Shown: positions 1 through 64,000 of the stretch, in pieces | How the letters are laid out: each line of letters begins with the position of its first letter | Numbering within the stretch: position 1 is the stretch's first letter | Assembly: GCA_017396395.1 (NCBI GenBank) | Contig: JAFQMF010000013.1 | Coordinates: 41,161-105,160 of the forward strand | Length of the DNA stretch: 64,000 nt | Direction of reading: 5' to 3' | DNA from: Clostridia bacterium | GTDB taxonomy: Bacteria; Bacillota; Clostridia; RUG12999 | The notes under the pieces: generated by a model | Seen by the model: only the letters and a program-made list of their open reading frames with translations | What the model was told of the DNA's origin: nothing | Database searches by the model: none | Made by a program: the position numbers and the translations under genes

Positions 1-3
1 TAT

Positions 4-32
4 TGACTTTTTTTATTTTAGATGTTATAATT
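4..32 (+). promoter_or_regulatory. sigma-A type promoter upstream of thrS leader (TTGACT-17-TATAAT)
   Basis: TTGACT at 4-9, 17-nt spacer, TATAAT at 27-32, read directly from sequence. Confidence 0.5.
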
Positions 33-39
33 TACTTGT

Positions 40-288
40 ATTTTAATAAAAAGGCTATGACGGAAAGAGTAGCTTAGGATTCGCATTTAAAGAGAGAGAA
101 ACATTTGCTGGGAGTTTCTTAATGTGCCCTTAGTGAAGACCATTCCCGAGCTGCAGTGCCCAAAATTACAGTAAGTGCTGCCGTAGCACCCTGCGTTAAA
201 GGTGAAATTAAGTGAAATTCAAGGTGGAACCGTGCAAAAAGCACCCTTGTCTGCGGGATTATTCCCATATGACAAGGGTTTTTTATTT
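40..288 (+). promoter_or_regulatory. T-box riboswitch leader (Thr specifier ACC) with intrinsic terminator
   Basis: AGAGA-containing stem I region; GAAGACCATT specifier context gives ACC followed by a purine; T-box sequence AAGGTGGAACCGTGC at 222-236; terminator hairpin 244-278 followed by TTTTTTATTT; sits upstream of thrS. Confidence 0.75.
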
Positions 289-318
289 CGGCTGTCACCA
301 AAACAAGGAGTAGAGGAA

Positions 319-2082
319 ATGAAAATTATTTACAATGACGGACAGGTTATGGAATGTCCACAGGATCAAGAGCTTCATATTATTCGCCATACTGCTGCAC
401 ATATTATGGCACAAGCGATTAAAAGACTTTTCCCTGCAGCAGATTTTGCCTATGGCCCCGCTACAGAAAAAGGGTTTTATTATGATGTGGATTTTGGCGA
501 TGTTAAGCCCACTGACGAGGACCTTGTAAATATCGAAAAAGAAATGAAGAAAATCGTCAAAGAAAATCTTCCTATAAAATCATTTATTCTCCCTAGAGAA
601 GAAGCTATTGCTTTAATGGAAGAAAGAGGCGAAAAATATAAGGTTGAGCATATCGGTGACCTTGACCCTGACGCTAAAATCAGTTTTTATCAGCAGGGTG
701 AGTATATTGATATGTGTACAGGACCTCATCTTTGCTATACAAAGGCACTTAAGGCATTTAAAATTACTGGTCAGTCAGGTGCTTATTGGAAAAATGATAA
801 AAACAATACTATGCTTACCAGAATTAATGGTATTGCATTTCCCTCTCAGCAGGAGCTTGATGATTATCTTAAGCTTTTAGAGGAAGCTGAGAAAAGAGAC
901 CATCGTAAAATCGGTAAGGAAATGGGGCTGTTTATGATGGCAGACGAAGCTCCCGGTTTCCCCTTCTTCCTTCCAAAGGGTATGGCTTTGAAAAATGCTC
1001 TTATTGACTATTGGAGAAATATCCATACAAGAGAAAATTATGTGGAAGTTTCTACTCCACTTATTATGAACAGACATTTGTGGGAAACAAGCGGTCACTG
1101 GGACCATTACAAGGACAATATGTATTCCACACTTATTGACGAAGAAACCTACTGCGTAAAGCCTATGAACTGTCCCGGCGGTGTTATGGTATATGCTTCA
1201 AAGCCCCATAGCTATCGCGAGCTTCCTTTAAGAGTGGGCGAGCTTGGTCTTGTTCACCGTCACGAGCTTAGAGGTGCACTTCACGGTCTGTTCCGTGTTC
1301 GTTGCTTTACTCAGGATGATGCCCATATCTTTATGCGTCAGAGTCAGATCACAAATGAAATTGTAAATGTTGTACATCTTATAAATGAAGTTTATGAAAA
1401 GTTTGGCTTTAAGTATTTTGTTGAGCTTTCTACCCGTCCTGCGGACAGTATGGGAAGTGACGAGGATTGGGAAGCAGCAACAGAAGGTCTTAAAAATGCA
1501 CTTGAATCTCTTAACCTTCCCTATATTATAAATGAGGGTGACGGTGCATTCTACGGACCTAAAATTGACTTCCATTTAGAAGATTCTCTTGGAAGAACAT
1601 GGCAGTGCGGAACAATTCAGCTTGACTTCCAGATGCCTATAAACTTTGGTCTTGAATATGTGGACGAAAATGGAGAAAAGCAGCGTCCTATTATGATTCA
1701 CCGTGTATGCTTTGGCTCAATTGAACGCTTTATCGGTATTATTACAGAGCATTTTGCAGGTAAATTCCCTGTATGGCTTGCTCCTGTGCAGGCAAAGGTG
1801 CTATTGGTTTCCGAAAAGAGTGCTGATTATGCAAACGATATTTATGAGAAATTAAGAAATGCGGGAGTTCGTTGCGAGCTTGATGACAGAAATGAAAAAA
1901 TCGGTTATATGATTCGCGAAGCTCAGGTTGTGGACCGAGTTCCTTATATGCTTATTATCGGTCAGAGTGAAGTTGAAAACGGCAATATTTCCGTAAGAAA
2001 CAGAGATACTCTTGCAACTGAAACTATGACAATAGATGAGTTTATTGAAAAGATTACTAAGGAAATCAAGGAAAGAGTATAA
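319..2082 (+). CDS. thrS: threonine--tRNA ligase
   Basis: ORF 202-2082 translation has class II aaRS motifs and the ThrRS TGS/editing/catalytic/anticodon-binding order; start set at ATG 319 with AAGGAG RBS at 304-309, downstream of the T-box terminator. Confidence 0.93.
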   Translation: MKIIYNDGQVMECPQDQELHIIRHTAAHIMAQAIKRLFPAADFAYGPATEKGFYYDVDFGDVKPTDEDLVNIEKEMKKIVKENLPIKSFILPREEAIALMEERGEKYKVEHIGDLDPDAKISFYQQGEYIDMCTGPHLCYTKALKAFKITGQSGAYWKNDKNNTMLTRINGIAFPSQQELDDYLKLLEEAEKRDHRKIGKEMGLFMMADEAPGFPFFLPKGMALKNALIDYWRNIHTRENYVEVSTPLIMNRHLWETSGHWDHYKDNMYSTLIDEETYCVKPMNCPGGVMVYASKPHSYRELPLRVGELGLVHRHELRGALHGLFRVRCFTQDDAHIFMRQSQITNEIVNVVHLINEVYEKFGFKYFVELSTRPADSMGSDEDWEAATEGLKNALESLNLPYIINEGDGAFYGPKIDFHLEDSLGRTWQCGTIQLDFQMPINFGLEYVDENGEKQRPIMIHRVCFGSIERFIGIITEHFAGKFPVWLAPVQAKVLLVSEKSADYANDIYEKLRNAGVRCELDDRNEKIGYMIREAQVVDRVPYMLIIGQSEVENGNISVRNRDTLATETMTIDEFIEKITKEIKERV

Positions 2083-2083
2083 C

Positions 2084-2118
2084 AAAAAAAGCGGAGTTTT
2101 TTTAAAACTCCGCTTTCA
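2084..2118. terminator. bidirectional rho-independent terminator between thrS and mscL
   Basis: GCGGAGTTTTTTTAAAACTCCGC hairpin flanked by an A-run and a T-run. Confidence 0.8.
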
Positions 2119-2130
2119 TTATTATGTGAT

Positions 2131-2544
2131 TTATTTATTTTTTAAAATATCACGGATTTCTGTAAGTAAAACCTCTTCTTTTGAAGGCTCAGGTATTACT
2201 TCAACTACAGTCTCAGGTTCACTCTCTTTTTTCTTATGTAGTTTTGAAAGAAGCTTAATTACAATAAAAATGCTAAGTGCAATAATTACAAAATCCACAA
2301 TATTCTGCAAGAACATACCATATTTAAGCATAATTGGATTTTCAGGGTCTGCTGTGCTTAATGTGTATGCCATTTCAGACAAATTAACTTTTCCTGTAAT
2401 AAGGCTGATTGCAGGCATAATAATGTCCCCAACAAGTGATGTTACGATTTTACCGAAAGCACCACCGATAACAACACCTACAGCCATATCCACTACGTTG
2501 CCTTTCATAGCAAAGGCTTTAAATTCTTCAAAGAACTTTTTCAT
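2131..2544 (-). CDS. mscL: large-conductance mechanosensitive channel MscL
   Basis: [35 protein letters not shown]-terminus typical of MscL; start moved to internal ATG (2544) with AAGGAGAA RBS. Confidence 0.88.
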
Positions 2545-2560
2545 TTGTATATTTCTCCTT

Positions 2561-3400
2561 TTAAATACTAATTTTTTCTGTATGGTCACCTGTAACCTTA
2601 ATATAAATATGTTCTACAACATCACCTTTTTCGTTAGTATGAATAAATTCCAGAATTCCGTTTCCGGGATTTTCGATACCTTCGGGCGTAAACAAGGTGC
2701 GGTATGTGTGGAACACATCTTTATGCTTTTTTTCAGTACTGCCTATCCAGTCAGGATAATCTAAAAAGTATCTGTTTACAGAACTATAAGCAGTATCGGA
2801 AATAGGAAGCATTTCCACAGAATCCTCTTCTTGTGCAAACTGAAAGTCAACAGAAATCATATTATCCTGTTCAATTTTTCTTTCTTCCATATTGAAAAGT
2901 ATTTCTCTGTTATTATTCATTACCGTATGCCCGTTTTCAATACCAGGCATATTATCCTGAATAAATTTTGCTTTATCTGCCGGAAGATTTATATCTCTGG
3001 ATGATTTATAACCCATTACTGTAAATTTACCCTCTTTTTCCTGTAATGTTATTACAACACCATAGGGAGGGTATCCGTCTGACCGAGTGAGCTTTCCGTT
3101 GATAAAGGAATATCCACCAATAGAAGCAAGAAGATAAAAAATATGCTTGTCCCCTTTAACTTCCGTATTTGCAATTTCCTTATAAGCTGCCACTACTGCA
3201 CGACAATTTTCGCCTACTATGCCATAAGATTCTGCCATAATTGCATTATATATTACACTGTCGGTATCTGCACTGTCATACAATACTCCCTTTACAGGAA
3301 TATTATATATACCTAAGTTCTTTTGTGTGCAGGAACAAAAACATAGCATTAGAGAAGCACAAAGTATAGCATTTATAAACTTATTAATATGTTTTTTCAT
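2561..3400 (-). CDS. secreted/lipoprotein-like hypothetical protein
   Basis: N-terminal signal peptide ending in a Cys cluster ([11 protein letters not shown]); no recognisable catalytic motif. Confidence 0.65.
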
Positions 3401-3413
3401 TTGTCTTCCCCTC

Positions 3414-3845
3414 TTACAGCAAAAAGCTTTCCATTTCCCTTTTTTCTCTTTTTTCCTCTCTTGGTTTTTCTACAGGTGTTTCATCCAGTACCTCTACCTC
3501 CAGTTCAGGCTCGGATATTTCTATACCCAGATGCTTGGCAGTATAGAAATTTCCCCAATTTGCCATTGCATTAATAACAGGACGCAGAGTCTCACCTGTT
3601 TTAGTGAGAGAATATTCAACCTTTGGAGGTACCTGAGCATATACTTTTCTTTTTACAAGGCCTGTTTCCTCAAGCTCTCTCAAATTTTGTGCAAGAACCT
3701 TCTGGGTTACAGTTGCAAGACCTGTTTTAATTTCTCCAAACCTTTTTGTGCCCTCAAGCAGTTCGCGGATAATAAGAAACTTCCACTTGCTTCCCACCAT
3801 TGAAAGTGTTGTTTCAACTGCTCCTACAGGTAATTTCTTTTTCAT
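3414..3845 (-). CDS. HxlR-family (MarR-like winged helix) transcriptional regulator with EK-rich C-terminal tail
   Basis: SMVGSKWKFLIIRELLEGTKRFGEI...YSLTKTGETL matches the HxlR fold pattern. Confidence 0.8.
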   Translation of the reverse strand: MKKKLPVGAVETTLSMVGSKWKFLIIRELLEGTKRFGEIKTGLATVTQKVLAQNLRELEETGLVKRKVYAQVPPKVEYSLTKTGETLRPVINAMANWGNFYTAKHLGIEISEPELEVEVLDETPVEKPREEKREKREMESFLL

Positions 3846-3919
3846 AAAATTCCTCCTTTCTTACTGTAATTTTGCTTCTTAGTTTCTATTATATACTAAC
3901 TTACCCGAAAAATCAATAG

Positions 3920-5803
3920 TTATTTTCCATATTTTAATATTTTAAGACTATTTAATATTGCAATAAGGCAAACTCCCACATCTGCAAAAACTCCAGTCCA
4001 CATTCCCGCTACACCAAATATTCCTAAAACAAGCATCAAAACCTTAACTCCTAATGCAAATATAATATTTTCCTTTGCGGTTTTAAGAGTCTTTCTTGCA
4101 ATCTTTATAGCCAAAATCAATTTTTCAGGATTTTCACCCATAATTACAACATCTGCCATCTGAGATGCTGCCATTGAGCCTTTTCCCATAGCAATACCTG
4201 TATCAGCCGCAGCAATCGCAGGAGTATCGTTTATGCCATCACCCACAAAAATAACTTTTCCCTTATCTTTTTCTTCTTCTACATATTTTACCTTGTCCTG
4301 TGGTGTAAGAGAAGAAAATATCTTATCAATTCCTGCCTCTTTTCCCACGTTAATACAAGCTTCTTTTTTATCTCCGCTTAACATTACGGTTTTATTTATG
4401 CCTATTTTCTTTAATTTTTCCGAAATACCAATACTGCCTTCTTTTACTAAGTCACTAAAAACTATATAACCTAAAAATTTTCCGTCTAAAGCTACATACA
4501 CACAAGTGCCCTCATTTTCCGCCTCTTTATATGTGATGTTTTCCTCCTGTAAAAGTGCTTTATTTCCCGCTATAATTTTTTGCCCCTCAAAGCTTGCAAT
4601 AATCCCTTTTCCCGGAATTTCTTTAAAGTCCTGTATTTTTTCTTTTTCAATATCCTTGCCGTATTTTTCGATTATTGCATTAGCCAAAGGATGATTGGAC
4701 ATACTTTCTGCCAGGGCAGAATTTTTCAAAAGTTCCTCTTTTTTTATTTCAGAATAAATTATGCTTACCTTAAATTTACCATTGGTAAGTGTACCTGTTT
4801 TATCGAAAATAACTGTCTTTGCCTCTGATAAAGCATCAAAGGTATTTCCTCCCTTAACTAATATTCCAAGCTTTGATGCTCTTCCTATTCCTCCAAAAAA
4901 TGTAAGAGGAATAGAAATTACAAGAGCACAGGGACAGGACATTACAAGAAACACAAGTCCTTTGTAAATCCAGCTTTTAAAGTCTCCGATAAATATAGGA
5001 ATTACAAAAGCTATAATAAATGCTATTATTGTAACTATAGGCGTGTATCTGACAGAAAATCTGGTTATAAATTTTTCTGCTTTTGCTTTTTTCTCAGAAG
5101 CATTTTCCGCCATATCAATAATTTTTTTAACTGTAGAATTTTTATATTCTCCCGTAACTTTAATTTCAACACCGCCGGATAAATTAATATACCCGCTTAT
5201 TGCCTCATCCTTATATTGTACAGCTTTTGGCATAGCTTCTCCTGTTATAGCTGAAGTATCAAAGCTACTGGTACCTTTTATAATAACACCGTCAAGAGGC
5301 ACTCTTTCGCCTGGCTTTACAAGTATTATATCCCCTATTTTAACACTTTGGGGAGAAACTTTTATATAATCATTTTCCTTTTTTAAATTCGCGTATTCAG
5401 GGTTTAAATCAAGAAGTGCTGATATTGATTTACGGGATTTATCAACAGCATTATGCTGAAGTGCTTCCCCAATTTTATAAAGAAGCATAACAGCAATACC
5501 CTCTACATACTCTCCGATTATAATTGCACCCAAAGATGCTATAGACATAAGAAAATTTTCATCAAATATTTTTCCTTTTAAAATGCCTTTTACAGAATTT
5601 ATAATAACACTTCCCCCTGCAAGAAAATATGCTATTACAAAAACTCCTATATGAAAAAAGGAAAAAGACATATTTTTTTCAAATAAAAGCCCAACTACAA
5701 CAAGCAAGGCACTTAAAATCATAAAAATTTCATCCCATTTTCCATCATTATTATGGTGGTGATGGTGATGATGCTCATTACAGCAATTATTGTGATTTCC
5801 CAT
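3920..5803 (-). CDS. heavy-metal-translocating P1B-type ATPase (Zn/Cd/Pb-type, CPC motif) with His-rich N-terminus
   Basis: N-terminal NCCNEHHHHHHHNND; TM6 SCPCALVIS; DKTGTLT phosphorylation motif; GDGINDTPAIAAADTGIAMG hinge; no GMTCxxC HMA domain seen. Confidence 0.9.
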   Translation of the reverse strand: MGNHNNCCNEHHHHHHHNNDGKWDEIFMILSALLVVVGLLFEKNMSFSFFHIGVFVIAYFLAGGSVIINSVKGILKGKIFDENFLMSIASLGAIIIGEYVEGIAVMLLYKIGEALQHNAVDKSRKSISALLDLNPEYANLKKENDYIKVSPQSVKIGDIILVKPGERVPLDGVIIKGTSSFDTSAITGEAMPKAVQYKDEAISGYINLSGGVEIKVTGEYKNSTVKKIIDMAENASEKKAKAEKFITRFSVRYTPIVTIIAFIIAFVIPIFIGDFKSWIYKGLVFLVMSCPCALVISIPLTFFGGIGRASKLGILVKGGNTFDALSEAKTVIFDKTGTLTNGKFKVSIIYSEIKKEELLKNSALAESMSNHPLANAIIEKYGKDIEKEKIQDFKEIPGKGIIASFEGQKIIAGNKALLQEENITYKEAENEGTCVYVALDGKFLGYIVFSDLVKEGSIGISEKLKKIGINKTVMLSGDKKEACINVGKEAGIDKIFSSLTPQDKVKYVEEEKDKGKVIFVGDGINDTPAIAAADTGIAMGKGSMAASQMADVVIMGENPEKLILAIKIARKTLKTAKENIIFALGVKVLMLVLGIFGVAGMWTGVFADVGVCLIAILNSLKILKYGK

Positions 5804-5806
5804 AGC

Positions 5807-6151
5807 CTACTCCTTTTCGCAAATATGCTTATATCCTTGTTCAAAAATATTTTTAATATGCTTGTCCGCAAGAGCATAATAAATCTCCTTGCCCTCTCTT
5901 CTTGAAGTGACAAGGCGTGCATCTTTTAATGTTTTTAGTTGATGTGAAATGGCAGATTGTGTCATATTCAGAAGCTGGGCTATATGATTTACACACAGCT
6001 CACTTTCAAAAAGACCGTAAATAATTTTAATTCTTGTACAATCCCCAAAAACTTTAAACAAATCTGCCACGTCATATAATTTTTCTTCACAAGGCATTTT
6101 TTCAGATATTTCCAGTATAGACTTATGCTTGCATACATTTTCTTTTGTCAT
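5807..6151 (-). CDS. ArsR/SmtB-family metalloregulator (CadC/CzrA-like)
   Basis: HTH segment LCVNHIAQLLNMTQSAISHQLKTLKDARLV; Cys pairs at N-terminus and helix alpha-4; stop lies 4 bp before the ATPase start (operon). Confidence 0.85.
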   Translation of the reverse strand: MTKENVCKHKSILEISEKMPCEEKLYDVADLFKVFGDCTRIKIIYGLFESELCVNHIAQLLNMTQSAISHQLKTLKDARLVTSRREGKEIYYALADKHIKNIFEQGYKHICEKE

Positions 6152-6159
6152 ATTATTCT

Positions 6160-6210
6160 CCTTTCATATGAGCGTTTATTCATATGAATATTTTATCATA
6201 TGTTTTTCCT
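6160..6210. promoter_or_regulatory. candidate ArsR-family operator (repeated TCATATGA palindromes) in the promoter of the metal-efflux operon
   Basis: TCATATGAGCGTTTATTCATATGAATATTTTATCATATG lies immediately upstream of the regulator gene; the 12-bp ATTCATATGAAT palindrome is seen directly. Confidence 0.35.
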
Positions 6211-6214
6211 GCGG

Positions 6215-6985
6215 TCAAGTTTTTCTGCAAAAAAACTCTCCCTTTTCGTCTGTTCCTGCCATTACGCAGTAAAACATATCCTGTGCCACTCCATCTGAAG
6301 CAACTGAAAAAGCATATTGCTTGCAGTTGTCAAAGGGATTTTCTTCATTTTTTAAGGAAGGAATGGCAATTAAAAACCGAGTTTGCTTCTCTTCTGTTTT
6401 TTTGCCGAAAATATAATAACCGTAAGAGGTAATTCTTTGGTGCACTCCATTACAACCTAAAATGTATTCCAATATTTTACTTTTTTCCTTCAGGTAATAA
6501 CCGCCTATTTTTTCCGTGTGAAATCCTTTGCATATCATTAATAGTTTATCCTCAGCAGTATTTAAATACTCTTTTACATATTCCGGTTTTTCTTCAGTTA
6601 TATTTTCTTTTTTCATATCCTTTTTCGCAGATGAGGGTTCGGCAAGTCCCTTTGTAAAAAAATCTTGAGTTTCTGAAATTTTTCCTTCCTCCGCACAGCA
6701 GCAACAAATTTCCTCACTCCTGTCATCTTTTTTTGTAACCACAATTCCAAGAGGTGCTCCAAACTCTTTAAAATCAAAAATTCCCCTGTGGTCATCCAGT
6801 ACTCCTAAATAATGATTTTGCTCATTTTTATAACAAAGGGCGTAAGCCTTAAAAACCTCGCCTTCCTTTAAAGGTATTGAACCCTCTATAGTAATATCCG
6901 CTATAATACCCTTTCCACCGGGGATAAGCTTAACTGCACCGCATACTTTTTCCCCATTTAAAAGAATTAAATATTCTTTTTGCAT
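6215..6985 (-). CDS. hypothetical protein (CCCC motif), co-transcribed downstream of cwlD-like amidase
   Basis: ORF with AGGAGG RBS 6 nt upstream; stop of the upstream amidase lies 10 bp away; no recognised domain. Confidence 0.6.
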   Translation of the reverse strand: MQKEYLILLNGEKVCGAVKLIPGGKGIIADITIEGSIPLKEGEVFKAYALCYKNEQNHYLGVLDDHRGIFDFKEFGAPLGIVVTKKDDRSEEICCCCAEEGKISETQDFFTKGLAEPSSAKKDMKKENITEEKPEYVKEYLNTAEDKLLMICKGFHTEKIGGYYLKEKSKILEYILGCNGVHQRITSYGYYIFGKKTEEKQTRFLIAIPSLKNEENPFDNCKQYAFSVASDGVAQDMFYCVMAGTDEKGEFFCRKT

Positions 6986-6994
6986 AAAATCCTC

Positions 6995-7702
6995 CTAAAC
7001 TGTAAAATATTTAATTATTCCGCAGTATATTGCAAAAGCAAGCTTTTGCTGATAATTCTCGTCTGAAAGAAGCTTTTCCTCCTGCTCATTTGATAAAAAA
7101 CCGCACTCTGCCACAATAGATGGAATAGTTGCTCCTGACAGAATGTAAATACCATTATTTGCATCCTTTACCTCACGGGTGTTTTCAGGGTCAATCTGAC
7201 TCTTAAGCTCTCCCTGAACACATTTTGCAAGCTTTTGCGACTCAGGGCTGTCACTGGCATAAAATACCTGAGCTCCTTTATACTTAGGGTCTGTATATGT
7301 ATTCATATGAATACTTACAAAAATATCACCCTGATACTTTTCAGAAATTTTTTTCCTGTTGTCAAGGTCACTTATTTTTCTGTTGCCTTCCTTTTCTTCC
7401 CCAGGAGTATGCAGAGAAATATCCTCTGTCCTGGAGGTTATAACAGTGCAGCCGCTTTGCTCTAAAAGTGCCTGCAATTTTGTTGCTACCTTTAAATTTA
7501 TATCTTTTTCCACAATTCCCGATTTTCCCGATGCTCCCCCGTCTTCTCCTCCGTGCCCTGCATCTAAAATAACTACTTTGTTTGCAGCAGGAAGGGCAGA
7601 TGTTTGCAAAGATTCATCACTTGAAGCTATATTTACCCCGCCTATCAGCATAAGAAAAGCCATAAGTGTAAATATTGCTTTTTTTCTTAATACAATTACC
7701 AT
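6995..7702 (-). CDS. cwlD: N-acetylmuramoyl-L-alanine amidase, CwlD-like (spore cortex muramic-lactam formation)
   Basis: Amidase_3 motifs VVILDAGHGGEDGGASG, FVSIHMN and ECGFLSN; signal/anchor N-terminus; size and motifs match CwlD. Confidence 0.8.
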   Translation of the reverse strand: MVIVLRKKAIFTLMAFLMLIGGVNIASSDESLQTSALPAANKVVILDAGHGGEDGGASGKSGIVEKDINLKVATKLQALLEQSGCTVITSRTEDISLHTPGEEKEGNRKISDLDNRKKISEKYQGDIFVSIHMNTYTDPKYKGAQVFYASDSPESQKLAKCVQGELKSQIDPENTREVKDANNGIYILSGATIPSIVAECGFLSNEQEEKLLSDENYQQKLAFAIYCGIIKYFTV

Positions 7703-7788
7703 ATTTTATTCCTCCTGATTTAAAGGATAATATTTCTTGTAAAATTTATTCTCTGCACAGTATAAATATTACATCTGGGTTGTATTTC

Positions 7789-7817
7789 TTGACAAAAAGC
7801 AACTAAAATGTTATAAT
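7789..7817 (+). promoter_or_regulatory. sigma-A type promoter for leuA (TTGACA-17-TATAAT)
   Basis: exact consensus hexamers read from sequence. Confidence 0.55.
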
Positions 7818-7860
7818 TTTTTCAGGTATATCCATTTTTATAGTTGGAAGGGTAATAATT

Positions 7861-9519
7861 ATGAAAAATGCAGAAAAATATCAAAGACAATATTTTAATC
7901 CGCCTGTAAACGAGTACAATTGGACAAAAAAAGAATTTATTGATAAAGCTCCCATATGGTGCTCAGTTGACCTTCGTGACGGCAATCAGGCACTTATTAT
8001 TCCTATGTCTCTTGAAAAGAAGCTGGAATTTTTTAAGCTTCTAGTTAAAATTGGATTTAAAGAAATTGAGGTGGGCTTTCCTGCCGCTTCCGAAACTGAA
8101 TATACTTTTTTGCGTACTTTAATAGATAACAACTTAATTCCCGACGATGTTACTATTCAGGTGCTTACTCAATCAAGGGAACATATAATTAAAAAGACTT
8201 TCGAGGCACTTAAGGGTATAAAAAAAGCCATTGTTCACGTTATAAATCCCACTTCATATGTTCAGCGTAATCAGGTTTTTAAAGCTACCAAAGTAGAAAC
8301 TGTTTCTGTTGCTCGCGAAGGTGCAAGACTTTGTATGGAATATGCCAAAAAGCACACAGGTGATATTCGTTTTCAGTATTCTCCCGAATCCTTTACAGGT
8401 ACTGAGCCTGAATTTGCACTTCGTGCAATTAATGAGGTTTTAGAGGTATGGAAACCAACTCCCGAAAAAAAGGCAATAATAAACCTTCCTGTAACAGTTG
8501 AGCTTTCACTTCCTCATATATATGCAAATCAGGTAGAATACATATGTGAAAATATAAACTATCGTGACAGTGTAATAATATCACTTCATCCCCATAATGA
8601 CAGAGGCTGCAGTGTGGCAGACGCAGAGCTTGGACTTCTTGCAGGTGCTGACAGGGTAGAAGGTACTCTTTTTGGTAATGGTGAACGTACAGGTAATGTG
8701 GATATAGTTACACTTGCTCTTAATATGTATTGTCACGGTGTAGATCCACTGCTTGATTTTTCCAATTTGCCTGAAATTGCAAAAATATATGAGGAGCAAA
8801 CAGGCAGACCTATATATGACAGACAGCCTTATGCCGGAGAGCTTGTATTTGCGGCTTTTTCAGGTTCACATCAGGATGCTATTACCAAAAGTCTTAAATG
8901 GCATAACAGAAATAAACCTGACCATTGGAGCGTGCCCTATCTTCCCCTTAATCCCAGTGATATTGGCAGAGAATATGAATCGGATGTTATTCGTATCAAC
9001 TCTCAGTCCGGCAAGGGTGGCATAGGATATCTTCTGGAAACAGGTTTTGGATATGTACTTCCCGCTAAAATGCGTGAAGATGTAAGCTATAAGGTGAAAA
9101 GTGTTTCGGACAAAAAACGAGCAGAACTGCTTCCAACAGATGTGCTTGACATTTTCACCAGGTATTATATTAATATAGAAACCCCATACAAGCTTATTGA
9201 TTTCCATCATATCCGTGACGGCAAAGTAACTGCTGTAGTTACACTGGAGGACCACGGACAGCTTCGTGAAATAACGGGTACAGGTAACGGACGACTTGAC
9301 TCAGTAAGTAATGCTATCAAAACCCATCTTGGTATAGATTTTTCTGACCTTACCTATCAGGAACACGCCCTTTCTACAGGCTCCTCCTCACAGGCGGTTA
9401 CATATCTTAGTATTACTCTTCCCGACGGCAGTGTAAGCTGGGGTGCAGGAGTGCATGACGATATTATTACATCTTCTGTACTTGCTCTGTTCTCTGCAAT
9501 TAACCGAACACAAAAATAG
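7861..9519 (+). CDS. leuA: 2-isopropylmalate synthase (long form with C-terminal regulatory domain)
   Basis: DLRDGNQA, HPHNDRG and LFGNGERTGN motifs of the HMGL-like TIM barrel, plus a LeuA-dimer C-terminal region. Confidence 0.88.
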   Translation: MKNAEKYQRQYFNPPVNEYNWTKKEFIDKAPIWCSVDLRDGNQALIIPMSLEKKLEFFKLLVKIGFKEIEVGFPAASETEYTFLRTLIDNNLIPDDVTIQVLTQSREHIIKKTFEALKGIKKAIVHVINPTSYVQRNQVFKATKVETVSVAREGARLCMEYAKKHTGDIRFQYSPESFTGTEPEFALRAINEVLEVWKPTPEKKAIINLPVTVELSLPHIYANQVEYICENINYRDSVIISLHPHNDRGCSVADAELGLLAGADRVEGTLFGNGERTGNVDIVTLALNMYCHGVDPLLDFSNLPEIAKIYEEQTGRPIYDRQPYAGELVFAAFSGSHQDAITKSLKWHNRNKPDHWSVPYLPLNPSDIGREYESDVIRINSQSGKGGIGYLLETGFGYVLPAKMREDVSYKVKSVSDKKRAELLPTDVLDIFTRYYINIETPYKLIDFHHIRDGKVTAVVTLEDHGQLREITGTGNGRLDSVSNAIKTHLGIDFSDLTYQEHALSTGSSSQAVTYLSITLPDGSVSWGAGVHDDIITSSVLALFSAINRTQK

Positions 9520-9550
9520 AACAACTACCAAACTTAAAAGGAGGGATCTT

Positions 9551-11437
9551 ATGCATTTTAAAAAAATAATTTGCTTAGTTTTCTTTTTTGCACTTATTTT
9601 TATCCTTTGCACAAAAGCAGAAATCCTTCCTATAGATTTATCAATTCAGGGGCAGACTGCCGCACAAGGACAGGTTATTGAAGTTCCTGTTACTATTAGT
9701 GCTAACTCCAATGCAAGTGTAGGCACCTTCAGAATTGAATATGACTGTTCAGTGCTTGAATATATGAGTATGGTGCGTACAGGTTGTGTATCACTTGGTA
9801 ACTCAGGGCTTGACCCCATAATCGGAAACCCTGACCAGTTAGGTTTTTACTTTATTTCAAAAAATCTTGGCACAACTCCCCTTACTGCAGGAGGCAATCT
9901 TTTCTATCTACGATTTGCCGTAAAGGAGGATGCTCCAAACGGCAGTTACCCTATTTCCATTATTATACCACCTGGGTGCGGGCTTCAGGATATGGAAGGA
10001 AACGCCTTTTCACTACGCATTATAAATAGTCAAATTGAAATAGATACTCCCCCCGACGGCAAACATATTATCAAAACAGCCTTCGGCTCTGAAGGCGGAA
10101 GCAGTATTTCATACGGAGGAAGATACGGGCAGGGAGAAACACTATCCCTTTCTGCTACTCCTGCTACAGGCTACAGATTTTCCCATTGGGAATGTGAAAA
10201 TGGACATATTTCAAACCCCTATTCTGCCACCTCCACATATACTGCAGGAAATGAAAATGATACCATTTACGCACATTTTAAGCTTAAAACATTTTCTATT
10301 TCAGCATCTGTGGAAGGAAATCAAGGTGGCAGTATTGTGTGTGACAAAGAACATGCCCAATACAACTCAAGTGTTACTGTTACGCTTTTCCCTGATGAAG
10401 ATTATAAGGTTTCTGCCTTTACCGTAAACGGAAAGGATTACCTTGCTTCCCTTAATAATAACACTATAACATTAAATTCTATTCGCTCAGCTCAGGATAT
10501 TAAGGTAACATACAGCTGGTGCGGTGAAGAAATTATAGATAGTATTATTCCCCTCAGGGCAAGTCAAATTTCCTTTTCAAACCAATTAAAAACTATTGAT
10601 ATAACCGCAGATATAACCACTCCGTCTGTGGGATTTGCCCTTAATCTTCCTAACGATGCATATGTTCAGGAAACGGGCAAAAATATAATTACAGGTATGC
10701 TGGGGGATAAAAAATATTTAGTTGCAAAAAAAACAAAGGGGGAAAATCAATCCTTCCTTTTATATGTGAAAAGTGAAAATACTACTTATACATACACAGT
10801 AAATGTTTCCTTTACCCCAGAGTATTTATCAGAAAATATTATATCAGAAATAATCCCTCTTCGCAGTTACGATGCATCCTTCAATAATGAAACAAGGAGC
10901 ATTTTTGTAAAGGCAAGTCTTTTTGATTCTTCTGCAGGTTTTGCTCTTAACCTTTCAAATGGCAGTTATCAGGTGGAAAAGGGCAAAGGAATAGTGTGTG
11001 GCAAGGAAAACGGTAAGCTTTATCTTGTTGCCAAAAAGTCAAACGGACTTTCCCAGAGTTTTAAAGTATTTATAACAACTGAAAGCGGGTACGAATATAC
11101 CTACCATGCTACAATTGAATTTACTGGGGAAAATTACTCCTGTACAGATGTTATAACAGGAATATCTTTGCTAAGATGCGAAAACGGAAGCTTTTCAAAT
11201 GAAACAAGAACAGTTAACATAACCTCACTTAGCCAAGCTCCTTCTTGCGGTGTGTATATTCAAAGCGAAGGGGAAATTGCTGTTTCCACAGATAAAGGTA
11301 TTATTAAAGGCATAAAAGACGGCAAGCTATATTATGTAGTAAAAAGGGTAAATGGACAACAGCAAAACTTTGATATTTCCATTACTACAAATAAGGGGTA
11401 TAAATACACCTTTAATGTAACAGTGAATTTTTCTTAA
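9551..11437 (+). CDS. secreted cohesin-domain protein with Flg_new-like repeats and three tandem ~100-aa C-terminal repeats
   Basis: signal peptide MHFKKIICLVFFFALIFILCTKA; cohesin-like segment VIEVPVTISANSNASVGTFRIEYDCSVLEY...GSYPISII; GYRFSHWECENG repeat; three repeats beginning IIPLRASQISFSNQ / IIPLRSYDASFNNE / ISLLRCENGSFSNE; RBS AAAGGAGGG. Confidence 0.85.
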   Translation: MHFKKIICLVFFFALIFILCTKAEILPIDLSIQGQTAAQGQVIEVPVTISANSNASVGTFRIEYDCSVLEYMSMVRTGCVSLGNSGLDPIIGNPDQLGFYFISKNLGTTPLTAGGNLFYLRFAVKEDAPNGSYPISIIIPPGCGLQDMEGNAFSLRIINSQIEIDTPPDGKHIIKTAFGSEGGSSISYGGRYGQGETLSLSATPATGYRFSHWECENGHISNPYSATSTYTAGNENDTIYAHFKLKTFSISASVEGNQGGSIVCDKEHAQYNSSVTVTLFPDEDYKVSAFTVNGKDYLASLNNNTITLNSIRSAQDIKVTYSWCGEEIIDSIIPLRASQISFSNQLKTIDITADITTPSVGFALNLPNDAYVQETGKNIITGMLGDKKYLVAKKTKGENQSFLLYVKSENTTYTYTVNVSFTPEYLSENIISEIIPLRSYDASFNNETRSIFVKASLFDSSAGFALNLSNGSYQVEKGKGIVCGKENGKLYLVAKKSNGLSQSFKVFITTESGYEYTYHATIEFTGENYSCTDVITGISLLRCENGSFSNETRTVNITSLSQAPSCGVYIQSEGEIAVSTDKGIIKGIKDGKLYYVVKRVNGQQQNFDISITTNKGYKYTFNVTVNFS

Positions 11438-11451
11438 GAAAGGAATAAAAG

Positions 11452-11988
11452 ATGATAAAACAAAAGTATGATAAAAAGGTATATTTTACGTTAGTTGGAT
11501 TTATTCTTGTAGGAGTGCTTTTATTTGCTACAATTTTTGCCCGAAACTCCATGGAAATAGAAAAAAGTAAAGATGCCTTGGCAGATGCAAAAGGCAATAC
11601 TCCTATGAATGAACAGGCTTACTATGGCAGTGAAGCTGTTAAGCTTTTAGGGCAGGTATATGACAAAGAAGGTAACCTGCTGGATGTTTCTTCATTAAAG
11701 GAAGAAACATCATTTTTCTCAGCTGATGGCAAGGAGATAAACCCTCCAACAGTAAGCCCGTCAGAATATGAAAAAGCCGTAAAAGGCATCTCCTATGAGG
11801 ATTTGAAAAGCCTTATTGGTGGAGAAGGTGAAATAACAGGAGAAGTTGATAAACCTGGAGATGAATTTTATACAGTTTGTTACTATTACTATGGTGATAA
11901 AGCAAACTCCTCTGCATCCTTTATTTTTCAGGGCGACAGGCTTAAATCCAAAACCAATACGGGAATTATCCAAAAGGAAGATAAATAG
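11452..11988 (+). CDS. membrane-anchored hypothetical protein (N-terminal TM, extracytoplasmic domain)
   Basis: TM segment VYFTLVGFILVGVLLFATIF; lies 14 bp downstream of the cohesin gene and is followed by a terminator. Confidence 0.65.
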   Translation: MIKQKYDKKVYFTLVGFILVGVLLFATIFARNSMEIEKSKDALADAKGNTPMNEQAYYGSEAVKLLGQVYDKEGNLLDVSSLKEETSFFSADGKEINPPTVSPSEYEKAVKGISYEDLKSLIGGEGEITGEVDKPGDEFYTVCYYYYGDKANSSASFIFQGDRLKSKTNTGIIQKEDK

Positions 11989-12023
11989 CATATTACTGTA
12001 AAATAAATATGTTCTAAGATAGT

Positions 12024-12060
12024 AAAAACGCAGGACTGATTAATCAGTCCTGCGTTTTTA
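12024..12060. terminator. bidirectional rho-independent terminator
   Basis: ACGCAGGACTGATTAATCAGTCCTGCGT hairpin plus T-run. Confidence 0.8.
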
Positions 12061-12083
12061 TAGTTAAGTCAAATTTTATACGG

Positions 12084-13103
12084 TTATCTGAAAAGTTTCA
12101 TAAATGCCTTTGCCATATTAGGCGCAAAGGATTCTGCACCAGGCCCTAAAATAATAAGACCATTTCTACCATCGTCAAAATAATTTACCTTCTGGTTAAG
12201 TGCCTCTGCAATAGCTCTGAGAGGAAGTAAAGTTCTTCCGTTAATTATCTGTGCAGGCACATCAATGGGAATATTTTCACCGCAAACAGAAATTTCTTTT
12301 GCACCAATTTTTATAATAATGCCCGCTAAATCAGTTTCAATAATAACCTTGTTATTTGCTTCGTCAAATCTCACTACTGCACCAAGGCTTTCAGCAACAA
12401 ATCTTGCAGGAAGAAGTGTTCTTCCGTTTTTTACAACAGGAGCTACATCAAGAGGAGTCTCTACTCCCTTAATAAACGCCTTATTGCTTCCCACATACAT
12501 AATAATATTTTCGCTGTCTTCCGCGTCAGGAAGCACCTCTACAGGACCTTCTGCCGAAGCGGCTCCGCCAATAATAGTGGCATTTGCATCAGCATAACGA
12601 ACACGGCAATCAAAACAACCGGGAACTTCCGATCCGTTTACATAGCAGGTCTGTATAATTGCAGAATCAAGATTGTCATATACCGTTCTCCACACACCCA
12701 CTCGCTGTACAGGGTCAGAGATTGTCCACAAATACTGCCCCGCTGAAAATGCCTGCCCCGACCCAATTGAAATTCCAACCCAGGAATTGTCTTTAAAGTC
12801 AACCCATTCTCTTGTAGCAATGGGTTTTGTAGCAATAGTACTTTCATAACTATCTGCCCATACATAAAGTCTGATAGTAAGTGCACCTACAGAATCCCCA
12901 TAGCTGGGACAGTTCATATCAAAAGCCGAAAATGGTTTATCTATAGACAACTTTTGTGCTATTACAGTGCCTGTTTTTAATTCGTTTGCAGTATGGGTTG
13001 CAGCCGTATCATAAAGATATACAAGTTCACCTGCTGCCATAGTGGCTAATCCGCAACTGAATAAAATTGCAACAATTGTTAAAACAATAAAAAGTTTTTT
13101 CAT
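12084..13103 (-). CDS. copper amine oxidase N-terminal (stalk) domain repeat protein, secreted
   Basis: signal peptide MKKLFIVLTIVAILFSCG; two C-terminal repeats NGRTLLPARFVAESLGAVV / NGRTLLPLRAIAEALNQKV typical of the Cu_amine_oxidN1 domain; start set at internal ATG with GGAGG RBS. Confidence 0.8.
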   Translation of the reverse strand: MKKLFIVLTIVAILFSCGLATMAAGELVYLYDTAATHTANELKTGTVIAQKLSIDKPFSAFDMNCPSYGDSVGALTIRLYVWADSYESTIATKPIATREWVDFKDNSWVGISIGSGQAFSAGQYLWTISDPVQRVGVWRTVYDNLDSAIIQTCYVNGSEVPGCFDCRVRYADANATIIGGAASAEGPVEVLPDAEDSENIIMYVGSNKAFIKGVETPLDVAPVVKNGRTLLPARFVAESLGAVVRFDEANNKVIIETDLAGIIIKIGAKEISVCGENIPIDVPAQIINGRTLLPLRAIAEALNQKVNYFDDGRNGLIILGPGAESFAPNMAKAFMKLFR

Positions 13104-13398
13104 ATAGGAAATACCTCCAGGTGTGTTAATCATTATATATTTTATCATATTTTTATATAATTCACAATACTTTTTCCTTACAAAAAAAAACTAAAATTTT
13201 GTGCAGATTAACTAAAACAATATATCATATAAAAAACAACCAATTTTTTCGGTAATATGACTAATTTTTAACAAAATTTTTAGTTGTTATTCTATACTGG
13301 GATACTTGACGCAAATTACAAAAAGTAGTATAATATAAACTAATTACTATATATTATTTATAATCACAATAATTATAAAATATTTGGAGGTTTTAAAA

Positions 13399-14481
13399 AT
13401 GAAAAGAGTTTATAATTTTTCTGCCGGCCCATCTATGCTTCCCGAAGAAGTACTTAAAAAAGCTGCTGACCAGATGCTTTCTTACGAAGGCTGCGGAATG
13501 TCAGTTATGGAGATGAGTCATCGCTCAAAGGTATTTGAAAGCATTATTTACGGAGCTGAAGAATTACTTCGTGAGCTTATGAACATTCCTGAAGATTATC
13601 ACGTATTTTTCCTTCAGGGCGGAGCTTCAACACAGTTTTCAATGGTTCCCCTTAACCTTATGAATAAAAACAATAAGGCTGATTTCGTTATTACAGGTCA
13701 GTGGTCCAAGAAAGCTTTTTCTGAAGCTTCAAGATACGGTGATACACGCAAGGTAGCTTCCAGTGAGGACTCTGTTTTCTCATATATTCCCAAGCTCGAT
13801 AAATCTATGTTTGATATGGATGCTGACTATGTACATATCACACATAATAACACAATTTACGGTACAAGATACACAACATTACCCGACACAGGTAATGTTC
13901 CCCTTGTTGCTGATATTTCTTCTGATGTTCTTTCACAGAATATTGATGTTTCCAAGTTCGGACTTCTTTATGCAGGTGCACAGAAGAATATCGCCCCTGC
14001 AGGTGTTACTATTGTAATTGTTAAAAAAGACCTTGTAGGTAATGCTATGGAGTCAACTCCTGTAATGCTTAACTACTCAACTCATATTAAAGATCGTTCA
14101 ATGTACAATACTCCTCCTTGCTACTGCATTTACATTATGAAGCTTGTATTGGAATGGCTTAAAAATCTTGGTGGCGTATCTGCTATGCAGACAATTAACG
14201 AGGAAAAAGCCGCAATATTATATGATTTTCTTGACAACAGTGATATGTTTAAGGGTACTGTTGTAAAAGAAGACCGTTCTCTTATGAATGTTCCCTTCAT
14301 TTGCCCCACAGAAGAGCTTAACGCTAAGTTTATCTCAGAGGCTGCTGAAAAAGGGTTTGTTAACCTGAAAGGTCACAGAACTGTGGGCGGTATGAGAGCA
14401 AGTATATACAACGCAATGCCCAGAGAAGGCGTTGTTAAGTTGGTAGAATTTATGAAGGATTTTGAAAGCAAAAATAAATAA
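13399..14481 (+). CDS. serC: phosphoserine aminotransferase
   Basis: YNFSAGPSMLPEEVL N-terminus and class V aminotransferase motifs; GGAGG RBS. Confidence 0.93.
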   Translation: MKRVYNFSAGPSMLPEEVLKKAADQMLSYEGCGMSVMEMSHRSKVFESIIYGAEELLRELMNIPEDYHVFFLQGGASTQFSMVPLNLMNKNNKADFVITGQWSKKAFSEASRYGDTRKVASSEDSVFSYIPKLDKSMFDMDADYVHITHNNTIYGTRYTTLPDTGNVPLVADISSDVLSQNIDVSKFGLLYAGAQKNIAPAGVTIVIVKKDLVGNAMESTPVMLNYSTHIKDRSMYNTPPCYCIYIMKLVLEWLKNLGGVSAMQTINEEKAAILYDFLDNSDMFKGTVVKEDRSLMNVPFICPTEELNAKFISEAAEKGFVNLKGHRTVGGMRASIYNAMPREGVVKLVEFMKDFESKNK

Positions 14482-14506
14482 AATTATAGTTTTAGGATGT
14501 GAAAAA

Positions 14507-15670
14507 ATGATAAAAATTCAGACTCTTAATAAAATTGCAAAATGCGGTCTTGATAATTTTGATGCAAAATACGAAGTATCTGATACTGTTGAAAATCCCG
14601 ATGGTATTATTCTTCGCAGCTTTAAAATGCATGATATGACAGTTGGTGACAACCTTAAGGCTGTTGCCAGAGCAGGTGCTGGTACAAATAATATTCCCGT
14701 TGAGGAATATGCAAAAAAAGGTATTGTTGTGTTTAATACTCCAGGTGCTAATGCAAACGCAGTTAAGGAGCTTGCTCTTGCAGGTCTTTTCCTGGCTTCC
14801 AGAAAAATTACAAATGCAATTGACTGGACAAAAACACTTAAAGGCAACGGTGACGCAGTAGGTTCTATGGTTGAAAAAGGTAAATCTGCTTTTGCCGGCC
14901 CTGAAATCAAGGGTAAAACTCTTGGCGTAATCGGTCTTGGTGCAATTGGTGTTCTTGTTGCAAATGCTGCAGAAGCTCTTGGGATGAAGGTTATTGGTTA
15001 TGATCCCTTCCTTTCTGTAGAAGCAGCTTGGTCTATTGACAGTCGAATTAAAAAATCAGACGACATAAACAAGGTGTTTGCAGTAAGTGATTATGTAACT
15101 CTTCACCTTCCTCTTAATGACAATACAAGAGGTATGGTAAATGCAGACCTTCTTGAAAATGCTAATGATGGCATTAGAATTTTAAACTTTGCACGTGGCG
15201 AGCTTGTTGATGATAGTGCTCTTATTCCCGCTCTTGAAAGTGGCAAGGTTGCCGCTTATGTTACAGACTTCCCTTCAGATGCAGTTATCGGTGTTGAAAA
15301 TGTTGTTGCAATCCCTCATCTTGGAGCATCTACTCCTGAGTCTGAAGACAACTGTGCACAGATGGCAGGAGCACAGCTTGTTGATTACCTTGAAAATGGT
15401 AACATTAAAAACTCTGTAAACTATCCTAACTGCCAGATGCCAAGAACAGGTAACCAAAGAATTACAGTAGCTCACCTTAATCAACAGTCAATGCTTACAA
15501 ACATTTCTTCTATCATTTCAAATCATGGCATTAACATTGAGAATATGCTTAATAAGTCTAAAAAAGACTACGCTTATACAATACTTGATATTACAGGTGA
15601 TATTCCTGATAGTATCGTTGAAGAAATTTCTAAAATTGATGGTGTATTAAAGGTGCGTGTGTTAAAGTAA
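14507..15670 (+). CDS. serA: D-3-phosphoglycerate dehydrogenase with C-terminal ACT domain
   Basis: NAD-binding GLGAIG; 2-hydroxyacid dehydrogenase catalytic region; ACT-like tail. Confidence 0.9.
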   Translation: MIKIQTLNKIAKCGLDNFDAKYEVSDTVENPDGIILRSFKMHDMTVGDNLKAVARAGAGTNNIPVEEYAKKGIVVFNTPGANANAVKELALAGLFLASRKITNAIDWTKTLKGNGDAVGSMVEKGKSAFAGPEIKGKTLGVIGLGAIGVLVANAAEALGMKVIGYDPFLSVEAAWSIDSRIKKSDDINKVFAVSDYVTLHLPLNDNTRGMVNADLLENANDGIRILNFARGELVDDSALIPALESGKVAAYVTDFPSDAVIGVENVVAIPHLGASTPESEDNCAQMAGAQLVDYLENGNIKNSVNYPNCQMPRTGNQRITVAHLNQQSMLTNISSIISNHGINIENMLNKSKKDYAYTILDITGDIPDSIVEEISKIDGVLKVRVLK

Positions 15671-15775
15671 CTTTTAACCCCTTATAAAAATTCCATTTTG
15701 CTATTGATTTTTTATAAAAAATATGATATACTGTTAAAAGCAATTAAACTTATGAGAATTTAGGAGTGATTTAAA

Positions 15776-16204
15776 ATGGTTGATGTTTTAAAAACCGTTG
15801 TTACAATAATTCAGATTGTTGTTTCTGTTGTTCTTATTGCATCTGTTCTTATGCAGTCGGCAAAAAAGGAAGGAATGTCCGGCATTGTTGGCGGTGCTTC
15901 CGAAACCTTCTTTGGTAAAAACAAAGGCAGAACACTTGATGGTGTGTTTGCTGTTATTACAACTGTATCTGCTATTATTTTCCTTATTTCTTCTCTTTTT
16001 CTTTATTACGGAATTACCGCAATAGAAAACAGAATTGAAGGAAATAATGCACCTCAGACTGAAACACAGATTCCTCTTACAATGGATGAAGATGGTAACT
16101 ATATAAACCCTGAAACAGGTGAAATAGTTATATCTGCTGAAGATGTAGCAAACAGCCAGCAGGCTGAAGGTGAAACTGAAAATACAGAAACACCTGCTGA
16201 ATAA
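15776..16204 (+). CDS. secG: preprotein translocase subunit SecG with extended acidic C-terminal tail
   Basis: IVQIVVSVVLIASVLMQSAKKEGMSG...FFGKNKGRTLDGVF SecG signature; ~60 extra acidic residues at the C-terminus. Confidence 0.85.
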   Translation: MVDVLKTVVTIIQIVVSVVLIASVLMQSAKKEGMSGIVGGASETFFGKNKGRTLDGVFAVITTVSAIIFLISSLFLYYGITAIENRIEGNNAPQTETQIPLTMDEDGNYINPETGEIVISAEDVANSQQAEGETENTETPAE

Positions 16205-16220
16205 TTAAATTTCAAACAAC

Positions 16221-16254
16221 AAAAAACACCCTTTTTAAAAAGGGTGTTTTTTTA
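16221..16254. terminator. bidirectional rho-independent terminator
   Basis: ACACCCTTTTTAAAAAGGGTGT hairpin flanked by A and T runs. Confidence 0.8.
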
Positions 16255-16259
16255 TATTT

Positions 16260-17111
16260 TTATCTGATATCTTCTGCAACCGTTTCGGGTGGTAAATCCA
16301 AAAGCCAGGGTTTTTCTATATATTTTTTTATTTGTTTTAACGCCTCTGCATAGTAATGTCCGTCACAAATACGTTCATCACTTACAAAAGAAACTTCTAT
16401 TATTTTTCTCTCAATAACCTTTCCTGTTTCATCTATCATTAGCTTTTTCTTCCTTTTACCCATACCGATAAAAACAGGAATATTACCAAAATTATATAAA
16501 TGGTGATATATAGGTTCAATACCCAGCGATCCCATATTTGTTATAAACATTGAGCCATGAAAAGGACTTAAATTTACTAAAAATCTCGGAAGTAATCCGA
16601 AATAGTCCATAGTTTTCAAAAGCCACACGCATAATTTAAGAAGAACTCCCGGAATATAAGTAAGTATTCTGGCTGCTTTATCCATAGAGTTTCTGTCGCC
16701 CTCTTGTTTGTTTTCTTCAACAAGCTCTGTCACCTTTTTATAGATATCATCCAAAGTATCTGTTGGATTAGCATTAACTTTAATAACAGTTTCCTGTGCT
16801 TCAATAGTCATTTGCTTTTTTATAGCGAGGCACATAACAATACCGTTTCGTGCATATATATGCTGTCCCCTTATATATCTGTTAATACCCGGAAATTTAG
16901 AAATAGTTCTTACATAAGCTGACATAATTATATGCATATGACCAATATTTTTCATTCCGGACAATCTTTTTTCTCTTAAGAATTTTTCAGCCTCCGTAAT
17001 ATCGAAGCTTGTTTTAAAAAGATTAGAAGCTCCGTTACGCTCCGGCATAATAAAAGGTATTATAAAATTCATAGGATCAATTGACCTTATTCTTCTTCCC
17101 TCTTTTTTCAT
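16260..17111 (-). CDS. 2-oxoacid dehydrogenase E2 acyltransferase catalytic-domain-like protein (catalytic His replaced)
   Basis: C-terminal SFVSDERICDGHYYAEALKQIKKYIEKP aligns to the E2 motif SxxxDHRxxDGaxaaxFL with Glu in place of His; no lipoyl or E3-binding domain. Confidence 0.55.
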   Translation of the reverse strand: MKKEGRRIRSIDPMNFIIPFIMPERNGASNLFKTSFDITEAEKFLREKRLSGMKNIGHMHIIMSAYVRTISKFPGINRYIRGQHIYARNGIVMCLAIKKQMTIEAQETVIKVNANPTDTLDDIYKKVTELVEENKQEGDRNSMDKAARILTYIPGVLLKLCVWLLKTMDYFGLLPRFLVNLSPFHGSMFITNMGSLGIEPIYHHLYNFGNIPVFIGMGKRKKKLMIDETGKVIERKIIEVSFVSDERICDGHYYAEALKQIKKYIEKPWLLDLPPETVAEDIR

Positions 17112-17202
17112 ATTGCTACCCCTATTTTTTTACTTTTTTCGCTAATTTTTTCATATAATTATATTATAAAGTAACTACCGTTTTCTGTCAAGAAAATTTT
17201 GC

Positions 17203-17239
17203 AAGAAAAAAATCCCACTCTGTTTGTAGAGTGGGATTT
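17203..17239 (-). terminator. rho-independent terminator of solute-binding protein gene
   Basis: AATCCCACTCTGTTTGTAGAGTGGGATT hairpin with A-run on the plus strand (T-run on minus). Confidence 0.7.
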
Positions 17240-17251
17240 AATACTTAAATA

Positions 17252-18538
17252 TTAGTCTTCAAGTCCGCTTTCAGCTCTGTAATCTTCAAGCTTTCTGTTA
17301 AATTCATCCGCATATGTCTTCATTTTTGTAGCCATTTCGCTGATATATGTAGCAACAGGTTTACCGGATTTCATATTATCATAGAATAACAGGTGAGTAT
17401 GGTTAAATCCGTTAACTCCTCTGCCAAGAGGTTCTTCATCTTCCATAGCCTTTGTAAGAATTTCAAAGTCTTCATCGTTCATATTCTTCTTGTAGTAGTC
17501 AAGAATATAAGCTTTTCTTGATGCACCCATGCAAATACCAAGTTCTACAGCTGCAGCCTTAACATCAGGGTTACTACCTGTAGGTGTCATAAACTGAGCA
17601 TCTGTAAGGTAAAGATGAGGTCCAATCTTTTCAGGTCTTGCACTGGGAAGATAAATGTATCTGATTACATCATCTGTTTCAGTAGTTAAATTACCAACCA
17701 TAAGGTTAGGCATAACTTCTGCCTGCATAGCAACTTCTCTTCTTACTACTTTTGCTTTTGTAGCAAGCATATCATAGTCGTATATAATAGTTCTGTACTT
17801 ATCAAGAATCTGTCTTGTTTCGTTAGAATCAATAGTAATTTCTACTTCTGTGTAATCGTCATTCCAATCTGTAGCATAGTTCATAATCCAGTCAGGACGA
17901 AGGAAATTACCTGTATTAATCTTGAATCCTTTTTCATGAAGAGCTTTACAAATTTCCATGAAAGCATCAAAGTTCCACTTGTTTTCTTTGTAATATTCAT
18001 GAGGAGTCTTAATGCCGTTTTCTTTAAATAAGCTTTCGTTGTATGATAAGTAGTTTGCTTCATTCATAACTCTATTGGATACACCATAGTAATGACCATC
18101 AAAGTAACCACTCTTCATAGCATCTTCGTCTATTCTTTCATCATTAGGGTCATAGTATCCGTCAACAGGTTCGTAAAGACCATCAACTATATCTCCTGGT
18201 AATCTGGAACAAGTAAATACGTACTGTAAATCCCAAACATCGCCTGCTGCAATAGCAGATGCAATTGATTCAGGCTGGTGGTCACCAACAGTAAGGTATT
18301 CAACCTTTGTACCGGGATGATCTACCATAAACTGGTCAGCACCGTCTGCGTACTCATGGTTAAGGGGGTCATTGGAAAAATCTCTGTAAGCGGAAACTCT
18401 GAAAGTATAGCCTTTAATAGCTTCTTCATTAATTTCCTGAATTCCATTACCGCCCTTTTTGCAAGCTCCAAATGTAGCCGCAACCATAATGGCTGCAAGA
18501 GAAACTGCTATTCCCTTTGCTAAAAAGTTCTTTTTCAT
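17252..18538 (-). CDS. extracellular solute-binding lipoprotein (ABC transporter SBP, orphan)
   Basis: lipoprotein-type signal MKKNFLAKGIAVSLAAIMVAATFGAC; size and composition of SBP family 1; no permease or ATPase genes adjacent. Confidence 0.75.
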   Translation of the reverse strand: MKKNFLAKGIAVSLAAIMVAATFGACKKGGNGIQEINEEAIKGYTFRVSAYRDFSNDPLNHEYADGADQFMVDHPGTKVEYLTVGDHQPESIASAIAAGDVWDLQYVFTCSRLPGDIVDGLYEPVDGYYDPNDERIDEDAMKSGYFDGHYYGVSNRVMNEANYLSYNESLFKENGIKTPHEYYKENKWNFDAFMEICKALHEKGFKINTGNFLRPDWIMNYATDWNDDYTEVEITIDSNETRQILDKYRTIIYDYDMLATKAKVVRREVAMQAEVMPNLMVGNLTTETDDVIRYIYLPSARPEKIGPHLYLTDAQFMTPTGSNPDVKAAAVELGICMGASRKAYILDYYKKNMNDEDFEILTKAMEDEEPLGRGVNGFNHTHLLFYDNMKSGKPVATYISEMATKMKTYADEFNRKLEDYRAESGLED

Positions 18539-18781
18539 TTTTCATTTTCCTCCGTTTCGCCTTGTAAGGCATTTTTATTTTGAGTTTACTCATACAGGGA
18601 AAACCCGATTACAAAGGGATTTTATAAGATTTCGGCAGTAAATTTAAGATTATTTCACAACATTTAAAGCTTTAATGAAACATTCCATTCTTATGGTGAA
18701 AAACACCAAAAAAACTGCTAAAAAGCTCACCCCTTCTATTGATAATATTATATAACATTATTTTTCAATTGTCAAGGAGTG

Positions 18782-19132
18782 TTAGAAAATATTTTGAAGA
18801 GTGGGCTTCTCAAGACCTGAAATATGACTAAGAAGTTTCTCTATCCATTTAAGTTCGGCATTTAAGGATGATTTGTTTCCTGATTTCATATATTCCTTTC
18901 CTTTTGTTATGCTTTCATTTACCATATCAAGTTCTGCGTGATTTGTTGAAATTGCAAAATATTTTTCGGTTTTCTCCCACTTTTTTGCAAAGAAATCAAA
19001 ATCCATTTCCGTTTTAACTTCCCATATATCTCTTTTAAGTTCATTACATTTTTTTGTTACATAGCCCATATAAAAGGTTAACACAACCGGTATGCATATA
19101 AGTATGAGCAGTGCGAGATATACCCTTCTCAT
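18782..19132 (-). CDS. DUF4363-like small membrane protein
   Basis: N-terminal TM; 4-bp overlap with the upstream DUF421 gene, the usual DUF421/DUF4363 pairing. Confidence 0.55.
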   Translation of the reverse strand: MRRVYLALLILICIPVVLTFYMGYVTKKCNELKRDIWEVKTEMDFDFFAKKWEKTEKYFAISTNHAELDMVNESITKGKEYMKSGNKSSLNAELKWIEKLLSHISGLEKPTLQNIF

Positions 19133-19815
19133 TTTATTTCATCCTCCTTGTATCCTTGCAGATAAACTTCTCCTTTTTCATCTGCTGCAGCAAAAAACAC
19201 ATCCTTTTCTGATTTCATCCCTTTAGCCTTGATAATCGAAAGTATTTTTTCCTTTTCTATACCACATCTGTCTATTCCCTGATTATCAAATTCTCCATCG
19301 CTTATAACTGTAAAGAAAAAAGGCTCATCAGGAAGATTAACCTTAATATCCGATGCAGAAATAGGACGGTATTCGCTTTTTGGAATAATACTTAGTGTAC
19401 CATTTGTTTCGAGTATAGCATATTCAACCTGTCTTATATCTGTAATTCCCGCCTTTCTCAATTCTTCGGTAACATCATCTATATTATATCTCATCCTTTT
19501 CATTTCATTAATCTGCATTACGCTGTGTTTTATAATAATTACAGCATCTCCTTCCAAAATGCTTCTTGCCTTTTTACTTTTTAAAGACAGCACAGAAACT
19601 GCAATTTCCACTGCCATAAGAGTAAAAATAGGCAGTATTCCATACAAAAGAGGAATAGCCGTATCCTGCATAGGTATAGTTGCAAGTTCTGATAACATTA
19701 TGGCAATAACAAACTCTGATGGTTGAAGCTGCCCTATTTGTTTTTTACCCATAAGACGCATTGCAAGTACTACAGTTATATATAAAATTAAAGTTCTGAT
19801 ATAATTTATTAGCAC
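19129..19815 (-). CDS. DUF421 (YetF/YdfS-family) membrane protein
   Basis: MLINYIRTLILYITVVLAMRLMGKKQIGQLQPSEFV matches the YetF N-terminal pattern. Confidence 0.8.
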   Translation of the reverse strand: MLINYIRTLILYITVVLAMRLMGKKQIGQLQPSEFVIAIMLSELATIPMQDTAIPLLYGILPIFTLMAVEIAVSVLSLKSKKARSILEGDAVIIIKHSVMQINEMKRMRYNIDDVTEELRKAGITDIRQVEYAILETNGTLSIIPKSEYRPISASDIKVNLPDEPFFFTVISDGEFDNQGIDRCGIEKEKILSIIKAKGMKSEKDVFFAAADEKGEVYLQGYKEDEIK

Positions 19816-19899
19816 GGCAAAACCTCCTTGACATTACATTTTTTATGTTGTACAATTAATTTATAATTATTCAAAAAACAAATTAACAGGGTGATAAAA

Positions 19900-20694
19900 A
19901 TGGACAATTCTATTAACAAAAACTCTTCTTCCCCTATAGTTTTATCTTCCTGCAAACAAATTAATACTAGCTGTAAAAATGAAGTTTTTTTCAATAACCT
20001 TCATCTGCACAAACTATTTTATGTAAAAAGCGGAAAACTAACATTTACTATCAGCGGAAATACCGTTGAAACAAAGGCATCTGCGTTACTGTTTATAAAA
20101 AAATATACCCCCTATACCGTTAGTGTAAACTCAGAAAATTTTCATATTATAAAGGCGGATTTTTCTTATAACCCTTCTTTTAATAATAAGGAATTTTCTT
20201 TTTTGGAAGATAACTATAAATATGGTAATTACAGCATTATTTTTCCCGGACCAAAAACAAATTTAGCGGAGAATTTTATAAAAATTTCATCAGGCAGTGT
20301 AGATGCACTTGAAAAAACCATAAAGCTCATTTCTTTTGAGCAGGAAATCTCCCGCCACTACTATAAAAATCAGAATTCTGCTGTATGCGACTACATAAAA
20401 GAATACATTGACAGATACTATCTTCAGGAGATTACTGTATGGGATATGGCAAAGGATTTAGGTATGAGCGAAAGCTTTCTTTCCCATTCCTTTAAAGAAG
20501 CTTTTAAAATCAGCCCTAAAAAATATATTTTGCAAAAGCGTACAGAAAAAGCAAAAGAGCTTCTTTTAACTACAGATATGTCTTCGAAGGATATATCCCG
20601 GGCAGTAGGTTTTTCCAGTCCTCAGCGGTTTAATGATATCTTTAAAAAGTATCAAGGTGTATCCCCTCTTATTTTTAAAAAAACAAAAGAATAA
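19900..20694 (+). CDS. AraC-family transcriptional regulator (cupin-like N-domain plus HTH)
   Basis: C-terminal double HTH ITVWDMAKDLGMSESFLSHSFKEAFKISPKKY...SRAVGFSSPQRFNDIFKKYQGVSP. Confidence 0.85.
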   Translation: MDNSINKNSSSPIVLSSCKQINTSCKNEVFFNNLHLHKLFYVKSGKLTFTISGNTVETKASALLFIKKYTPYTVSVNSENFHIIKADFSYNPSFNNKEFSFLEDNYKYGNYSIIFPGPKTNLAENFIKISSGSVDALEKTIKLISFEQEISRHYYKNQNSAVCDYIKEYIDRYYLQEITVWDMAKDLGMSESFLSHSFKEAFKISPKKYILQKRTEKAKELLLTTDMSSKDISRAVGFSSPQRFNDIFKKYQGVSPLIFKKTKE

Positions 20695-20741
20695 TTTTTT
20701 TTAAACTGCCTAAAATAACCCTAAAAAGGAGGCAAAAACAA

Positions 20742-21047
20742 ATGAGTATTGAAAATTTAACTGAAAAAACTTTCAACAAAGCTTTAGAAACGGAAAAACC
20801 TGTAATTATTGATTTTTACGCTACCTGGTGTGGCTCCTGTAAATCATTGGAAGGTAATATACAGGAATTTGCACAGGAAAATCCTGATGTAGATGTTTAC
20901 AAAATTAATGTTGATGAAAATATGGATATTGCCGACAGGTATGGTATTATAAATGTTCCCACCCTTCTTGTTTTCTCAGGCAGAAAAATCAAAAACAAAG
21001 GTGTTGGATATATGTCAAAAAGAGAAATTGGAAATTTATTAAACTGA
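20742..21047 (+). CDS. thioredoxin-family protein (WCGSC active site)
   Basis: FYATWCGSCK motif; ~100 aa; AAAGGAGG RBS. Confidence 0.85.
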   Translation: MSIENLTEKTFNKALETEKPVIIDFYATWCGSCKSLEGNIQEFAQENPDVDVYKINVDENMDIADRYGIINVPTLLVFSGRKIKNKGVGYMSKREIGNLLN

Positions 21048-21050
21048 TAA

Positions 21051-21082
21051 AACAAAACCGCCATCTAGGGCGGTTTTCTTGT
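21051..21082 (+). terminator. rho-independent terminator
   Basis: AAAACCGCCATCTAGGGCGGTTTTCTTGTTT. Confidence 0.75.
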
Positions 21083-21148
21083 TTGACAATAGTTTTTATT
21101 TATGATAAAATATTTCTATACTTAAAAAATACGGATGTGAAAATAGTT

Positions 21149-23062
21149 ATGCTGATAAGCACAAGTGATATATGCAAATCTTATGGTACCGAGGTAATAC
21201 TGGAAAATGTGTCTTTTGATATGGCAGAAAAAGATAAAATAGGCTTAATAGGTTCAAACGGTGCAGGTAAAACAACCCTTTTTCGTATTCTCACTGATGA
21301 GGAATCTGCGGATAGCGGTGAAATTTACAAACAGAAAAATATACGGATTGGATATATGCGTCAGCATTCTGATTTTACTTCTAAGGAAACAGTTTATAAC
21401 GAAGTACTGAAAGTTTTTTCCCACCTTGTAAAAACGGAACGAGAATTGGAGGATATTGTTCTTAGTTTGGAAACAAAGGACGGAAACACTGATGAGCTTA
21501 TAAAAAGACAGGTATATCTCACTGAAAAGTTTAAAAACGATGGAGGGTATATTTATAAAAGCAAACTCCGTTCAGTTCTTATGGGTCTTGGATTTGGTGA
21601 GGATGATTTTCATATGCCCCTCAGCTCCTTAAGCGGTGGCCAGCGTACAAGACTATTACTTGCCAGACTATTATTGGAGGAGCCTGAACTTCTTTTACTG
21701 GATGAACCTACAAACCATCTTGATATCCCTTCTGTTTCATGGCTGGAGGATTACTTAATGTCATATAACGGCGGGCTTATTGTGATTTCTCACGACAGAT
21801 ATTTTCTTGATAAAGTAACAAATCGTACAATGGAAATTGAAGGACATAAACTAAGCTGTTATAAGGGTAATTATTCAAAATATCTTGTTCAGAAGCAAGA
21901 GCTTACATTACATAAAACAAGAGTTTTTGAGAATACAACTGCTGAAATTACCCGTCTGAAAGGAATTATTGAACAACAAAGACGTTGGAATAGAGAAAAA
22001 AATATCAAAACGGCAGAAAGTAAGCAGAAAATTGTAGATAAGCTTATCCGCGAACTGGAAGCTCCCCAAAAAGAGCAGGAAACTATGCAGTTTTCCTTTA
22101 AGGCAAACCGAACAAGCGGAAATGATGTGCTGAGTGTTCGCAATCTGAAAAAATCCTTTGAGGGAAAAGAGATATTTCGGGATGCAACTCTTGATGTAAG
22201 GCGAAAAGACAGAATATTTCTGCTTGGTCCTAACGGTTGCGGAAAAACTACATTTATCAAAACTCTTTTGTCAAAATATACTCCTAACGGAGGAGATTTT
22301 CGGTTTGGTGTAAATGTGGATGTAGGTTATTATGACCAATTAGGGGAAACTCTTACTCCCGAAAACACTATTATTGAGGAAGTGTGGGAAGCTTTCCCCT
22401 CACTTACCCATACACAGGTCCGCTGTGTTTGTGGTGCCTTTTTATTCAGCGGTGAAGATGTTTTTAAGCAAATCAAAGATTTAAGTGGCGGTGAAAAAGC
22501 CAGAGTAACTCTTATAAAGCTTAGTCTTTCGGGCAGTAATTTTCTTATTCTTGATGAACCTACAAATCATCTTGATATTGCCTCGCGTGAGGTTTTAGAG
22601 AAAGCTTTTTCAGAATACGAAGGAAGTATGCTGGTAATTTCCCATGACAGATATTTTATAAATAAACTGGCAACTACCATATGTGAAATGACTCCAAAGG
22701 GTATAAAAAGATATAACGGAAACTATGATTACTATTTAGAAAAATCTGTTTTTACGGAAAATAATAATTCTCCTTTAAAAGAGGAACGCAAACAAAGTAC
22801 AGGAAATGATTACAAGGAGCAAAAAGAACTGGTAAAACGGAAAAGAAAACTGGAAAATACCATTAAAAAATGCGAAGAAGAATTGGAAAAGCTGGACAAG
22901 GAAATAAGTGATTTAAAAAGCAAGCTGGAGCTTCCTGAAATCGGTACAGATTATACAAAAGCTATGGAAATTAGCGAAAAAATCGAAGAGCTTACCAATT
23001 TATACGAAGAAGAATTTTTAAGACTTGACGAGGCAGAAGCAGGTCTTAAAGATATGGAATAA
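21149..23062 (+). CDS. ABC-F family ATP-binding protein (two ABC domains, charged linker, C-terminal coiled coil)
   Basis: two Walker A motifs (GSNGAGKTT, GPNGCGKTT); two signatures (LSGGQRTR, LSGGEKAR); no TMD; coiled-coil tail. Confidence 0.9.
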   Translation: MLISTSDICKSYGTEVILENVSFDMAEKDKIGLIGSNGAGKTTLFRILTDEESADSGEIYKQKNIRIGYMRQHSDFTSKETVYNEVLKVFSHLVKTERELEDIVLSLETKDGNTDELIKRQVYLTEKFKNDGGYIYKSKLRSVLMGLGFGEDDFHMPLSSLSGGQRTRLLLARLLLEEPELLLLDEPTNHLDIPSVSWLEDYLMSYNGGLIVISHDRYFLDKVTNRTMEIEGHKLSCYKGNYSKYLVQKQELTLHKTRVFENTTAEITRLKGIIEQQRRWNREKNIKTAESKQKIVDKLIRELEAPQKEQETMQFSFKANRTSGNDVLSVRNLKKSFEGKEIFRDATLDVRRKDRIFLLGPNGCGKTTFIKTLLSKYTPNGGDFRFGVNVDVGYYDQLGETLTPENTIIEEVWEAFPSLTHTQVRCVCGAFLFSGEDVFKQIKDLSGGEKARVTLIKLSLSGSNFLILDEPTNHLDIASREVLEKAFSEYEGSMLVISHDRYFINKLATTICEMTPKGIKRYNGNYDYYLEKSVFTENNNSPLKEERKQSTGNDYKEQKELVKRKRKLENTIKKCEEELEKLDKEISDLKSKLELPEIGTDYTKAMEISEKIEELTNLYEEEFLRLDEAEAGLKDME

Positions 23063-23265
23063 TTGCAGGTATTTACCGTTTTGCTTGAGCAAACATTATA
23101 AAGTATAAGTAAAAGCTTTTTGGAAGAGCCAAGCCTTAGAGATATTTTATAATTTTTGTTTTGCAAAGCAAAACTTCCTTTTCTTTTCTCTATTCTCTCT
23201 TATCTTTTCTCTGGAAACGACAATTTTTAGAGAAGAGCAAAAAGAGAAAAGTGAATAGATAAGAG

Positions 23266-23310
23266 TACAAAAAGAAACGACAATCTTCTATCGAAAATTG
23301 TCGTTTTTTC
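23266..23310. terminator. bidirectional rho-independent terminator between ABC-F gene and tRNA-Arg
   Basis: AACGACAATCTTCTATCGAAAATTGTCGTT hairpin flanked by A-rich and T-rich runs. Confidence 0.6.
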
Positions 23311-23385
23311 TGGCACCCCTGACCGGAATCGAACCGATAACTAACCCTTAGGAGGGGTTTGTTATATCCATTTAACTACAGAGGC
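23311..23385 (-). tRNA. tRNA-Arg (anticodon CCU)
   Basis: manual cloverleaf: acceptor GCCTCTG/CAGGGGT (two GU pairs); D-arm GTTA-AATGGATA-TAAC; anticodon stem AACCC/GGGTT with loop CTCCTAA; T-arm ATCGG-TTCGATT-CCGGT; encoded CCA. Confidence 0.75.
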
Positions 23386-23403
23386 GTATTAAAAGGGGCA
23401 TAA

Positions 23404-23438
23404 CAAGGGTGGCAATATTTGCCACCCTATTATTTTGT
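23404..23438. terminator. hairpin terminator downstream of rex
   Basis: AGGGTGGCAATATTTGCCACCCT followed by a T-rich stretch. Confidence 0.5.
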
Positions 23439-23447
23439 CCACAATTT

Positions 23448-24080
23448 TTATTTTTCCATTCTTCCAATTTTACAAGAAAGAGTCATAAGGCTATCACTTA
23501 AGTGCACATTTTCTACCGCAAGCCCTTTTTCAGTAGGAATTTCCTTATGAGAAAAGTTCCATATGCCCTTAACTTTGCCTTTAATGGCAGGAAGCACTTC
23601 CTGTACACTTTCTTTTGGCATTGTAAGCACTGCAATATCCACAGAATGGGTATCTAAAAATTTTTCAAGTTCTGTAACGGGCATAACCTCTATCCCATTT
23701 ACACTTACTCCGTATAAATCAGGATTATGGTCAAAAAGTCCAATAATGTTAAAGCCTCTTTTTTTAAAATTACCATATCCTGCAATAGACATACCAAGTT
23801 TTCCTGTGCCTACTATTATCATATTTCTGCCTTTATGTATGCCCAAAATTTCACTGATTTCATTGTAAAGATATTCTACATTATAGCCATAACCCTGCTG
23901 ACCAAATCCACCAAAACAGTTAAAGTCCTGTCTTATCTGAGAAGCAGTAACATTCATCATTCTGCTGAGTTCTTTCGAAGATATCCTTACTATTCCGGCG
24001 GAAAGTAAATCGCCCAGGTATCTGTAGTATCTTGGAAGTCGTCTGATTACAACACTGGAAACCTTTTTGTCAACAGCCAC
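23448..24080 (-). CDS. rex: redox-sensing transcriptional repressor Rex
   Basis: RLPRYYRYL winged-helix N-terminus and Rossmann NADH-binding GTGKLG. Confidence 0.9.
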   Translation of the reverse strand: MAVDKKVSSVVIRRLPRYYRYLGDLLSAGIVRISSKELSRMMNVTASQIRQDFNCFGGFGQQGYGYNVEYLYNEISEILGIHKGRNMIIVGTGKLGMSIAGYGNFKKRGFNIIGLFDHNPDLYGVSVNGIEVMPVTELEKFLDTHSVDIAVLTMPKESVQEVLPAIKGKVKGIWNFSHKEIPTEKGLAVENVHLSDSLMTLSCKIGRMEK

Positions 24081-24104
24081 TTACCTTCACTCCTTTATTT
24101 GTTT

Positions 24105-26030
24105 TTAGTTATTTTCTTTTGTATAGTTTAAAAGTCCTCCTGCAAGCATCATTTCCACCTGTCTGCCTGAAAGAGATGTTTCTGTTACAATATCAATACC
24201 CTTTGTAATATTTCTTATAACAATATCACCGCCGACCTTAACTGCATTTATTGCATCTTTAATTTCCAACTGGTCATCTCGGTCAATCTTATCATAATCA
24301 TCGGGGTTTTTAAATGTTAATGGTAAAATACCTGAATTTATAAGGTTTGCAACGTGAATTCTTGCAAAGGATTTTACAACTACTGCCTTAATTCCAAGAT
24401 ATAAAGGAGCAAGTGCAGCGTGTTCACGACTGGAACCCTGTCCATAGTTGCTTCCGCCTATAATAAATCCTCCACCATTTGCCTTTGCTCTTGCAGGAAA
24501 TTCAGGGTCGCAGGGAACAAGACAAAACTCGGAAAGATATGGAATATTTGAACGAAATGGTAGCAATTTAGCGTTAGAAGGCATAATATGGTCAGTAGTG
24601 ATATTATCTTCCACTTTAATAAGTGCCTTACCTGAAATAGTATCACTCATAGGTTTGTTTACAGGAAAAGGTTTAATATTAGGTCCTCTTACTACCTGTA
24701 CATCATTATTTTCAGGAGCAGGACTTACTACCATATTATCATTAATCTTAAATAGCTTTGGCATTTCAATTTCAGGAGCATCACCCAAACTTCTGGGGTC
24801 TGTAAGTACACCTGTGATGGCACTTGCTGCAGCTGTTTCTGGACTTACCAGATAAACCTGAGCTGACTTTGTACCGCTTCTGCCTTCAAAATTTCTATTA
24901 AATGTTCTAAGAGATATTGCATCTGTTTTAGGTGCCTGACCCATACCTATGCAAGGTCCGCAGGCAGATTCAAGTATTCTGGCACCCGCTGCTACCATAT
25001 CAGCAAGAGCACCATTTTCTGCAAGCATTGTAAGCACCTGCTTTGAACCAGGAGCAATTACAAGACTCACGTCAGGATGAACTGTTTTACCCTTTAAAAT
25101 GCTTGCCACCTTCATCATATCCATATATGATGAGTTTGTACAGCTACCAATAGCAACCTGGTCAACCTTAATTGCACCGATATTTTCAATAGTATCAACA
25201 TTATCAGGCATATGAGGTTTTGCCGCCATAGGAGTAAGTCTGGATAAATCTATTGTAATTTCTTCATCATACTCAGCGTCTGTGTCAGGAAGAATTTCTG
25301 TAAAGTCTTCTGCCCTGCCCTGTGCAGTTAAAAATTCCTTTGTAATATTATCACTGGGGAAAATGGAAGTGGTAGCACCCAATTCTGCACCCATATTTGT
25401 AATAGTAGCACGTTCAGGAACAGTAAGAGTTTTTACACCCTCTCCTGCATATTCAATAATCTTGCCTACGCCACCTTTTACTGTGAGGATGCGAAGCACC
25501 TCTAATATAATATCTTTAGCTGCAACCCATGGTGAAAGCTTTCCTACAAGATTTACTTTACATACTTTTGGCATTGTAAGGAAGTAAGCACCGCCACCCA
25601 TAGCAACAGCAACATCCATACCGCCTGCACCTATTGCAAGCATACCAATACCTCCCCCTGTGGGAGTGTGACTGTCAGAACCAAGAAGTGTCATACCGGG
25701 AATTCCAAATCTTTCCAAATGAACCTGATGGCAAATACCGTTACCAGGTCTGGAAAAATATATTCCGTGCTTTGAGGTTACTGTCTGGATAAATTTATGG
25801 TCATCAGCATTTTCAAAGCCTGACTGTAATGTGTTATGGTCTATATAAGCAACGGATTTTTTCGTTTTGACTCTGGGCACTCCCATAGCCTCAAATTCAA
25901 GATACGCCATTGTACCTGTTGAGTCCTGAGTAAGTGTCTGGTCAATGCGAATGGAAATTTCTGTTCCCGCCTTCATTTCACCGCTGACTAAATGCTCTTT
26001 AATAATTTTCTGTGCCAAGTTTAAGCCCAT
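24105..26030 (-). CDS. aconitate hydratase (aconitase family, ~640 aa form)
   Basis: aconitase Fe-S cluster ligand motifs GSCTNSS and CGPCIGMGQ; swivel-domain SGTKSAQVYLVSPETAAASAITG. Confidence 0.9.
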   Translation of the reverse strand: MGLNLAQKIIKEHLVSGEMKAGTEISIRIDQTLTQDSTGTMAYLEFEAMGVPRVKTKKSVAYIDHNTLQSGFENADDHKFIQTVTSKHGIYFSRPGNGICHQVHLERFGIPGMTLLGSDSHTPTGGGIGMLAIGAGGMDVAVAMGGGAYFLTMPKVCKVNLVGKLSPWVAAKDIILEVLRILTVKGGVGKIIEYAGEGVKTLTVPERATITNMGAELGATTSIFPSDNITKEFLTAQGRAEDFTEILPDTDAEYDEEITIDLSRLTPMAAKPHMPDNVDTIENIGAIKVDQVAIGSCTNSSYMDMMKVASILKGKTVHPDVSLVIAPGSKQVLTMLAENGALADMVAAGARILESACGPCIGMGQAPKTDAISLRTFNRNFEGRSGTKSAQVYLVSPETAAASAITGVLTDPRSLGDAPEIEMPKLFKINDNMVVSPAPENNDVQVVRGPNIKPFPVNKPMSDTISGKALIKVEDNITTDHIMPSNAKLLPFRSNIPYLSEFCLVPCDPEFPARAKANGGGFIIGGSNYGQGSSREHAALAPLYLGIKAVVVKSFARIHVANLINSGILPLTFKNPDDYDKIDRDDQLEIKDAINAVKVGGDIVIRNITKGIDIVTETSLSGRQVEMMLAGGLLNYTKENN

Positions 26031-26126
26031 TATATTTTCCCTCCAAAAAACTTTTTTTATATTTTATTAAAAAACAGGAGGTTTGTCAAGAACTTTGACA
26101 TAATTTCCACAATCTTCATTAAAAGC

Positions 26127-26171
26127 AAGTGATTTTTTGTCACTTTTTATATTGAAAAGTGACATATAAAA
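26127..26171. promoter_or_regulatory. overlapping palindromic operator-like sequences (AAGTGA / GTCACTTTT-N7-AAAAGTGAC) in the aconitase / antiporter divergent promoter region
   Basis: AAGTGATTTTTTGTCACTTTTTATATTGAAAAGTGACAT read directly; TATAAT-like box follows at 26174-26180. Confidence 0.4.
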
Positions 26172-26207
26172 TGTTATAATGGTAAAGTTGAAAAGTTAGG
26201 AAAAGAG

Positions 26208-27401
26208 ATGAATCAAAAAATGTATGAAGAATTTTTGCCTATAGCCTTAATACTTGTATGTGCAAAGTTATTTGGTATGGGTTCAAGAAAAATCTTCCTG
26301 CCTCAGGTGGTGGGAATGCTGGTTGCAGGTATTTTCTTAAAAATTTGCGGTATTACCACAGGTCCTTTCATAGCTGAAATTGCAGAATTTGGCGTTATTA
26401 TGATAATGTTTACCGCAGGTCTGGAAACAAATATTGAAGATGTAAAAAATACAGGGTTTGCATCTTTAGTAGTGGCATCACTTGGAGTGCTTGTTCCTTT
26501 AGCAGGGGGATTTGTGCTTTATTCGCTGATGCATGGTGGTTTTGCACCTATCGGCAGTCCTGAATTTATATCAGCTGTGTTTACCGGCCTTATAATAACT
26601 GCCACATCTGTTAGTATAACTGTAGATGCACTTAGGGAAATGGGAAAACTGCATACTAAGGCAGGTACAATAATTTTAAGTGCTGCTATCATTGACGATG
26701 TTATAGGTGTTTTACTTCTGAGTATTGTACTTGGCCTGAGAAATCCCGATGTACACCCTTGGATGGTGCTTGTTAAAACTGTTACCTTCTTTGGAATCGT
26801 GGCCGTAAGCGGAGTTATTGCACATTACATTTTCAAATGGCTTGGAAAAAGGTATCCTCATAACAGACGTGTTCCCATTTTCGGTCTTGTATTTTGTCTG
26901 CTTCTTTCTTATATAGCAGAAAAATGGTTTGGCATTGCAGATATTACAGGTGCTTTTTTAGCAGGTATTGTCCTTTGTAACCTTCGCTCTGCAAAATATA
27001 TTGTGGAAAAAATTGACACCTCAGCTTATATGTTTTTTGCACCTATTTTCTTTGTAAATATTGGTCTTAAAACAGACTTTTCGGGTTTTTCTGGTAAAAT
27101 TTTAATTTTTGCGATTCTGTTTGTCATAGTTGCACTTCTTACGAAAATTATAGGTTGCGGAATTGGCGCTAAGCTTTGTAAATACTCTAATAAAGAAGCT
27201 CTCAGAATAGGCGTTGGTATGATGGCAAGAGGCGAAGTTTGTCTTATTATTGCGCAAAAAGGTCTTAGTATGGGACTATTTGAGGCATCTTATTTCCCTG
27301 CAATTATTTCACTTGTAATAGTGGCATCAATTTCTACACCTATTATTTTAAAGCTACTTTATAAAAACAAAAAAGAAGCTCCTTTAGAAAATTCAATATA
27401 G
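26208..27401 (+). CDS. cation:proton antiporter (CPA2 / Na+-H+ exchanger family)
   Basis: about 12 predicted TM helices; Na_H_exchanger family pattern. Confidence 0.85.
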   Translation: MNQKMYEEFLPIALILVCAKLFGMGSRKIFLPQVVGMLVAGIFLKICGITTGPFIAEIAEFGVIMIMFTAGLETNIEDVKNTGFASLVVASLGVLVPLAGGFVLYSLMHGGFAPIGSPEFISAVFTGLIITATSVSITVDALREMGKLHTKAGTIILSAAIIDDVIGVLLLSIVLGLRNPDVHPWMVLVKTVTFFGIVAVSGVIAHYIFKWLGKRYPHNRRVPIFGLVFCLLLSYIAEKWFGIADITGAFLAGIVLCNLRSAKYIVEKIDTSAYMFFAPIFFVNIGLKTDFSGFSGKILIFAILFVIVALLTKIIGCGIGAKLCKYSNKEALRIGVGMMARGEVCLIIAQKGLSMGLFEASYFPAIISLVIVASISTPIILKLLYKNKKEAPLENSI

Positions 27402-27427
27402 GGAGTAATGAAAGGACGGAATTTAAA

Positions 27428-28117
27428 ATGGTAGGTATTATAGGTGCTATGGATGTGGAAGTACAGGCACTTAAGGATGCAGTTTTAAATCCAGAGAGAA
27501 AAACGGTCAGCGGAATTGAATTTGTAAAAGGAACAATTTCGGGCAAAGATGTGGTTATAGCAAAAGCAGGTGTTGGAAAGGTTAATGCTGCAGTTTGTGC
27601 ACAAACAATGACTCTTTTATACTCTCCCGATGTTATTGTCAACACCGGTGTGGCAGGGTCACTTTCTGAACAAATATCCGTTGGGGATATTGTTATAGGA
27701 ACATCAACCTTGCAACATGATATGGATACCAGTCCCCTTGGTGACCCTGTAGGTTTTATTTCAGGAATTGATAAGGTTTTTATGGATTGCGACAAAGAGG
27801 TTCAAAAAAAGCTTCTTAAAGCCTCAGAAAAACTTACAAATATGAAAATAACCAGTGGAATTATTGCATCCGGAGATGTATTTTTAAATGACGGAGAAAA
27901 AAGAGAAAGAATTTCTTCTTTGTTTGGTGCTGTTGCAGGAGAAATGGAAGGAGCAAGTATAGGACAAGTGTGTGTAATCAATAATACACCCTACTGTGTT
28001 GTGCGTGCAATATCAGATAATGCAGACGGCAGTTCCCATGTGGATTACCCCACCTTTGTAAAAAAAGCAGCGGAAAATTCCACTAAGCTTATGATAGAGT
28101 TTATAAAGATATATTAA
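27428..28117 (+). CDS. mtnN: 5'-methylthioadenosine/S-adenosylhomocysteine nucleosidase
   Basis: MVGIIGAMDVEV...AGVGKVNAA...SDNADG motifs of the PNP_UDP_1 MTA/SAH nucleosidase. Confidence 0.9.
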   Translation: MVGIIGAMDVEVQALKDAVLNPERKTVSGIEFVKGTISGKDVVIAKAGVGKVNAAVCAQTMTLLYSPDVIVNTGVAGSLSEQISVGDIVIGTSTLQHDMDTSPLGDPVGFISGIDKVFMDCDKEVQKKLLKASEKLTNMKITSGIIASGDVFLNDGEKRERISSLFGAVAGEMEGASIGQVCVINNTPYCVVRAISDNADGSSHVDYPTFVKKAAENSTKLMIEFIKIY

Positions 28118-28137
28118 ATTTTGGTTAATATAAAGTT

Positions 28138-28172
28138 CAAAAAGCAGAGTTTTAAAAACTCTGCTTTTTTCG
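28138..28172. terminator. bidirectional rho-independent terminator
   Basis: AAAGCAGAGTTTTAAAAACTCTGCTTTTTT. Confidence 0.8.
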
Positions 28173-28185
28173 TTTTATATAATTT

Positions 28186-28587
28186 TTAAACTTCTGTAAA
28201 TACAAAGGATACTATCTGGCAGGTTGGAATAATTGCTGCAGAGCCGTACATACTACCATTGCAGTAATTTGAGTTCCAGAATAAACCGTTGTTGCATCCA
28301 CATTCTCCAAGAGGATTGGGTGGTGCTGAGGGAAGATTTGTTATGATTTTTACTGAATTTTTGTTTGCCCATACCAAAAGACCTGTAAAACCGCTGCCTG
28401 ATACGCCACCGCTGCTTGTAAAAATTGTTACAACTCTGCCAATGTTGTTGCAAAGTGTTTCTACAAGGGGCGAACCGCAAGAAGGTCCGCAGTCGCAGCC
28501 ACAAGAAGGGGCGTGGTCGCATCCGCAGGAAGGGCCATGGTCGCAGCCGTTGCCACAATATCCGCCGCTATTAAAATTGTTATACAT
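28186..28587 (-). CDS. small cysteine-rich protein with CGCDxxPSCGCD repeats; putative CotY/CotZ-like spore coat/exosporium protein
   Basis: translation MYNNFNSGGYCGNGCDHGPSCGCDHAPSCGCDCGPSCG...VVTIFTSSGG...ECGCNNGLFWNSNYCNG; AAGGAGG RBS 9 nt upstream of ATG at 28587; family assignment is tentative and rests on the architecture Cys-rich N-terminus, middle IFTS motif, Cys-rich C-terminus. Confidence 0.7.
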   Translation of the reverse strand: MYNNFNSGGYCGNGCDHGPSCGCDHAPSCGCDCGPSCGSPLVETLCNNIGRVVTIFTSSGGVSGSGFTGLLVWANKNSVKIITNLPSAPPNPLGECGCNNGLFWNSNYCNGSMYGSAAIIPTCQIVSFVFTEV

Positions 28588-28759
28588 ATATGTTTGCCTC
28601 CTTATAATATGTTTAAAGGCGTGTTCTAATCGCCACAGTATATTATATGAAAAGCAAAACTTTTTGACACAAAATAGAAATAAAAACATTAAAAACTGTT
28701 GCAGATAAAGCTAAATTGTGATAGAATAATGTTATACAAAGAAATGGAGGAAAATACAT

Positions 28760-29953
28760 ATGGCTAATATAAATAACAGAATGATGGAACTGGGAAAGGT
28801 TCGCTCGGTAATCCGCGAAACCTTTGAATATGGTAATAAAAGAGCAAAGGAAATCGGCAGAGAAAATGTCTATGACTTTTCTTTAGGCAATCCAAGTGTT
28901 CCGACTCCTGAAATTGTTGATAAGGAAATGGTAAATTTAATTAATGACAATACTGTTGCAGTTCACGGATATACCTCTGCTCAGGGTGCAGAGCCTACCA
29001 GAATTGCTATAGCTCAGGATATAAACCGCAGATTTTCCGCCGGCGTTACAAAGGATGATATTTATATGACCTGCGGTGCAGCTGCATCTCTTACAATTTC
29101 TATTTCCGCTTTATGTAACAAAGGAGATGAAATTATAGCTATTGCTCCCTTCTTTCCTGAATATAGGGTTTTTGTGGAATCTGCCGGAGCAAAGCTTGTG
29201 GTAGTGCCTGCTGATACAGAAAATTTTCAAATTAATTTTAAAGAGTTATCCAGACTTATTACACCTAAAACAAAAGGTATAATTATAAATACTCCCAACA
29301 ATCCTACAGGTGTTGTATTTTCTGAAAATACTATAAACCGTCTTTGTGATATTCTTCGAGAAAAATCAAAGGAATTTGGGAATCCTGTATATCTTATTAC
29401 AGATGAGCCTTATCGTGAGCTTGTGTATGATACTGATGCAAAGGTACCTTATCTTATTAACTGCTATGACCACACTCTGGTATGCTATTCTTACAGTAAA
29501 TCCCTTTCTCTTCCAGGCGACAGAATAGGTTATATTGTGGTTTCCAACAAAATGCCTGAACATGAGGATATTTATGCGGCAGTTTGCGGTGCAGGCAGAG
29601 CACTTGGTTTTGTGTGTGCTCCTTCCATTATGCAAAGGGCAATTCTTCCTGCTCTTGGAAAAACCTCTGACCTTTCTGTATATAAAAAGAACAGAGACCT
29701 TTTGTACGAGTCACTTACAAAAATGGGTTATACCTGTGTACATCCGGATGGTGCATTTTACCTGTTTGTAAAATCCCCTGTTCCCGATGCATCTGAGTTT
29801 TGCTTAAAGGCAAGAGAGTATGATATTCTTCTTGTTCCCTCTGACAGTTTTGGCTGTACAGGATATGTAAGAATTGCATACTGCGTAACAACCGAAATGA
29901 TACAGCGTAGCCTCCCTGCATTTGAAAAATTGGCAGAAAGCTATGGGTTATAA
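28760..29953 (+). CDS. pyridoxal-phosphate-dependent aminotransferase, class I/II (aspartate/aromatic aminotransferase-like)
   Basis: fold type I aminotransferase pattern including the Lys-containing YSYSKSLSLPGDRIGY. Confidence 0.88.
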   Translation: MANINNRMMELGKVRSVIRETFEYGNKRAKEIGRENVYDFSLGNPSVPTPEIVDKEMVNLINDNTVAVHGYTSAQGAEPTRIAIAQDINRRFSAGVTKDDIYMTCGAAASLTISISALCNKGDEIIAIAPFFPEYRVFVESAGAKLVVVPADTENFQINFKELSRLITPKTKGIIINTPNNPTGVVFSENTINRLCDILREKSKEFGNPVYLITDEPYRELVYDTDAKVPYLINCYDHTLVCYSYSKSLSLPGDRIGYIVVSNKMPEHEDIYAAVCGAGRALGFVCAPSIMQRAILPALGKTSDLSVYKKNRDLLYESLTKMGYTCVHPDGAFYLFVKSPVPDASEFCLKAREYDILLVPSDSFGCTGYVRIAYCVTTEMIQRSLPAFEKLAESYGL

Positions 29954-29954
29954 G

Positions 29955-29988
29955 AAAAAAAGCCGAGATTTATCTCGGCTTTTTTTAC
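29955..29988. terminator. bidirectional rho-independent terminator
   Basis: AAAAAAAGCCGAGATTTATCTCGGCTTTTTTT. Confidence 0.8.
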
Positions 29989-31070
29989 GCTACTTTATTT
30001 TCTCCGTTTGCGTAGTTTATAAAAACTCCCTGCTGTACATTATAGCAATATACGCAAAAAGACAAGCCTTTCCCCTTATCTTCTACTGAATAGGCTTCCA
30101 TTAAAACACCACTTGCTACAAGATTATCCCCCTGAAAAACAGGAGTTACTCTATACATAACGTGATTTCCTGTTTTGTCAATATAGCTGTCCACCATATT
30201 TTCAAAGGGTAACATTCCTTCCACGTTCATATACCTTGTGCCGGTAATTAAATTACGGGGATTGGCATTTTCTCCTGTTAACTGAAATCCCAGAAGGTGA
30301 CATCTGTTATAAAGGTATTTTCCCGAAATGAAATCATATTGTCTGTTTTTCCACCCTGTAGGCTTAATACTGCTTATATTCCCTCTTTTTTCAGTTGGCA
30401 TTGTATCCAAGGATACAGAAGCCACACATACATCGCATCTTCCAAGACCATCTAAACTGCTGTAATATTCAAAAGAGGCAGGAATAATTTCATAATCCTT
30501 AAAAAAAGGTTTATTATTATTTATTTTTATATACGCACTTTTGGAGTATTCTTTTAACTCTCCCAAAAGATAATCGTATTCCCCCTGCTGGAAAAGGTCA
30601 CGGATAATGTAAACCTTTTCTGTAGCTTCGTCCCATGCCACCCCAAGATTAAAGCTCTCTGCAATAAAACGGATGGGAAGCATCGTCCTGTCATTATAAA
30701 CAGAAGGAGCAACATCCAAAGTAAACAAGGCTCCGTTTAAATAAGCTTTTTTACTGTCTATAATAAGCTTTATAGTATCATTTTCAAGAGTAAGAACAGC
30801 CGTTTTCTCTTTTCCTTTCCAGTCCACCTTGCCACCAAAGGCTTCAATAATAGCACGAACAGGCACTAATGTTCTGCCTGTTTTTATTATAGGCTCTGTA
30901 CCTCTGCCTGGGTCAATTTCCTGATTTTCTCCGTTTACTGCCATTAAAGGATTGCCAATCTGCATACTTATTACAACATCTTCAGGCTTTTGGGATGCAA
31001 TTACATGAGGAGATAAAAGGAGGAAGCATATTAAAAATGCAAATACTCTATAAATTCTGTTTTTGTTCAT
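29985..31070 (-). CDS. secreted DNA/RNA non-specific endonuclease (EndA/Endonuclease_NS_2-like) fused to a copper amine oxidase N-terminal stalk domain
   Basis: signal peptide MNKNRIYRVFAFLICFLLLSPHVIAS; CuAO-N repeat RTLVPVRAIIEAFGGKV / RTMLPIRFIAESFNLGV; nuclease block YNRCHLLGFQLTGENANPRNLITGT aligns to the FDRGHLLGYAL...NPKNI region of EndA. Confidence 0.78.
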   Translation of the reverse strand: MNKNRIYRVFAFLICFLLLSPHVIASQKPEDVVISMQIGNPLMAVNGENQEIDPGRGTEPIIKTGRTLVPVRAIIEAFGGKVDWKGKEKTAVLTLENDTIKLIIDSKKAYLNGALFTLDVAPSVYNDRTMLPIRFIAESFNLGVAWDEATEKVYIIRDLFQQGEYDYLLGELKEYSKSAYIKINNNKPFFKDYEIIPASFEYYSSLDGLGRCDVCVASVSLDTMPTEKRGNISSIKPTGWKNRQYDFISGKYLYNRCHLLGFQLTGENANPRNLITGTRYMNVEGMLPFENMVDSYIDKTGNHVMYRVTPVFQGDNLVASGVLMEAYSVEDKGKGLSFCVYCYNVQQGVFINYANGENKVA

Positions 31071-31104
31071 TATAATTCTCCATTTTTCACTATGAGATTT
31101 CTTA

Positions 31105-32421
31105 TTATACTCTTCCCAATTTAAGAAGCTTTCTACGGTGTATATAGTAAGCTATTGCCATAGCTATACCTGAAATTGTCCATGAAATAGGGAAAGAATA
31201 ATATACCATAGGAAGTGTGGGATTAAAAGGCCATACAAGTGTTACCCACGCTACTCTTATTCCGCATATGCCTATAATATTAATTATTGTAGGAAGTATT
31301 CCCTTTCCCATTCCCCTGAGTGCACCGCTGTATATAACGCTAGGTACATATAGTACATACATACTTATTGCACTGTAAAACTGAACAAGTCCTATTTTTA
31401 CAACAGAGGCATCTTTTGTAAATATTCCTAAAATACCAGCGCCATTTAGCAGTAAAAACCCTGAAAAAGCAAATACCGTTATACTTGAAAATATAAGTGC
31501 ACAGTTTACAGATTTGTTTACCCTTTGAAGCTTGCCTGCACCTAAGTTTTGTCCTACAAAGCTGATTACTCCCTGCTCGCTTGAGCTGATTAATAAATAA
31601 CAAAAACCCATAAAGGTCCAGCTTATACTGTGTGCCGCAACAGTCAGCTTTCCAAAACTGTTTACCGCACTTTGAGTAATGGTATTTGAAAGGCTGAACA
31701 AAATACTGTTTAAACCTGAGGGTACACCTATAGCAAGTATCATAGAAAGTTCATTTTTAAAAATCTTAATTTTGCTAAGCTTATATTCGGGAATAAGCTT
31801 CCCTTTTGCAAAAATCCACACAACTGCTATTGCGGAGATAATCTGGGAAGCTATTGTACCTATTGCAACTCCCACCACATCAAGATGGAACACTATAACG
31901 CAAATAAGGTTTAAAACCACGTTTGCTGCTCCTGAAAATGTCAGAATATAAAGAGGGCGTTTAGTATCTCCCATAGCGCGAAGAACTGCTGAACCAAAGT
32001 TATATATAAGGGTAGCAGGGACGCCTAAAAAATATAGCTTCATATAAAGGGTAGCCAGTTTTATAACATCAGGAGGAGTGTTCATAAGTCCCAAAAAATA
32101 TTCCGAGAAAAACCAGCCTACAAGCATAAGCGGAATACCTAAAATTATTCCAAGTGACAAAGATGTGTGTAACGCTCTTTCAATACCATCATTATTTTTA
32201 GCGCCAAAAAATCTTGCACAAATTACATTTGTACCAACAGATAAGCCAATAAAAAAGTTCAGTATAAGGTGAATAAGGGAGGTTGTTGCACCAACTGCCG
32301 CTAATGCTCCTTCACCATCTACTGCATATCTGCCTACTACTATTGTGTCGGCAGTATTATAAAGCTGCTGCAAAAACCCCGATAAAATTATGGGAATTGC
32401 AAACAGGCAGAATTTTTTCAT
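31105..32421 (-). CDS. MATE-family efflux transporter
   Basis: 12-TM protein with the MatE N-terminal pattern FAIPIILSGFLQQLYNTADTIVVGR. Confidence 0.9.
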   Translation of the reverse strand: MKKFCLFAIPIILSGFLQQLYNTADTIVVGRYAVDGEGALAAVGATTSLIHLILNFFIGLSVGTNVICARFFGAKNNDGIERALHTSLSLGIILGIPLMLVGWFFSEYFLGLMNTPPDVIKLATLYMKLYFLGVPATLIYNFGSAVLRAMGDTKRPLYILTFSGAANVVLNLICVIVFHLDVVGVAIGTIASQIISAIAVVWIFAKGKLIPEYKLSKIKIFKNELSMILAIGVPSGLNSILFSLSNTITQSAVNSFGKLTVAAHSISWTFMGFCYLLISSSEQGVISFVGQNLGAGKLQRVNKSVNCALIFSSITVFAFSGFLLLNGAGILGIFTKDASVVKIGLVQFYSAISMYVLYVPSVIYSGALRGMGKGILPTIINIIGICGIRVAWVTLVWPFNPTLPMVYYSFPISWTISGIAMAIAYYIHRRKLLKLGRV

Positions 32422-32554
32422 TATTGACCCTTCTGTCAAATTTGTTCCTGTTTTCATTAGTAATCACGACCTACATTTTATTACTATAACTTTATACTTT
32501 GTAAAAAGAGTTGCCAATATAAAATAGAATAGTATTAATACTTTTATCTGCAAC

Positions 32555-33232
32555 TTAAAGTATGCCAAACAAAATAAACCCTACGGTATTTACACCAAAA
32601 TTTGCAAACATATGCACTGCCCAAGAGGTATATATACTCTCCTCTTTTTCATCTAGAAAATTAAATATCAGTCCTCCTGCAAAAAGTCCTGCAAATAGTA
32701 TCGGCAGTACCCATAAATCAAACATTATGGCAAGCATCCCTGTGTGATACAACGCAAACATACCTGCACTGAACATATGGGAAAATTTTCTTCCTCCAGC
32801 TTCCTTCAGATTTATAAAACCAACGCCCCTGAAGAAGAATTCCTCCAGAAAGGAATTTATAAGGGAAATATAAAGAGAAACATATATAAAGTTGTTTCCG
32901 TTTACTCCGTGATTTTCCGTAAGTCCCGTTACAACACTTGAAAAGTCAATAAAGCCTTTTGTTAAAAAATATCCTCCAATTATTACAGCATAAATTCCTA
33001 CACCTATAATTACCGCCTTAAAAAAACTTGCTTTTTTTACAATAAACAGCTTTTTTAAACTCTCTGCTTTGTTTTCCCGCAAAAAATATATTGCAGGTAC
33101 AACTAAAAACAGTAATATTTTTATAAGGGATTTTGTTATATATTCAGGCTTTATAACTGCATCTACAGCTGACATTATAATAGATGACAGTATTACCCAT
33201 ATTATAATATAAATGCCTGTGTTTCTTTTCAT
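32555..33232 (-). CDS. CPBP-family intramembrane metalloprotease (CAAX protease / Abi)
   Basis: EExxFRG, FxxxH and HxxxN/F motifs (EEFFFRGVGF, FALYH, WAVHMFANF). Confidence 0.85.
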   Translation of the reverse strand: MKRNTGIYIIIWVILSSIIMSAVDAVIKPEYITKSLIKILLFLVVPAIYFLRENKAESLKKLFIVKKASFFKAVIIGVGIYAVIIGGYFLTKGFIDFSSVVTGLTENHGVNGNNFIYVSLYISLINSFLEEFFFRGVGFINLKEAGGRKFSHMFSAGMFALYHTGMLAIMFDLWVLPILFAGLFAGGLIFNFLDEKEESIYTSWAVHMFANFGVNTVGFILFGIL

Positions 33233-33299
33233 AATTTATTCCTTCTTTCAAAGGTTTTTATATTGTAAAATCAGGGAACGATTTAGATGACAACATTTT

Positions 33300-33495
33300 T
33301 CGTCGATATGCAATCTTTGATTGCTCGATATTTTTACTTCTTAAAATTGATATGTTTTTTCGGTCAATTCGTGAATTGCCCCTACAAAAACTCGATATGA
33401 TATAAATCTCGTTGCGTCAGCAACATATCGAGCCGTTAGGATATATCGCACCGCAAGGTATATCGCAAATTCCGTCAGGAATTTATATCGCTGAG
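33300..33495. repeat. quasi-palindromic intergenic repeat element, copy A (phased CGATAT / ATATCG motifs around a GTTGC-N-GCAAC core)
   Basis: 4 forward CGATAT copies (33304, 33326, 33349, 33392) and 4 reverse ATATCG copies (33424, 33443, 33460, 33485) at ~20-bp spacing; its reverse complement aligns with 56041-56200. Confidence 0.6.
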
Positions 33496-33575
33496 TTTAA
33501 TCGTTTCACGATTAAACTCATTATACCATACCACTTTCCCTTTTTCAATATTTCATTTCATAATTTAAATACATA

Positions 33576-33611
33576 TTAAAAACCTTGCAAGAATTCTTGC
33601 AAGGTTTTTGT
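33576..33611 (-). terminator. rho-independent terminator downstream of purC
   Basis: AACCTTGCAAGAATTCTTGCAAGGTT hairpin; T-run on the minus strand. Confidence 0.75.
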
Positions 33612-33636
33612 GTTATTTAGCATATATTACTTTCAA

Positions 33637-34326
33637 TTAAAGTCCCATTTTTTCAAGTAACATCTTAGCACAGTCAATCTGATTAGGAATGTTACCATTT
33701 TCATCACGAACTCTCCAAATATCAGGAGTAATTTCATCAGCAACATACATTTTGCCGTTTTCGTCATATCCTATTTCAATTTTAAAGTCAATAAGAGTAA
33801 GTCCTAAAGGAGCAAGTTCATTTTTAAGAACTTCGCCAACTCTAACTAAAATATCTAAAGCTTCGTCGTACTGGCCTTCCTTTAAAAGACCCTTCATAAT
33901 GCAAATTCTTTCGCTGATAAGCGGGTCTCCCTGAATATCGTCCTTAAGAGTAACTTCGCTGTATGGAGGATTGAAAACAATTCCTTCGTCTAATGTAAAA
34001 CGACGGCACATACTTCCGGCTGTAAAATAACGAAGTACAAATTCAAGCTTGGGAACTGTAAGGTTACGAACCTGCATAAGTCCCTTTTCAATATCAGAGT
34101 TGATATAGTGTGTGGGAATACCGTTTTTCTCCATAAGCTCAAAGAAATACTTGGAAATTATAAGGCCTATTTTGCCTTTTCCTTCAACGCTGCCGCCAAC
34201 AGTGTTAGAACCTGGGTCAAATACGCCGTTTTCTCCTGTGGCACTGTCCTTGAATAAAAGGCTTACAATATTGGTTTCTTCATCAAGAAGAACATCTTTG
34301 GTTTTACCTGTGTAAAGTGTTTTCAT
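33637..34326 (-). CDS. purC: phosphoribosylaminoimidazole-succinocarboxamide synthase
   Basis: MKTLYTGKTKDV N-terminus and SAICAR synthetase motifs; start set at internal ATG with GGAGGAGA RBS. Confidence 0.9.
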   Translation of the reverse strand: MKTLYTGKTKDVLLDEETNIVSLLFKDSATGENGVFDPGSNTVGGSVEGKGKIGLIISKYFFELMEKNGIPTHYINSDIEKGLMQVRNLTVPKLEFVLRYFTAGSMCRRFTLDEGIVFNPPYSEVTLKDDIQGDPLISERICIMKGLLKEGQYDEALDILVRVGEVLKNELAPLGLTLIDFKIEIGYDENGKMYVADEITPDIWRVRDENGNIPNQIDCAKMLLEKMGL

Positions 34327-34349
34327 TTTTGTATCTCCTCCAAAATTTA

Positions 34350-35330
34350 TTATTCCCATTCGATAGTTCCAATGGGCTTGGGTGTTAAGTCAAGAAGTAC
34401 ACGGTTAATACCGGGAACCTCTGCAGTAATTCTGTCTGTAATTTTATGAAGAACATCATAAGGAATTTCCTCGATAGTTGCTGTCATAGCATCTACAGTA
34501 TTTACTGCACGAATAATTGCAGGCCATCCTTCATAACGCTTGTCGTCTTTTACGCCTACGCTTTTAAAATCAGGAACTGCAATAAAGTACTGCCATACTT
34601 TTCCTGCAAGTCCGCATTTATCAAACTCCTCACGAAGAATTGCATCAGCTTCACGAAGAGCACTTAGTCTGTCACGGGTAATAGCCCCAAGACAACGAAC
34701 ACCAAGACCAGGTCCAGGAAATGGCTGTCTTTCTACCATTTCTGCAGGAAGCCCAAGAGCCTTACCTACAACTCTTACTTCATCCTTATAAAGAAGCTTT
34801 ACAGGCTCAACAAGCTCCAGCTTCATATCCTCAGGAAGTCCGCCAACATTGTGGTGAGCCTTAACTCCATCACTTTCTAAAATATCAGGATAAATTGTTC
34901 CCTGAGCAAGAAAATCAACATCCGTAAGTTTTTTGGCTTCCTCATTGAAAACTTCAATAAATTCGCCGCCAATAATTTTTCTCTTCTTTTCGGGCTCTGC
35001 AACACCTTTCAGCAAATCAAGAAATCTGTCTGTTGCATCAATATAAATAAGGTTAGCGTCAAGTCCATTTTTAAAAACTTCAATAACCTGCTCGCTTTCC
35101 CCTTTACGCATAAGTCCGTGGTTAACATGAACACAAATAAGCTGTTTTCCGATTGCCTTTATTAAAAGTGCCGCAACAACAGAGCTATCCACACCGCCGG
35201 AAAGAGCAAGTAAAACCTTTTTATCTCCTACCTGATTACGAACAAGAGCAATCTGCTCTTCAATAAACTTGTCCGCAAGTTCCTTTGTGGTAATGCGTTG
35301 CATATTTTCAGGTCTAACATTTGGATTCAT
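34350..35330 (-). CDS. guaA: GMP synthase ATP-pyrophosphatase/dimerisation portion only (GuaA C-terminal domain, stand-alone)
   Basis: PP-loop SGGVDSSV; C-terminal ...KPIGTIEWE, the canonical GuaA end; no glutamine amidotransferase domain upstream in any frame; AAGGAGG RBS at the internal ATG. Confidence 0.82.
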   Translation of the reverse strand: MNPNVRPENMQRITTKELADKFIEEQIALVRNQVGDKKVLLALSGGVDSSVVAALLIKAIGKQLICVHVNHGLMRKGESEQVIEVFKNGLDANLIYIDATDRFLDLLKGVAEPEKKRKIIGGEFIEVFNEEAKKLTDVDFLAQGTIYPDILESDGVKAHHNVGGLPEDMKLELVEPVKLLYKDEVRVVGKALGLPAEMVERQPFPGPGLGVRCLGAITRDRLSALREADAILREEFDKCGLAGKVWQYFIAVPDFKSVGVKDDKRYEGWPAIIRAVNTVDAMTATIEEIPYDVLHKITDRITAEVPGINRVLLDLTPKPIGTIEWE

Positions 35331-35671
35331 TCTTTTTCCTCCTTTAAGTATATTATCCAAAAAAATAAGCAAAGAAAATATTTTCCAAAACCTGTTTGGT
35401 AAATATATAGAAGCTACCTTTATTATCCTATAAATATTATACATCAGTTTTTTTTACTTGTCCACAAAAATTTTTAATAATTTTACATAAATTTTTTCTT
35501 TGTTTTTTGGTGGATACCAATAATTGTGCATTTTCTAAAGATTCATAAGCTTTTTCAGGTTTATAAATTTCCATAATATATGTATTAAGCAGGCGTAAAT
35601 GTTTCTTTTTCAAGATTTTTGAACAAATATTACAATTTAATTAAATTTTTTTAAATTTTTTCAAAAAAAGA

Positions 35672-35700
35672 CTTGCAATTGTAATATTTATGTAGTAAAA
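35672..35700 (+). promoter_or_regulatory. sigma-A type promoter of the dcw cluster (TTGCAA-17-TAAAAT)
   Basis: hexamers read from sequence, 64 bp upstream of mraZ. Confidence 0.5.
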
Positions 35701-35707
35701 TAATAGT

Positions 35708-35760
35708 AAAGTGGATGAAAGTGGAGTTATAATAAACAAAAGTGGAGAAAGCGAGGTGGT
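35708..35760 (+). promoter_or_regulatory. MraZ-box direct repeats (AAAGTGGA x3 plus GGTGG) between promoter and mraZ
   Basis: GTGGA at 35711, 35721 and 35742, and GTGG at 35756; first two copies 10 bp apart; position matches the MraZ autoregulatory sites described in other bacteria. Confidence 0.55.
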
Positions 35761-35763
35761 AAT

Positions 35764-36273
35764 ATGGCACTCGAAGAAAAGAACGAAATAGTTTTGGAAG
35801 ATGCTTCTGCAAAAGAAGAAAATCTTGAAGGTTTAAGCTTTTCAGGAACTTATACTCCAAAAATTGACGAAAAGGGTCGTTTTTTCATTCCAGGCAAATT
35901 TAGGGATATTCTTGATAATGAGGGCACATGTACCATCACTCACGGACTTGACGGGTGTTTGTGGCTTTACAGCCAACCTGTATGGAAAAAGGTTTTTGCA
36001 AACCTTTCTAAGCTTTCTGATACAAAAAAAGGCGATAGATATTTAAAACGTTTCTTCCTTGGCGGTGCTAAGGAGTGCGAGCTTGATAAACAAGGGAGAG
36101 TTCTTATCCCCCCTGACCTTCGTGCTTTTGCAAATATTGAAGGTGATATTCAGCTTGTAGGCGTTGGAAATAAAATTGAAATATGGGCACAGGACAGCTG
36201 GACAGGCTATGGAGAAGATGATGATTTGGATGCAGAATACATAGCAGAAAATCTGGAAGAGCTTGAACTGTAA
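35764..36273 (+). CDS. mraZ: transcriptional regulator MraZ
   Basis: two MraZ (SpoVT-AbrB-like) repeats: KIDEKGRFFIPGKFRDIL and ELDKQGRVLIPPDLRAF; start may be slightly later than the annotated ATG. Confidence 0.85.
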   Translation: MALEEKNEIVLEDASAKEENLEGLSFSGTYTPKIDEKGRFFIPGKFRDILDNEGTCTITHGLDGCLWLYSQPVWKKVFANLSKLSDTKKGDRYLKRFFLGGAKECELDKQGRVLIPPDLRAFANIEGDIQLVGVGNKIEIWAQDSWTGYGEDDDLDAEYIAENLEELEL

Positions 36274-36298
36274 CCTATATTAATGAAAGGAAACTGTC

Positions 36299-37234
36299 AT
36301 GGAGTTTAAACATATACCCATAATGTTTGATGATTGCATAAATATGCTAAACATACAGCAAGACGGAATATATGTTGACGGAACTTTAGGCGGTGGCGGG
36401 CACAGCTACGGAATATGCAGTCGTTTGGGAGATAAGGGAAGGCTTATTGGTATTGACCGTGACTCAGAAGCTATTTCTGCTGCAAAAAAACGGTTGGAGA
36501 AATTTGAAGGTAAAGTAACCTTCGTAAACGACAACTATGCAAACATTAAGAATGTCCTTTCTAAAGAGGGACCGGTTCTCATAAACGGTGCCTTACTTGA
36601 TTTGGGTGTTTCTTCGTACCAGCTGGACAATCCTGAGCGAGGTTTTTCCTATATGCATAATGCCCCCTTGGATATGCGTATGAACGCTCAGGATGGCTTC
36701 AGCGCATATGAGCTTGTGAACACTTACAGCGAAAAGGACCTTTTCCGTGTAATAAAAGATTATGGTGAAGAAAAGTGGGCATCAAGAATTGCAAAATTTA
36801 TTGTGGAAGCAAGAAAAAAAGAGGATATTAAAACTACTTTTCAGCTTAACGATATAATAAAATCAGCAATTCCCGCAGGTGCAAGAAAAGATGGCGGACA
36901 TCCCTCCAAAAGAACTTTTCAGGCAATAAGAATTGAAGTAAACGGGGAAATTGAAAAGCTGAAAAATGCACTAAGTGATTTTTTTGATGTACTTGCTCCC
37001 GGAGGAGTGCTGGCGGTAATAACCTTCCACTCTCTAGAAGACAGAATAGTAAAACAGCTCTTTACTGAGCTTTCAACAGGTTGTACCTGTCCCCCAAGCT
37101 TTCCCATATGCGTATGCGGAAAAAAGCCAAGAGGAAAAATAATTAATAAAAAACCCATGGTGGCATCAGGAGAAGAAATTGAAAATAACAGCCGAAGCAA
37201 AAGCGCAAAGCTTCGCGGTATTACTAAACTATAA
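36299..37234 (+). CDS. rsmH: 16S rRNA (cytosine1402-N4)-methyltransferase
   Basis: [13 protein letters not shown]...[13 protein letters not shown]-binding signature. Confidence 0.95.
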
Positions 37235-37248
37235 AAGGCAGGAAGTGA

Positions 37249-37647
37249 TTGAAAATGGCAGATAATCTGGCGCGAATACTGGCAGATGACGGGCTGGCGT
37301 ACCAGCAAGAACTTTATGAGCGAAGACAAAGAAAAGCAAAGGCAAAAAGAACTGAACGTTTATCTGCTGTAGTAGGCATTATTCTTGCTTTTTCTCTTGC
37401 ATTTACCATTGTGTCAAGATATATGGCGATTGCAGAACAACAAAATGAAATCACAGCAGCAGAAAATAACCTTAATAATATAAAAAGCTCCAATGACCAA
37501 AAAGAGGTTATGTTGGAAAGTGCTATGACACTTGAGGAGCTGGAAGAAAACGCACGAGTACGACTTGGCATGAATAAGCCTGCCAACAATCAAATAGTAT
37601 ATGTATGCATTACTAAAGAAGATACCGCTTGCGTTGTGAAAAACTAA
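37249..37647 (+). CDS. ftsL: cell division protein FtsL (septum formation initiator family)
   Basis: small bitopic protein with a single TM (VVGIILAFSLAFTIV) followed by a coiled coil; positioned after rsmH. Confidence 0.75.
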   Translation: MKMADNLARILADDGLAYQQELYERRQRKAKAKRTERLSAVVGIILAFSLAFTIVSRYMAIAEQQNEITAAENNLNNIKSSNDQKEVMLESAMTLEELEENARVRLGMNKPANNQIVYVCITKEDTACVVKN

Positions 37648-37838
37648 AAAGTTTAGTGGTAATAATCAGAACTTTTTTTGCTTATACATAATATTACAGA
37701 ATATATTGATATCAACTAAAGGTAATGCTCGAAAATCCGGGCCTTGCCTTTTTTGAGATTTATAGAGTAAGGTATTAACCTTTAAAATTTAAACATTAAA
37801 TTAGATTTTGCCAAAAATATGGCGGACAGGAGCACAAA

Positions 37839-40028
37839 ATGGCCAGAGATAATTCCAAAACTATGATGCGTAATCGAATTCTCGCTTTTGCACTTATATT
37901 CCTTTCTGTAATAGTGTTTTTATGTGGACGTATTTTTTATATTCAGATGATTAAGGGCAATACCTACAAGGCTATGGCTCTTGACCAGCAAACAAAGGAA
38001 AAGGAAATTACTCCCAAAAGAGGAACTATATATGACAGAAACGGCAAAGAACTGGCTGTAAGTGCTACTGTTGATACTGTTGTAGCTGACCCTAAAATTA
38101 TTAAATCAAAGAAAAATGCCGAGGATATTGCCAACACACTTTCCCCTATTTTAGGTATGGAAAAAGCGGATATACTTGCTATTGTTAACAAAGAAAGCAG
38201 TTTTGAGTGGGTAGCAAAAAAGATTGATTCAGAAAAATCTGCTCAGATACGCAAATACATTTCCGGCAAGGATGAAAAAGGAAACAAGCTTTCCAAAAAG
38301 GAGATGGAAGGCCACGATTTAAGCGGTATTTCCCTTATTGAGGATACTAAAAGATTTTATCCAGGCGGCAGTCTTGCTTCCCATGTTATAGGCTTTACAG
38401 GCACTGATAATCAGGGACTGGAGGGCATTGAGGCAATTTATGACAAATTTTTAAAAGGTAATGCAGGCAAAATTGTAACCTCAAATAAAAGTACAGGCTC
38501 TCTTCCTCAGGATTATGAAAAATACTTTAATGCTCAGGACGGGGACAATATTGTTCTTACTATAGACTCAAATATTCAGCGTTTTGTAGAAAAGGCACTT
38601 GATGATGCATATTTAAAATATCAGGCTCTTGGTGGTGCTTGTGTACTTGTTACAAACCCTAACACGGGAGAAATTCTTGCTATGGCAACTCGCCCCACTT
38701 TTGACCTTAACAGTCCTCGTGTTCTTTCAACAGACCAGAGTGAGCCTGCAACACTTGAACAGCTTCAGGAGCGTTGGAGAAATAAAGTTGTTGTAGATGC
38801 TTATGAACCAGGTTCAGTATTTAAGCTTATTACCTGTTCTATTGCATTAGAGGAAAAGGTTACAAATCTTACTGACCCATATTTCTGCCCGGGATATCTG
38901 GTAGTAGGCGGACAAAAAATTCATTGTTTTAAAACTACAGGACACGGTGCGAGTAATCTTTTAAAGGGAACTGTGGATTCCTGTAACCCCGTTTATATGC
39001 AGGTTGCATCCAAAATCGGAAAAGATACTATGTTCAAATATTTTAAATCCTTTGGTTTCAGAGAAACTACAGGGTTTGACCTTCCCGGCGAGGCAGTAGG
39101 TTCATATTGGAACTATAATAATTATAACGAAACGGAGCTTGCCACCTCCTCCTTTGGTCAGGGTTTTACTGTTACACCATTACAGATGGCAACAGCAGTT
39201 GGTGCTCTTGTTAATGGCGGATATTTATATAAGCCCTTTATAGTTAAAGAAATTGTAGATAGCGAAGGAAATCGCGTTGAATCTACAACTCCTACACGCA
39301 TCAGACAGGTACTTTCCAAAGAAACATCTGATACTATGCGTTATATTATGCAAACGACTCTTGTGGAATCGGGAAGTCTTGCAAAGGTAGATGGCTACGA
39401 AATAGGCGGAAAAAGCGGAACAAGTGAAAAACTTCCCAGAGGAAACGGACAGTATATAGGCTCTTACTGCAGTGTAGCTCCTATAAATGATCCACAGATT
39501 TTATGCCTTGTTATTATTGACGACCCAAGAGGGGCAAGCTACTATGGCGGACAGACCGCTGCTCCTGTTGCAAGCAGTATTATGGAGCAGGTGCTTCAGT
39601 ATTATAAAGTTCAGCCAAACGGCGATCAAGTAAAAGCTTCTTCTGATGATACAGTAATTCCTTCAGTTATTGGAAAAACCGCAGAGGATGCAAAGAGAAT
39701 TGTTTCTTCCTTTGCACTTCAGTGTACTATATATGGTTCAGGTGATACTGTAATTTCCCAAGACCCCCCTGCAGGAACCCATGTGCGTAACAATTCCTAC
39801 GTTTCCATTACTCTTGGCACCTCTGCCGATGCTTCAGATGAGGTAGCAGTTCCCAGTCTTATAGGAAAAAGTATGGAGGAAGTAAATACAATAGTCGCAG
39901 AATCGGGACTTACTTTAAAGGTGGCAGGTGCATCAGGCGGAAATGTAATATCCCTTAATCAAAATCCTGTTGCAGGCAAAAAAGTAAAACGAGGAAGCAT
40001 GGTAACCGTAACATTTGGACAGCAATAA
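37839..40028 (+). CDS. class B penicillin-binding protein (FtsI/SpoVD family) with two C-terminal PASTA domains
   Basis: dimerisation domain; transpeptidase motifs SVFK, SCN, KSGT; two PASTA repeats at the C-terminus. Confidence 0.9.
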   Translation: MARDNSKTMMRNRILAFALIFLSVIVFLCGRIFYIQMIKGNTYKAMALDQQTKEKEITPKRGTIYDRNGKELAVSATVDTVVADPKIIKSKKNAEDIANTLSPILGMEKADILAIVNKESSFEWVAKKIDSEKSAQIRKYISGKDEKGNKLSKKEMEGHDLSGISLIEDTKRFYPGGSLASHVIGFTGTDNQGLEGIEAIYDKFLKGNAGKIVTSNKSTGSLPQDYEKYFNAQDGDNIVLTIDSNIQRFVEKALDDAYLKYQALGGACVLVTNPNTGEILAMATRPTFDLNSPRVLSTDQSEPATLEQLQERWRNKVVVDAYEPGSVFKLITCSIALEEKVTNLTDPYFCPGYLVVGGQKIHCFKTTGHGASNLLKGTVDSCNPVYMQVASKIGKDTMFKYFKSFGFRETTGFDLPGEAVGSYWNYNNYNETELATSSFGQGFTVTPLQMATAVGALVNGGYLYKPFIVKEIVDSEGNRVESTTPTRIRQVLSKETSDTMRYIMQTTLVESGSLAKVDGYEIGGKSGTSEKLPRGNGQYIGSYCSVAPINDPQILCLVIIDDPRGASYYGGQTAAPVASSIMEQVLQYYKVQPNGDQVKASSDDTVIPSVIGKTAEDAKRIVSSFALQCTIYGSGDTVISQDPPAGTHVRNNSYVSITLGTSADASDEVAVPSLIGKSMEEVNTIVAESGLTLKVAGASGGNVISLNQNPVAGKKVKRGSMVTVTFGQQ

Positions 40029-40048
40029 AAAGGACGGAGGAATTTCTC

Positions 40049-41476
40049 TTGTACTTAAGTGATTTACTAAAAAACATTGAATATATATCCTGTGATGCTA
40101 CTTTCGATCCTGAAATTCGCGAAATTACAAACAATTCGGGAGAAATTAAAGCAGGAGATGTTTTTGTGTGTATTGCGGGATTTAAAACAGACGGACATAA
40201 CTTTGCTTTAAATGCCCAGAAGGCAGGAGCATCTTGTATTATTGCTTCTGAAAAAATTGATGTATCTGTTCCTGTTATATACGTAGAAAACACAAGAAAA
40301 GCTCTTGCTCAAAGCTCAAAATTTATATATGGCGACCCTTCAAAAAAACTTAAAATAATAGGAATTACAGGAACAAACGGAAAAACTACCACCTGCTATC
40401 TTATTAAAAATATATTGGAGTCAGCAGGCAAAGTGGTGGGTTTAATTGGAACAAATGAAACTGTTGTAGGAAATACACGGATTCCCGCAATGCGTACTAC
40501 TCCTGAATCTTATCAGCTTAACAAGCTTTTTTCGGATATGCTTGATATGGGTGCACAGTACTGCGTAATGGAGGTTTCTTCCCACTCTCTTGACTTATTC
40601 AGAGTAGAAGGAATAAGCTTTACTGCCGGAGGATTTACTAACCTTACCCATGACCATCTTGATTTTCATAAAACTATGGAAAACTATTTTAATGCTAAAG
40701 CAAAGCTGTTTTCTATGTGTGAATTTGGATGTGTAAATGTTGACGATGACTGGGGTGCAAAGCTTCCCCAAAAAGCTAATGGAAGGGTTATTACATATTC
40801 TGTTAATTCTCCCTCTGATAACAAAGCAGAAAATATTATTTTTCATCAAGGCAGCAACGAATTTGATTTAAATGGAACTCATTTTACAATGAAAATTCCA
40901 GGACTTTTCTCTGTGTATAACGGTCTTCTGGCTATCTCAATCTGCTATGGTCTTGGTCTTAGCTATGTAGATATAGCAAAAGGTCTTTCAGATTCTATGG
41001 GTGCAGAAGGCAGAGCACAGGTATTAAATACTGATACAGATTATAAAGTAATTATAGATTATGCTCACACTCCCGATGGACTTTATAATATTCTTTCAAC
41101 ACTAAAAAAATTTGCTACAGGCAGAATAATATGTGTGTTTGGCGCAGCAGGTGAACGAGATTCTGTAAAGCGTCCCGATATGGGAGAAATAGTAGGAAAA
41201 TATGCAGATTTAGCTATTATTACTGCTGACAATCCCATAAATGAAGATTTAACTCTTATTTGTTCACAGGTAGAGGAAGGAATATTAAAAACTTCTTGTC
41301 CCTACAAAATAATTTATGACCGAAAAAATGCAATTATAGACGCTTTAACACTTGCACGCAAGGAGGATATAGTGCTTCTTGCAGGAAAAGGACACGAAAC
41401 ATATCAGCTTATAGGTGATGAAAAAGTTCCTTTTAGTGAAAAAAATATTGTTTTAGAATATCTTAATAAAAACTAA
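40049..41476 (+). CDS. murE: UDP-N-acetylmuramoyl-L-alanyl-D-glutamate--2,6-diaminopimelate ligase
   Basis: Mur ligase P-loop GITGTNGKTT; DNPR motif region; TTG start preceded by AGGACGGAGGA RBS. Confidence 0.9.
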   Translation: MYLSDLLKNIEYISCDATFDPEIREITNNSGEIKAGDVFVCIAGFKTDGHNFALNAQKAGASCIIASEKIDVSVPVIYVENTRKALAQSSKFIYGDPSKKLKIIGITGTNGKTTTCYLIKNILESAGKVVGLIGTNETVVGNTRIPAMRTTPESYQLNKLFSDMLDMGAQYCVMEVSSHSLDLFRVEGISFTAGGFTNLTHDHLDFHKTMENYFNAKAKLFSMCEFGCVNVDDDWGAKLPQKANGRVITYSVNSPSDNKAENIIFHQGSNEFDLNGTHFTMKIPGLFSVYNGLLAISICYGLGLSYVDIAKGLSDSMGAEGRAQVLNTDTDYKVIIDYAHTPDGLYNILSTLKKFATGRIICVFGAAGERDSVKRPDMGEIVGKYADLAIITADNPINEDLTLICSQVEEGILKTSCPYKIIYDRKNAIIDALTLARKEDIVLLAGKGHETYQLIGDEKVPFSEKNIVLEYLNKN

Positions 41477-41526
41477 CTCAGTCATATATAATTTACTTAT
41501 ATATGATATATCGAGGAGGATAAAAA

Positions 41527-42498
41527 GTGATTAATATACAAATGCTTATAGTTGGTTTTATAGCGGCTTTTATAATAGGTATTTTAATATCTCCGCCACT
41601 TATCAGCTTTTTTAAAAGATTAAAATGCGGGCAGGAAATTCGTGATGAAGGTCCATGCTGGCATGAATCAAAATCAGGCACTCCCACAATGGGAGGGATG
41701 ATTTTCATACTTGCCTCCGCAATTCCCGCAATAATAGTATCTAATAGAAACTTAGTTACAATAATGCTTATATTCCTTAGTGTTTCCTTTGGTGTAGTAG
41801 GCTTTGTAGATGATTTTATTAAAGTAAAATTCAAGAGGAATTTAGGTCTTACAGAGTTACAAAAGTTAGGACTTCAGATTGTTGCCTCCTGTCTTTTCGT
41901 ATGGGTGTTAAAAGATACTCTTATAAACACTCCCTTTATTATTCCCTTTACAAATATTTCAATTAATTTGGGAATATGGTATCTTCCTCTTTCAGTAATT
42001 GTAATTATCAGTTCAGTAAATGCTGTTAACTTAACTGACGGACTGGATGGTCTTGCATCCAGTGTTACAACTGTTGTGGCAATATTTTTTACGATTATTT
42101 CACTTATCACAAAAAATATTCCTGTAAGCATTTTCGGAAGTACCATAATTGGGGGGACAGGTGCATTTTTAATTTTCAATAAGTTCCCTGCAAAAATATT
42201 TATGGGAGATACCGGCTCGCTTTTTTTAGGCGGTGCTCTTGCTGGTATGGCAATATTGACCGGCACTCCGCTATTTTTACTGATTGCAGGAGGAATACTT
42301 GTTATTGAAGCTCTTTCCGTTATAATTCAGGTAGGCGTTTATAAATTAACTAAAAAAAGAGTTTTTAAAATGGCTCCTATTCACCATCATTTTGAAATGT
42401 CAGGCTTTAAAGAGCAGAAAATTGTAATAATCTTTACTCTTTGTTCTCTATTGCTTTGCATAATTGCTTACGGTGGTTTTTTAGTACACTTATCATAA
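41527..42498 (+). CDS. mraY: phospho-N-acetylmuramoyl-pentapeptide transferase
   Basis: MraY motifs incl. NAVNLTDGLDGLA and the PIHHHFE C-terminal loop; GTG start with GAGGAGGA RBS. Confidence 0.9.
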   Translation: MINIQMLIVGFIAAFIIGILISPPLISFFKRLKCGQEIRDEGPCWHESKSGTPTMGGMIFILASAIPAIIVSNRNLVTIMLIFLSVSFGVVGFVDDFIKVKFKRNLGLTELQKLGLQIVASCLFVWVLKDTLINTPFIIPFTNISINLGIWYLPLSVIVIISSVNAVNLTDGLDGLASSVTTVVAIFFTIISLITKNIPVSIFGSTIIGGTGAFLIFNKFPAKIFMGDTGSLFLGGALAGMAILTGTPLFLLIAGGILVIEALSVIIQVGVYKLTKKRVFKMAPIHHHFEMSGFKEQKIVIIFTLCSLLLCIIAYGGFLVHLS

Positions 42499-42525
42499 GT
42501 TTTAAATTTTTGGAGGGCGAAAGCA

Positions 42526-43701
42526 TTGGTTAAAAAAATACGCTTTAAAAGAAAAAATACATTCGGTATGCTTGATATCGAGCTATTGTCTATTATTTCC
42601 ATAATGGTGCTTTTCGGTCTTGTTATGGTAGGTAGTGCCAGCTCTGTTTCAGCACTTTACAAATATGGGGACAGTATGCTTTTTCTTCGCAAACAGCTTA
42701 TTGTAGCATTAGCAGGCTTTGTTGCTATGTATTTAATATCCCGAGTTGATTATCATAAAATTGCCTCTCCTCTTATGATTATGATAGGATATGGCATAGT
42801 ATGGGTGCTTATGGTACTGGCAGCTTTTATAGGCGAAGATATTAACGGTGCACACCGTTGGATTACCATAGGAGGAACAAGCTTACAGCCTTCTGAGCCT
42901 GCAAAAATTGTTCTGGTTGTTTTAACTGCATATGTTTGCTCCAGACAAAAAAAGGAAGCTTTGCGTACATTTAAAGGCGGTTTTTTAACATATGTAATTA
43001 TACTGGGTGTTTCTGTAATTCCTCTTATTTTGGAAAGACACAAAAGTGCCTGTATAATATTTGCCCTACTGGTTTTCTCTATAGCATTTATAGGCGGTGC
43101 AAATCTTAAATATTATTTTGCTGCTGCACCTGTTGCATTAGTGGGATTAATAGTTTGGTTTATGAGTGATACATACAGCAGCAACAGAATTATGTCTATG
43201 TTCAATCCCTTCCTTGATCCAAGAGGAACAGGTTATCAGGCTGTACAGTCCTTATATGCAATTGGTTCAGGCGGTCTTTTTGGACTGGGACTTGGACGTT
43301 CTCAGCAAAAAATTATGTATATTCCCGAACCTCAGAACGACTTTATATTCTCCATTATTTGCGAGGAGCTGGGTTTTATAGGTGCCATTGGAGTAATTAT
43401 GCTTTTTGTATTATTTATGTTCAGGTGTATAAAAATCGCCTCAGAAGCTCCCGATAAATTAGGAAAGCTTATTGCTATGGGACTTACAACACTTATTATG
43501 TCACAGTTTATAATTAATATAATGGTTGTAACTGCTACAGGCCCTGTAACAGGTATGCCACTTCCTTTTTTCAGTGCGGGAGGAACTAATCTTCTGTTTA
43601 CTCTTGCAGGTATGGGACTGCTCCTTAATATTTCAAGACAGTCGGTAAAAAGGGTAAAACAGCCTGTTAAAACTATTGAAACTAAAAAAAGATATATCTG
43701 A
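42526..43701 (+). CDS. SEDS-family peptidoglycan glycosyltransferase (FtsW / SpoVE)
   Basis: FtsW/RodA/SpoVE family 10-TM pattern with conserved PEPQNDFIFS; TTG start with TGGAGGG RBS. Confidence 0.88.
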   Translation: MVKKIRFKRKNTFGMLDIELLSIISIMVLFGLVMVGSASSVSALYKYGDSMLFLRKQLIVALAGFVAMYLISRVDYHKIASPLMIMIGYGIVWVLMVLAAFIGEDINGAHRWITIGGTSLQPSEPAKIVLVVLTAYVCSRQKKEALRTFKGGFLTYVIILGVSVIPLILERHKSACIIFALLVFSIAFIGGANLKYYFAAAPVALVGLIVWFMSDTYSSNRIMSMFNPFLDPRGTGYQAVQSLYAIGSGGLFGLGLGRSQQKIMYIPEPQNDFIFSIICEELGFIGAIGVIMLFVLFMFRCIKIASEAPDKLGKLIAMGLTTLIMSQFIINIMVVTATGPVTGMPLPFFSAGGTNLLFTLAGMGLLLNISRQSVKRVKQPVKTIETKKRYI

Positions 43702-43722
43702 TTTTCGGAGGTAAGTTTTTAT

Positions 43723-44814
43723 ATGCGTATTTTATTTGCAACAGGAGGTACAGGAGGACATATTAACCCTGCCATAGCTATAGCAAAAGAATTCAGAAAA
43801 AATCATCCCCAATGTGAAATACTTTTTGTTGGAACAAAACGTGGTCTTGAAGGAAAACTTGTTCCAAGAGAAGGTTTTGATATTAACTTTATTGAAACAG
43901 TGGGATTTAAACGCAAAATTACCCTTGAAAATATTGTAGTGGCATACAAGGCATTTACAAGTATGCTGCACACACGCAAAATACTAAAGGAATTTTCTCC
44001 TGATATTGTAATAGGTTGCGGCGGTTATACCAGCGGTCCTGTTGTAATGGAAGCCGCACTCAAGAAAATTCCTACTCTCATTCATGAACAAAATGCTTTT
44101 CCTGGCATAAGCAATAAAATGCTCAGCGGAAAGGTTAACACAGTATGTATAAGCTTTGAGGACACTGTAAAATATTTTCCCAAAGCTAAAAAAGTTGTTT
44201 ATACAGGTAATCCGGTACGTCCTTCAATGTTCAGTTATACCAAGGAAGAAGCCAGACAAAAGCTTGGTTTGGATTCCCGTCCTCTTTTTGTTTCTGTGGG
44301 AGGAAGTCTTGGTGCTGGCAGAATAAATGCTGAAATGAAAAAGCTGATAAAAAAGCTTCCTTCGGATATACAGATTATGTGGGCAACAGGCAACAGGGAA
44401 TATGAAGAAATTATTTCAGAAATTGGAGAAATTCCTTCTAATGTTACAATTTCTCCATACATCTACAATATGGAGGAAGTGCTGTCCGCTGCAGATCTTG
44501 TGTTATCCCGTTCAGGTGCAATTACTCTTACTGAGCTTTGTGCCTGCGGAACACCGTCAGTGCTTATTCCTTCTCCTAACGTAGCGGAAAATCATCAGGA
44601 AATTAATGCACGCACTCTGGAAGAAAAGGGTGCCTCAGTAGTGATATGCGAAAGGGAACTTGATGAAAATATACTTTTTGATACTGTAATAAGATTGATT
44701 TATGACACAAACCGTCTTAATAAAATGAGCGAAAAAGCAAAGCAGATGGCAAAGCCGGATGCTACATCTTTGATTTATACTGAATGTATCAGTCTGTTAG
44801 GGAATAAATCTTAA
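43723..44814 (+). CDS. murG: undecaprenyldiphospho-muramoylpentapeptide beta-N-acetylglucosaminyltransferase
   Basis: MRILFATGGTGGHINPAIAIAKEF N-terminus; GT28 domains. Confidence 0.92.
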   Translation: MRILFATGGTGGHINPAIAIAKEFRKNHPQCEILFVGTKRGLEGKLVPREGFDINFIETVGFKRKITLENIVVAYKAFTSMLHTRKILKEFSPDIVIGCGGYTSGPVVMEAALKKIPTLIHEQNAFPGISNKMLSGKVNTVCISFEDTVKYFPKAKKVVYTGNPVRPSMFSYTKEEARQKLGLDSRPLFVSVGGSLGAGRINAEMKKLIKKLPSDIQIMWATGNREYEEIISEIGEIPSNVTISPYIYNMEEVLSAADLVLSRSGAITLTELCACGTPSVLIPSPNVAENHQEINARTLEEKGASVVICERELDENILFDTVIRLIYDTNRLNKMSEKAKQMAKPDATSLIYTECISLLGNKS

Positions 44815-44903
44815 ACAGTAACCCCTCACCCCTCCTCAGCATAAAATATACTAATACCGCAATTTTTTTCGGTAATATTGCTGTTTGGAGGTTCGTAATA
44901 AAA

Positions 44904-46154
44904 ATGAGTACATATGTTGTTCACGGAGGCAACCTTCTTACCGGAGAAGTTCGCATTGGAGGTGCAAAAAATTCAGTACTGCCAATAATGGCTGCATCTC
45001 TTTTAAACCTATCCCAGACAAAGCTTCTTGATTGTCCAAACATTACCGATGTGGATATTTCAATCGAAATATTAAAGCATCTGGGTTGCAGTGTACATAG
45101 AGAAGGATATACAGCGGAAATTGATTCCTCCGAAATTAATAATTTCGAAATACCTCTTGAACTAATGAATAAAATGCGTTCCTCCTTTATTTTTTTAGGA
45201 GCAATGCTTGCTATTGGCGGAAAAGCTGTTTGCGGATATCCGGGAGGATGCGAGCTTGGTGCAAGGCCTATTGATTTACATTTAAAAGCATTTAAAAAAC
45301 TGGGCGTTCGCATAAAAGAAAAGGGCGGATACATATCTTGTGATTCCTCCCACTTTAAAGCCTGCAAGGTAGCACTGGATTTCCCTTCTGTGGGTGCTAC
45401 CGAAAACATAATGCTTCTTGCGTGTAAGCAAAAAGGAACTACCATAATAATAAATGCTGCAAGAGAGCCTGAAATAAAGGATTTGCAAAATTTTCTCAAC
45501 AGTATGGGTGCTCATATTTCAGGAGCAGGCAGCAGCAGAATACGTATTGAGGGTGTACCTTCTTTAAAATCTGTAAAAAAAAGAATAATGCCTGACAGAA
45601 TTGTTGCGGCAACTATGATGTTTGCAGTAGCAACTACAGGTGGAAATATAACTTTAAAAAATGTGGATTGCAGTCATCTTGAGTCTATAATTTTTCTTCT
45701 AAAGGATTGTGGTGCGGAAATTTACACCCACTGTGACAGTCTTGATATTAAATGTGTAGGCAGACTGAAATCTCCTGATACTCTTCAGACTATGCCCTAT
45801 CCTGGATTTCCCACAGATGCACAATCACAGGCACTTGCCTCATTTACTACAATGGAGGGCACAAGTATAGTAAAAGAAACTATATTTGAAAACAGGTTTA
45901 ATCAGACCAGTGAACTTAAGAAAATGGGAGCTGACATTACAATTGGTGACCGAATGGCAGTGATACGCGGCGTACCCCGACTGCACGGTGCTCATGTGTA
46001 TTCTCCCGATCTACGCGGTGGTGCGGCACTTGTTATTGCAGCACTTGGTGCAGAAGGTAAAACAATTGTGGACAATATTCACTACATAGACAGAGGTTAT
46101 GATAATTTAGAGAATATGATTTCCTCTCTTGGAGGAGATATTATAAGAGAATAG
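44904..46154 (+). CDS. murA: UDP-N-acetylglucosamine 1-carboxyvinyltransferase
   Basis: EPSP-synthase-fold MurA with the active-site Cys loop region PGGCELGARPIDLH. Confidence 0.92.
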   Translation: MSTYVVHGGNLLTGEVRIGGAKNSVLPIMAASLLNLSQTKLLDCPNITDVDISIEILKHLGCSVHREGYTAEIDSSEINNFEIPLELMNKMRSSFIFLGAMLAIGGKAVCGYPGGCELGARPIDLHLKAFKKLGVRIKEKGGYISCDSSHFKACKVALDFPSVGATENIMLLACKQKGTTIIINAAREPEIKDLQNFLNSMGAHISGAGSSRIRIEGVPSLKSVKKRIMPDRIVAATMMFAVATTGGNITLKNVDCSHLESIIFLLKDCGAEIYTHCDSLDIKCVGRLKSPDTLQTMPYPGFPTDAQSQALASFTTMEGTSIVKETIFENRFNQTSELKKMGADITIGDRMAVIRGVPRLHGAHVYSPDLRGGAALVIAALGAEGKTIVDNIHYIDRGYDNLENMISSLGGDIIRE

Positions 46155-46214
46155 TTTTACAGGCAAAAAATAACAGAGAGGAAGCTTTTTTGCAAAAAGC
46201 TAAGGTTTAAACTA

Positions 46215-46964
46215 ATGGATAATATTACAAAGGGCGACTTTAGAAAAGTCGCCCGTAAAAAAAGAAAAAAAAGGACAGGCAAAGGACTTCTTATTATAAT
46301 TGCCATAATGCTTATTATTTTTCTTTCCCCTCTTTTTAAAATAAAAGAAATCACTGTTGAGGGAACAGACAAACTTTCTCATGAATATATTATTTCTGCT
46401 TCTGGACTTACAACAGGAAAGCATCTTGTTTTTTCAGGACTTTCAAAAGCAGAAGATATTCTTAATAAAACCGCATATATTTCAGGCGCAAAAATTTCTT
46501 ACCATTTTCCCAGCAGTCTTGTAATTTCCGTAGAGGAAAAAATGCCTGTTGTATATTACAGCTTTGCAGACGGCTTCGTTGGGATAAATTCAGACGGAGT
46601 TGTAACTGATATTGTTCAGGATATGGATACTCCCCTTCCTGTTGCAGAGGGTATTACTCTTGCCTCTTACTCAATAGGCGAAAAACCTGATGTGGACGAA
46701 AGCTCAGATATGCAGATTTCCTGTCTTATTGAGGTAGCATCAGAAATATATAATCAGAAATTATCTGATGAAATTAAATATATTAATGTTTCAAAAATCA
46801 GCGATATTATATTAAAAACAAATAATGGTCTTATGGTAAAATGCGGAAATACCGAAGAGCTGTCCTATAAGCTGTCAATGCTTAAGGAGGTTATATCCGT
46901 TGCTGACACAGCAGGGGTGGTAGATATCAGCACTCCCAGCCGTGTAACATATGAAGTAACTTAA
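46215..46964 (+). CDS. divIB: cell division protein DivIB/FtsQ (POTRA domain)
   Basis: basic cytoplasmic N-terminus; single TM; POTRA-like KIKEITVEGTDKLSHEYI. Confidence 0.8.
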   Translation: MDNITKGDFRKVARKKRKKRTGKGLLIIIAIMLIIFLSPLFKIKEITVEGTDKLSHEYIISASGLTTGKHLVFSGLSKAEDILNKTAYISGAKISYHFPSSLVISVEEKMPVVYYSFADGFVGINSDGVVTDIVQDMDTPLPVAEGITLASYSIGEKPDVDESSDMQISCLIEVASEIYNQKLSDEIKYINVSKISDIILKTNNGLMVKCGNTEELSYKLSMLKEVISVADTAGVVDISTPSRVTYEVT

Positions 46965-47019
46965 AAATTTAATTGAAATTTTTCTACAAGGAATACATTT
47001 AGAAATAAAGGACAAGATT

Positions 47020-47769
47020 ATGAAAAATACAAATTCTTCCCTTGCTAAGCAGATTACTCTTACTATAATATGCCTTTTGCTTGGCTTTGCAATTACCCTT
47101 CAGTTTAAAAGTGTTCGTTTTAACAAAGGCCATTCTACAAATCTTCGTGCTCAGGAGCTTCAGGCTCAGCTAAATAACGAACAGGAAAAAAATGCAAGCC
47201 TGCAGGAGGATTTGGAGGAAGCAAAAAAACAGATAACAGAACTTCGTTCAGGAGCTGTATCCGAAGCTGTAACAGGTCAACTTTTAAATGCAGAAAGACT
47301 TGCCGGACTTATTCCTCTTACAGGACCCGGTGTTACAGTAACTCTTTCTGACTCAAAGGGTAGCAGTTCCAGTATTAACTCTGAAAACTTAATTATTCAC
47401 GATTCTGATATACGCACTGTTATTAATGAGCTTTTAGGATCAGGCGCAGAGGCTATTTCCATAAACGGCGAAAGAATAGTATCTACCAGCTCTATTAGAT
47501 GTGTAGGACCTACCGTAATTATAAATAACACAAGACTCAGTACCCCCTTTATAATTACTGCCATCGGAGACAGCAAAACTCTTGAGGCTGGTCTTATTGT
47601 CAAGGGCGGTGTAGTGGATTCTCTTACCCCCTGGGGTATAAATATTACTATAGCAGCTTCTGAAAAGCTGACTGTTCCTGCTTTTACAGGTTCTACCACA
47701 TTTAAATATGCAAAAATAGCAGAGGATGAAAAAAGCAAAACAGAAGAAAAGGTTAGGGGTGATAATTAA
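47020..47769 (+). CDS. DUF881 (YlxW/YlxX-family) division-associated protein
   Basis: N-terminal TM, coiled coil, then the DUF881 pattern; conserved position upstream of sbp-ftsZ. Confidence 0.78.
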   Translation: MKNTNSSLAKQITLTIICLLLGFAITLQFKSVRFNKGHSTNLRAQELQAQLNNEQEKNASLQEDLEEAKKQITELRSGAVSEAVTGQLLNAERLAGLIPLTGPGVTVTLSDSKGSSSSINSENLIIHDSDIRTVINELLGSGAEAISINGERIVSTSSIRCVGPTVIINNTRLSTPFIITAIGDSKTLEAGLIVKGGVVDSLTPWGINITIAASEKLTVPAFTGSTTFKYAKIAEDEKSKTEEKVRGDN

Positions 47770-48119
47770 TGTTTCCCATAATAGGTTTTTTGGCGGGAGT
47801 AATTTTAGCGTTGTTAATTAATTTTAATGTTCCTCCCACTTACACTGTATATCTTGCAATGGCAATTCTGGCAGCACTTGACTCTGTCTTTGGTGCTATT
47901 GTATCTACCATTAAGAATACATTTAAGCTAAGTATTTTTGTCACTGGCTTTTTTGGCAACGCATTTATAGCTGCCGCACTTACCTTTATAGGCAACTCTC
48001 TTGGTATGGATTTCAGCCTTGCGGCAATAGTTGTATTCGGTTCAAGAATGTTCAGCAACTTTGCTACAATACGCCGAATATTTATATATAATATAAATGC
48101 AAAAACAGAAACTGAATAA
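47769..48119 (+). CDS. sbp: small basic protein Sbp (DUF1290)
   Basis: ~115-aa hydrophobic protein overlapping the stop of the ylxW-like gene and preceding ftsZ. Confidence 0.7.
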   Translation: MFPIIGFLAGVILALLINFNVPPTYTVYLAMAILAALDSVFGAIVSTIKNTFKLSIFVTGFFGNAFIAAALTFIGNSLGMDFSLAAIVVFGSRMFSNFATIRRIFIYNINAKTETE

Positions 48120-48239
48120 GATTTCAAAATAATTTTAATATTATTACAATTATTTTTCAATTTAGTATTGAAATTCAAAAAAAAATATAGTATAATATAA
48201 CTATATATGTTAACCACTTACAATAAAGGGGGCAAAAAA

Positions 48240-49466
48240 ATGTTAGAACTTGAAACAGTTTCAACTAATGTTGTTGTTATGAAGGTTGTCGGCGTCGGTG
48301 GCGGCGGTAACAACGCAGTTAACAGAATGATTGACTGCGGACTTAAGGACATTGAATTTATCGCAGTTAATACAGATAAACAGGTACTTTTAACTTCTAA
48401 AGCTATTACCAAAATCCAGATTGGTGAAAAACTTACAAAGGGTCTTGGTGCAGGTGGAAATCCTGAAATCGGACAAAAGGCAGCAGAAGAAAGCCGTGAA
48501 GATATTATTGCGGCATTAAAGGGTGCTAACCTGGTATTTGTAACTGCAGGTATGGGTGGCGGAACAGGTACAGGTGCTGCTCCTGTTGTTGCATCTATTG
48601 CAAAAGAAATGGGCATACTTACAGTAGGTGTTGTTACAAAGCCCTTTATGACAGAAGGCAGAAGACGTGGTCTTCAGGCTGAAAGCGGTATTGAAGAGCT
48701 TAGCAAGGCTGTTGATACACTTGTTGTAATTCCTAACGACAGATTACTTATGATTTCGGACAAGCATACAAGCGTTATCGAAGCTTTCAAGAGTGCTGAT
48801 GATGTACTTCGCCAGTCAATTCAGGGTATTTCTGACGTTATTCGTCAGGAAGGTTGTATTAACCTTGACTTTGCTGATATTAAGTCCGTAATGAAAGACC
48901 GTGGACTTGCTCATATGGGTATTGGACATGCTAAGGGTGAAAATAAGGCTGAAGATGCTGTTAAAATGGCTATTAACAGTCCCCTTCTTGAAACATCTAT
49001 TGATGGTGCTAAGGGTGTACTTCTTCACGTTACAGGTGGCCCTGAACTTTCAATGATTGAAGCTAACGAGGTTGCAGACATTGTTCAGCAGCTTGTTGAT
49101 ATTGACGCTACATTTATTTATGGTATGGGAATTGATGAATCTCTTAAGGATGAAATCATCGTTACTGTTATTGCTACAGGCTTTGAAGCTAACCAGAAGC
49201 CTTCAGCAGGCAGAAAGCCAATAACAAGTATTCCTGATCCAAGACCTATCGGCGGTACTTCAGCAGAGCCTCAGGCTCAGTCACAGACCTACCCTTGGGA
49301 AAATCCTGTAGATAGATTTATCGACAGCTACGGCAGCAAAAAGACCGGTTCAGCAGCTGCTCCCAGAACTGTTACTCCTGCTCCCCTTCCTCCCATCGAT
49401 ATTAACGACGGCGAAAGTTCCAATGGAATAGAAATTCCTGAATGGCTTAAGGGTAACAGAAACTAA
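48240..49466 (+). CDS. ftsZ: cell division GTPase FtsZ
   Basis: [13 protein letters not shown] and tubulin signature GGGTGTG; start at ATG 48240 with AAAGGGGG RBS. Confidence 0.95.
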
Positions 49467-49476
49467 TATAACAATT

Positions 49477-49505
49477 AAAAGCCGTGAATTTTCACGGCTT
49501 TTTTG
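49477..49505 (+). terminator. rho-independent terminator after ftsZ
   Basis: AAAAGCCGTGAATTTTCACGGCTTTTTT. Confidence 0.8.
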
Positions 49506-49535
49506 CTACATCATATTGAAAGGCAGTTTAGGAAT

Positions 49536-50267
49536 ATGAAACTACAAAATATTTTAGTCGATATAATTTATCCACCAAAATGCTACAACTGCCATAAAAA
49601 TTTACATTTAGGCACAAGACCTTTATTATGCGAAAACTGCAAGGTTAAAATTTCTGCTTACACCAAAAAATGTGCCAGGTGCGGAAATGAGTTTCGGCTT
49701 AAAGAGGGCGTTTTGGTATGTGATACCTGTCACTCTCGCCGTCATCCTTTTGATGGAGTAATATCTGCCTACTTTTATAAAGAGGGTATAAGAGATACTA
49801 TAGTTTCACACAAATTTCAATTTGCATCAAATCACTCACCATTTTTAGCAACAGAAATTTCAAATTGTATTCTGGATTTTATTTCAGAATTTACTCAAAT
49901 GCCTGACGGAATAGTGTATATTCCCTCTCACAAGAAAAGGCTTAGAGATCGAGGTTATGATTCTCTGCTTGAAATTGCGGAAATTGTATCTTATAATACA
50001 AATCTTCCTATTTTAGATAATCTTATTATTCGTCATAAGCATGTTCCTCAGCAAAGTAAAATGTCACTTTCAGCCAGAATGAGAAATGTGCGTGGTTCTT
50101 TTAAAGTGACAGATAAATCCCTTGTTAAAGGAAAAAGCATTATTTTATTTGACGATGTTTATACATCCGGTGCAACTACAAGAGAATGTGCAAAGGTTCT
50201 TAAAAGAGCCGGTGCTAAATATATATTAATTGCAACTGTTGCAATTTCATCAAGATTTATGAGGTGA
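49536..50267 (+). CDS. comFC: ComF-family protein (double zinc ribbon plus phosphoribosyltransferase domain)
   Basis: CxxC...CxxC pairs at the N-terminus; C-terminal PRTase motif ILFDDVYTSGAT. Confidence 0.8.
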   Translation: MKLQNILVDIIYPPKCYNCHKNLHLGTRPLLCENCKVKISAYTKKCARCGNEFRLKEGVLVCDTCHSRRHPFDGVISAYFYKEGIRDTIVSHKFQFASNHSPFLATEISNCILDFISEFTQMPDGIVYIPSHKKRLRDRGYDSLLEIAEIVSYNTNLPILDNLIIRHKHVPQQSKMSLSARMRNVRGSFKVTDKSLVKGKSIILFDDVYTSGATTRECAKVLKRAGAKYILIATVAISSRFMR

Positions 50268-50271
50268 TAAA

Positions 50272-51108
50272 ATGTTAGACTTTTTACTTAGCTTTCTAAA
50301 ATCTTTACAAAGTATCTCAAATCCCTTTTTAGATATTTTTTTAACACTGTTTAACCTTCTAAGTCAGCAATATTTTCTCGTGCTATTAGTGGCAATAGTT
50401 TATTGGATATTGGATAAAAAGAAAGGACTTCAGCTTGCCTATTCCCTTATTTTTTCCGTAGCCTTCAGTTGTGGAATAAAAGGAGTTTTCAAAGTTCCCC
50501 GTCCATACAATTACGAAGGAATTATAGTAAAAAACAAGCACACTGCACCTGGTTTTTCTTTTCCCAGTGCAGACAGTACAGCGGCAGCAAGTGTAGCAGG
50601 AAGCTTTATGAGCTGGACAAAAAATAATATTTTCCGAATACTTTTTGTTATATATATGATACTAATTGCCTTTTCCAGAATGTATTTTGGATTACACTTC
50701 CCCACAGATGTTGTGGCAGGCCTTACAATTGGTATATTGATATCTTTTATAATCAGCAAGCTTCTTAACTCTCACCTTAATATGAATGTATGTTATATAG
50801 CATCAACACTAATATTGCTGATATTTATACCCTTTGGTCAGGAGCCTGATTTTTATAAAACTTTAGGACTTATGTTAGGTTCGGTAGCAGGATTACTTAT
50901 AGAACAACAGGTTAATTTTACTACAATAATTTCCAAACAAAAAAAGGTACTACGCCTGACAGTGGGACTGCTTGGAATAATCATTATTGCGGTTTTGTCT
51001 TCTATTTTTATGCCTGAAAACAACATTTGCTATTGTATAGAAAAATTTCTGTTAACATTTTTCGCGGTGGGAATTTATCCGCTAATATTTACAAAATTTA
51101 ACTTCTGA
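50272..51108 (+). CDS. PAP2-family membrane phosphatase (undecaprenyl/phosphatidic acid phosphatase-like)
   Basis: KxxxxxxRP (KVPRPY), PSxH-like (SFPSADS) and SRxxxxxHxxxD (SRMYFGLHFPTD) PAP2 motifs. Confidence 0.8.
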   Translation: MLDFLLSFLKSLQSISNPFLDIFLTLFNLLSQQYFLVLLVAIVYWILDKKKGLQLAYSLIFSVAFSCGIKGVFKVPRPYNYEGIIVKNKHTAPGFSFPSADSTAAASVAGSFMSWTKNNIFRILFVIYMILIAFSRMYFGLHFPTDVVAGLTIGILISFIISKLLNSHLNMNVCYIASTLILLIFIPFGQEPDFYKTLGLMLGSVAGLLIEQQVNFTTIISKQKKVLRLTVGLLGIIIIAVLSSIFMPENNICYCIEKFLLTFFAVGIYPLIFTKFNF

Positions 51109-51111
51109 TAC

Positions 51112-51145
51112 AAAAAGACCTGATATAAAATCAGGTCTTTTTTAC
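51112..51145. terminator. bidirectional rho-independent terminator (PAP2 gene / lysA)
   Basis: AAGACCTGATATAAAATCAGGTCTT hairpin with flanking A and T runs. Confidence 0.8.
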
Positions 51146-52440
51146 TATATATCATTTCTCACTATATCCTCTAAGGTTTCGCCTTTTACTGCAATATAGT
51201 CTTTTCCCTTTGACAGCATAATCACAGGAGGCTTTCCCACCCTGTTATAGTTGGATGCCATTGAGTAGTTATAAGCACCTGTTGTACAAACTGCTATAAT
51301 TTCTCCTCTTGTTGGCTTTACAAGGTTTACATTCTCCTGAATTATATCTCCGCTTTCACAGCACCTTCCCACTACACTGCATTTAAAGTCAGGGGTTTTA
51401 TCTGCTTTTGAGGCGTTTAATACTGTATAATCGGCTTTATACAGGGCATATCTTGGATTGTCCGTCATGCCTCCGTCAATTGAAACATATGACTTAAATC
51501 CAGGTATTTCCTTTACTGTTCCTGCAGTATATAAAGTCATTCCTGCATTTGCTACAATGCTTCTTCCCGGTTCCATAAGTATCTTTGGAATACTAAGTTT
51601 CTTTATTTCGCATATTTCTTTTATTGATTTTGCAACCTGCTTTATACTTCCGTCAATATCAAATACAGGGTCATTATTTGTATATCTTACTCCATATCCG
51701 CCACCAAGATTAAGCTGGGAAATTTCATAGCAGTATTTTTCTTTAATAAGGCTGATAAATTCCAGCATTACCTCTGCAGCCTTGTAAAAAGGCTCAGTTT
51801 CAAAAATCTGAGAGCCTATGTGACAATGAAAACCGCAAAGATTAATATTTTCCATTTCAAGTGCCTGACAAGTAATAATTTCAGCTTGACCTGTTTCTAT
51901 GGCAGAACCGAATTTAGAATCTACCTTCCCTGTAGAAATTGCCTCAAATGTATGAGGGTCAATTCCGGGGGTAAGTCGCAGAAGTATATCCTGCTTTTTG
52001 CCTTGTTTTCCCGCTTCAAAGTTTATTCTTTCAAGCTCCTGAATATTATCAACAACAAAATAACCAATTCCGTTTTGGATAGCAAATTCAATATCAAAAT
52101 CAGTCTTATTATTGCTGTGAAAATATGCATTTTTAAGGTCAAAACCTGCTTTTATCGCAGTATATACTTCCCCTGAGGAAACCACGTCAATGCCCATTTT
52201 TTCCTCTGCCATAATCTCATACAATCTTTTAAAAGAAGCTGATTTGCTTGCAAAAAGCGGAAGAGCATTTTCCCCAAAATATTTTGTAAAAGCATTTTTA
52301 TATATTCTGCAATTTTCACGGATTTTATCTTCATCCATTAAATATAAAGGCGTACCATACTTTTCAGCTAAAAGAGTGGTGTCTATCCCCGCAAAAGTTA
52401 AATGTCCCTCACAGTTTCCAATATTATCACAAATATACAT
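51145..52440 (-). CDS. lysA: diaminopimelate decarboxylase
   Basis: Orn/DAP/Arg decarboxylase family 2 pattern with PLP-binding region and EPGR motif (EPGRSIVANAG). Confidence 0.9.
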   Translation of the reverse strand: MYICDNIGNCEGHLTFAGIDTTLLAEKYGTPLYLMDEDKIRENCRIYKNAFTKYFGENALPLFASKSASFKRLYEIMAEEKMGIDVVSSGEVYTAIKAGFDLKNAYFHSNNKTDFDIEFAIQNGIGYFVVDNIQELERINFEAGKQGKKQDILLRLTPGIDPHTFEAISTGKVDSKFGSAIETGQAEIITCQALEMENINLCGFHCHIGSQIFETEPFYKAAEVMLEFISLIKEKYCYEISQLNLGGGYGVRYTNNDPVFDIDGSIKQVAKSIKEICEIKKLSIPKILMEPGRSIVANAGMTLYTAGTVKEIPGFKSYVSIDGGMTDNPRYALYKADYTVLNASKADKTPDFKCSVVGRCCESGDIIQENVNLVKPTRGEIIAVCTTGAYNYSMASNYNRVGKPPVIMLSKGKDYIAVKGETLEDIVRNDI

Positions 52441-52441
52441 T

Positions 52442-53182
52442 CTATTTACCTACCATATCATTCATATTATAAAGGCCTGCATCTTTATCTGCAATAAAGC
52501 TAGCTGCAGATATTGCACCTTCAGCAAAAAGAGCTCTGCTATGTGCCTCGTGCTTTAATGTAATAGTCTGAGAATCGGTGGAAACCAGCACCTCGTGGAT
52601 ACCTACAATATTCCCCCTTCTCACTGCGGAAATGCCTATTTCCCCTGACTGTCTTTTGCCTTCTCTTCCAAAAATAAGCTGAGCCTTTTCCCTGACCTCT
52701 TTAATAGCATTTGCTATTAATAAGGCTGTTCCGCTTGGAGCATCCAGTTTTCTGTTATGGTGTGTTTCTACAATTTCAATATCCGCTTCCGGCATAGTTT
52801 TTGCAACATTCTTAGCAAGCTCTACCAAAAGTGCTACACCAAGTGACATATTTGCAGACATAAAAACAGGTATGCTTTTACTTGCCTTTAATATATATTC
52901 TTTTTCATCTTCGCTGTGCCCTGTTGTTGCCATAACCACAGGAATACCTCTGCTTACTGCAAAATGCATAACATCTTTTGTAATACTGTGGTGAGAAAAG
53001 TCAATTATAACATCTGCATCTTCAATAATGTCATCAGGAGATGTATATGTGGGATAATTACAGCTTGCAGGCACATTTATATCCACTGCCGCCGCAAGAG
53101 AGCTTCCCATAACACCTTTTTCCAAAAGTGCTATAACTTCTTTTCCCATATAGCCATTTGAGCCAATAACAATTACTTTCAT
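52442..53182 (-). CDS. dapB: 4-hydroxy-tetrahydrodipicolinate reductase
   Basis: MKVIVIGSNGYMGKEV Rossmann N-terminus; DapB C-terminal domain; start at internal ATG with GGAAGAAA RBS. Confidence 0.88.
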   Translation of the reverse strand: MKVIVIGSNGYMGKEVIALLEKGVMGSSLAAAVDINVPASCNYPTYTSPDDIIEDADVIIDFSHHSITKDVMHFAVSRGIPVVMATTGHSEDEKEYILKASKSIPVFMSANMSLGVALLVELAKNVAKTMPEADIEIVETHHNRKLDAPSGTALLIANAIKEVREKAQLIFGREGKRQSGEIGISAVRRGNIVGIHEVLVSTDSQTITLKHEAHSRALFAEGAISAASFIADKDAGLYNMNDMVGK

Positions 53183-53198
53183 ACTTTTTCTTCCTTTG

Positions 53199-54086
53199 TT
53201 AGTTGATTGCTCCAAACTTTTTCATTAATTCATAGAGCTTGTTTGCATTTTCTTCTTCCATCTCAGTAAGAGGAAGTCTGAGAAAGTTTTTGCAAAATCC
53301 CATTTTTGCCATTGCTGCCTTAACCGGAATAGGGTTAACCTCACTAAACAGTGCGTTAATAAGAGGTAAAAATTCAAGCTGAAGCTTTGCACTTTCCTTA
53401 ATATTTCCTGCACGGAAATTGTCACAAATTGCAACCGTTTCCTTTGGAAGAACATTTGAAAGCACTGAAATTACACCTTTACCACCAAGAGACATAATAG
53501 GCACAATCTGGTCATCATTACCCGAATAAATATCCATTTTATCCCCTACAAGCGATGCAATTTCTGCAATTTGAGAAATATTGCCGCTTGCCTCTTTAAT
53601 AGCAGAAATATTAGGATGTTCTGACAATGCAAGACAAGTTTTGGGAGTAATATTCACTCCTGTGCGGGAAGGAACATTATATAAAATCACAGGTGCCGTA
53701 CTTTTGTCTGCAATTTGTGAAAACATTTTTATAAGTCCCTTTTGTGTTGCTTTGTTGTAGTATGGAGTAACAACTAAAACCCCGTCTGCACCTGCTTTAC
53801 AAGCATAATCGGTCAAGTCAAGAGCATAGTCCGTATCGTTACTTCCTGTGCCTGCAATTACCGGCACTCTGCCTGCTGATTTATCCACTACAAATTTAAT
53901 AGCTTCTTTATGCTCCTCATCAGTAAGAGTTGAGGATTCGCCTGTTGTTCCGCAAACCACAAGAGCATTTATCCCCTTTTCAATTTGCCAGTCAACAAGC
54001 TTTCCAAAAAGCTCATAATTTACTCCATTTTCATCTAAAGGAGTAATAAGAGCCGTTGCCACGCCTTCAAATACCGTTTTTTTCAT
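53199..54086 (-). CDS. dapA: 4-hydroxy-tetrahydrodipicolinate synthase
   Basis: DHDPS pattern GTTGES...AGTGSN... with the Schiff-base Lys region (NVPSRTGVNI). Confidence 0.9.
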   Translation of the reverse strand: MKKTVFEGVATALITPLDENGVNYELFGKLVDWQIEKGINALVVCGTTGESSTLTDEEHKEAIKFVVDKSAGRVPVIAGTGSNDTDYALDLTDYACKAGADGVLVVTPYYNKATQKGLIKMFSQIADKSTAPVILYNVPSRTGVNITPKTCLALSEHPNISAIKEASGNISQIAEIASLVGDKMDIYSGNDDQIVPIMSLGGKGVISVLSNVLPKETVAICDNFRAGNIKESAKLQLEFLPLINALFSEVNPIPVKAAMAKMGFCKNFLRLPLTEMEEENANKLYELMKKFGAIN

Positions 54087-54104
54087 TTTCTTTTTCCTCC
54101 AAAC

Positions 54105-54352
54105 AATAAAAAATAGTCGTATAAGCTACGACTATCATTACTTTTCTATTATACCCCTTAATGACAGGGGGAATATTTTCAAAAAGTAAGATAGCTCTCC
54201 GCTTAAAGCGACAACAAAGTAAATATTATTTTACTTTGCCAGATCAGACTTACGCCTCGCCTGTCTTCGGCACCTGTACCTTTCTTTACCGCTGACTTTT
54301 GCGAAAGCCCTTTTATAGCGGAAATACTATTTACAAAATGCACCTCTATCAC
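54105..54352 (-). promoter_or_regulatory. lysine riboswitch (L-box) with intrinsic terminator, leader of dapA-dapB-lysA
   Basis: on the minus strand: GATAGAGGTGC P1 start; conserved GGTGCCGAAG; closing GGAGAGCTATC; then terminator ATAGTCGTAGCTTATACGACTAT plus TTTTTTATT immediately before the dapA RBS. Confidence 0.7.
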
Positions 54353-54396
54353 TTTCTATATAATACCATATTTTTTTCTTTTTGTCAACTGTTTTA

Positions 54397-54723
54397 TTAC
54401 TGCAAGGCAATCTTTCCCCGCACTTTAAGCACGCATCCTTCTAAGGTTATCTGTGGAGAAGCATCAAGTCTTACTGTAATATTTGTTTTAGATATCCCTG
54501 TAAATATTCCAACGCCATATCCTTCTACAGTTTTTCTTCTTTCTTTTTTATTATAATATCTGATGCGTATGCCATAGTTTGCTTTTACCATACCTACACC
54601 ATTTAAAGTTCCGTAGGATATTCCTCTGTTAAAGAAAATAACCTGCTCAATTCTTTTTATATCAGGAATAACAAAAATGTCGTTTATGTATCTGTATATT
54701 TCAGGCTCTTTCTGCATATGCAT
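54397..54723 (-). CDS. hypothetical small protein (108 aa), downstream partner of DUF11 gene
   Basis: ORF with plausible coding composition; no recognised motif. Confidence 0.55.
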   Translation of the reverse strand: MHMQKEPEIYRYINDIFVIPDIKRIEQVIFFNRGISYGTLNGVGMVKANYGIRIRYYNKKERRKTVEGYGVGIFTGISKTNITVRLDASPQITLEGCVLKVRGKIALQ

Positions 54724-54786
54724 CCCCCCTTTTATTTAATAATATGTATTTACCCCCTCAAAAATGAGGGGGGTAAAGTTAAAAAA

Positions 54787-55641
54787 TCAAATTGTTCCTG
54801 TAATTGTAAGAGTTGCTGTGCCCGGTGTAACTATAAACTGTCCTGTTACATTTGACTGTGTAACAGTTGCAGCAGGCACTGTAATCTGACCTGGAACTGT
54901 TGCAAATTCACCTGTAGTCACAGCATAAGTGTAATTTGTATTAAGTCCCCATAGAGTACCATTGTAAGTTACTATAAGCTCTGTAAGTGCAGGATTTAAA
55001 ATGTCTGTAATCTGTATAGCATCCTCTGCATCTGCAACCGTTGTACTGTTGTTTACAATAGTAAAGGTATAGGTTATCTGCTGACCATCAATAACAGTAG
55101 TAGGTGTAAGAGCTTTTACAAGACTAAGGTCTGGCTCTGTTGTTACATTGATAGTTTCGTCTGCAACAACAGCAGGACTAAGACCTGTAGCAAAAATTGT
55201 AACTTGGTTACGGATAGTTCCTCCTACTGCAACAGGAGCAAATTCATTAGCAGTAGCTGTATATGCCACAATTGCATTTCCACCTGCGGGAATTGTAATA
55301 TTACTGATAGTAAGGGGTGGTCCTCCTGCTATCGTAACATTTGTCTGACGAACACCATTTACAAATACACTTGCTGTTTCATCTACATAGGTGAGAGGAA
55401 CTAAGTCCTCAGTGCCAAAGGTGTAAGCACCAAGGTCATCTGTTACTGTAATATCATTATAATCAGTAGTACCTGTGTTTAATATACTTACTATAAAAGT
55501 TATATTATCACCCTGATTGTAAGTGCTTTTTAAAGCGGATTTTGTAACAGAAATATCCTGGACAATAGTACCTGTTACAATGTTGGATAATACATTACCG
55601 CCTGTATAGGTTAAGTTAGCCTGGTTAGTAAAGGTTGCCAA
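54787..55641 (-). CDS. leaderless two-repeat DUF11-like (conserved repeat domain) Thr/Asn/Val-rich protein, possible spore-surface protein
   Basis: two repeats of the form ...KS.L....Y..GD.ITF.V...NTG...NDITVTD.L (ISVTKSALKSTYNQGDNITFIVSILNTGTTDYNDITVTD and LSLVKALTPTTVIDGQQITYTFTIVNNSTTVADAEDAIQITDIL); no signal peptide; TTG start 10 nt after AAGGAGG. Confidence 0.72.
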   Translation of the reverse strand: MATFTNQANLTYTGGNVLSNIVTGTIVQDISVTKSALKSTYNQGDNITFIVSILNTGTTDYNDITVTDDLGAYTFGTEDLVPLTYVDETASVFVNGVRQTNVTIAGGPPLTISNITIPAGGNAIVAYTATANEFAPVAVGGTIRNQVTIFATGLSPAVVADETINVTTEPDLSLVKALTPTTVIDGQQITYTFTIVNNSTTVADAEDAIQITDILNPALTELIVTYNGTLWGLNTNYTYAVTTGEFATVPGQITVPAATVTQSNVTGQFIVTPGTATLTITGTI

Positions 55642-55762
55642 TTTACATTTACCTCCTTTTTATATTTACGGGGATTTTCCCCCTTATTTATAATATTAAA
55701 TTTACAGGTAAAAAGTTCCTCAAATTTTTTTAAAAAAATATTGATATTTTTTTAAAAAGGTA

Positions 55763-55791
55763 TTGACAAACTTTTTTATACGTGGTATAAT
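55763..55791 (+). promoter_or_regulatory. consensus sigma-A promoter (TTGACA-17-TATAAT) of tRNA-Thr/tRNA-Tyr operon
   Basis: perfect hexamers with 17-nt spacer, 33 nt upstream of tRNA-Thr. Confidence 0.65.
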
Positions 55792-55824
55792 AAGAGGGTC
55801 AGTTAATGACAAACAAGAAAGTGT

Positions 55825-55900
55825 GCTGGTGTAGCTCAATTGGTAGAGCAGCTGATTTGTAATCAGCAGGTCGCGGGTTCGAGTCCCATCACCAGCTCCA
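55825..55900 (+). tRNA. tRNA-Thr (anticodon UGU)
   Basis: GCTGGTG acceptor pairing with CACCAGC; GCTCAATTGGTAGAGC D-arm; anticodon loop TTTGTAA; GGTTCGAGTCC T-arm; encoded CCA. Confidence 0.85.
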
Positions 55901-55922
55901 ATTTTTTGTTCAAATTTAATAT

Positions 55923-56007
55923 GGAGAGGTTCCCGAGTGGCCAAAGGGGACAGACTGTAAATCTGCTGCTTATTGCTTCGGTGGTTCGAATCCACCCCTC
56001 TCCACCA
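55923..56007 (+). tRNA. tRNA-Tyr (anticodon GUA), long variable arm
   Basis: GGAGAGG/CCTCTCC acceptor; anticodon loop CTGTAAA; 13-nt variable arm; GGTGGTTCGAATCCACC T-arm; encoded CCA; 85 nt like Bacillus tRNA-Tyr. Confidence 0.88.
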
Positions 56008-56043
56008 GAAAAAAGCGTACTGAAAATTCAGTACGCTTTTTTC
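56008..56043 (+). terminator. rho-independent terminator of tRNA operon
   Basis: AAAAGCGTACTGAAAATTCAGTACGCTTTTTT. Confidence 0.85.
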
Positions 56044-56200
56044 AGCGATATATACTCCGTACGCGATATATCTTGGATGCGATATGTTGCCTTACTGCAA
56101 CGAGAAAAGGAATTTATATCATATCGCAACAAGCGAAGTGGAGTTATATCGAATTTGCAAAGCAAATATATCGCACGAGCGTTAGCGAGTATATCGCCTA
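56041..56200. repeat. quasi-palindromic intergenic repeat element, copy B (3 GCGATATA + core GTTGC-N-GCAAC + 4 TATATCGC)
   Basis: motif copies at 56045, 56063, 56079 (forward) and 56122, 56146, 56167, 56191 (reverse); aligns to the reverse complement of 33300-33495. Confidence 0.6.
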
Positions 56201-56330
56201 AACATTGTCATCCAAACCATTCTGTTCTTCCAGAAAAAGTAAAACTTAAAACTCGCACCTTTAAATATAATCAGTCCCGAACACAAATGTGTTCGGGACT
56301 TTACTTTTTCAGCTATAAGCTTATTAAAGA

Positions 56331-57683
56331 TTAAACTACACCCTGAGCCTTCATAGCTTCTGCAACCTTAATAAAGCCTGCAATATTAGCACCTGCTACA
56401 AGGTCGTCTCCAAGACCGTATTCGTTAGCTGCCTTAACTGAAGATTCAAAAATATTCTTCATAATGCTCTTAAGTTTCTGGTCAACTTCTTCAGCAGACC
56501 AGCTGTAACGCATTGAGTTCTGAGACATTTCAAGACCAGAAACAGAAACACCGCCTGCGTTAACTGCCTTAGAAGGAGCTATGATAACGCCCTGCTCTTT
56601 AAGATAAGCAAGAGCTTCGTTTGTTGTAGGCATATTAGATACTTCAACATAGTATTTAACGCCGTTTGCAACAATCTGTTCAGCTTCTTTCATACCAACT
56701 TCGTTCTGGGTTGCACATGGCATAATAATATCAACCTTTGTTCCCCAAGGTTTCTGACCTGCATAGAAAGGAACACCGAACTTATCTGCATAATCCTGAA
56801 CTCTGTTTCTGCAGGATGCACGCATTTCAAGCAAGAAGTTAATCTTTTCTTCTGTGTTGACACCTGCTTCATCATAAATATATCCGTCAGGACCTGAAAT
56901 TGTAACAACCTTACCGCCAAGCTCTGTAATTTTCTTAGCTGTACCCCATGCAACATTACCAAAGCCTGAAAGTGCAACTGTTTTGCCTTTAATATCATCT
57001 CCAAAATAGTTAAGCATTTCTACTAAATAGTAAACTGCACCGAAACCTGTAGCCTCAGGACGGATAAGAGAACCACCATAAGGAATACCTTTGCCTGTAA
57101 GTACACCTGTAAACTCATTTCTGAGCCTTTTATACTGACCAAATAAGTAACCAATTTCTCTTGCACCAACACCGATATCCCCTGCAGGAACGTCAAGGTC
57201 AGCACCGATATGTCTGGAAAGCTCTGTCATAAAGCTCTGGCAAAATCTCATTACTTCTGCGTCGGATTTTCCCTGAGGGTCAAAGTCAGAACCACCTTTA
57301 CCGCCACCCATAGGAAGTGTGGTAAGGCTGTTTTTAAATGTCTGTTCAAAGCCAAGGAATTTGATAATACCGGAATATACATTGGGAGCAAATCTAAGAC
57401 CTCCCTTGTAAGGACCGATAGCTGAGTTAAACTGAACTCTGAAACCTCTGTTTACCTGTACTTTACCGTTATCATCCACCCAAGGAACACGGAAAGTAAT
57501 CTGTCTTTCAGGCTCTACCATTCTGTCAATAACCCCTGCCTCTACAAGGTCAGGTCTCTGTTCAACAACAGGCTCAATAGATTCAAGAACTTCTGTTACA
57601 GTCTGAATAAATTCAGGTTCTCCTGCGTTTCTCTTCTTAACTGTTTCTATAAGATTAAGAAGATATTCATTTTTTAATGCCAT
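56331..57683 (-). CDS. gdhA: NADP-specific glutamate dehydrogenase
   Basis: Glu/Leu/Phe/Val dehydrogenase motifs KGGLRFAP and GxGNVA; ~450 aa. Confidence 0.95.
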   Translation of the reverse strand: MALKNEYLLNLIETVKKRNAGEPEFIQTVTEVLESIEPVVEQRPDLVEAGVIDRMVEPERQITFRVPWVDDNGKVQVNRGFRVQFNSAIGPYKGGLRFAPNVYSGIIKFLGFEQTFKNSLTTLPMGGGKGGSDFDPQGKSDAEVMRFCQSFMTELSRHIGADLDVPAGDIGVGAREIGYLFGQYKRLRNEFTGVLTGKGIPYGGSLIRPEATGFGAVYYLVEMLNYFGDDIKGKTVALSGFGNVAWGTAKKITELGGKVVTISGPDGYIYDEAGVNTEEKINFLLEMRASCRNRVQDYADKFGVPFYAGQKPWGTKVDIIMPCATQNEVGMKEAEQIVANGVKYYVEVSNMPTTNEALAYLKEQGVIIAPSKAVNAGGVSVSGLEMSQNSMRYSWSAEEVDQKLKSIMKNIFESSVKAANEYGLGDDLVAGANIAGFIKVAEAMKAQGVV

Positions 57684-57730
57684 AATATTTACCTCCGTCT
57701 ATTTTATTTTCAAATAAATTATATGTTAAC

Positions 57731-57759
57731 ATTATACTGCAAAACCATCATTCTTGCAA
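57731..57759 (-). promoter_or_regulatory. sigma-A type promoter of gdhA (TTGCAA-17-TATAAT on minus strand)
   Basis: minus-strand reading CTTGCAAGAATGATGGTTTTGCAGTATAATG. Confidence 0.5.
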
Positions 57760-57923
57760 GTTTTTTATTACAATTTCTCCATTATGCACACAAGAAAGGA
57801 CATGATATTACCTTTTTTTATCAATTAAATTGAAAAAAATGTCATTTTTTCCTTTTACTTTATTTATAAAAGTTACATTATTTGCAAATACTTGTTACAA
57901 AAAACAAAAAAGGATTTGATAAT

Positions 57924-58364
57924 ATGAATGATGAACAATACAGCAAAATTGTAAATAATTATGCTCCTTCCTCTCCTCTTTTTACAGATATGCTTAAAGC
58001 GTTTTTTGCAGGGGGGATTTTGTGCCTGTTAGGGGAATTTTTCAGAAGTTTTCTGATTTCTGCGGATTTTTCCGTTACCACAGCCTCTACATGGGTTTCT
58101 ATAATGGTAATTATTATAGCTCAAATACTGTCAGGGTTTGGAATATATGAAAAAGCTGCAAAGTATGCAGGTGCGGGTTTTAGTGTGCCTATTTCAGGCT
58201 TTGCAAACTCTGTTGTTTCCCCTGCTATTGAATATCACACAGAAGGACTTATTCTTGGACTTGGTGCAAAGCTGTTTACAATTGCAGGTCCAGTAATTGT
58301 ATATGGAATTACTTCCTCTGTGGCGGCAGGAATAATTTATTATATAGGAGGGCTATTAAAATGA
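57924..58364 (+). CDS. spoVAC: stage V sporulation protein AC
   Basis: SpoVAC/SpoVAEB family membrane protein; 4-bp overlap with the following spoVAD. Confidence 0.88.
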   Translation: MNDEQYSKIVNNYAPSSPLFTDMLKAFFAGGILCLLGEFFRSFLISADFSVTTASTWVSIMVIIIAQILSGFGIYEKAAKYAGAGFSVPISGFANSVVSPAIEYHTEGLILGLGAKLFTIAGPVIVYGITSSVAAGIIYYIGGLLK

Positions 58365-59380
58365 CAAAAAAAACAGGTAAGCAAACAATAATTTTTAATA
58401 ATCCGCCTCATATTCTCTCCTATGTGGCGGTAGGCGGTAAGGAGGAGGCAAAAGGACCTCTGGGCAAGCATTTTGATACCATTTTCCCTGATCCCTACTT
58501 AGGCGAAGCAAGCTGGGAAAAAGCCGAGTGTAAGCTTCAATATTCTGCAGTAAAAACCTTGCTTGAAAAATCAAACTATCTGCCACAGGACATTGACATT
58601 ATGTTCGGAGGTGATCTTATAAACCAATGTACAAGCTCATATTTCGCTGCACGTGATTTACAGATTCCTCTGTATGGAATATACGGAGCCTGCTCCACTA
58701 TGGCTGAAGCTCTTCATTTAGGCTGTATGGCAATAGAGGGAGATTTTGCAGAAAATATTATTGCTGTTACCTCAAGTCACTTCTGTTCCTCTGAAAAACA
58801 GTTTCGGTTTCCTCTTGAATACGGCGGTCAGCGACCTCCTACTTCCCAGTGGACTGTAACAGCCTCAGGAGCAGTTCTTGTTACTAAAGAAACGGGTGAT
58901 ATTATAATTGATAAAATTACCACAGGGAAAATTGTTGATAAGGGTATTACGGATGCCAATAATATGGGGGCGGCGATGGCCCCTGCAGCGGCAGATACAA
59001 TTAAAACTCATTTTGAGGATACCAAACTCGACTACGATTATTACGATTTAATCGTTACAGGGGATTTAGGAAAGCTGGGAAAAACCCTTCTTGACAGACT
59101 TTTAAAAGAAGAAGGGATAGATTTATCAGAGCGTCTTGACGACTGCGGTTGTATGATTTATAACATTGACAAGCAGGACAAACACTGCGGAGGAAGCGGT
59201 TGTGGTTGCAGTGCTTCTGTGCTTGCCTCGTATATTCTCCCAATGGTAAAGGAAGAAAAATTCAAAAAGGTGCTTTTTGTACCCACAGGAGCGTTAATGA
59301 GTCCCCTTACCTGCAAGCAGGGCGAAAGCATTGCAGGAGTGGCTCACGCAGTCAGTATAACAAAAAGGGAGGAAAATTAA
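58361..59380 (+). CDS. spoVAD: stage V sporulation protein AD (thiolase-like fold)
   Basis: SpoVAD pattern LGGKEEAKGPLGKHFD...YGIYGACST; ~339 aa. Confidence 0.9.
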   Translation: MTKKTGKQTIIFNNPPHILSYVAVGGKEEAKGPLGKHFDTIFPDPYLGEASWEKAECKLQYSAVKTLLEKSNYLPQDIDIMFGGDLINQCTSSYFAARDLQIPLYGIYGACSTMAEALHLGCMAIEGDFAENIIAVTSSHFCSSEKQFRFPLEYGGQRPPTSQWTVTASGAVLVTKETGDIIIDKITTGKIVDKGITDANNMGAAMAPAAADTIKTHFEDTKLDYDYYDLIVTGDLGKLGKTLLDRLLKEEGIDLSERLDDCGCMIYNIDKQDKHCGGSGCGCSASVLASYILPMVKEEKFKKVLFVPTGALMSPLTCKQGESIAGVAHAVSITKREEN

Positions 59381-59381
59381 T

Positions 59382-59735
59382 ATGAATTATTTATGGGCGT
59401 TTATTGTAGGCGGACTGCTTTGTGCTATCGGTCAGCTACTGATAGATAAAACAAAGCTTACTCCTGCCAGAATTTTAGTTTTTTATGTAATTTCAGGAGT
59501 ATTTTTAACTGTTATTGGCGTATATGCACCTCTTGTAAAGCTGGCAGGGGCAGGAGCAACTCTTCCGCTTACAGGCTTTGGTTATGCCCTTGCAAACGGA
59601 GTTAAAAAAGCAGTGGAAGCTGATGGATTTTTAGGAATATTTACAGGGGGACTTACTGCTACTGCAGGAGGAATTACCGTTGCTGTAGTCTTTGGTTTTA
59701 TAATTGCTCTTATTTTCCGACCTCGTGAAAAATAG
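59382..59735 (+). CDS. spoVAE: stage V sporulation protein AE (SpoVAEB-type)
   Basis: 117-aa membrane protein homologous to SpoVAC, directly following spoVAD. Confidence 0.85.
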   Translation: MNYLWAFIVGGLLCAIGQLLIDKTKLTPARILVFYVISGVFLTVIGVYAPLVKLAGAGATLPLTGFGYALANGVKKAVEADGFLGIFTGGLTATAGGITVAVVFGFIIALIFRPREK

Positions 59736-59793
59736 TTGACTTTTAGCATAAATTTGTGCTATAATCGTAAAAAAATTATAAAGGACAAAATGT

Positions 59794-60612
59794 ATGTTTT
59801 ACGATTTTCATAATCACACAAATTATTCCCACGACAGCAAAAGTGATATAAATGATTTATGTAGAAGTGCAATAAGCAAAAATATTTCGGGAATACTTAT
59901 CTCTGACCATTACAATGGTCTGGACTGCAACACCAGAAATTTTAAAGAAATTATAACAAATTCTATTACTGCCGCTAAAAAAGCTAAACGGGATTTTCAA
60001 AATTCACTTGATGTTTTTACGGGAGTGGAAATTGCGGAATACTTTTTAAACACTTCTTTAACAGATGAAATACTACATTTAACACAGTATGATGCTGTTA
60101 TCGGGTCTGTTCACGCAATAAATTTTGAAGGTGCTCAGCAGGATTATTATTCTCATCCTGATTTTTCCCTGTGGGAAGAAAAGCTGATTCTAGCTCATCT
60201 TAATGCATATTTTGACAATTTGCTGATAGTTTCGGAGAAATGCGATTTTGATATACTTGCTCATCTTGACTGTCCCCTCAGATATATAAACGGAAAATAT
60301 AACAGAAAAATCAGTCTTGAACCTTTTTTTGATAAAATAGAAAAAATTTTAAAGGTAATAATTTCAAGGGAAAAATCACTTGAAATAAATACCTCGGGAA
60401 TAAATACTCCTTTTGACTCCTTTATGCCTCAAGCCCAAATACTGAAAATGTATCTTTCCCTTGGGGGAACTCTTATTACGGCAGGCTCGGACAGCCACTG
60501 TCCTGAGGGTGTAGGTAACGGCTTTGACAGACTTTCTTCCCTTCTTTCATCACTTGGCGTTTCACAGTGTTGCAGATATGAAAAACGAAAACCTATAATT
60601 TATAATTATTAA
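59794..60612 (+). CDS. PHP-family histidinol-phosphatase (HisK/HisJ-like)
   Basis: MFYDFHNHTNYSHDS PHP-domain metal-binding N-terminus and downstream His/Asp ligands. Confidence 0.78.
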   Translation: MFYDFHNHTNYSHDSKSDINDLCRSAISKNISGILISDHYNGLDCNTRNFKEIITNSITAAKKAKRDFQNSLDVFTGVEIAEYFLNTSLTDEILHLTQYDAVIGSVHAINFEGAQQDYYSHPDFSLWEEKLILAHLNAYFDNLLIVSEKCDFDILAHLDCPLRYINGKYNRKISLEPFFDKIEKILKVIISREKSLEINTSGINTPFDSFMPQAQILKMYLSLGGTLITAGSDSHCPEGVGNGFDRLSSLLSSLGVSQCCRYEKRKPIIYNY

Positions 60613-60697
60613 AAAACAGCTGAAGGAATTTATGAAGTGAACCTCAATAAGTCAGACACTTTTTGAGGCACATATCATTTCTCCTTCAGCCCTTTTT

Positions 60698-62218
60698 TTA
60701 CTTTTTAGGTATAAGAAGCATCATACCTTCTTTAATATTATCTCCGTCAATTTTATTAATCTGCTCAATATCTGAGATTTTACTGTGGTATCTTTTTGCA
60801 ATATTCCAGATATCGTCACCCTTTTGCACAAAATAAAGTACCACAACCGGAATATCCTTTTCCTCTTCTTCCGTTGCGGAAATATCTGTTACAACAGATA
60901 CTTTTTCCTCTTTTTCTGTCATAGTTATAAGGTTAATATTTCCCCGAAGTTCAATATTTCTTCCGCTGATTGAACAGTCGGCTTTTTCTCCTTCAACGCT
61001 TTTTACCATAACCTTACAGCCTTCCTCAACACTCTCTCCTGATATATTGGAAAAAGGAATTTCAAAAACGGCGGTTTGTACTCCCGAATCTTCTTTATCC
61101 GAAATATATGTAAGTGTACAGATAGCTGAGCCTTCTGTTTTAATATTCCCCTTTTCTGCCTTGCAGGAATTTATATGAGGCTTCATAGAAAGCTTATATA
61201 TTTTGGATATTTCCGGCATATCATCAGCTAAAGTTACAATTTCTCTTATTTCCACCTTTGAGCTGTAGGGCATACCTTTGTTTTTAAGAGAAATATTTCC
61301 TGTGGTGGGAGTAATACAGCATTTTGTTCCGTAAATATCACAAGGAGCAGTAAAGCTAACCTTTTCACCTGCGGTAATCTGAATTTTAATATTAACATCA
61401 AATTTAACTTCTCTGCCCTTTTCTGTATCAGCAATACTGCCGGAGGTATTTCCCACAAAAAACTTGATGTCATAGCTCATTTTTTCATTTATGCCATCTG
61501 CTGATTGTATTTCTGTAAAAGGAATTACTGTCTTTTCACATAATGGTCTGTCCTCGCTGTCAGAAAATAAAGCAAAAACTGTTATTTCCCCTTTTGCTAC
61601 AACCTTATTGGAGATTACTTTAATATCCCGAGAGGTTATTTCCGCATCTAATTTTAAAAGAGTTTCACCCCCTGAAGGCACCGGCATACTATTTGATATA
61701 TTGAAAAAACCCTGTGTAAATACAGTTGTATTTTCACCTTGCATAGTCTTTTCTCGTGTTTGTACATCCTCACCCTTTACTTCGCTTACATACTGAATTT
61801 CTCTTTTGCCTGCAAGAGAAAAATCCGACTCTGTAATAGCTTTAAGACTGATTTTTCTGCTGTTTAAAAGCTGAATCTCCATATGAGTAACCTCGCTTTG
61901 GGAGCTTACCATCATACCTTCCTTTGCATCTTTAACATTTTCACTGCAGGTAAAGGGCATTTCTCCGCTGATGCTTTTTACTCCCTTTGCATTATCCGGC
62001 ACATATAAAAGGTTATATACCACCTTTCCACGCACCGATACTTTTCCTGAAGTTACCGTTACTCCTTCGGTAATTGCTCTGCCTTCAGCCTGAAGTACTT
62101 TTAACGCATCAGGCATACTGTCCGGAACAATAATATCTGTCTGACACACGCTCTGACAGCTTCCTTCATAAACAGCTTCGTTAATTACAATGCTTGATTT
62201 CTTTATTTCGGGTAACAT
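60698..62218 (-). CDS. SipL-like spore morphogenetic protein (DUF3794/SPOCS repeats plus C-terminal LysM)
   Basis: C-terminal LysM YFVQKGDDIWNIAKRYHSKISDIEQINKIDGDNIKEGMMLLIP; N-terminal region with repeated beta-rich DUF3794-like segments. Confidence 0.65.
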   Translation of the reverse strand: MLPEIKKSSIVINEAVYEGSCQSVCQTDIIVPDSMPDALKVLQAEGRAITEGVTVTSGKVSVRGKVVYNLLYVPDNAKGVKSISGEMPFTCSENVKDAKEGMMVSSQSEVTHMEIQLLNSRKISLKAITESDFSLAGKREIQYVSEVKGEDVQTREKTMQGENTTVFTQGFFNISNSMPVPSGGETLLKLDAEITSRDIKVISNKVVAKGEITVFALFSDSEDRPLCEKTVIPFTEIQSADGINEKMSYDIKFFVGNTSGSIADTEKGREVKFDVNIKIQITAGEKVSFTAPCDIYGTKCCITPTTGNISLKNKGMPYSSKVEIREIVTLADDMPEISKIYKLSMKPHINSCKAEKGNIKTEGSAICTLTYISDKEDSGVQTAVFEIPFSNISGESVEEGCKVMVKSVEGEKADCSISGRNIELRGNINLITMTEKEEKVSVVTDISATEEEEKDIPVVVLYFVQKGDDIWNIAKRYHSKISDIEQINKIDGDNIKEGMMLLIPKK

Positions 62219-62256
62219 ATTCTATTCGCTCCTTATTCATTCTTTATAACAAATTA

Positions 62257-64000
62257 TTATGCTTTTGCTTTAACTTTTATACCTTTTCTGAAATATCTGC
62301 GTTTTGGAGATATAATAAAGTTTACTATCCCTTCAACTAACGAAAGCATAAATATAAAGGGTATAATTTCTTTTGATGGGGGCAGTACGGAAAAGATTTT
62401 TGCTACTGCAGGGATATATAAAACTCCCAGCATCAGCAAAAAAGAAAGGACTATTGCACCTGTTAAATACTTATTTTCAAACAGTGGTACTTTTTTTGTC
62501 CCCTCGCTTCGACATTCTAAGGCAAATATAAGCTCTGCTGTTATCATAACAATAAAACAAGCCGTTCTTGCAATCTGGATGCTGTTAAACACTCTCATAC
62601 CCAGTACAAAAGCTAACAAAGAGGCACATCCGATAATAAGCCCAGAAAAAATAATATTCCCCCCAAGCCCACCTGAAAACAGACTTTCTCTGGGATTTCT
62701 GGGTGGTTTTTGCATAATATCTTTTTCCCCTTTGCACATACCAAGTGCCAGAGAGGGAAGTCCATCTGTTACCAGGTTTACCCACAAAATCTGAATTGGT
62801 AAAAGGGGTACAGGCAGTCCCATAAAGGCGGCACACCCCATAAGCAAAATTTCACCTGAGTTACAGGCAAGAAGATATCGGATAAATTTACGGATATTGT
62901 TATAAATTGTTCTTCCTTCTTCTACCGCTGAAACTATAGTTGCAAAGTTATCATCTGTTAAAATAAGGTTGGCTGCCTCCTTTGCAACATCTGTACCATT
63001 TTTACCCATAGCTATTCCAATATCTGCTTCTTTTAAGGCAGGGGCATCATTTACCCCGTCCCCTGTCATAGCCACAATATTTCCCATATTTTTAAGAGCT
63101 TTTACAATTCTCAACTTGTGGGCTGGCGTTACTCTTGCATATACCGATATATCACAGGCACGCTTTTCAAGCTCTCTGTCAGATAACCCTTCCAGCTCCT
63201 CTCCGCTGATAACTCCTCCAGGTTTTATCTCCATTCCTACCATTTTTGCCACCTGAGAAGCCGTTGCCATATGGTCGCCTGTTATCATTACTATTTTTAT
63301 TCCCGCTTTTTTGCATTTTTTTACCGCCTCTATTGCTTCTTTTCTGGGAGGGTCCATAAGTCCCATTAGCCCTGCAAATATCAGGTTGTTTTCGTCTGAC
63401 TCCTGAAAATTATCACCATTAAAGGGTTTATATGCAAAAGCAATAACTCTTAGTGCCTGTGCTCCCATTTCCATACATTTATCATATACCTTTTCACGAT
63501 AGGAGGGGGTTATATCCCTTATCAAATCACCGTCAAACCATTTGTTGCATTTTGAAAGTATTTTGTCCCACGCACCTTTTACTGCCACTATCTGACCCTC
63601 AGAGGTGTCATACAAAACGCTCATCATCTTTCTGTCAGAATTAAAGGAAATTTCTTTTTTTCTTACACAGTTTGAAATGTCTGTTCTTCGGATTTTCCCC
63701 ACACTGAATATTGCTCTTTCCGTGGCTGTTCCCACTTTATCTGTAGTATCCTTCTCCAGACACATTTTTCCTATTTTACTAAGAAGTTCAAATTCCTTTC
63801 CTTCCTGGTTTGGATTATCCGTCTGTCTATTTCCTGCATAAAAGCTTACTGCTGTCATTTTATTCTGAGTAATTGTTCCCGTTTTATCACTACAAATAAC
63901 GGTAGTACATCCTAAAGTTTCTACTGCAGGAAGCTTTTTTACAAGAGCATTTTGTTTAAGCATCCTTCGCACTCCTATAGCAAGGCAAAGGGTTACTGTA
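62257..64000 (-). CDS. P2-type cation-transporting ATPase (Ca2+/Mg2+-type), 5' end beyond window
   Basis: DKTGTLTQNKMT phosphorylation site, TGDHMATA, GDGVNDAPALKEADIGIAMG, C-terminal TM bundle; ORF open to the window edge. Confidence 0.85.
   Translation of the reverse strand, partial: TVTLCLAIGVRRMLKQNALVKKLPAVETLGCTTVICSDKTGTITQNKMTAVSFYAGNRQTDNPNQEGKEFELLSKIGKMCLEKDTTDKVGTATERAIFSVGKIRRTDISNCVRKKEISFNSDRKMMSVLYDTSEGQIVAVKGAWDKILSKCNKWFDGDLIRDITPSYREKVYDKCMEMGAQALRVIAFAYKPFNGDNFQESDENNLIFAGLMGLMDPPRKEAIEAVKKCKKAGIKIVMITGDHMATASQVAKMVGMEIKPGGVISGEELEGLSDRELEKRACDISVYARVTPAHKLRIVKALKNMGNIVAMTGDGVNDAPALKEADIGIAMGKNGTDVAKEAANLILTDDNFATIVSAVEEGRTIYNNIRKFIRYLLACNSGEILLMGCAAFMGLPVPLLPIQILWVNLVTDGLPSLALGMCKGEKDIMQKPPRNPRESLFSGGLGGNIIFSGLIIGCASLLAFVLGMRVFNSIQIARTACFIVMITAELIFALECRSEGTKKVPLFENKYLTGAIVLSFLLMLGVLYIPAVAKIFSVLPPSKEIIPFIFMLSLVEGIVNFIISPKRRYFRKGIKVKAKA

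What the first reader, a model, noticed from the sequence alone, without database searches (positions are those of the whole stretch)
34350..35330. GMP synthase encoded only as its ATP-pyrophosphatase half (split guaA), paired with purC
The ORF begins at the linker or PP-loop region (…VGDKKVLLALSGGVDSSV…) and ends with the canonical GuaA C-terminus …KPIGTIEWE. There is no glutamine amidotransferase domain in any frame in the ~430 bp between this gene and the divergent mraZ promoter. Two-subunit GMP synthases (GuaAa/GuaAb) are well known in archaea but unusual in Firmicutes. Either the GATase subunit is encoded elsewhere, or the enzyme uses ammonia or borrows another amidotransferase, or this is a decayed gene. 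The AAGGAGG RBS exactly at the domain boundary argues for a functional stand-alone subunit.
Basis: partly seen in the sequence, partly recalled or inferred. Interest (0 to 1): 0.5.

Follow-up and report, generated by a model that had tools for sequence, protein, structure and literature searches.

The report
Glutaminase-less GMP synthase paralog in Clostridia
This is an intact, strongly conserved gene for only the ATP-using half of GMP synthase; it belongs to a paralog family of gut anaerobes that has lost the glutamine-splitting domain and probably makes GMP from free ammonia, so it is not a broken or freshly split guaA.

Summary
Window 34350-35330 (-) encodes a 326-aa protein that matches only positions 194-512 of the full GuaA profile. 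It has an AAGGAGG ribosome-binding site, purC starts 23 nt downstream, and no glutamine amidotransferase (GATase) is detectable anywhere in the 64 kb.

The "split guaA" reading is only partly right. The gene belongs to an old family under strong purifying selection: always 326-327 aa, 85-94% identical across at least 566 species-level genomes of gut and rumen Clostridia, dN/dS about 0.05, and GC3 tracking each host genome.

Its sister group (100% bootstrap, 72% identity) is a ~435-aa Bacteroidales GuaA paralog with a vestigial, triad-less GATase stub. That paralog lies directly downstream of a canonical full-length guaA. The same tandem, canonical guaA followed by the 326-aa gene, occurs in two Clostridia relatives.

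All ATP/XMP catalytic motifs are kept, and the AlphaFold model superposes on solved GMP synthase ATP-pyrophosphatase (ATPPase) units.

Best explanation: a second, glutaminase-independent GMP synthase that uses free ammonia. This is inferred, not shown. I could not test whether this genome also carries a canonical guaA or an unlinked GATase.

It is a new variant of a known enzyme and of moderate interest.

The parts
34350..35330 (-). 326-aa GuaA-like ATP-pyrophosphatase plus dimerisation domain, with no GATase domain (stand-alone GMP synthase paralog)
   Evidence: TIGR00884 at 438 bits; PRK00074 matched only over positions 194-512; Pfam GMP_synt_C. 53% identical to E. coli GuaA 212-525 and to the M. 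jannaschii ATPPase. AlphaFold pLDDT 87, TM 0.87-0.89 to 7SBC, 1GPM and 6JP9.
35338..35344 (-). Shine-Dalgarno sequence AAGGAGG, 7 nt upstream of the ATG
   Evidence: Read directly from the sequence.
35436..35464 (-). Promoter-like site TGGACA-17-TATAAT (11 of 12 matches), about 105 nt upstream of the start codon
   Evidence: Consensus scan. This is only a pattern match: the number of sites in the region is no higher than in shuffled sequence.
33637..34326 (-). purC-like SAICAR synthetase (229 aa), starting 23 nt after the guaA-like stop codon; probably in the same transcript
   Evidence: Pfam SAICAR_synt at 143 bits. TIGR00081 scores 137.9, below its cut-off of 189.9. It has its own GGAGGAG ribosome-binding site.
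33578..33609 (-). Intrinsic-terminator-like hairpin after purC (it reads as a terminator on both strands)
   Evidence: 14-15-bp stem followed by a T-run.
35331..35763 (.). 433-bp intergenic region between the gene and the divergent mraZ; contains no coding remnant of a GATase and no known riboswitch
   Evidence: tblastn and HMM searches negative. Rfam negative. Leader fold z = 0.57.

Best explanation
The gene encodes a working, stand-alone GMP synthase built only from the ATP-pyrophosphatase core and the C-terminal dimerisation domain.

Proposed mechanism:
- Like every GMP synthase ATPPase unit, it should form a dimer, bind ATP-Mg and XMP, and adenylylate XMP at O2 through the PP-loop (SGGVDSS) and the lid-loop K-x-HHN residues.
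- The adenylyl group is then displaced by ammonia to give GMP, AMP and PPi.
- There is no glutaminase in cis, and its nearest relatives carry only a dead glutaminase stub. The ammonia is therefore most likely free NH3 from the ammonia-rich gut or rumen. That is the reaction of EC 6.3.4.1, not EC 6.3.5.2.

It belongs to a distinct, slowly evolving paralog family shared by gut Clostridia (no N-terminal domain) and Bacteroidales (vestigial N-terminal domain). Where context is informative, the family sits next to a canonical glutamine-dependent guaA. Here it would therefore act as a second, glutamine-sparing isozyme expressed together with purC.

Shown: the domain content, the intactness, the selection, the family relationships and the tandem arrangement in relatives.
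Inferred: the use of free ammonia, the role as an isozyme, and the presence of a canonical guaA elsewhere in this genome.
For: Domain content and absence of GATase.

Catalytic motifs. All are invariant in 123 clade members: SGGVDSS, GTIYPD..E, K-x-HHN, KDEVR, PFPGPGL, the dimer-partner Arg, and K..T.EWE. Their roles in ATP/XMP binding and adenyl-XMP formation come from bioRxiv 10.1101/808618.

Fold. pLDDT 87, with only the lid loop disordered, as in crystal structures. TM 0.87-0.89 to 7SBC and 1GPM, and the model covers 94-96% of the archaeal ATPPase subunits 6JP9 and 2DPL.

Selection. All sequences are 326-327 aa. Median dN/dS is about 0.05 with dS above 1.3 or saturated. GC3 ranges from 0.23 to 0.73 and follows the host flank GC of 32-57%. 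In the two genomes that hold both genes, the stand-alone copies are 93% identical while the canonical GuaA copies are 65% identical.

Sister family. The Parabacteroides gordonii 435-aa protein is 72% identical. It shares HVNHG, KVWQYF, VPDFKSVGV and the loss of the second Pro of KPP. Its N-terminus matches only positions 1-75 of 188 of guaA_Nterm and lacks Cys, His and Glu. Bootstrap support for the joint family is 100%.

Tandem with canonical guaA: L054 and L057, P. gordonii L095, and L102.

Precedent. The isolated M. jannaschii ATPPase subunit makes GMP from NH4Cl with a Km of 4.1 mM (bioRxiv 10.1101/2022.02.27.481963). ATPPase activity is independent of GATase in all GMP synthases studied (PMC10526850).

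Purine context. purC lies 23 nt downstream.
Against: - No enzymology exists for any member of the family, so ammonia use is an inference.
- The alpha12 motif KDEVR is fully retained. Its Asp and Glu form the salt bridges to the GATase in canonical enzymes, so a partner GATase is not excluded. The motif is equally retained in relatives with dead GATase domains, so it does not discriminate.
- Several positions that are otherwise near-invariant are changed throughout the clade: FVD to HVN, lid S/T to A, KPP to KP(I/V), and MGD.R.Y to KDDKRYEGW. These changes could mean altered specificity rather than mere adaptation to NH3.
- The rest of this organism's genome could not be searched. Neither the presence of a canonical guaA nor the absence of a free GATase subunit is established for it.
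- Canonical GMP synthases have poor affinity for ammonium (review PMC10526850), so physiological use of NH3 would need an improved Km.
Confidence: 0.55

Rival explanations
1. True two-subunit GMP synthase. The 326-aa protein is the B subunit and receives channelled ammonia from a separately encoded class I GATase elsewhere in the genome, or from the GATase domain of a canonical GuaA, as in archaea.
For: - Archaeal precedent: PH1346/PH1347 and the two-subunit M. jannaschii enzyme, whose complexes are transient.
- The GATase-facing alpha12 motif KDEVR is invariant.
- The lid loop is shortened as in the M. jannaschii subunit.
- Archaeal subunits need not be adjacent, so absence from the neighbourhood is weak evidence.
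Against: - No GuaA-type GATase was found in the 64-kb window or in 83 of 85 related loci (1.13 Mb). The only hits are complete canonical guaA genes in L054 and L057, plus two weak unrelated hits.
- The clade does not group with the archaeal subunit B sequences.
- The sister family keeps a fused but catalytically dead GATase stub that retains the docking arginines (ARAIRA). This stub would occupy the docking surface and argues that the lineage gave up glutamine hydrolysis.
- No conserved partner gene appears in the neighbourhood analysis.
Confidence: 0.2
2. Neofunctionalised paralog. The family keeps the adenylylation chemistry but acts on another substrate, uses another nucleophile, or works as a regulatory or hetero-oligomeric partner of canonical GuaA.
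For: - Clade-wide replacement of residues that are near-invariant in GMP synthases: HVNHG, VKAHHN, KP(I/V)GT and KDDKRYEGW.
- Much stronger conservation than the co-resident canonical GuaA, 93% against 65%.
- It coexists with, and lies in tandem with, a complete guaA, so it is not needed merely to supply the canonical reaction.
- A conserved clade-specific N-terminal peptide, xNVRPExMxRITTxELA.
- cysK lies directly upstream in 21-23 of 85 loci.
Against: - All residues known to bind XMP, ATP and PPi and to catalyse adenyl-XMP formation are retained.
- It scores well above the curated equivalog-domain cut-off for GuaA.
- In the window it is linked to purC.
- The cysK neighbour is ordinary housekeeping synteny in one subset of genomes, and its identity (about 82%) tracks that of the other neighbours.
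Confidence: 0.15
3. Decayed gene, recent gene fission, or a sequencing or assembly artefact that removed the GATase domain.
For: None beyond the missing domain.
Against: - The same 326-327-aa architecture appears in at least 120 protein clusters at 90% identity and in at least 566 species genomes from independent assemblies.
- dN/dS is about 0.05.
- It has its own ribosome-binding site and a conserved N-terminus.
- There is no GATase relic in any upstream frame.
Confidence: 0.02

Closest known systems
Bacteroidales ~435-aa GuaA paralog (for example Parabacteroides gordonii, GCA_003439895.1, annotated 'glutamine-hydrolyzing GMP synthase')
   Same: Sister family, with 72% identity over the ATPPase part and 100% bootstrap support. 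It shares the family signatures HVNHG, KVWQYF, VPDFKSVGV and loss of the second Pro of KPP. It comes from gut anaerobes. It lies directly after a canonical guaA, as the Clostridia copy does in L054 and L057.
   Different: It keeps a ~120-aa vestigial GATase stub without the Cys-His-Glu triad, and its lid loop is 5 residues longer. The window protein has no N-terminal domain at all, only a conserved ~20-aa peptide. Neither has been characterised, as far as my literature searches show.
Archaeal two-subunit GMP synthetase, ATPPase subunit (GuaA subunit B; M. jannaschii 6JP9, P. horikoshii PH1347 2DPL/3A4I)
   Same: A stand-alone ATPPase plus dimerisation domain of ~310 aa. 53% identity to the M. 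jannaschii subunit (46% to the P. horikoshii subunit in the structural alignment), the model covers 94-96% of the solved chains, and the lid loop is short. The isolated subunit is active with NH4Cl.
   Different: No partner GATase gene was found. It does not group with the archaeal subunits in the trees. It has an extra conserved N-terminal peptide and family-specific substitutions. It occurs in bacteria, which reviews describe as having only the two-domain type.
Canonical bacterial two-domain GuaA (E. coli 1GPM; EC 6.3.5.2)
   Same: The ATPPase and dimerisation halves are homologous (about 50-53% identity, TM 0.87), with all catalytic motifs present.
   Different: It lacks the whole N-terminal class I GATase (profile positions 1-193), so it cannot hydrolyse glutamine in cis. 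The database name 'glutamine-hydrolyzing GMP synthase' given to family members is therefore unsupported.
Single-domain NH3-dependent NAD+ synthetase (NadE) versus glutamine-dependent NadE
   Same: A functional analogy only. Both are PP-loop adenylylating amidoligases that exist in a glutaminase-fused form and a glutaminase-free, ammonia-using form. There is a distant fold match (for example 1XNG).
   Different: A different family and substrate. For NadE the ammonia-dependent form is biochemically established; here it is inferred.

Membership tests
GMP synthase ATP-pyrophosphatase unit (TIGR00884 guaA_Cterm / Pfam GMP_synt_C) | Scores above the curated cut-off of the equivalog-domain model and covers it end to end | tested here: met
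   438.3 bits against a cut-off of 338.75, model positions 1-310 of 310. GMP_synt_C scores 117 bits against 27.
GMP synthase ATP-pyrophosphatase unit (TIGR00884 guaA_Cterm / Pfam GMP_synt_C) | PP-loop SGGVDS(S/T) | tested here: met
   SGGVDSS at residues 44-50, invariant in all 123 clade members.
GMP synthase ATP-pyrophosphatase unit (TIGR00884 guaA_Cterm / Pfam GMP_synt_C) | Lid-loop motif IK(T/S)HHN (Lys, His and His are catalytic) | tested here: inconclusive
   The sequence is VKAHHN. K, H, H and N are kept, but the T/S is Ala in 122 of 123 clade members and the loop is 8 residues shorter than in E. coli.
GMP synthase ATP-pyrophosphatase unit (TIGR00884 guaA_Cterm / Pfam GMP_synt_C) | Alpha11 (YPD..E) and alpha12 (KD(D/E)V(K/R)) motifs | tested here: met
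   GTIYPDILES and YKDEVR are essentially invariant in the clade.
GMP synthase ATP-pyrophosphatase unit (TIGR00884 guaA_Cterm / Pfam GMP_synt_C) | C-terminal XMP-binding loop KPPxTxE(F/W)x and the dimer-partner Arg | tested here: inconclusive
   The sequence is KPIGTIEWE. K, the first P, T, E, W and the terminal E are kept, but the second Pro is Ile or Val in 122 of 123 members. The Arg (R265) is invariant.
GMP synthase ATP-pyrophosphatase unit (TIGR00884 guaA_Cterm / Pfam GMP_synt_C) | Fold: PP-loop Rossmann-like core plus C-terminal dimerisation domain | tested here: met
   AlphaFold pLDDT 87.1 and pTM 0.85. Foldseek TM 0.87-0.89 and rmsd 1.4-2.6 A to 7SBC, 1GPM, 6JP9 and 2DPL.
GMP synthase ATP-pyrophosphatase unit (TIGR00884 guaA_Cterm / Pfam GMP_synt_C) | Catalyses XMP + ATP + N-donor to GMP + AMP + PPi | not testable with these tools
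   Needs an enzyme assay or genetic complementation.
Glutamine-hydrolysing two-domain GuaA (PRK00074, EC 6.3.5.2) | N-terminal class I GATase with a Cys-His-Glu triad in the same polypeptide | tested here: not met
   The match starts at profile position 194. No GATase is found in any frame upstream or anywhere in the window.
Archaeal-type two-subunit GMP synthetase (GuaAa + GuaAb) | Stand-alone ATPPase subunit of ~310 aa | tested here: met
   326 aa, aligning to 6JP9 residues 5-310.
Archaeal-type two-subunit GMP synthetase (GuaAa + GuaAb) | A separately encoded ~190-aa GuaA-type GATase subunit in the same genome | tested here: inconclusive
   Absent from the 64-kb window and from the flanks of 85 related loci (1.13 Mb). 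The remainder of the genome could not be searched.
Archaeal-type two-subunit GMP synthetase (GuaAa + GuaAb) | Phylogenetic affiliation with archaeal subunit B sequences | tested here: not met
   In the neighbour-joining trees the clade groups with the Bacteroidales paralog (100% bootstrap) and not with M. jannaschii or the Bilamarchaeum sequence P0227.
Ammonia-dependent GMP synthase activity (EC 6.3.4.1) | Physiological use of free NH3 with no glutaminase involved | not testable with these tools
   Only indirect support: there is no GATase, the sister family has a dead GATase, and the M. jannaschii ATPPase alone uses NH4Cl.

The most novel reading that the evidence does not exclude
The family is not just an ammonia-using copy of GuaA. 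It would be a PP-loop enzyme that kept XMP-type adenylylation but changed its nucleophile, its substrate or its partner. That would explain why it coexists with, and is far more conserved than, the canonical guaA in two phyla of gut anaerobes, and why otherwise invariant active-site-loop residues are replaced throughout the family (HVN for FVD, Ala in the lid, loss of the cis-Pro in KPP).
Probability: 0.1. Interest if true: 0.75.

Novelty: new variant of a known kind. Interest (0 to 1): 0.45.

Why it matters
Reviews of GMP synthetase state that bacterial enzymes are two-domain and that only archaea have separate subunits (PMC10526850, PMC9312489). This finding shows a large bacterial family, shared by Clostridia and Bacteroidales, that has discarded or inactivated the glutaminase yet is under stronger constraint than the canonical enzyme.

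If it is ammonia-dependent, guanine nucleotide synthesis in abundant gut and rumen anaerobes can bypass glutamine. That would save the ATP spent by glutamine synthetase, and it fits the known reliance of these organisms on ammonia.

It also matters for annotation and metabolic models. Family members are named 'glutamine-hydrolyzing GMP synthase', which the domain content does not support. The family offers a natural system for studying how an amidotransferase synthetase domain works without its glutaminase.

Tried and rejected
1. Hidden or frameshifted GATase upstream. tblastn with four GATase domains and a profile HMM over all six-frame ORFs found nothing.

2. Purine or other riboswitch in the 433-bp leader. 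Rfam at gathering and at permissive thresholds found nothing, and the fold z-score is 0.57.

3. A conserved partner gene next to the family. Clustering 1,111 ORFs from 85 loci gave only cysK (23 loci), an F420-ligase-like 398-aa protein (15), tyrosine integrases (12), an OPT transporter, a PqqD-like protein and a ~700-aa glutamine-synthetase-like protein (8). No amidotransferase appeared.

4. Archaeal origin. Rejected by the trees.

5. Recent horizontal spread as the reason for 85-94% identity. Rejected because synonymous sites are saturated and GC3 is adjusted to each host.

6. Proving that a canonical guaA co-occurs in the same genomes, by looking up close homologues of the L054 canonical GuaA. 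The assemblies returned (CAVIJI, CAVFJW and ENA contigs) did not match any of the 80 genomes carrying the stand-alone gene, so this led nowhere.

7. The Aristaeella hokkaidonensis homologue. Only a 3.3-kb metagenome contig could be fetched, and its upstream neighbour is a thioredoxin-like membrane protein, not a GATase.

8. A more divergent dimerisation domain as a sign of insulation from canonical GuaA. There is no clear difference for the window protein.

9. Literature searches for a bacterial glutaminase-less or ammonia-dependent GMP synthase found no description.

Full report
**1. The observation**

Window 34350..35330 (-) holds a 326-aa ORF.
- Pfam finds the GMP synthase C-terminal domain and PP-loop families.
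- NCBIfam places it on TIGR00884 (guaA_Cterm) at 438 bits against a cut-off of 339.
- The full-length model PRK00074 matches only over positions 194-512 of 512.

The start codon is preceded by AAGGAGG (35344..35338). An upstream in-frame ATG at 35444 lies beside a promoter-like -10 box, and no homologue uses it.

purC (33637..34326) starts 23 nt after the stop codon and has its own ribosome-binding site. A strong hairpin terminator follows at 33578-33609. The 433 bp up to the divergent mraZ contain no GATase remnant. The whole 64-kb window has no GuaA-type GATase by tblastn, by a purpose-built GATase HMM, or by Pfam scans of 30 further ORFs. There is no riboswitch and no unusually structured leader.

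**2. Not a pseudogene, a fission or an artefact**

- The best 120 database clusters are all 325-327 aa apart from four longer gene calls (337-381 aa), and 90-94% identical apart from one 356-aa call at 81%.
The best 80 are 85-92% identical.
- They come from gut and rumen MAGs labelled Clostridia, Oscillospiraceae, Acutalibacteraceae, Christensenellaceae, Ruminococcus, Aphodoplasma, Congzhengia, Ornithomonoglobus and others.
- A subclade at 72% identity includes the cultured rumen bacterium Aristaeella hokkaidonensis.

Thirteen orthologues all have exactly 326 codons. Median dN is 0.11, dS exceeds 1.3 or is not computable, and dN/dS is about 0.05. GC3 of the gene runs from 0.23 to 0.73 and follows the flanking GC of 32-57%. 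The gene is therefore an old resident of these genomes under very strong purifying selection, and it did not spread recently. Gene neighbourhoods differ widely.

**3. What the family is**

Among 50%-identity representatives, the closest sequences outside the clade are GuaA homologues whose GATase is degenerate. The catalytic Cys is replaced by Gly, His and Glu are missing, or the domain is cut to about 120 aa.

Following the nearest of these (P0131) led to a Bacteroidales family of about 435 aa, including a named protein from Parabacteroides gordonii.
- That protein is 72% identical to the window protein over the ATPPase part.
- It shares HVNHG in place of FVD(H/Q)G, KVWQYF, VPDFKSVGV, and loss of the second proline of the C-terminal KPP motif.
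- Its N-terminus matches only positions 1-75 of the 188-position guaA_Nterm model and lacks the triad.

In neighbour-joining trees with 200 bootstraps, and with mosaic or rogue sequences removed:
- window-type Clostridia + Aristaeella-type Clostridia + the Bacteroidales paralog form a clade at 100%;
- the two Clostridia groups join at 87.5%.

The M. jannaschii subunit B and a DPANN archaeal sequence fall elsewhere.

**4. Coexistence with a canonical guaA**

In two Clostridia relatives (L054, L057), a complete guaA of 512 or 519 aa with an intact Cys-His-Glu triad lies immediately upstream of the 326-aa gene. In those two genomes the canonical proteins are 65% identical and the stand-alone ones 93% identical.

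In P. gordonii the 435-aa paralog starts 50 bp after a canonical 506-aa guaA. The same tandem is seen on another Bacteroidales contig.

The family is therefore a paralog that accompanies the canonical enzyme, at least in these genomes, and is not one half of a split gene. In the other 83 loci no canonical guaA lies within the stored flanks.

**5. How it probably works**

All residues that studies of P. falciparum and E. coli GMP synthetase tie to catalysis are invariant in 123 clade members:
- ATP and PPi binding (PP-loop; Lys and Arg of KDEVR);
- adenyl-XMP formation (Asp of YPD; Lys-x-His-His of the lid);
- XMP binding (C-terminal Lys, Glu and terminal Glu; the Arg from the partner subunit).

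The AlphaFold model is confident (pLDDT 87, pTM 0.85) apart from the lid loop. It superposes on solved GMP synthase ATPPase units at TM 0.87-0.89. I therefore take the XMP adenylylation and amination chemistry to be preserved.

The nitrogen source is the open point. The isolated ATPPase subunit of M. jannaschii makes GMP from NH4Cl with a Km of 4.1 mM. In all GMP synthases studied, ATPPase activity does not need the GATase. The protein has no glutaminase, no GATase gene is nearby, and the sister family keeps only a dead stub. Together with the ammonia-rich habitat (established knowledge of rumen and colon chemistry, not tested here), these points make direct use of free ammonia the most economical reading. 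I put it at about 0.55.

**6. Rivals**

- A trans-acting GATase partner (0.2). It is not excluded because the GATase-facing KDEVR motif is intact and archaeal subunits can be unlinked. The phylogeny, the missing neighbour and the dead stub in the sister family argue against it.
- A changed function (0.15). It is suggested by family-wide replacement of otherwise near-invariant residues, by the conserved N-terminal peptide, and by conservation that exceeds that of the canonical enzyme. The retained substrate-binding residues and the purC linkage argue against it.
- Decay or artefact (0.02). Refuted.

**7. Comparison with what is known, and novelty**

The protein works like the ATPPase subunit of archaeal two-subunit GMP synthetases and like the synthetase half of bacterial GuaA. 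It passes the membership tests for the ATPPase unit, with two motif variants. It fails the defining test for a glutamine-hydrolysing two-domain GuaA. It does not affiliate with the archaeal subunit B sequences.

Two recent reviews say bacterial GMP synthetases are of the two-domain type. My searches found no description of a bacterial glutaminase-less or ammonia-dependent family. Databases simply name these proteins 'glutamine-hydrolyzing GMP synthase'.

I rate it a new variant of a known kind, with interest 0.45. The enzyme class is familiar and the proposed mechanism has precedent. The cross-phylum paralog family, its exceptional conservation and its loss of the glutaminase are not described, and the hypothesis is directly testable.

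Noticed in passing
L045, L046, L058 (integrase ORF about 95 bp after the gene's stop), plus L011, L047, L049, L063, L064, L074, L076, L077; also L102 3546-4658: Tyrosine integrases, with a small HTH gene family also recurring in the related loci, lie just downstream of the stand-alone gene (upstream in L074) in 11-12 of 85 related loci, and downstream of the Bacteroidales paralog in L102. The 3' end of guaA is a known attachment site for integrative elements (PMC5704250). The highly conserved 3' end of this paralog seems to serve the same role.
   Followed up: partly
P0131 and the P0412-P0513 group; L103 3501-4808 and 4869-6176; L102 2014-3306: Some Bacteroidales ~435-aa proteins look mosaic. 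They are 88-100% identical to the P. gordonii paralog over the first two thirds, but resemble canonical GuaA in the C-terminal third. One contig carries two 435-aa copies in tandem, and the C-terminal ~60 residues shown for the first copy are identical to those of the P. gordonii canonical GuaA. This could be gene conversion between tandem copies or metagenome assembly chimeras.
   Followed up: partly
50%-identity representatives P0134, P0135, P0137, P0139, P0142, P0155, P0161, P0168, P0170, P0174, P0210, P0221 and others: 43 of about 111 near-full-length GuaA representatives closest to the query carry an N-terminal domain without the catalytic Cys (usually Gly), and mostly without His and Glu. 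They are scattered over the tree. Loss of glutaminase function in GuaA homologues therefore looks frequent and possibly recurrent.
   Followed up: partly
window 33637-34326 (-): The purC next to the gene is short (229 aa) and scores 137.9 bits on TIGR00081, below the curated cut-off of 189.9, although Pfam SAICAR_synt is clear. It may be a divergent PurC.
   Followed up: no
L054 8234-9772 and its relatives P0285-P0404: The canonical GuaA of this Ruminococcus-like group has HHNKVKMP where nearly all GMP synthases have HHNVGGLP in the lid loop. In most relatives it sits in a purC-purA-purB-guaA operon.
   Followed up: no
L071 (Candidatus Spyradenecus, Lentisphaerota), L030 (Spirochaetaceae), L027 ('uncultured Enterobacteriaceae'): MAGs labelled as non-Firmicutes carry the 326-aa gene at 86-89% identity. 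This could be real inter-phylum transfer or mis-binning.
   Followed up: no
window 48-251 (+) and 202-2082 (+): A T-box leader (103.7 bits) lies directly upstream of, and overlaps the listed GTG start of, a class II aminoacyl-tRNA synthetase ORF that has a threonyl/alanyl second additional domain (probably thrS).
   Followed up: no
window 54184-54356 (-), with 53199-54086 and 52442-53215 (-) downstream: A lysine riboswitch (81 bits) lies ahead of an operon that includes dapB (dihydrodipicolinate reductase).
   Followed up: no
window 9443-11437 (+), 12084-13148 (-), 29985-31070 (-): A cohesin-domain protein, and two proteins with copper-amine-oxidase N-terminal-like domains, one of them fused to a non-specific endonuclease domain. 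These are typical cell-surface proteins of cellulosome-type Clostridia.
   Followed up: no
8 related loci, for example L061 7671-9785 (-): A ~700-aa glutamine-synthetase-like gene (only weak matches to the GlnA and type III GS models) lies near the stand-alone gene in 8 of 85 loci. cysK is directly upstream in 21-23 loci. This is probably lineage synteny, but both genes concern assimilation of inorganic N and S.
   Followed up: partly

What the first reader, a model, noticed from the sequence alone, without database searches (positions are those of the whole stretch)
54397..55641. Leaderless DUF11-like two-repeat protein plus small ORF wedged between the L-box/dap operon and the tRNA operon
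The 284-aa product is Thr/Asn/Val-rich. It carries two copies of the conserved repeat domain pattern (…KS.L….Y..GD.ITF.V...NTG...NDITVTD.L… and …LVKALTPTTVIDGQQITYTFTIVNNSTTVADAED.IQITDIL…). It has no signal peptide. It starts at TTG behind a strong AAGGAGG, with an ATG-TAA mini-ORF (55645-55650) between RBS and start. That is the profile of proteins assembled onto spores in the mother cell (exosporium, appendage or coat) rather than exported by Sec. A 108-aa unknown protein follows with a 63-bp gap. The pair has no obvious functional relation to its neighbours.
Basis: partly seen in the sequence, partly recalled or inferred. Interest (0 to 1): 0.5.

Follow-up and report, generated by a model that had tools for sequence, protein, structure and literature searches.

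The report
Leaderless isopeptide Ig protein, probable spore-surface component
This gene encodes a very stable two-domain protein without an export signal, conserved in hundreds of gut Clostridia species behind a late-sporulation-type promoter, so it is probably an uncharacterised spore-surface building block, and the small gene next to it is unrelated.

Summary
Both ORFs exist as described: 284 aa (54787-55641, minus strand, TTG start) and 108 aa (54397-54723), 63 bp apart. The 284-aa protein passes Pfam DUF11 (now called CLIPPER, a CnaA-like Ig domain with an internal Lys-Asn isopeptide bond). It belongs to an unnamed family of more than 3,000 clusters in at least 560 GTDB species, nearly all 282-285 aa long. 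Domain 1 has an invariant K34/D68/N145 triad. Domain 2 keeps K176 and D213 but has no Asn strand of its own. An invariant N-terminal beta-hairpin (N6) appears to supply that strand. AlphaFold2 orders the hairpin only when domain 2 is present. Three quarters of members have exactly two lysines, the two triad ones. In related loci the gene stands alone in unrelated neighbourhoods. It has a conserved sigma-K-type promoter (AC-N17-CATAnnnT; 40 of 73 loci against 1.8% of controls), a 5' hairpin and a 3' hairpin. The 108-aa ORF is not a partner: its three remote homologues were found without an adjacent DUF11 gene, and two sit just upstream of a lysine riboswitch and dapA. The ATG-TAA mini-ORF is not conserved. 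Whether the hairpin closes the monomer or links subunits into a covalent fibre is open.

The parts
54787..55641 (-). ORF of 284 aa with a TTG start. It encodes a leaderless two-domain CLIPPER/DUF11 protein.
   Evidence: The start is confirmed by alignment with homologues.
55558..55641 (-). Codons 1-28: the N-terminal beta-hairpin (strands 2-12 and 15-26) with invariant N6, S19, N20 and G24. It is proposed to be the missing Asn-bearing strand pair of domain 2.
   Evidence: the Pfam profile places N6 in the same column as N145; the hairpin loses order when domain 2 is absent.
55141..55557 (-). Codons 29-167: domain 1, a complete CLIPPER fold with the invariant triad K34 / D68 / N145.
54790..55140 (-). 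Codons 168-284: domain 2, with K176 and D213 conserved. It matches only positions 1-73 of the 114-position DUF11 profile and has no conserved Asn strand at its C-terminal end.
55689..55716 (-). Putative sigma-K-type promoter: AC (55716-55715), 17 nt, then AATATTATA (55697-55689). The first base of the -10 element is A, where most homologues have C.
   Evidence: One search found no sigma-70-like site on this strand in the intergenic region.
55670..55683 (-). Stem-loop GGGGGAAAATCCCC in the 5' leader, just after the -10 element. Its position and structure are conserved across the family, but its sequence is not.
   Evidence: window z -5.3; family mean z -2.5.
55652..55658 (-). Shine-Dalgarno sequence AAGGAGG, 10 nt upstream of the TTG.
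55643..55648 (-). ATG-TAA start-stop between the SD and the TTG. It is not conserved, lies 3 nt from the SD, and is probably incidental.
54749..54777 (-). Stem-loop 3' of the stop codon (-17 kcal/mol), a likely terminator or 3' stabiliser. It lacks a clean U-tract.
   Evidence: window z -3.8; family mean z -4.65.
54397..54723 (-). Small ORF of 108 aa (106 aa from the second ATG). It looks like a real gene of a very rare family and is not part of the DUF11 unit. Its conserved neighbour is the lysine riboswitch and dapA.

Best explanation
The 284-aa gene is a stand-alone, single-gene unit. It is probably transcribed late in sporulation in the mother cell from a sigma-K-type promoter. Its mRNA is framed by a 5' and a 3' stem-loop, which suggests a stable, highly expressed message. 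The product folds in the cytoplasm without export and consists of two CLIPPER (DUF11, CnaA-like) Ig domains.

Domain 1 is stapled by a spontaneous K34-N145 isopeptide bond catalysed by D68. Domain 2 has the Lys (K176) and the Asp (D213) but lacks the last two strands of the fold. These strands sit at the N terminus of the chain as a beta-hairpin that carries N6. The hairpin docks onto domain 2, and K176-N6 then locks it. In the AlphaFold2 monomer model this happens within one chain, giving a covalently closed and very compact two-domain block.

The protein has almost no Lys, Arg, His, Cys or Met outside the two stapling lysines, so it should resist trypsin-like proteases, heat and oxidation. 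It is most likely deposited as a structural component of the outer spore layers (coat, exosporium or appendage).

Shown here: the domain family, the fold, the invariant residues, the dependence of the hairpin on domain 2 in the model, the promoter motif and the lack of conserved neighbours. Inferred: that the bonds form, when the gene is expressed, and that the protein ends up on the spore.

For: K34, D68, N145, D213 and N20 are invariant in 236 distinct sequences, and K176 is present in 235 of 236. Of these, 178 have exactly two Lys. N6 is invariant in 118 sequences that were not selected on that residue.

The AF2 model of the full protein has pLDDT 94.8. Without domain 2, hairpin pLDDT falls from 85/92/83 to 52/50/64 while domain 1 stays at 95-98. 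Domain 2 alone matches DUF11 profile positions 1-73. Appending the hairpin extends the match to position 98, with N6 in the same column as N145.

Promoter motif: 66 of 73 loci against 4.4% of controls, and 40 of 73 against 1.8% for the full pattern, at the spacing of the published sigma-K consensus mACm-N16-CATA-N3-TA (PMC5749712). The 5' and 3' hairpins are conserved. Neighbourhoods vary and no prophage context was seen. spoVA and SipL genes lie within 10 kb. P29a/b of C. taeniosporum give a precedent.
Against: There are no expression or localisation data. This window's own -10 element starts with A rather than the near-universal C. A promoter motif does not prove which sigma factor is used, and sigma-E and sigma-K -10 elements resemble each other.

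Sequence support for equating N6 with N145 is weak: +1.1 bits against -1.2 bits for a shuffled hairpin, and hhalign E 0.18. Model coordinates could not be inspected, so the K176-N6 distance was not measured, and N20 is an alternative partner. Typical CLIPPER proteins are long, secreted adhesins. No collagen-like or glycosyltransferase partner gene was found nearby.
Confidence: 0.55

Rival explanations
1. The protein has the same parts but assembles in trans. The N-terminal hairpin of one subunit completes domain 2 of the next, and K176-N6 locks them together. This would give a sortase-independent, covalently linked bead-on-string fibre on the spore, an 'exchange and lock' mechanism.
For: The chain reads like a two-domain window cut out of a tandem CLIPPER array but offset by two strands. 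N6-to-K34 spacing is 28 residues and N145-to-K176 spacing is 31. The hairpin is therefore joined to domain 1 in the same way that domain 1's own last strands are joined to domain 2. The hairpin is not part of domain 1. Precedents exist: BsaA of C. perfringens, archaeal threads (PMC9715654, title and abstract listing) and autocatalytic isopeptide A-ENA spore fibres. Length is conserved very tightly at 282-285 aa.
Against: AlphaFold2 places the hairpin on domain 2 within a single chain with pLDDT 83-92, so closure in cis is sterically possible and entropically favoured. No multimer model could be run. No cap or anchor paralogue was seen; 80 of 81 loci carry a single copy.
Confidence: 0.3
2. It is a vegetative cell-surface or matrix protein (an adhesin stalk fragment) released by lysis or by a non-classical route, with no link to sporulation.
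For: Most CLIPPER/DUF11 proteins are surface adhesins. The promoter assignment rests on a motif only.
Against: There is no signal peptide, no LPXTG motif and no adhesive domain. No sigma-70-like promoter lies on the coding strand upstream. The sigma-K-type motif is conserved across the family. The family was found almost only in Clostridia.
Confidence: 0.1
3. It is a prophage or mobile-element Ig-like decoration protein that has landed in different places in different genomes.
For: Genomic neighbourhoods differ between species. Ig-like domains are common on phage particles.
Against: There is no significant PHROGs hit (best E 0.027). The flanking genes are housekeeping genes such as gdh, dap, carB, clpC and opp, with no phage genes. 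The gene is single-copy and its own promoter architecture is conserved.
Confidence: 0.03

Closest known systems
CLIPPER / DUF11 domain (Pfam PF01345; crystal structure 9IFR from an Acinetobacter silvestris fibrillar adhesin)
   Different: Known members are tandem stalk repeats in long, secreted, anchored adhesins. This protein has no leader, only two domains, and a second domain whose Asn-bearing strands appear to be moved to the N terminus.
P29a/P29b, major proteins of the ribbon-like spore appendages of Clostridium taeniosporum (PMC5749712)
   Same: They are of similar size (269 aa against 284 aa). They have a short N-terminal segment followed by two DUF11-containing internal repeats, and putative sigma-K promoters. 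They are made in the mother cell.
   Different: The P29 genes lie in a cluster with collagen-like GP85/CL2 and CRD genes, and no such neighbours occur here.
Gram-positive sortase pilins with intramolecular isopeptide bonds (RrgB, BcpA, EbpB, SpaA, CppA)
   Different: Pilins have a signal peptide, an LPXTG sorting signal and a pilin-motif lysine, and they need a sortase. None of these is present here.
'Exchange and lock' polymers: C. perfringens BsaA (bioRxiv 10.1101/2024.11.04.621531) and Sulfolobus thread filaments (PMC9715654)
   Same: An N-terminal strand inserts into an incomplete beta-sandwich and is fixed by an isopeptide bond.
   Different: Those are secreted TasA-like or thread subunits of a different fold family. 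Here, intermolecular insertion is only a possibility.
Endospore appendages of Bacillus and Clostridia (S/L-ENA, F-ENA DUF4183, A-ENA; PMC12357932, PMC13111695)
   Same: They are leaderless subunits that self-assemble in the mother cell, have N-terminal connector or hook peptides, are covalently reinforced and are extremely robust. DUF11 domains also occur in the F-Anchor-3 protein of C. aceticum.
   Different: There is no sequence match to DUF4183 or DUF3992. The fold is different, and no collagen-like anchor or tip gene lies nearby.

Membership tests
Pfam DUF11 / CLIPPER (PF01345) | HMM score above the gathering cutoff | tested here: met
   37.8 bits against a 24.6-bit cutoff, E 2.6e-9, two stretches.
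Pfam DUF11 / CLIPPER (PF01345) | CnaA-like Ig beta-sandwich fold | tested here: met
Pfam DUF11 / CLIPPER (PF01345) | Lys / Asp / Asn isopeptide triad present in the sequence | tested here: met
   In domain 1, K34, D68 and N145 are invariant. In domain 2, K176 and D213 are conserved and the Asn is supplied only by the N-terminal hairpin (N6 or N20).
Pfam DUF11 / CLIPPER (PF01345) | The isopeptide bond actually forms | not testable with these tools
   This needs mass spectrometry or a crystal structure.
Fibrillar adhesin (the usual setting of CLIPPER domains) | Signal peptide, long tandem stalk, adhesive domain and anchor | tested here: not met
   The protein is 284 aa, has no Lys/Arg or hydrophobic core at the N terminus, has no LPXTG, and has only DUF11-type Pfam hits.
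TIGR01451 (B_ant_repeat) | HMM score above the NCBIfam cutoff | tested here: not met
   20.8 bits against a cutoff of 24. JGI nevertheless labels some relatives with this name.
C. taeniosporum P29 appendage proteins | Two DUF11-containing repeats after a short N-terminal segment, in a protein of about 270 aa | tested here: met
   P29 repeats start at residues 22 and 149 of 269 aa. Here the repeats start at about residues 29 and 172 of 284 aa.
C. taeniosporum P29 appendage proteins | Sigma-K-type promoter | tested here: met
   The family-wide motif is AC-N17-CATAnnnT. In the window itself the motif has one mismatch.
C. taeniosporum P29 appendage proteins | Clustered with genes for collagen-like GP85/CL2 and CRD proteins | tested here: not met
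   No conserved neighbour was found in the 82 loci compared (window plus 81 others), and the flanks are housekeeping genes.
C. taeniosporum P29 appendage proteins | Sequence homology to P29a/b | not testable with these tools
   The P29 sequences could not be retrieved.
Sortase-assembled pilins | Signal peptide, LPXTG sorting signal, pilin-motif Lys and an adjacent sortase gene | tested here: not met
   None of these is in the sequence. The only conserved lysines are the two triad lysines. No sortase gene lies nearby.
ENA families (DUF3992, DUF4183) | Pfam match to the ENA subunit domains | tested here: not met
   Neither family appears among the Pfam hits at E up to 1.
Donor-strand 'exchange and lock' polymers | An incomplete beta-sandwich completed by an N-terminal strand | tested here: inconclusive
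   The hairpin depends on domain 2 in AF2 models. Whether it docks in cis or in trans could not be determined.

The most novel reading that the evidence does not exclude
The family may be a natural SpyTag/SpyCatcher-like self-polymerising subunit. The N-terminal hairpin of each 284-aa protein would insert into the incomplete second CLIPPER domain of the next and be locked by an autocatalytic intermolecular K176-N6 isopeptide bond. This would build sortase-free covalent fibres on the spores of hundreds of gut Clostridia species. The fibres would be almost invisible to trypsin-based proteomics, because the only lysines are consumed in the bonds.
Probability: 0.3. Interest if true: 0.8.

Novelty: new variant of a known kind. 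Interest (0 to 1): 0.6.

Why it matters
Spores are how many strictly anaerobic gut commensals (Oscillospiraceae, Acutalibacteraceae, Lachnospiraceae) pass between hosts, yet their spore surfaces are almost unknown at the molecular level. This family is found in at least 560 species genomes, has a highly conserved length and conserved key residues, and carries no functional name in any database consulted here. If it is a major outer spore protein, it is a candidate determinant of spore resistance, adhesion and immune recognition.

Its near-absence of Lys and Arg would explain why trypsin-based spore proteomics could have missed it. This is an inference, not a tested result.

The split domain, with the Asn strand moved to the N terminus, is a natural analogue of engineered isopeptide cyclisation or polymerisation tools. 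It would be of interest for protein engineering whichever way it closes.

Tried and rejected
- **Conserved partner genes.** I clustered all ORFs of 70 aa or more within about 4 kb of the gene in 82 loci. Only antisense shadow ORFs and lineage-specific housekeeping genes recurred.
- **The 108-aa ORF as partner.** Rejected.
- **Internal repeat by profile comparison.** Only the first 41 columns of the two domains align (E 2.4e-5). Adding the hairpin to domain 2 did not extend that alignment.
- **Hairpin profile against the rest of the protein.** The best match is the N145 strand, but it is not significant (E 0.18).
- **PDB sequence search.** Nothing useful was found.
- **Foldseek against the PDB.** Only generic tandem-Ig hits with TM about 0.4.
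- **AFDB fold search.** The library was unavailable.
- **PHROGs.** No hit.
- **Literature.** Searches for the family in spore, appendage or isopeptide papers found no description of it.
- **P29 sequences.** They could not be obtained.
- **Model coordinates.** They are not exposed, so Lys-Asn distances and the relative orientation of the domains could not be measured. Multimer prediction was not possible.
- **Names in source databases.** All are 'hypothetical' or 'DUF11 domain-containing'.

Full report
**1. The observation**

The region holds two minus-strand ORFs. One is 284 aa (54787-55641, TTG start) and the other is 108 aa (54397-54723, ATG; 106 aa from the second ATG). They are 63 bp apart.

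The larger protein is 20% Thr, 10.6% Val and 7.7% Asn. It has no Cys, no His and no internal Met, and only 3 Lys and 2 Arg. Both quoted repeat motifs are present.

Pfam DUF11 (PF01345) matches at E 2.6e-9 with 37.8 bits against a 24.6-bit cutoff, in two stretches. NCBIfam TIGR01451 stays below its cutoff.

The first 33 residues contain no basic residue and no hydrophobic core, and there is no LPXTG motif. By inspection the protein therefore has neither a Sec/Tat leader nor a sortase signal.

The AAGGAGG Shine-Dalgarno sequence (55658-55652) lies 10 nt before the TTG.

The lysine riboswitch (54184-54356) and dapA/dapB lie downstream on the same strand. tRNA-Thr and tRNA-Tyr (55825-56007) are on the opposite strand and diverge from the gene. 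They have a perfect TTGACA-17-TATAAT promoter.

**2. The family**

A search of 5.8 billion proteins found 3,190 relatives. The best 120 are 49-55% identical to the window protein, and 116 of them are 282-285 aa long. Longer database entries, where checked, are upstream start-codon calls; L050 is an example.

A scan of one genome per GTDB species found at least 560 species with a relative. Nearly all are uncultured gut or rumen Clostridia: Oscillospiraceae, Acutalibacteraceae and Lachnospiraceae. One cultured genome also carries it, Anaerotignum sp. MB30-C6.

Every source name is 'hypothetical protein', 'DUF11 domain-containing protein' or 'uncharacterized repeat protein (TIGR01451 family)'. 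Literature searches found no paper that describes this family.

**3. Anatomy of the protein**

DUF11 was recently renamed CLIPPER. It has been shown to be a CnaA-like Ig domain stapled by an intramolecular Lys-Asn isopeptide bond with a catalytic Asp (K715/D748/N806 in structure 9IFR; bioRxiv 10.1101/2025.04.25.650565).

In 236 distinct family sequences, K34, D68, N145, D213 and N20 are invariant, and K176 is present in 235. N6 is invariant in 118 sequences that were not selected on that residue. Of the 236 proteins, 178 contain exactly two lysines, K34 and K176. This is what one expects if the lysines are kept only for the two bonds.

Domain 1 (about residues 29-167) has the full triad, with spacings like those of 9IFR.

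Domain 2 (about residues 168-284) has the Lys and the Asp. However, it matches the DUF11 profile only over positions 1-73 of 114, and it has no conserved Asn in its C-terminal part.

The N terminus forms a beta-hairpin (strands 2-12 and 15-26). Its first strand, F.NQATLTYNG, resembles the N145 strand of domain 1, ITNTATVTGGG.

I appended the hairpin to domain 2 and rescanned Pfam. The match then extends to profile position 98, and N6 falls in the same column as N145. The gain is +1.1 bits, against -1.2 bits for a shuffled hairpin and +3.1 bits for domain 1's own tail. A profile-profile search of the hairpin against the rest of the protein also picks the N145 strand as its best match, but without significance (E 0.18).

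I then modelled residues 1-167 alone, that is the hairpin plus domain 1 without domain 2. Domain 1 kept pLDDT 95-98. The hairpin fell from 85/92/83 to 52/50/64 and lost its strands. In the model, therefore, the hairpin belongs to domain 2 and not to domain 1.

The simplest reading is that domain 2 is a split CLIPPER domain. Its Asn-bearing last strands are encoded at the N terminus, and K176-N6 is the second isopeptide bond. N20 is a less likely partner.

**4. Cis or trans**

In a single-chain model the hairpin can only dock in cis. AlphaFold2 does this with good confidence, so a covalently closed two-domain monomer is feasible.

The same sequence logic also fits head-to-tail assembly. The hairpin is joined to domain 1 exactly as domain 1's last strands are joined to domain 2. 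The N6-to-K34 spacing is 28 residues and the N145-to-K176 spacing is 31. The protein therefore reads like a two-domain window cut from a tandem array with a two-strand offset.

Such 'exchange and lock' polymers are known. Examples are BsaA of C. perfringens and the archaeal thread filaments (PMC9715654). Autocatalytic intermolecular isopeptide bonds have also just been described in Bacillus A-ENA spore fibres.

I could not run multimer predictions or read the model coordinates. I rate cis closure as somewhat more likely than trans assembly, with trans at about 0.3.

**5. Regulation and context**

The neighbourhood is not conserved. In the window the gene lies between gdh plus the tRNA genes and the dap operon. 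Elsewhere it lies next to clpC/ogt, peptidase, carB or other housekeeping genes. No phage genes or PHROGs hits were seen.

What is conserved is the gene's own frame.

- **-10 element.** In 66 of 73 non-redundant upstream regions there is a CATAnnnT(A/G) element, a median of about 52 nt before the start codon. It occurs in 4.4% of random windows of equal size.
- **-35 element.** Seventeen nucleotides upstream of it, A (53%) and C (68%) are enriched. The full AC-N16-18-CATAnnnT pattern occurs in 40 of 73 regions against 1.8% of controls. This is the sigma-K consensus as quoted for clostridial appendage genes, mACm-N16-CATA-N3-TA (PMC5749712).
- **5' stem-loop.** Directly after the -10 element comes a stem-loop conserved in position and structure but not in sequence. 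Mean z is -2.5, and 73% of regions are below -1.5. An A-rich spacer and a strong SD follow it.
- **3' stem-loop.** Downstream of the stop codon, 74 non-redundant loci have strong hairpins, with mean z -4.65 and median MFE -22.8 kcal/mol.

The window copy follows this plan: AC at 55716-55715, a -10 element at 55697-55689, a 5' hairpin at 55683-55670 and a 3' hairpin at 54777-54749. Its -10 element reads AATATTATA, with A in place of the usual C. Two other loci show the same substitution (L024 and L027).

No sigma-70-like site lies on the coding strand in the intergenic region. The same contig carries spoVAC/AD/AEB and a SipL gene within 10 kb, so the organism has sporulation genes.

Together this points to late, mother-cell-specific and probably high expression. 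That fits a leaderless protein destined for the outer spore layers. It remains a motif-based inference.

**6. The small ORF and the mini-ORF**

The word-indexed search found only the 108-aa ORF itself. An exhaustive phmmer search of 1.84 billion representatives found three remote homologues of 117-122 aa, at 41%, 34% and 29% identity, aligned over their full length.

Codon usage in frame is positive, at 0.29 against -0.56 and -0.64 in the other frames. It is therefore probably a real gene, but a very rare one.

Two of the homologues lie immediately upstream of a lysine riboswitch and dapA. One follows the rplJ/rplL genes and the other follows a divergently transcribed gene of unknown family. 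Neither has a DUF11 gene next to it. The third is on a contig of under 1 kb that follows an unrelated gene fragment.

The small ORF therefore travels with the dap operon and not with the DUF11 gene. The two ORFs are neighbours by accident.

The ATG-TAA element lies only 3 nt from the SD and is absent from homologues, of which 74 of 76 have ATG where this gene has TTG. I see no reason to give it a function.

**7. Comparison with what is known**

- **Domain family.** The protein is a member of Pfam DUF11/CLIPPER by sequence and by fold.
- **Usual setting.** It does not fit the usual setting of that domain, which is long, secreted fibrillar adhesins. It fails every sortase-pilin criterion.
- **Closest biological precedent.** This is the pair P29a/P29b of C. 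taeniosporum spore appendages. They are 269 aa long, with two DUF11-containing repeats after about 21 N-terminal residues, and have putative sigma-K promoters. The collagen-like and CRD genes that accompany P29 are missing here. I could not obtain the P29 sequences to test homology.
- **ENA families.** DUF3992 and DUF4183 do not match.
- **New elements.** These are the split second domain with an N-terminal Asn hairpin, the near-total restriction of lysine to the two triad positions, and the conserved stand-alone sigma-K-type cassette across hundreds of species.

I class it as a new variant of a known kind.

**8. Verdict**

- **Observation:** confirmed, with small corrections.
- **Spore-surface interpretation:** supported indirectly. 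The supposed gene pair and the mini-ORF are not supported.
- **Confidence:** about 0.55 that this is a late-sporulation, isopeptide-stapled structural protein of the spore surface.
- **Interest:** 0.6. The family is large, unnamed and probably relevant to spore biology in gut anaerobes, and it may embody a natural self-locking Ig module.

Noticed in passing
window 54397-54723 (-); L088 5001-5366; L091 757-1125: This is a very rare small-protein family, with 4 representatives among 1.84 billion proteins. In the three contexts that could be seen, it sits immediately upstream of a lysine riboswitch and dapA. Its function is unknown. A link to diaminopimelate, lysine or dipicolinate metabolism is conceivable but untested.
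   Followed up: partly
window 55763-55791 (+): A perfect sigma-70 consensus promoter (TTGACA-17-TATAAT with an extended TG) drives the divergent tRNA-Thr and tRNA-Tyr genes. It shares the 180-bp intergenic region with the putative sigma-K-type promoter of the DUF11 gene.
   Followed up: no
window 56273-56300: A 12-bp perfect palindromic hairpin, flagged as terminator-like on both strands, lies between tRNA-Tyr and the convergent glutamate dehydrogenase gene. It is a likely bidirectional terminator.
   Followed up: no
family-wide: In most members the only lysines are the two predicted isopeptide lysines, and arginine is scarce (median 2). Tryptic digestion would yield very few detectable peptides, so standard spore proteomics may miss this family systematically.
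   Followed up: no
L025 (CAVFYN010000212.1): One family member lies on a 6.8-kb contig of a bin labelled Bacteroidaceae. Every other hit is in Clostridia, so this is probably a binning error rather than a genuine occurrence outside the Firmicutes.
   Followed up: no
P0036, P0094, P0127, P0141, P0158; L050 3875-4855: Several database entries of 297-333 aa stand out from the 282-285-aa norm. Where checked (P0094, and the 326-aa TTG ORF in L050), the extra length is an upstream start-codon call, and the conserved MA(T)F.NQA start lies inside it. The other entries were not inspected.
   Followed up: partly
window 57924-59735 (+) and 60698-62218 (-): spoVAC, spoVAD and spoVAEB, and a SipL-like LysM protein, lie within 7 kb of the finding. 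This shows the genome encodes sporulation functions.
   Followed up: partly

What the first reader, a model, noticed from the sequence alone, without database searches (positions are those of the whole stretch)
56041..56200. Copy B of the phased-TATATCGC palindromic element, directly after the tRNA-Thr/tRNA-Tyr terminator
Same element as at 33.3 kb, here compact: 3 forward GCGATATA, core GTTGCCTTACTGCAAC, 4 reverse TATATCGC. It sits between the tRNA operon terminator and the convergent gdhA terminator. tRNA-proximal placement is typical of integration hot spots and of insulator or terminator-associated repeats. The shared location behind strong terminators suggests either a role in termination or insulation, or preferential insertion into terminator hairpins.
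Basis: seen in the sequence. Interest (0 to 1): 0.6.

Follow-up and report, generated by a model that had tools for sequence, protein, structure and literature searches.

The report
Orphan heptamer–hairpin array behind tRNA genes
The repeat behind the tRNA genes is a gene-less copy of a widespread, highly structured repeat element of gut Clostridia and their phages. Its complete copies sit directly in front of a small four-helix-bundle protein gene of unknown function, which gives a testable lead for both the protein family and the orphan 'Gut-1' RNA motif.

Summary
Window 56045-56197 (+) holds three GCGATAT heptamers, a central segment and four ATATCG(C/A) heptamers, each separated by a small hairpin. 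The locus at 33.3 kb is the same element on the other strand.

It is not a chance repeat, not part of the gdhA 3'UTR, and not a classical MITE (no target-site duplications). It belongs to a family with more than 120 hits in Clostridia gut MAGs and in phages. The modal form has 4 forward and 4 reverse heptamers.

The forward arm is a sub-threshold relative of Rfam Gut-1 (RF01706), whose function is unknown. New here: complete copies are followed, 14-19 nt after the last heptamer, by a PF05635/TIGR02436 four-helix-bundle (4HB) gene, the family of the 23S-rRNA intervening-sequence (IVS) protein and Avd. Each 4HB paralogue carries arrays with its own heptamer. 4HB genes fetched by protein similarity alone, from phages and from plasmids of five bacterial phyla, are also flanked by heptamer repeats, mostly inverted.

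Best reading: a transcribed array whose hairpins loop out, so that the two heptamer runs zip into a duplex of about 28 bp. This array is the cis partner of the 4HB protein. Copy B is an ORF-less derivative lodged directly behind a tRNA operon. RNA versus ssDNA remains open, because the hairpin loops of the two arms are mirror images.

The parts
55825..56007 (+). Context: the tRNA-Thr(UGU) and tRNA-Tyr(GUA) operon. Its promoter lies at 55763-55791.
   Evidence: ARAGORN; Rfam; promoter scan scoring 12/12 with TG.
56008..56043 (+). h0: a perfect 17-bp palindrome (A-run, GCGTACTGA, T-run). It looks like the terminator of the tRNA operon and occupies the position of the family's hairpin h0, followed by CA and then F1.
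   Evidence: Inverted repeat I1, 17 nt, 100% complementary. The same hairpin follows other tRNAs in L069, L073 and L108. The terminator scan did not call it, because the T-run is paired with the A-run in the maximal stem.
56045..56085 (+). Forward arm: GCGATAT at 56045, 56063 and 56079, with hairpins TACTCCGTA (56053-56061) and ATCTTGGAT (56070-56078).
   Evidence: Equivalent to units F2-F4 of the family (nhmmer; comparison with L155).
56086..56101 (+).
   Evidence: Homologous hairpins gttgccttacggcaac occur in L104 and L108.
56102..56120 (+). Linker GAGAAAA plus centre S2 (GGAATTTATATC). In full elements S2 is complementary to F1 plus the 5' arm of h1.
   Evidence: complementary in 65 of 99 elements.
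56121..56197 (+). Reverse arm: ATATCG(C/A) at 56121, 56146, 56168 and 56191. Hairpins at 56128-56145, 56153-56167 (ATTTGCAAAGCAAAT) and 56175-56190 (ACGAGCGTTAGCGAGT, with tandem G.A).
56203..56231 (+). Conserved tail CATTGTCATCCAAACCATTCTGTTCTTCC.
   Evidence: Shared with copy A, with L042, L069 and L121, and with a GTGAAAT-type element in L169. Function unknown.
56273..56300 (.). Bidirectional Rho-independent terminator: the end of a possible tRNA-trailer transcript and of gdhA.
   Evidence: called on both strands.
33262..33548 (-). Copy A: promoter TTGAAA-17-TATAAT (33548-33520), h0 (33519-33493), four forward units, centre (33410-33391), a degenerate reverse arm ending at about 33301, and the tail (33295-33262). 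A CPBP protease gene follows (33232-32555).

Best explanation
**What it is.** Copy B is an ORF-less ('orphan') member of a family of bipartite heptamer-hairpin arrays.

**Anatomy (shown).**
- A variable hairpin (h0) comes first.
- A run of GCGATAT heptamers follows, each trailed by a short hairpin of variable sequence.
- Next comes a conserved centre.
- A run of the complementary heptamer ATATCGC follows, each again trailed by a hairpin.

**Folding (inferred from predictions and covariation).** The element is transcribed in the forward-to-reverse direction, here as the trailer of the tRNA-Thr/Tyr operon. The hairpins fold locally, which brings the heptamers side by side. The two runs then pair (F1:R4, F2:R3, F3:R2, F4:R1) into an interrupted duplex of about 28 bp, a ladder of four-way junctions.

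**Gene link (shown by association).** In complete copies a PF05635/TIGR02436 four-helix-bundle (4HB) gene starts 14-19 nt after the last heptamer. Each 4HB paralogue has its own heptamer.

**Function (inferred).**
- The array is the cis-acting nucleic-acid partner of that protein.
- It probably serves as the protein's binding site, giving feedback control of translation, and as a processing or stability stem. This would parallel the 28-bp RNase III stem that brackets the homologous S23p ORF in 23S-rRNA intervening sequences (IVS).
- The cassettes behave as selfish modules that lodge behind stable-RNA genes and in 3'UTRs.
- Orphans such as copies A and B are decayed derivatives. They may still bind 4HB protein made elsewhere, or may simply persist as stable RNA structure.
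For: **Family membership**
- A profile built from 49 canonical elements hits copy B (E = 3.9e-31) and copy A (E = 9.6e-26), and nothing else in the window.
The modal form is 4 forward + 4 reverse heptamers.

**Structure**
- The spacers are hairpins: 1324 Watson-Crick pairs among 1381 scored stem positions in the forward arm, and 1572 Watson-Crick pairs plus 252 G.A in the reverse arm.
- RNAalifold predicts h1, h2, h3, the three reverse hairpins and F1:R4, F2:R3 and F4:R1. 27 of 49 predicted pairs show double compensatory changes.
- RNAfold of 53 elements gives the nested ladder in 25-33 cases per rung, with mean z = -5.6.

**Strand and transcription**
- In tandem-gene contexts the element is co-oriented 47 times against 4. 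h0 starts about 25 nt after the upstream stop codon.
- About 9 copies have their own TGnTATAAT promoter.
- Tandem G.A occurs 252 times against 6 C.T in reverse-arm stems.
- At forward:reverse pairs, C-to-T changes (giving G.U) number 24, against 8 G-to-A changes.

**4HB link**
- The downstream gene matches TIGR02436 (86.7 bits) and PF05635 (78 bits).
- It is present in 20 of 120 loci.
- The Shine-Dalgarno sequence directly follows R4.

**Heptamer varies with the paralogue**

| Heptamer pair | Loci |
|---|---|
| GCGATAT (type A) | the family above |
| GTGAAAT / ATTTCAC | L169, L170 |
| GCTAAAT / ATTTAGC | L118, L051 |
| GTGATAT / ATATCAC | L100, L177 |
| ATGATTT / AAATCAT | L071 |
| GTGAAG / CTTCAC | L173 |
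| contiguous CAATTGA | L176 |

**Generality**
- Ten of ten 4HB genes sampled on plasmids of Cyanobacteriota, Bacteroidota, Spirochaetota, Chloroflexota and Bacillota are flanked by short tandem repeats or inverted repeats, in most cases inverted heptamer arrays.
- Among 16 loci fetched by protein similarity alone, 11 have a 6-mer repeated at least 4 times upstream and 8 of 15 have an inverted repeat of at least 10 nt. In 600 control ORFs these figures are 1.5% and 4.7%.

**Decay to orphans**
- A truncated 4HB gene is fused to the array in L052, and remnant 4HB start codons remain in L067 and L101.
- Four MAGs carry both a 4HB-linked copy and an orphan copy.

**Analogy**
- In the Coxiella IVS a 28-bp stem cut by RNase III brackets S23p (PMC4990558).
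Against: - No 4HB gene lies in this 64-kb window, so trans binding at copy B is conjecture.
- Binding has not been shown for any family member. The heptamer-paralogue correspondence rests on 7 heptamer types and about 30 loci.
- The heptamers are almost invariant within the family, so forward:reverse pairing has little direct covariation. The flanking-base test was weak.
- Short forms with one forward heptamer and four reverse ones exist, as do forward-only arrays. Pairing is therefore not universal.
- Forward-arm hairpin loops are the mirror image of reverse-arm loops: TNC/TNNC on the transcribed strand against GNA/GNRA. A single sense RNA does not predict this.
- h0 of copy B looks like an efficient terminator, so the array may be poorly transcribed from the tRNA promoter.
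- Single-sequence folds of copy B are only marginally better than shuffles (z = -1.3 to -1.95).
Confidence: 0.5

Rival explanations
1. The element works as single-stranded DNA. Each arm is an array of 'ATATCGC + DNA hairpin' units on the strand that runs 5'->3' away from the centre. A hairpin- and sequence-specific DNA protein (possibly the 4HB protein, or a host nuclease or recombinase) recognises these units during replication, transfer or recombination. This spreads and rearranges the cassettes.
For: - The loops are mirrored. 178 of 286 forward-arm loops are TNC/TNNC on the top strand, which is GNA/GNNA on the bottom strand, and only 1 is GNA on top. Reverse-arm loops are GNA/GNRA on top and none is TNC.
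- In forward-arm stems A.C outnumbers G.T, 28 to 12.
- Many hairpins literally contain GCGAAGC or GCAAAGC. From my own knowledge, d(GCGAAGC) and C-GNA-G triloops are exceptionally stable DNA mini-hairpins.
- Rearrangements fit slippage or recombination at the repeats: loss of one unit in copy B, deletion between GGAATTT repeats in the short forms, duplication of the forward arm on both sides of the 4HB gene, and tandem copies.
- In promoter-linked copies h0 overlaps the transcription start, so only its inner part can fold in that RNA.
Against: - The orientation bias with respect to transcription is strong, 47 to 4.
- The reverse arm abuts the Shine-Dalgarno sequence of the 4HB gene.
- G.U-type variants are favoured at forward:reverse pairs on the transcribed strand.
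- No nuclease, Rep or recombinase gene is associated.
- There are no target-site duplications.
- Orthologous copies are conserved across species.
Confidence: 0.2
2. The element is a generic 3'-end RNA structure, a terminator-associated insulator or mRNA/tRNA-precursor stabiliser, as REP/BIME elements are. It has no dedicated protein.
For: - It typically sits between a stop codon and a terminator.
- A terminator lies within 130 nt of the last heptamer in 42 of 107 copies.
- In the tRNA-linked subfamily h0 looks like a terminator.
- The element is hairpin-dense and thermodynamically stable.
Against: - Stability alone does not explain heptamers that stay invariant across orders of Clostridia and a phage while every stem varies.
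- It does not explain the heptamer-specific association with 4HB paralogues.
- Only 10 of 107 copies have a T-run after h0.
Confidence: 0.12
3. The element is a double-stranded DNA binding array (operator, centromere-like or attP-like) for a sequence-specific DNA-binding protein.
For: - The heptamers occur in inverted blocks around an AT-rich centre.
- Hairpin-less versions with contiguous heptamers exist (L176 and L181).
- tRNA 3' ends are classical integrase targets (my own knowledge).
Against: - Heptamer spacing is irregular in duplex form: spacers range from 7 to 41 nt.
- The spacers are under selection to be hairpins, with strand-specific loops and mismatches.
- No integrase or partition gene lies nearby.
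- The 12-bp inverted repeat S1/S2 does not mediate inversion: the whole metagenome collection gave 2 hits to the flipped form, neither genuine.
Confidence: 0.06
4. The element is a classical MITE, mobilised by a DDE transposase.
For: - It is small and has dispersed copies, including multi-copy MAGs with near-identical paralogues (L097 and L105).
- Its arms are inverted.
Against: - Flanking direct repeats are no longer than in shuffled flank pairs, except at tandem copies and in L007.
- No transposase is associated.
- Orientation is biased.
Confidence: 0.03

Closest known systems
Rfam RF01706, the Gut-1 RNA motif (Weinberg et al. 2010, PMC2864571)
   Same: - The architecture of the forward arm is the same: 'CA', then a conserved heptamer, a variable hairpin, a heptamer, a hairpin, and so on.
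- The habitat is the same (gut metagenomes).
- Gut-1 seed sequences carry the same centre and reverse arm in their flanks and follow a tRNA plus terminator.
- Forward arms of related GCGATAT elements score 25-47 bits against the model.
   Different: - The heptamer is GCGAUAU, not GUGAAAU or GUGAUAU.
- The window copies get no Gut-1 hit even at E<=1-10, and the gathering score is 50 bits.
- The Rfam model covers only three hairpins. The bipartite form and the downstream 4HB gene are not part of the description: the paper's supplementary note on Gut-1 says only that it is detected solely in human gut sequences.
23S rRNA intervening sequences carrying an S23p ORF (Coxiella, Leptospira; PMC4990558)
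   Same: - The protein family is the same (PF05635).
- The ORF is bracketed by complementary sequences. The Coxiella stem is 28 bp, which equals 4x7.
- The element lodges inside a highly transcribed stable-RNA operon.
- It is regarded as a selfish element that moves horizontally.
   Different: - The location here is behind tRNA genes or in 3'UTRs, not in 23S helices 9, 25 or 45.
- The arms are heptamer repeats interrupted by hairpins.
- Both arms usually lie upstream of the ORF.
- The window copies have no ORF.
- RNase III processing was not tested.
REP/BIME (REPIN) elements and their RAYT transposase
   Same: - They are short palindromic intergenic repeats at gene 3' ends.
- They are multi-copy, with within-genome homogeneity.
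- A single protein gene is flanked by the repeats.
- A conserved short motif lies next to a hairpin.
   Different: - REP stems are conserved in sequence. Here only the heptamer is conserved.
- The associated gene is a four-helix bundle, not an HUH nuclease.
Cyanobacterial STRR heptanucleotide tandem repeats (my own knowledge; the term occurs in PMC2670836 and others)
   Same: They are tandem heptamers. STRR-like heptamers (AATCCCC, ACTGGTC) flank 4HB genes on Planktothrix and Euhalothece plasmids.
   Different: They have no hairpin spacers and occur in a different phylum. No link between STRR and 4HB genes turned up in the one literature search made.
TRAP / (G/U)AG repeats and similar ring-protein / tandem-repeat RNA pairs (a works-like analogy from my own knowledge)
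   Same: An oligomeric protein would read several short tandem repeats in a leader next to a Shine-Dalgarno sequence.
   Different: There is no homology. The oligomeric state of these 4HB proteins is only suggested by 5 chains in each of PDB entries 2RLD and 2GSC. Binding is untested.
Avd of diversity-generating retroelements
   Same: Avd is a homologous four-helix bundle (PMC10053308). From my own knowledge, it works together with a structured RNA.
   Different: No reverse transcriptase or template and variable repeats lie near the arrays.

Membership tests
Rfam RF01706 Gut-1 | Covariance-model score at or above the gathering threshold (50 bits). | tested here: not met
   No Gut-1 hit in 55950-56350 at E<=10 or in the whole window at E<=1. 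Relatives score 25-47 bits. One bona fide GTGATAT array in L110 scores 63.4 bits.
Rfam RF01706 Gut-1 | Tandem hairpins of variable sequence separated by a conserved heptamer linker, starting with 'CA'. | tested here: met
   The heptamer differs (GCGAUAU).
Rfam RF01706 Gut-1 | Gut-metagenome habitat. | tested here: met
   Record titles of the 120 loci are gut or rumen MAGs.
Bipartite heptamer-hairpin array family (defined here) | Significant match to the profile of 49 canonical 4F+4R elements. | tested here: met
   nhmmer E = 3.9e-31 for copy B and 9.6e-26 for copy A.
Bipartite heptamer-hairpin array family (defined here) | Adjacent PF05635/TIGR02436 gene. | tested here: not met
   tblastn finds none in the window. 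The gene is present in 20 of 120 related loci, so the window copies are orphans.
23S rRNA IVS elements | Insertion in 23S rRNA helix 9, 25 or 45. | tested here: not met
   Copy B lies after tRNA-Tyr and copy A between purC and a CPBP protease gene.
23S rRNA IVS elements | Complementary termini forming a stem that RNase III cuts. | not testable with these tools
   A 4x7-bp interrupted duplex is predicted. Cleavage cannot be tested.
MITE | Target-site duplication of fixed length. | tested here: not met
   Flank comparison against shuffled flank pairs.
MITE | Presence/absence polymorphism at orthologous sites. | tested here: inconclusive
   Strain-level contigs are identical. The nearest gdhA and CPBP orthologues are not syntenic. 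The same tRNA-Thr/Tyr site carries a different 4HB cassette in L175.
REP/BIME | Conserved palindrome sequence within a genome and an associated RAYT gene. | tested here: not met
   Stems differ within and between elements. No HUH gene is among the neighbours.
Invertible DNA segment (inverton) | Both orientations of the segment between the inverted repeats occur in sequence data. | tested here: not met
   The pattern for the flipped form gave 2 hits in the metagenome collection, neither genuine.
CRISPR array | Repeats of at least 23 nt, unique non-palindromic spacers, cas genes. | tested here: not met
   The repeats are 7 nt and the spacers are hairpins.
Rho-independent terminator | GC-containing hairpin followed by a T-run. 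| tested here: inconclusive
   h0 (56008-56043) has T6 by direct reading, but the scan did not call it. The arrays themselves lack T-runs.

The most novel reading that the evidence does not exclude
Tandem heptamer arrays, with or without looped-out hairpins, together with PF05635/TIGR02436 four-helix-bundle proteins form one two-component selfish or regulatory module that spans several phyla and has not been recognised. An oligomeric 4HB protein would read its own heptamer repeats. The module would unite the orphan Gut-1 RNA motif, the S23p-bearing 23S rRNA intervening sequences, part of the cyanobacterial STRR heptamer repeats, and possibly the RNA-handling role of DGR Avd. Copy B would be a decayed satellite of this system at a tRNA 3' end.
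Probability: 0.3. Interest if true: 0.85.

Novelty: new variant of a known kind. Interest (0 to 1): 0.68.

Why it matters
Gut-1 has been a function-less candidate RNA since 2010. PF05635/TIGR02436 is a large protein family with solved structures, and it includes the IVS protein S23p and the relatives of DGR Avd, yet its role is unknown.

The observation that the two are physically coupled, with the heptamer changing together with the protein paralogue, turns both into a directly testable protein-nucleic-acid pair. It also suggests why these small genes turn up inside rRNA, behind tRNAs and between genes of operons.

For annotation, it explains a class of conspicuous repeats in gut Clostridia that current RNA-family libraries miss.

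Tried and rejected
1. **Chance or low complexity.** Rejected.
2. **Part of the gdhA 3'UTR.** Rejected. Five gdhA orthologues of 96-89% identity lack it.
3. **Conserved leader of the CPBP protease gene (copy A).** Four orthologues of 62-69% identity have no element.
4. **MITE with target-site duplication.** No excess of flanking direct repeats. The 18-nt repeat around the phage copy L007-1 and the 12-nt repeat around copy A are isolated cases.
5. **Inverton using the 12-bp S1/S2 inverted repeat.** The flipped form is absent from the metagenome collection.
6. **Known Rfam family at threshold.** None.
7. **Covariation of the bases flanking forward and reverse heptamers.** Weak and uninformative.
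8. **Search for the centre motif in viral contigs.** It returned only L007 plus coding-sequence chance hits. The three-heptamer pattern returned 31 unrelated tandem repeats and one genuine copy.
9. **Consistent neighbour genes other than 4HB and an rlmD-like methyltransferase.** None.
10. **PADLOC defence models and PHROG annotation for the 4HB protein.** Nothing useful.
11. **Literature on Gut-1, and on a possible link between 4HB proteins and STRR repeats.** Nothing beyond the original Gut-1 description.
12. **Considered by eye and dropped.** A sigma-D-like reading (TAAA-N15-GCGATAT) and a central extended -10 box for antisense transcription. Neither holds in the other heptamer types or in forward-only arrays.
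Full report
**1. The observation**

The 8-mer GCGATATA occurs seven times in the 64-kb window against 1.0 expected (0 of 100 shuffles reach 7). All seven lie at 33.44-33.49 kb or 56.05-56.20 kb. CGATAT/ATATCG sites cluster nowhere else.

Copy B reads as follows:

| Feature | Coordinates |
|---|---|
| tRNA-Tyr end | 56007 |
| Perfect 17-bp palindrome with A-run and T-run (h0) | 56008-56043 |
| 'CA', then GCGATAT | 56045, 56063, 56079 |
| Forward-arm hairpins TACTCCGTA, ATCTTGGAT, GTTGCCTTACTGCAAC | between and after the heptamers |
| Linker + centre GAGAAAAGGAATTTATATC | 56102-56120 |
| ATATCG(C/A) | 56121, 56146, 56168, 56191 |
| Three further hairpins | between the reverse heptamers |
| Tail | to about 56231 |
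| Bidirectional terminator shared with gdhA | 56273-56300 |

- Only 2 + 2 of the sites are exact 8-mers.
- The spacers are hairpins.
- The 33.3-kb copy is the same element on the opposite strand.

**2. A large family**

All are gut or rumen MAGs of Clostridia: Oscillospiraceae, Acutalibacteraceae, Ruminococcus, Christensenellaceae and others. A phage contig (L007) carries two arrays inside its late operon, one between terminase and portal and one upstream of the capsid gene.

The consensus order is:
- h0, then 'cAG';
- F1 GCGATAT, then h1 (AAATYCC-loop-GGRATTT);
- F2-h2, F3-h3, F4-h4;
- GAGA..GGRATTTATATC (centre);
- R1 ATATCGC-h5, R2-h6, R3-h7, R4.

The form with 4 + 4 heptamers is modal, in 56 of 143 site clusters.

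A profile of 49 canonical elements finds copy B (E = 3.9e-31, model positions 28-177) and copy A (E = 9.6e-26, full length), and nothing else in the window. Copy B equals the L155-type element minus the F1-h1 unit.

**3. Structure**

- The spacers are hairpins whose sequences differ between and within elements: 1324 Watson-Crick pairs among 1381 scored stem positions in the forward arm, and 1572 Watson-Crick pairs plus 252 G.A in the reverse arm.
- On the MAFFT alignment, RNAalifold predicts h1, h2, h3, the three reverse hairpins and the long-range helices F1:R4, F2:R3 and F4:R1. 27 of 49 predicted pairs show double compensatory changes.
- RNAfold of 53 elements gives the nested ladder in 25-33 cases per rung, with mean z = -5.6.
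- The centre is complementary to F1 plus the 5' arm of h1 in 65 of 99 elements, with covariation (AAATCTC/GAGATTT, AAATCAG/CTGATTT). This is a possible alternative pairing.
- The inverted repeat S1/S2 does not drive DNA inversion. A pattern specific to the flipped form found two hits in the metagenome collection, neither genuine.

**4. Context and strand**

- Between tandem genes the element is co-oriented with them 47 times against 4. The upstream gene is co-oriented 96 times against 17, and h0 starts about 25 nt after its stop codon.
- A terminator follows within 130 nt in 42 of 107 copies. About nine copies, including copy A, have their own TGnTATAAT promoter just before h0.
- Tandem G.A mismatches (5'-CGA..GAG-3') are specific to the transcribed strand of the reverse arm, 252 against 6 C.T.
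- At forward:reverse pairs, C-to-T variants (G.U) outnumber G-to-A variants, 24 to 8.
- No target-site duplications are seen.

**5. Copy B is not part of the gdhA 3'UTR**

Contigs carrying the identical gdhA protein have the identical element. gdhA orthologues of 96-89% identity have different downstream genes and no element.

The element travels with tRNA 3' ends instead. Members of the same subfamily begin 0-1 nt after the CCA of tRNA-Cys, -Thr, -Met or -Glu, or just after tRNA-Leu. All share the 'A-run, hairpin, T-run, CAG' junction, sometimes with the very same hairpin as in the window.

**6. Relation to Gut-1**

Forward arms of related loci hit Rfam RF01706 (Gut-1) at 25-47 bits, below the gathering score of 50. 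One GTGATAT array in L110 reaches 63.4 bits. The window copies get no hit.

The flanks of the published Gut-1 seed alignment show the same centre and reverse arm, and a preceding tRNA plus terminator. The paper gives no function.

**7. The new link**

The ORF that begins 14-19 nt after R4 in many loci is a four-helix-bundle (4HB) protein: TIGR02436 at 86.7 bits and PF05635 '23S rRNA-intervening sequence protein' at 78 bits. It is present in 20 of 120 loci.

Paralogous 4HB genes (47-50% identity) in the same contigs sit behind arrays of identical design but with other heptamers:
- GCTAAAT/ATTTAGC (L118, L051);
- GTGATAT-like (L100);
- AAATCAT upstream and ATGATTT downstream of the gene (L071).

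4HB genes retrieved purely by protein similarity show the same thing.
- **Viral contigs:** GTGAAAT/ATTTCAC, the canonical Gut-1 heptamer; GTGAAG/CTTCAC; and five contiguous CAATTGA with the reverse complement downstream.
- **GenBank phages:** MT835815 matches the Gut-1 seed BAAZ01025322 over its tRNA, array and downstream flank, apart from a few base differences, and continues into a 4HB gene.
- **Plasmids:**
  - Nostoc: (TAATTCG)x4 against (CGAATTA)x4, a 30-bp perfect inverted repeat.
  - Heptamer arrays also flank the gene in Planktothrix, Euhalothece, Gloeocapsa and Chlorohelix.
  - Bernardetia, Chondrinema, Treponema, Pseudanabaena and Monoglobus show other tandem or inverted repeats.

Against 600 control ORFs, the 16 protein-fetched loci are strongly enriched:

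| Criterion | 4HB loci | Controls |
|---|---|---|
| 6-mer repeated at least 4 times upstream | 11 of 16 | 1.5% |
| Inverted repeat of at least 10 nt between the flanks | 8 of 15 | 4.7% |

Within a protein type the heptamer is constant. Between types it differs.

Orphans appear to arise by loss of the ORF:
- L052 has the array fused to the C-terminal half of the gene.
- L067 and L101 keep only the first codons.
- In several loci the forward arm is duplicated on both sides of the gene.
- Four MAGs carry both a complete and an orphan copy.

**8. Interpretation**

In hairpin-less versions the heptamers are contiguous. In the Clostridial versions the hairpins loop out, which makes the heptamers contiguous only in a folded single strand. 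This favours a single-stranded functional form.

Four heptamer pairs give 28 bp, the size of the RNase III stem that brackets the homologous S23p ORF in the Coxiella IVS (PMC4990558).

PF05635 proteins are relatives of DGR Avd (PMC10053308). The two PDB relatives, 2RLD and 2GSC, have five chains per entry.

I therefore propose the following, as inference:
- The array is the cognate nucleic-acid partner of the 4HB protein.
- It is probably transcribed RNA that the protein binds next to its own Shine-Dalgarno sequence.
- It also forms a processing or stability stem.
- The cassettes are IVS-like selfish modules that exploit stable-RNA operons.
- Copy B is an ORF-less derivative.

**9. What does not fit**

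- Forward-arm loops are TNC/TNNC on the transcribed strand, that is GNA/GNNA on the other strand. Reverse-arm loops are GNA/GNRA. This mirror symmetry, and the many GCGAAGC-type mini-hairpins, would suit ssDNA. It keeps the ssDNA rival alive.
- Forward-only and short forms show that pairing is not universal.
- h0 of copy B may terminate most tRNA transcripts.
- No binding or expression data exist.
- No 4HB gene lies in this window.

**10. Verdict**

The element is a new variant (new heptamer, bipartite form) of the Gut-1 kind. The coupling to PF05635 genes appears to be unreported in the literature I could search.

Noticed in passing
window 56203-56231; window 33262-33295 (minus strand); L069, L042, L121; L169 upstream region: A conserved 'tail' (GCATCYAAACCRTTCGGCTCTT-like) follows the reverse arm in copies of different subfamilies, and even in a GTGAAAT-type element. 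Its function is unknown.
   Followed up: partly
all family members: Hairpin loops of the two arms are mirror images: TNC/TNNC in the forward arm and GNA/GNRA in the reverse arm, both on the transcribed strand. Tandem G.A mismatches occur only in reverse-arm hairpins.
   Followed up: partly
L007 1410-1590: The second array in the phage contig has the opposite arrangement: ATATCGA units first, then TCGATAT units. It lies directly upstream of the portal gene.
   Followed up: partly
L007 4315-4545: An 18-nt direct repeat (CCCGGCTAAGCGAGCCGC) that includes the stop codon of the upstream gene flanks the phage copy. It is the only clear case resembling a target-site duplication.
   Followed up: partly
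window 33215-33240 and about 33565-33580: A 12-nt direct repeat TAAATTATGAAA brackets the whole copy-A module, from promoter to Shine-Dalgarno sequence. The Shine-Dalgarno/ATG context of the downstream CPBP protease gene (GAAGGAATAAATTATGAA) is nearly identical to that of type-A 4HB genes in L046 and L087.
   Followed up: no
L177 (MT835815.1, 4112-5426): A published Gut-1 seed sequence (BAAZ01025322) corresponds to this phage record. There it lies between a tRNA-Arg and a 4HB gene.
   Followed up: yes
L183 (Planktothrix), L185 (Euhalothece), L181 (Nostoc), L187 (Gloeocapsa): Cyanobacterial 4HB genes are flanked by inverted runs of tandem heptamers that resemble the classical STRR repeats (AATCCCC, ACTGGTC).
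   Followed up: partly
L180, L184, L187, L188: 4HB cassettes sit inside or next to defence loci: between hsdS and hsdR (Monoglobus), between DUF1156 and a Swt1-HEPN gene (Gloeocapsa, Chlorohelix), and next to cas1 (Pseudanabaena).
   Followed up: no
L175 332-1045: The same tRNA-Thr(UGU)/tRNA-Tyr(GUA) pair as in the window is followed by a terminator, a long imperfect inverted repeat without obvious heptamers, and a 4HB gene.
   Followed up: partly
L110 3800-4150: An array mixes CGATAT and GTGATAT/ATATCAC units. The same contig also holds a pure GTGATAT forward-only array (57-136).
   Followed up: no
window 48-251; 54184-54356 (minus strand); 23311-23385 (minus strand): Ordinary features: a T-box leader, a lysine riboswitch upstream of the dapA/dapB region, and tRNA-Arg(CCU).
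   Followed up: no
window 29867-30070: A palindromic stretch gives weak sub-threshold Rfam hits on both strands (STnc430, HrrF). It is probably a terminator region.
   Followed up: no
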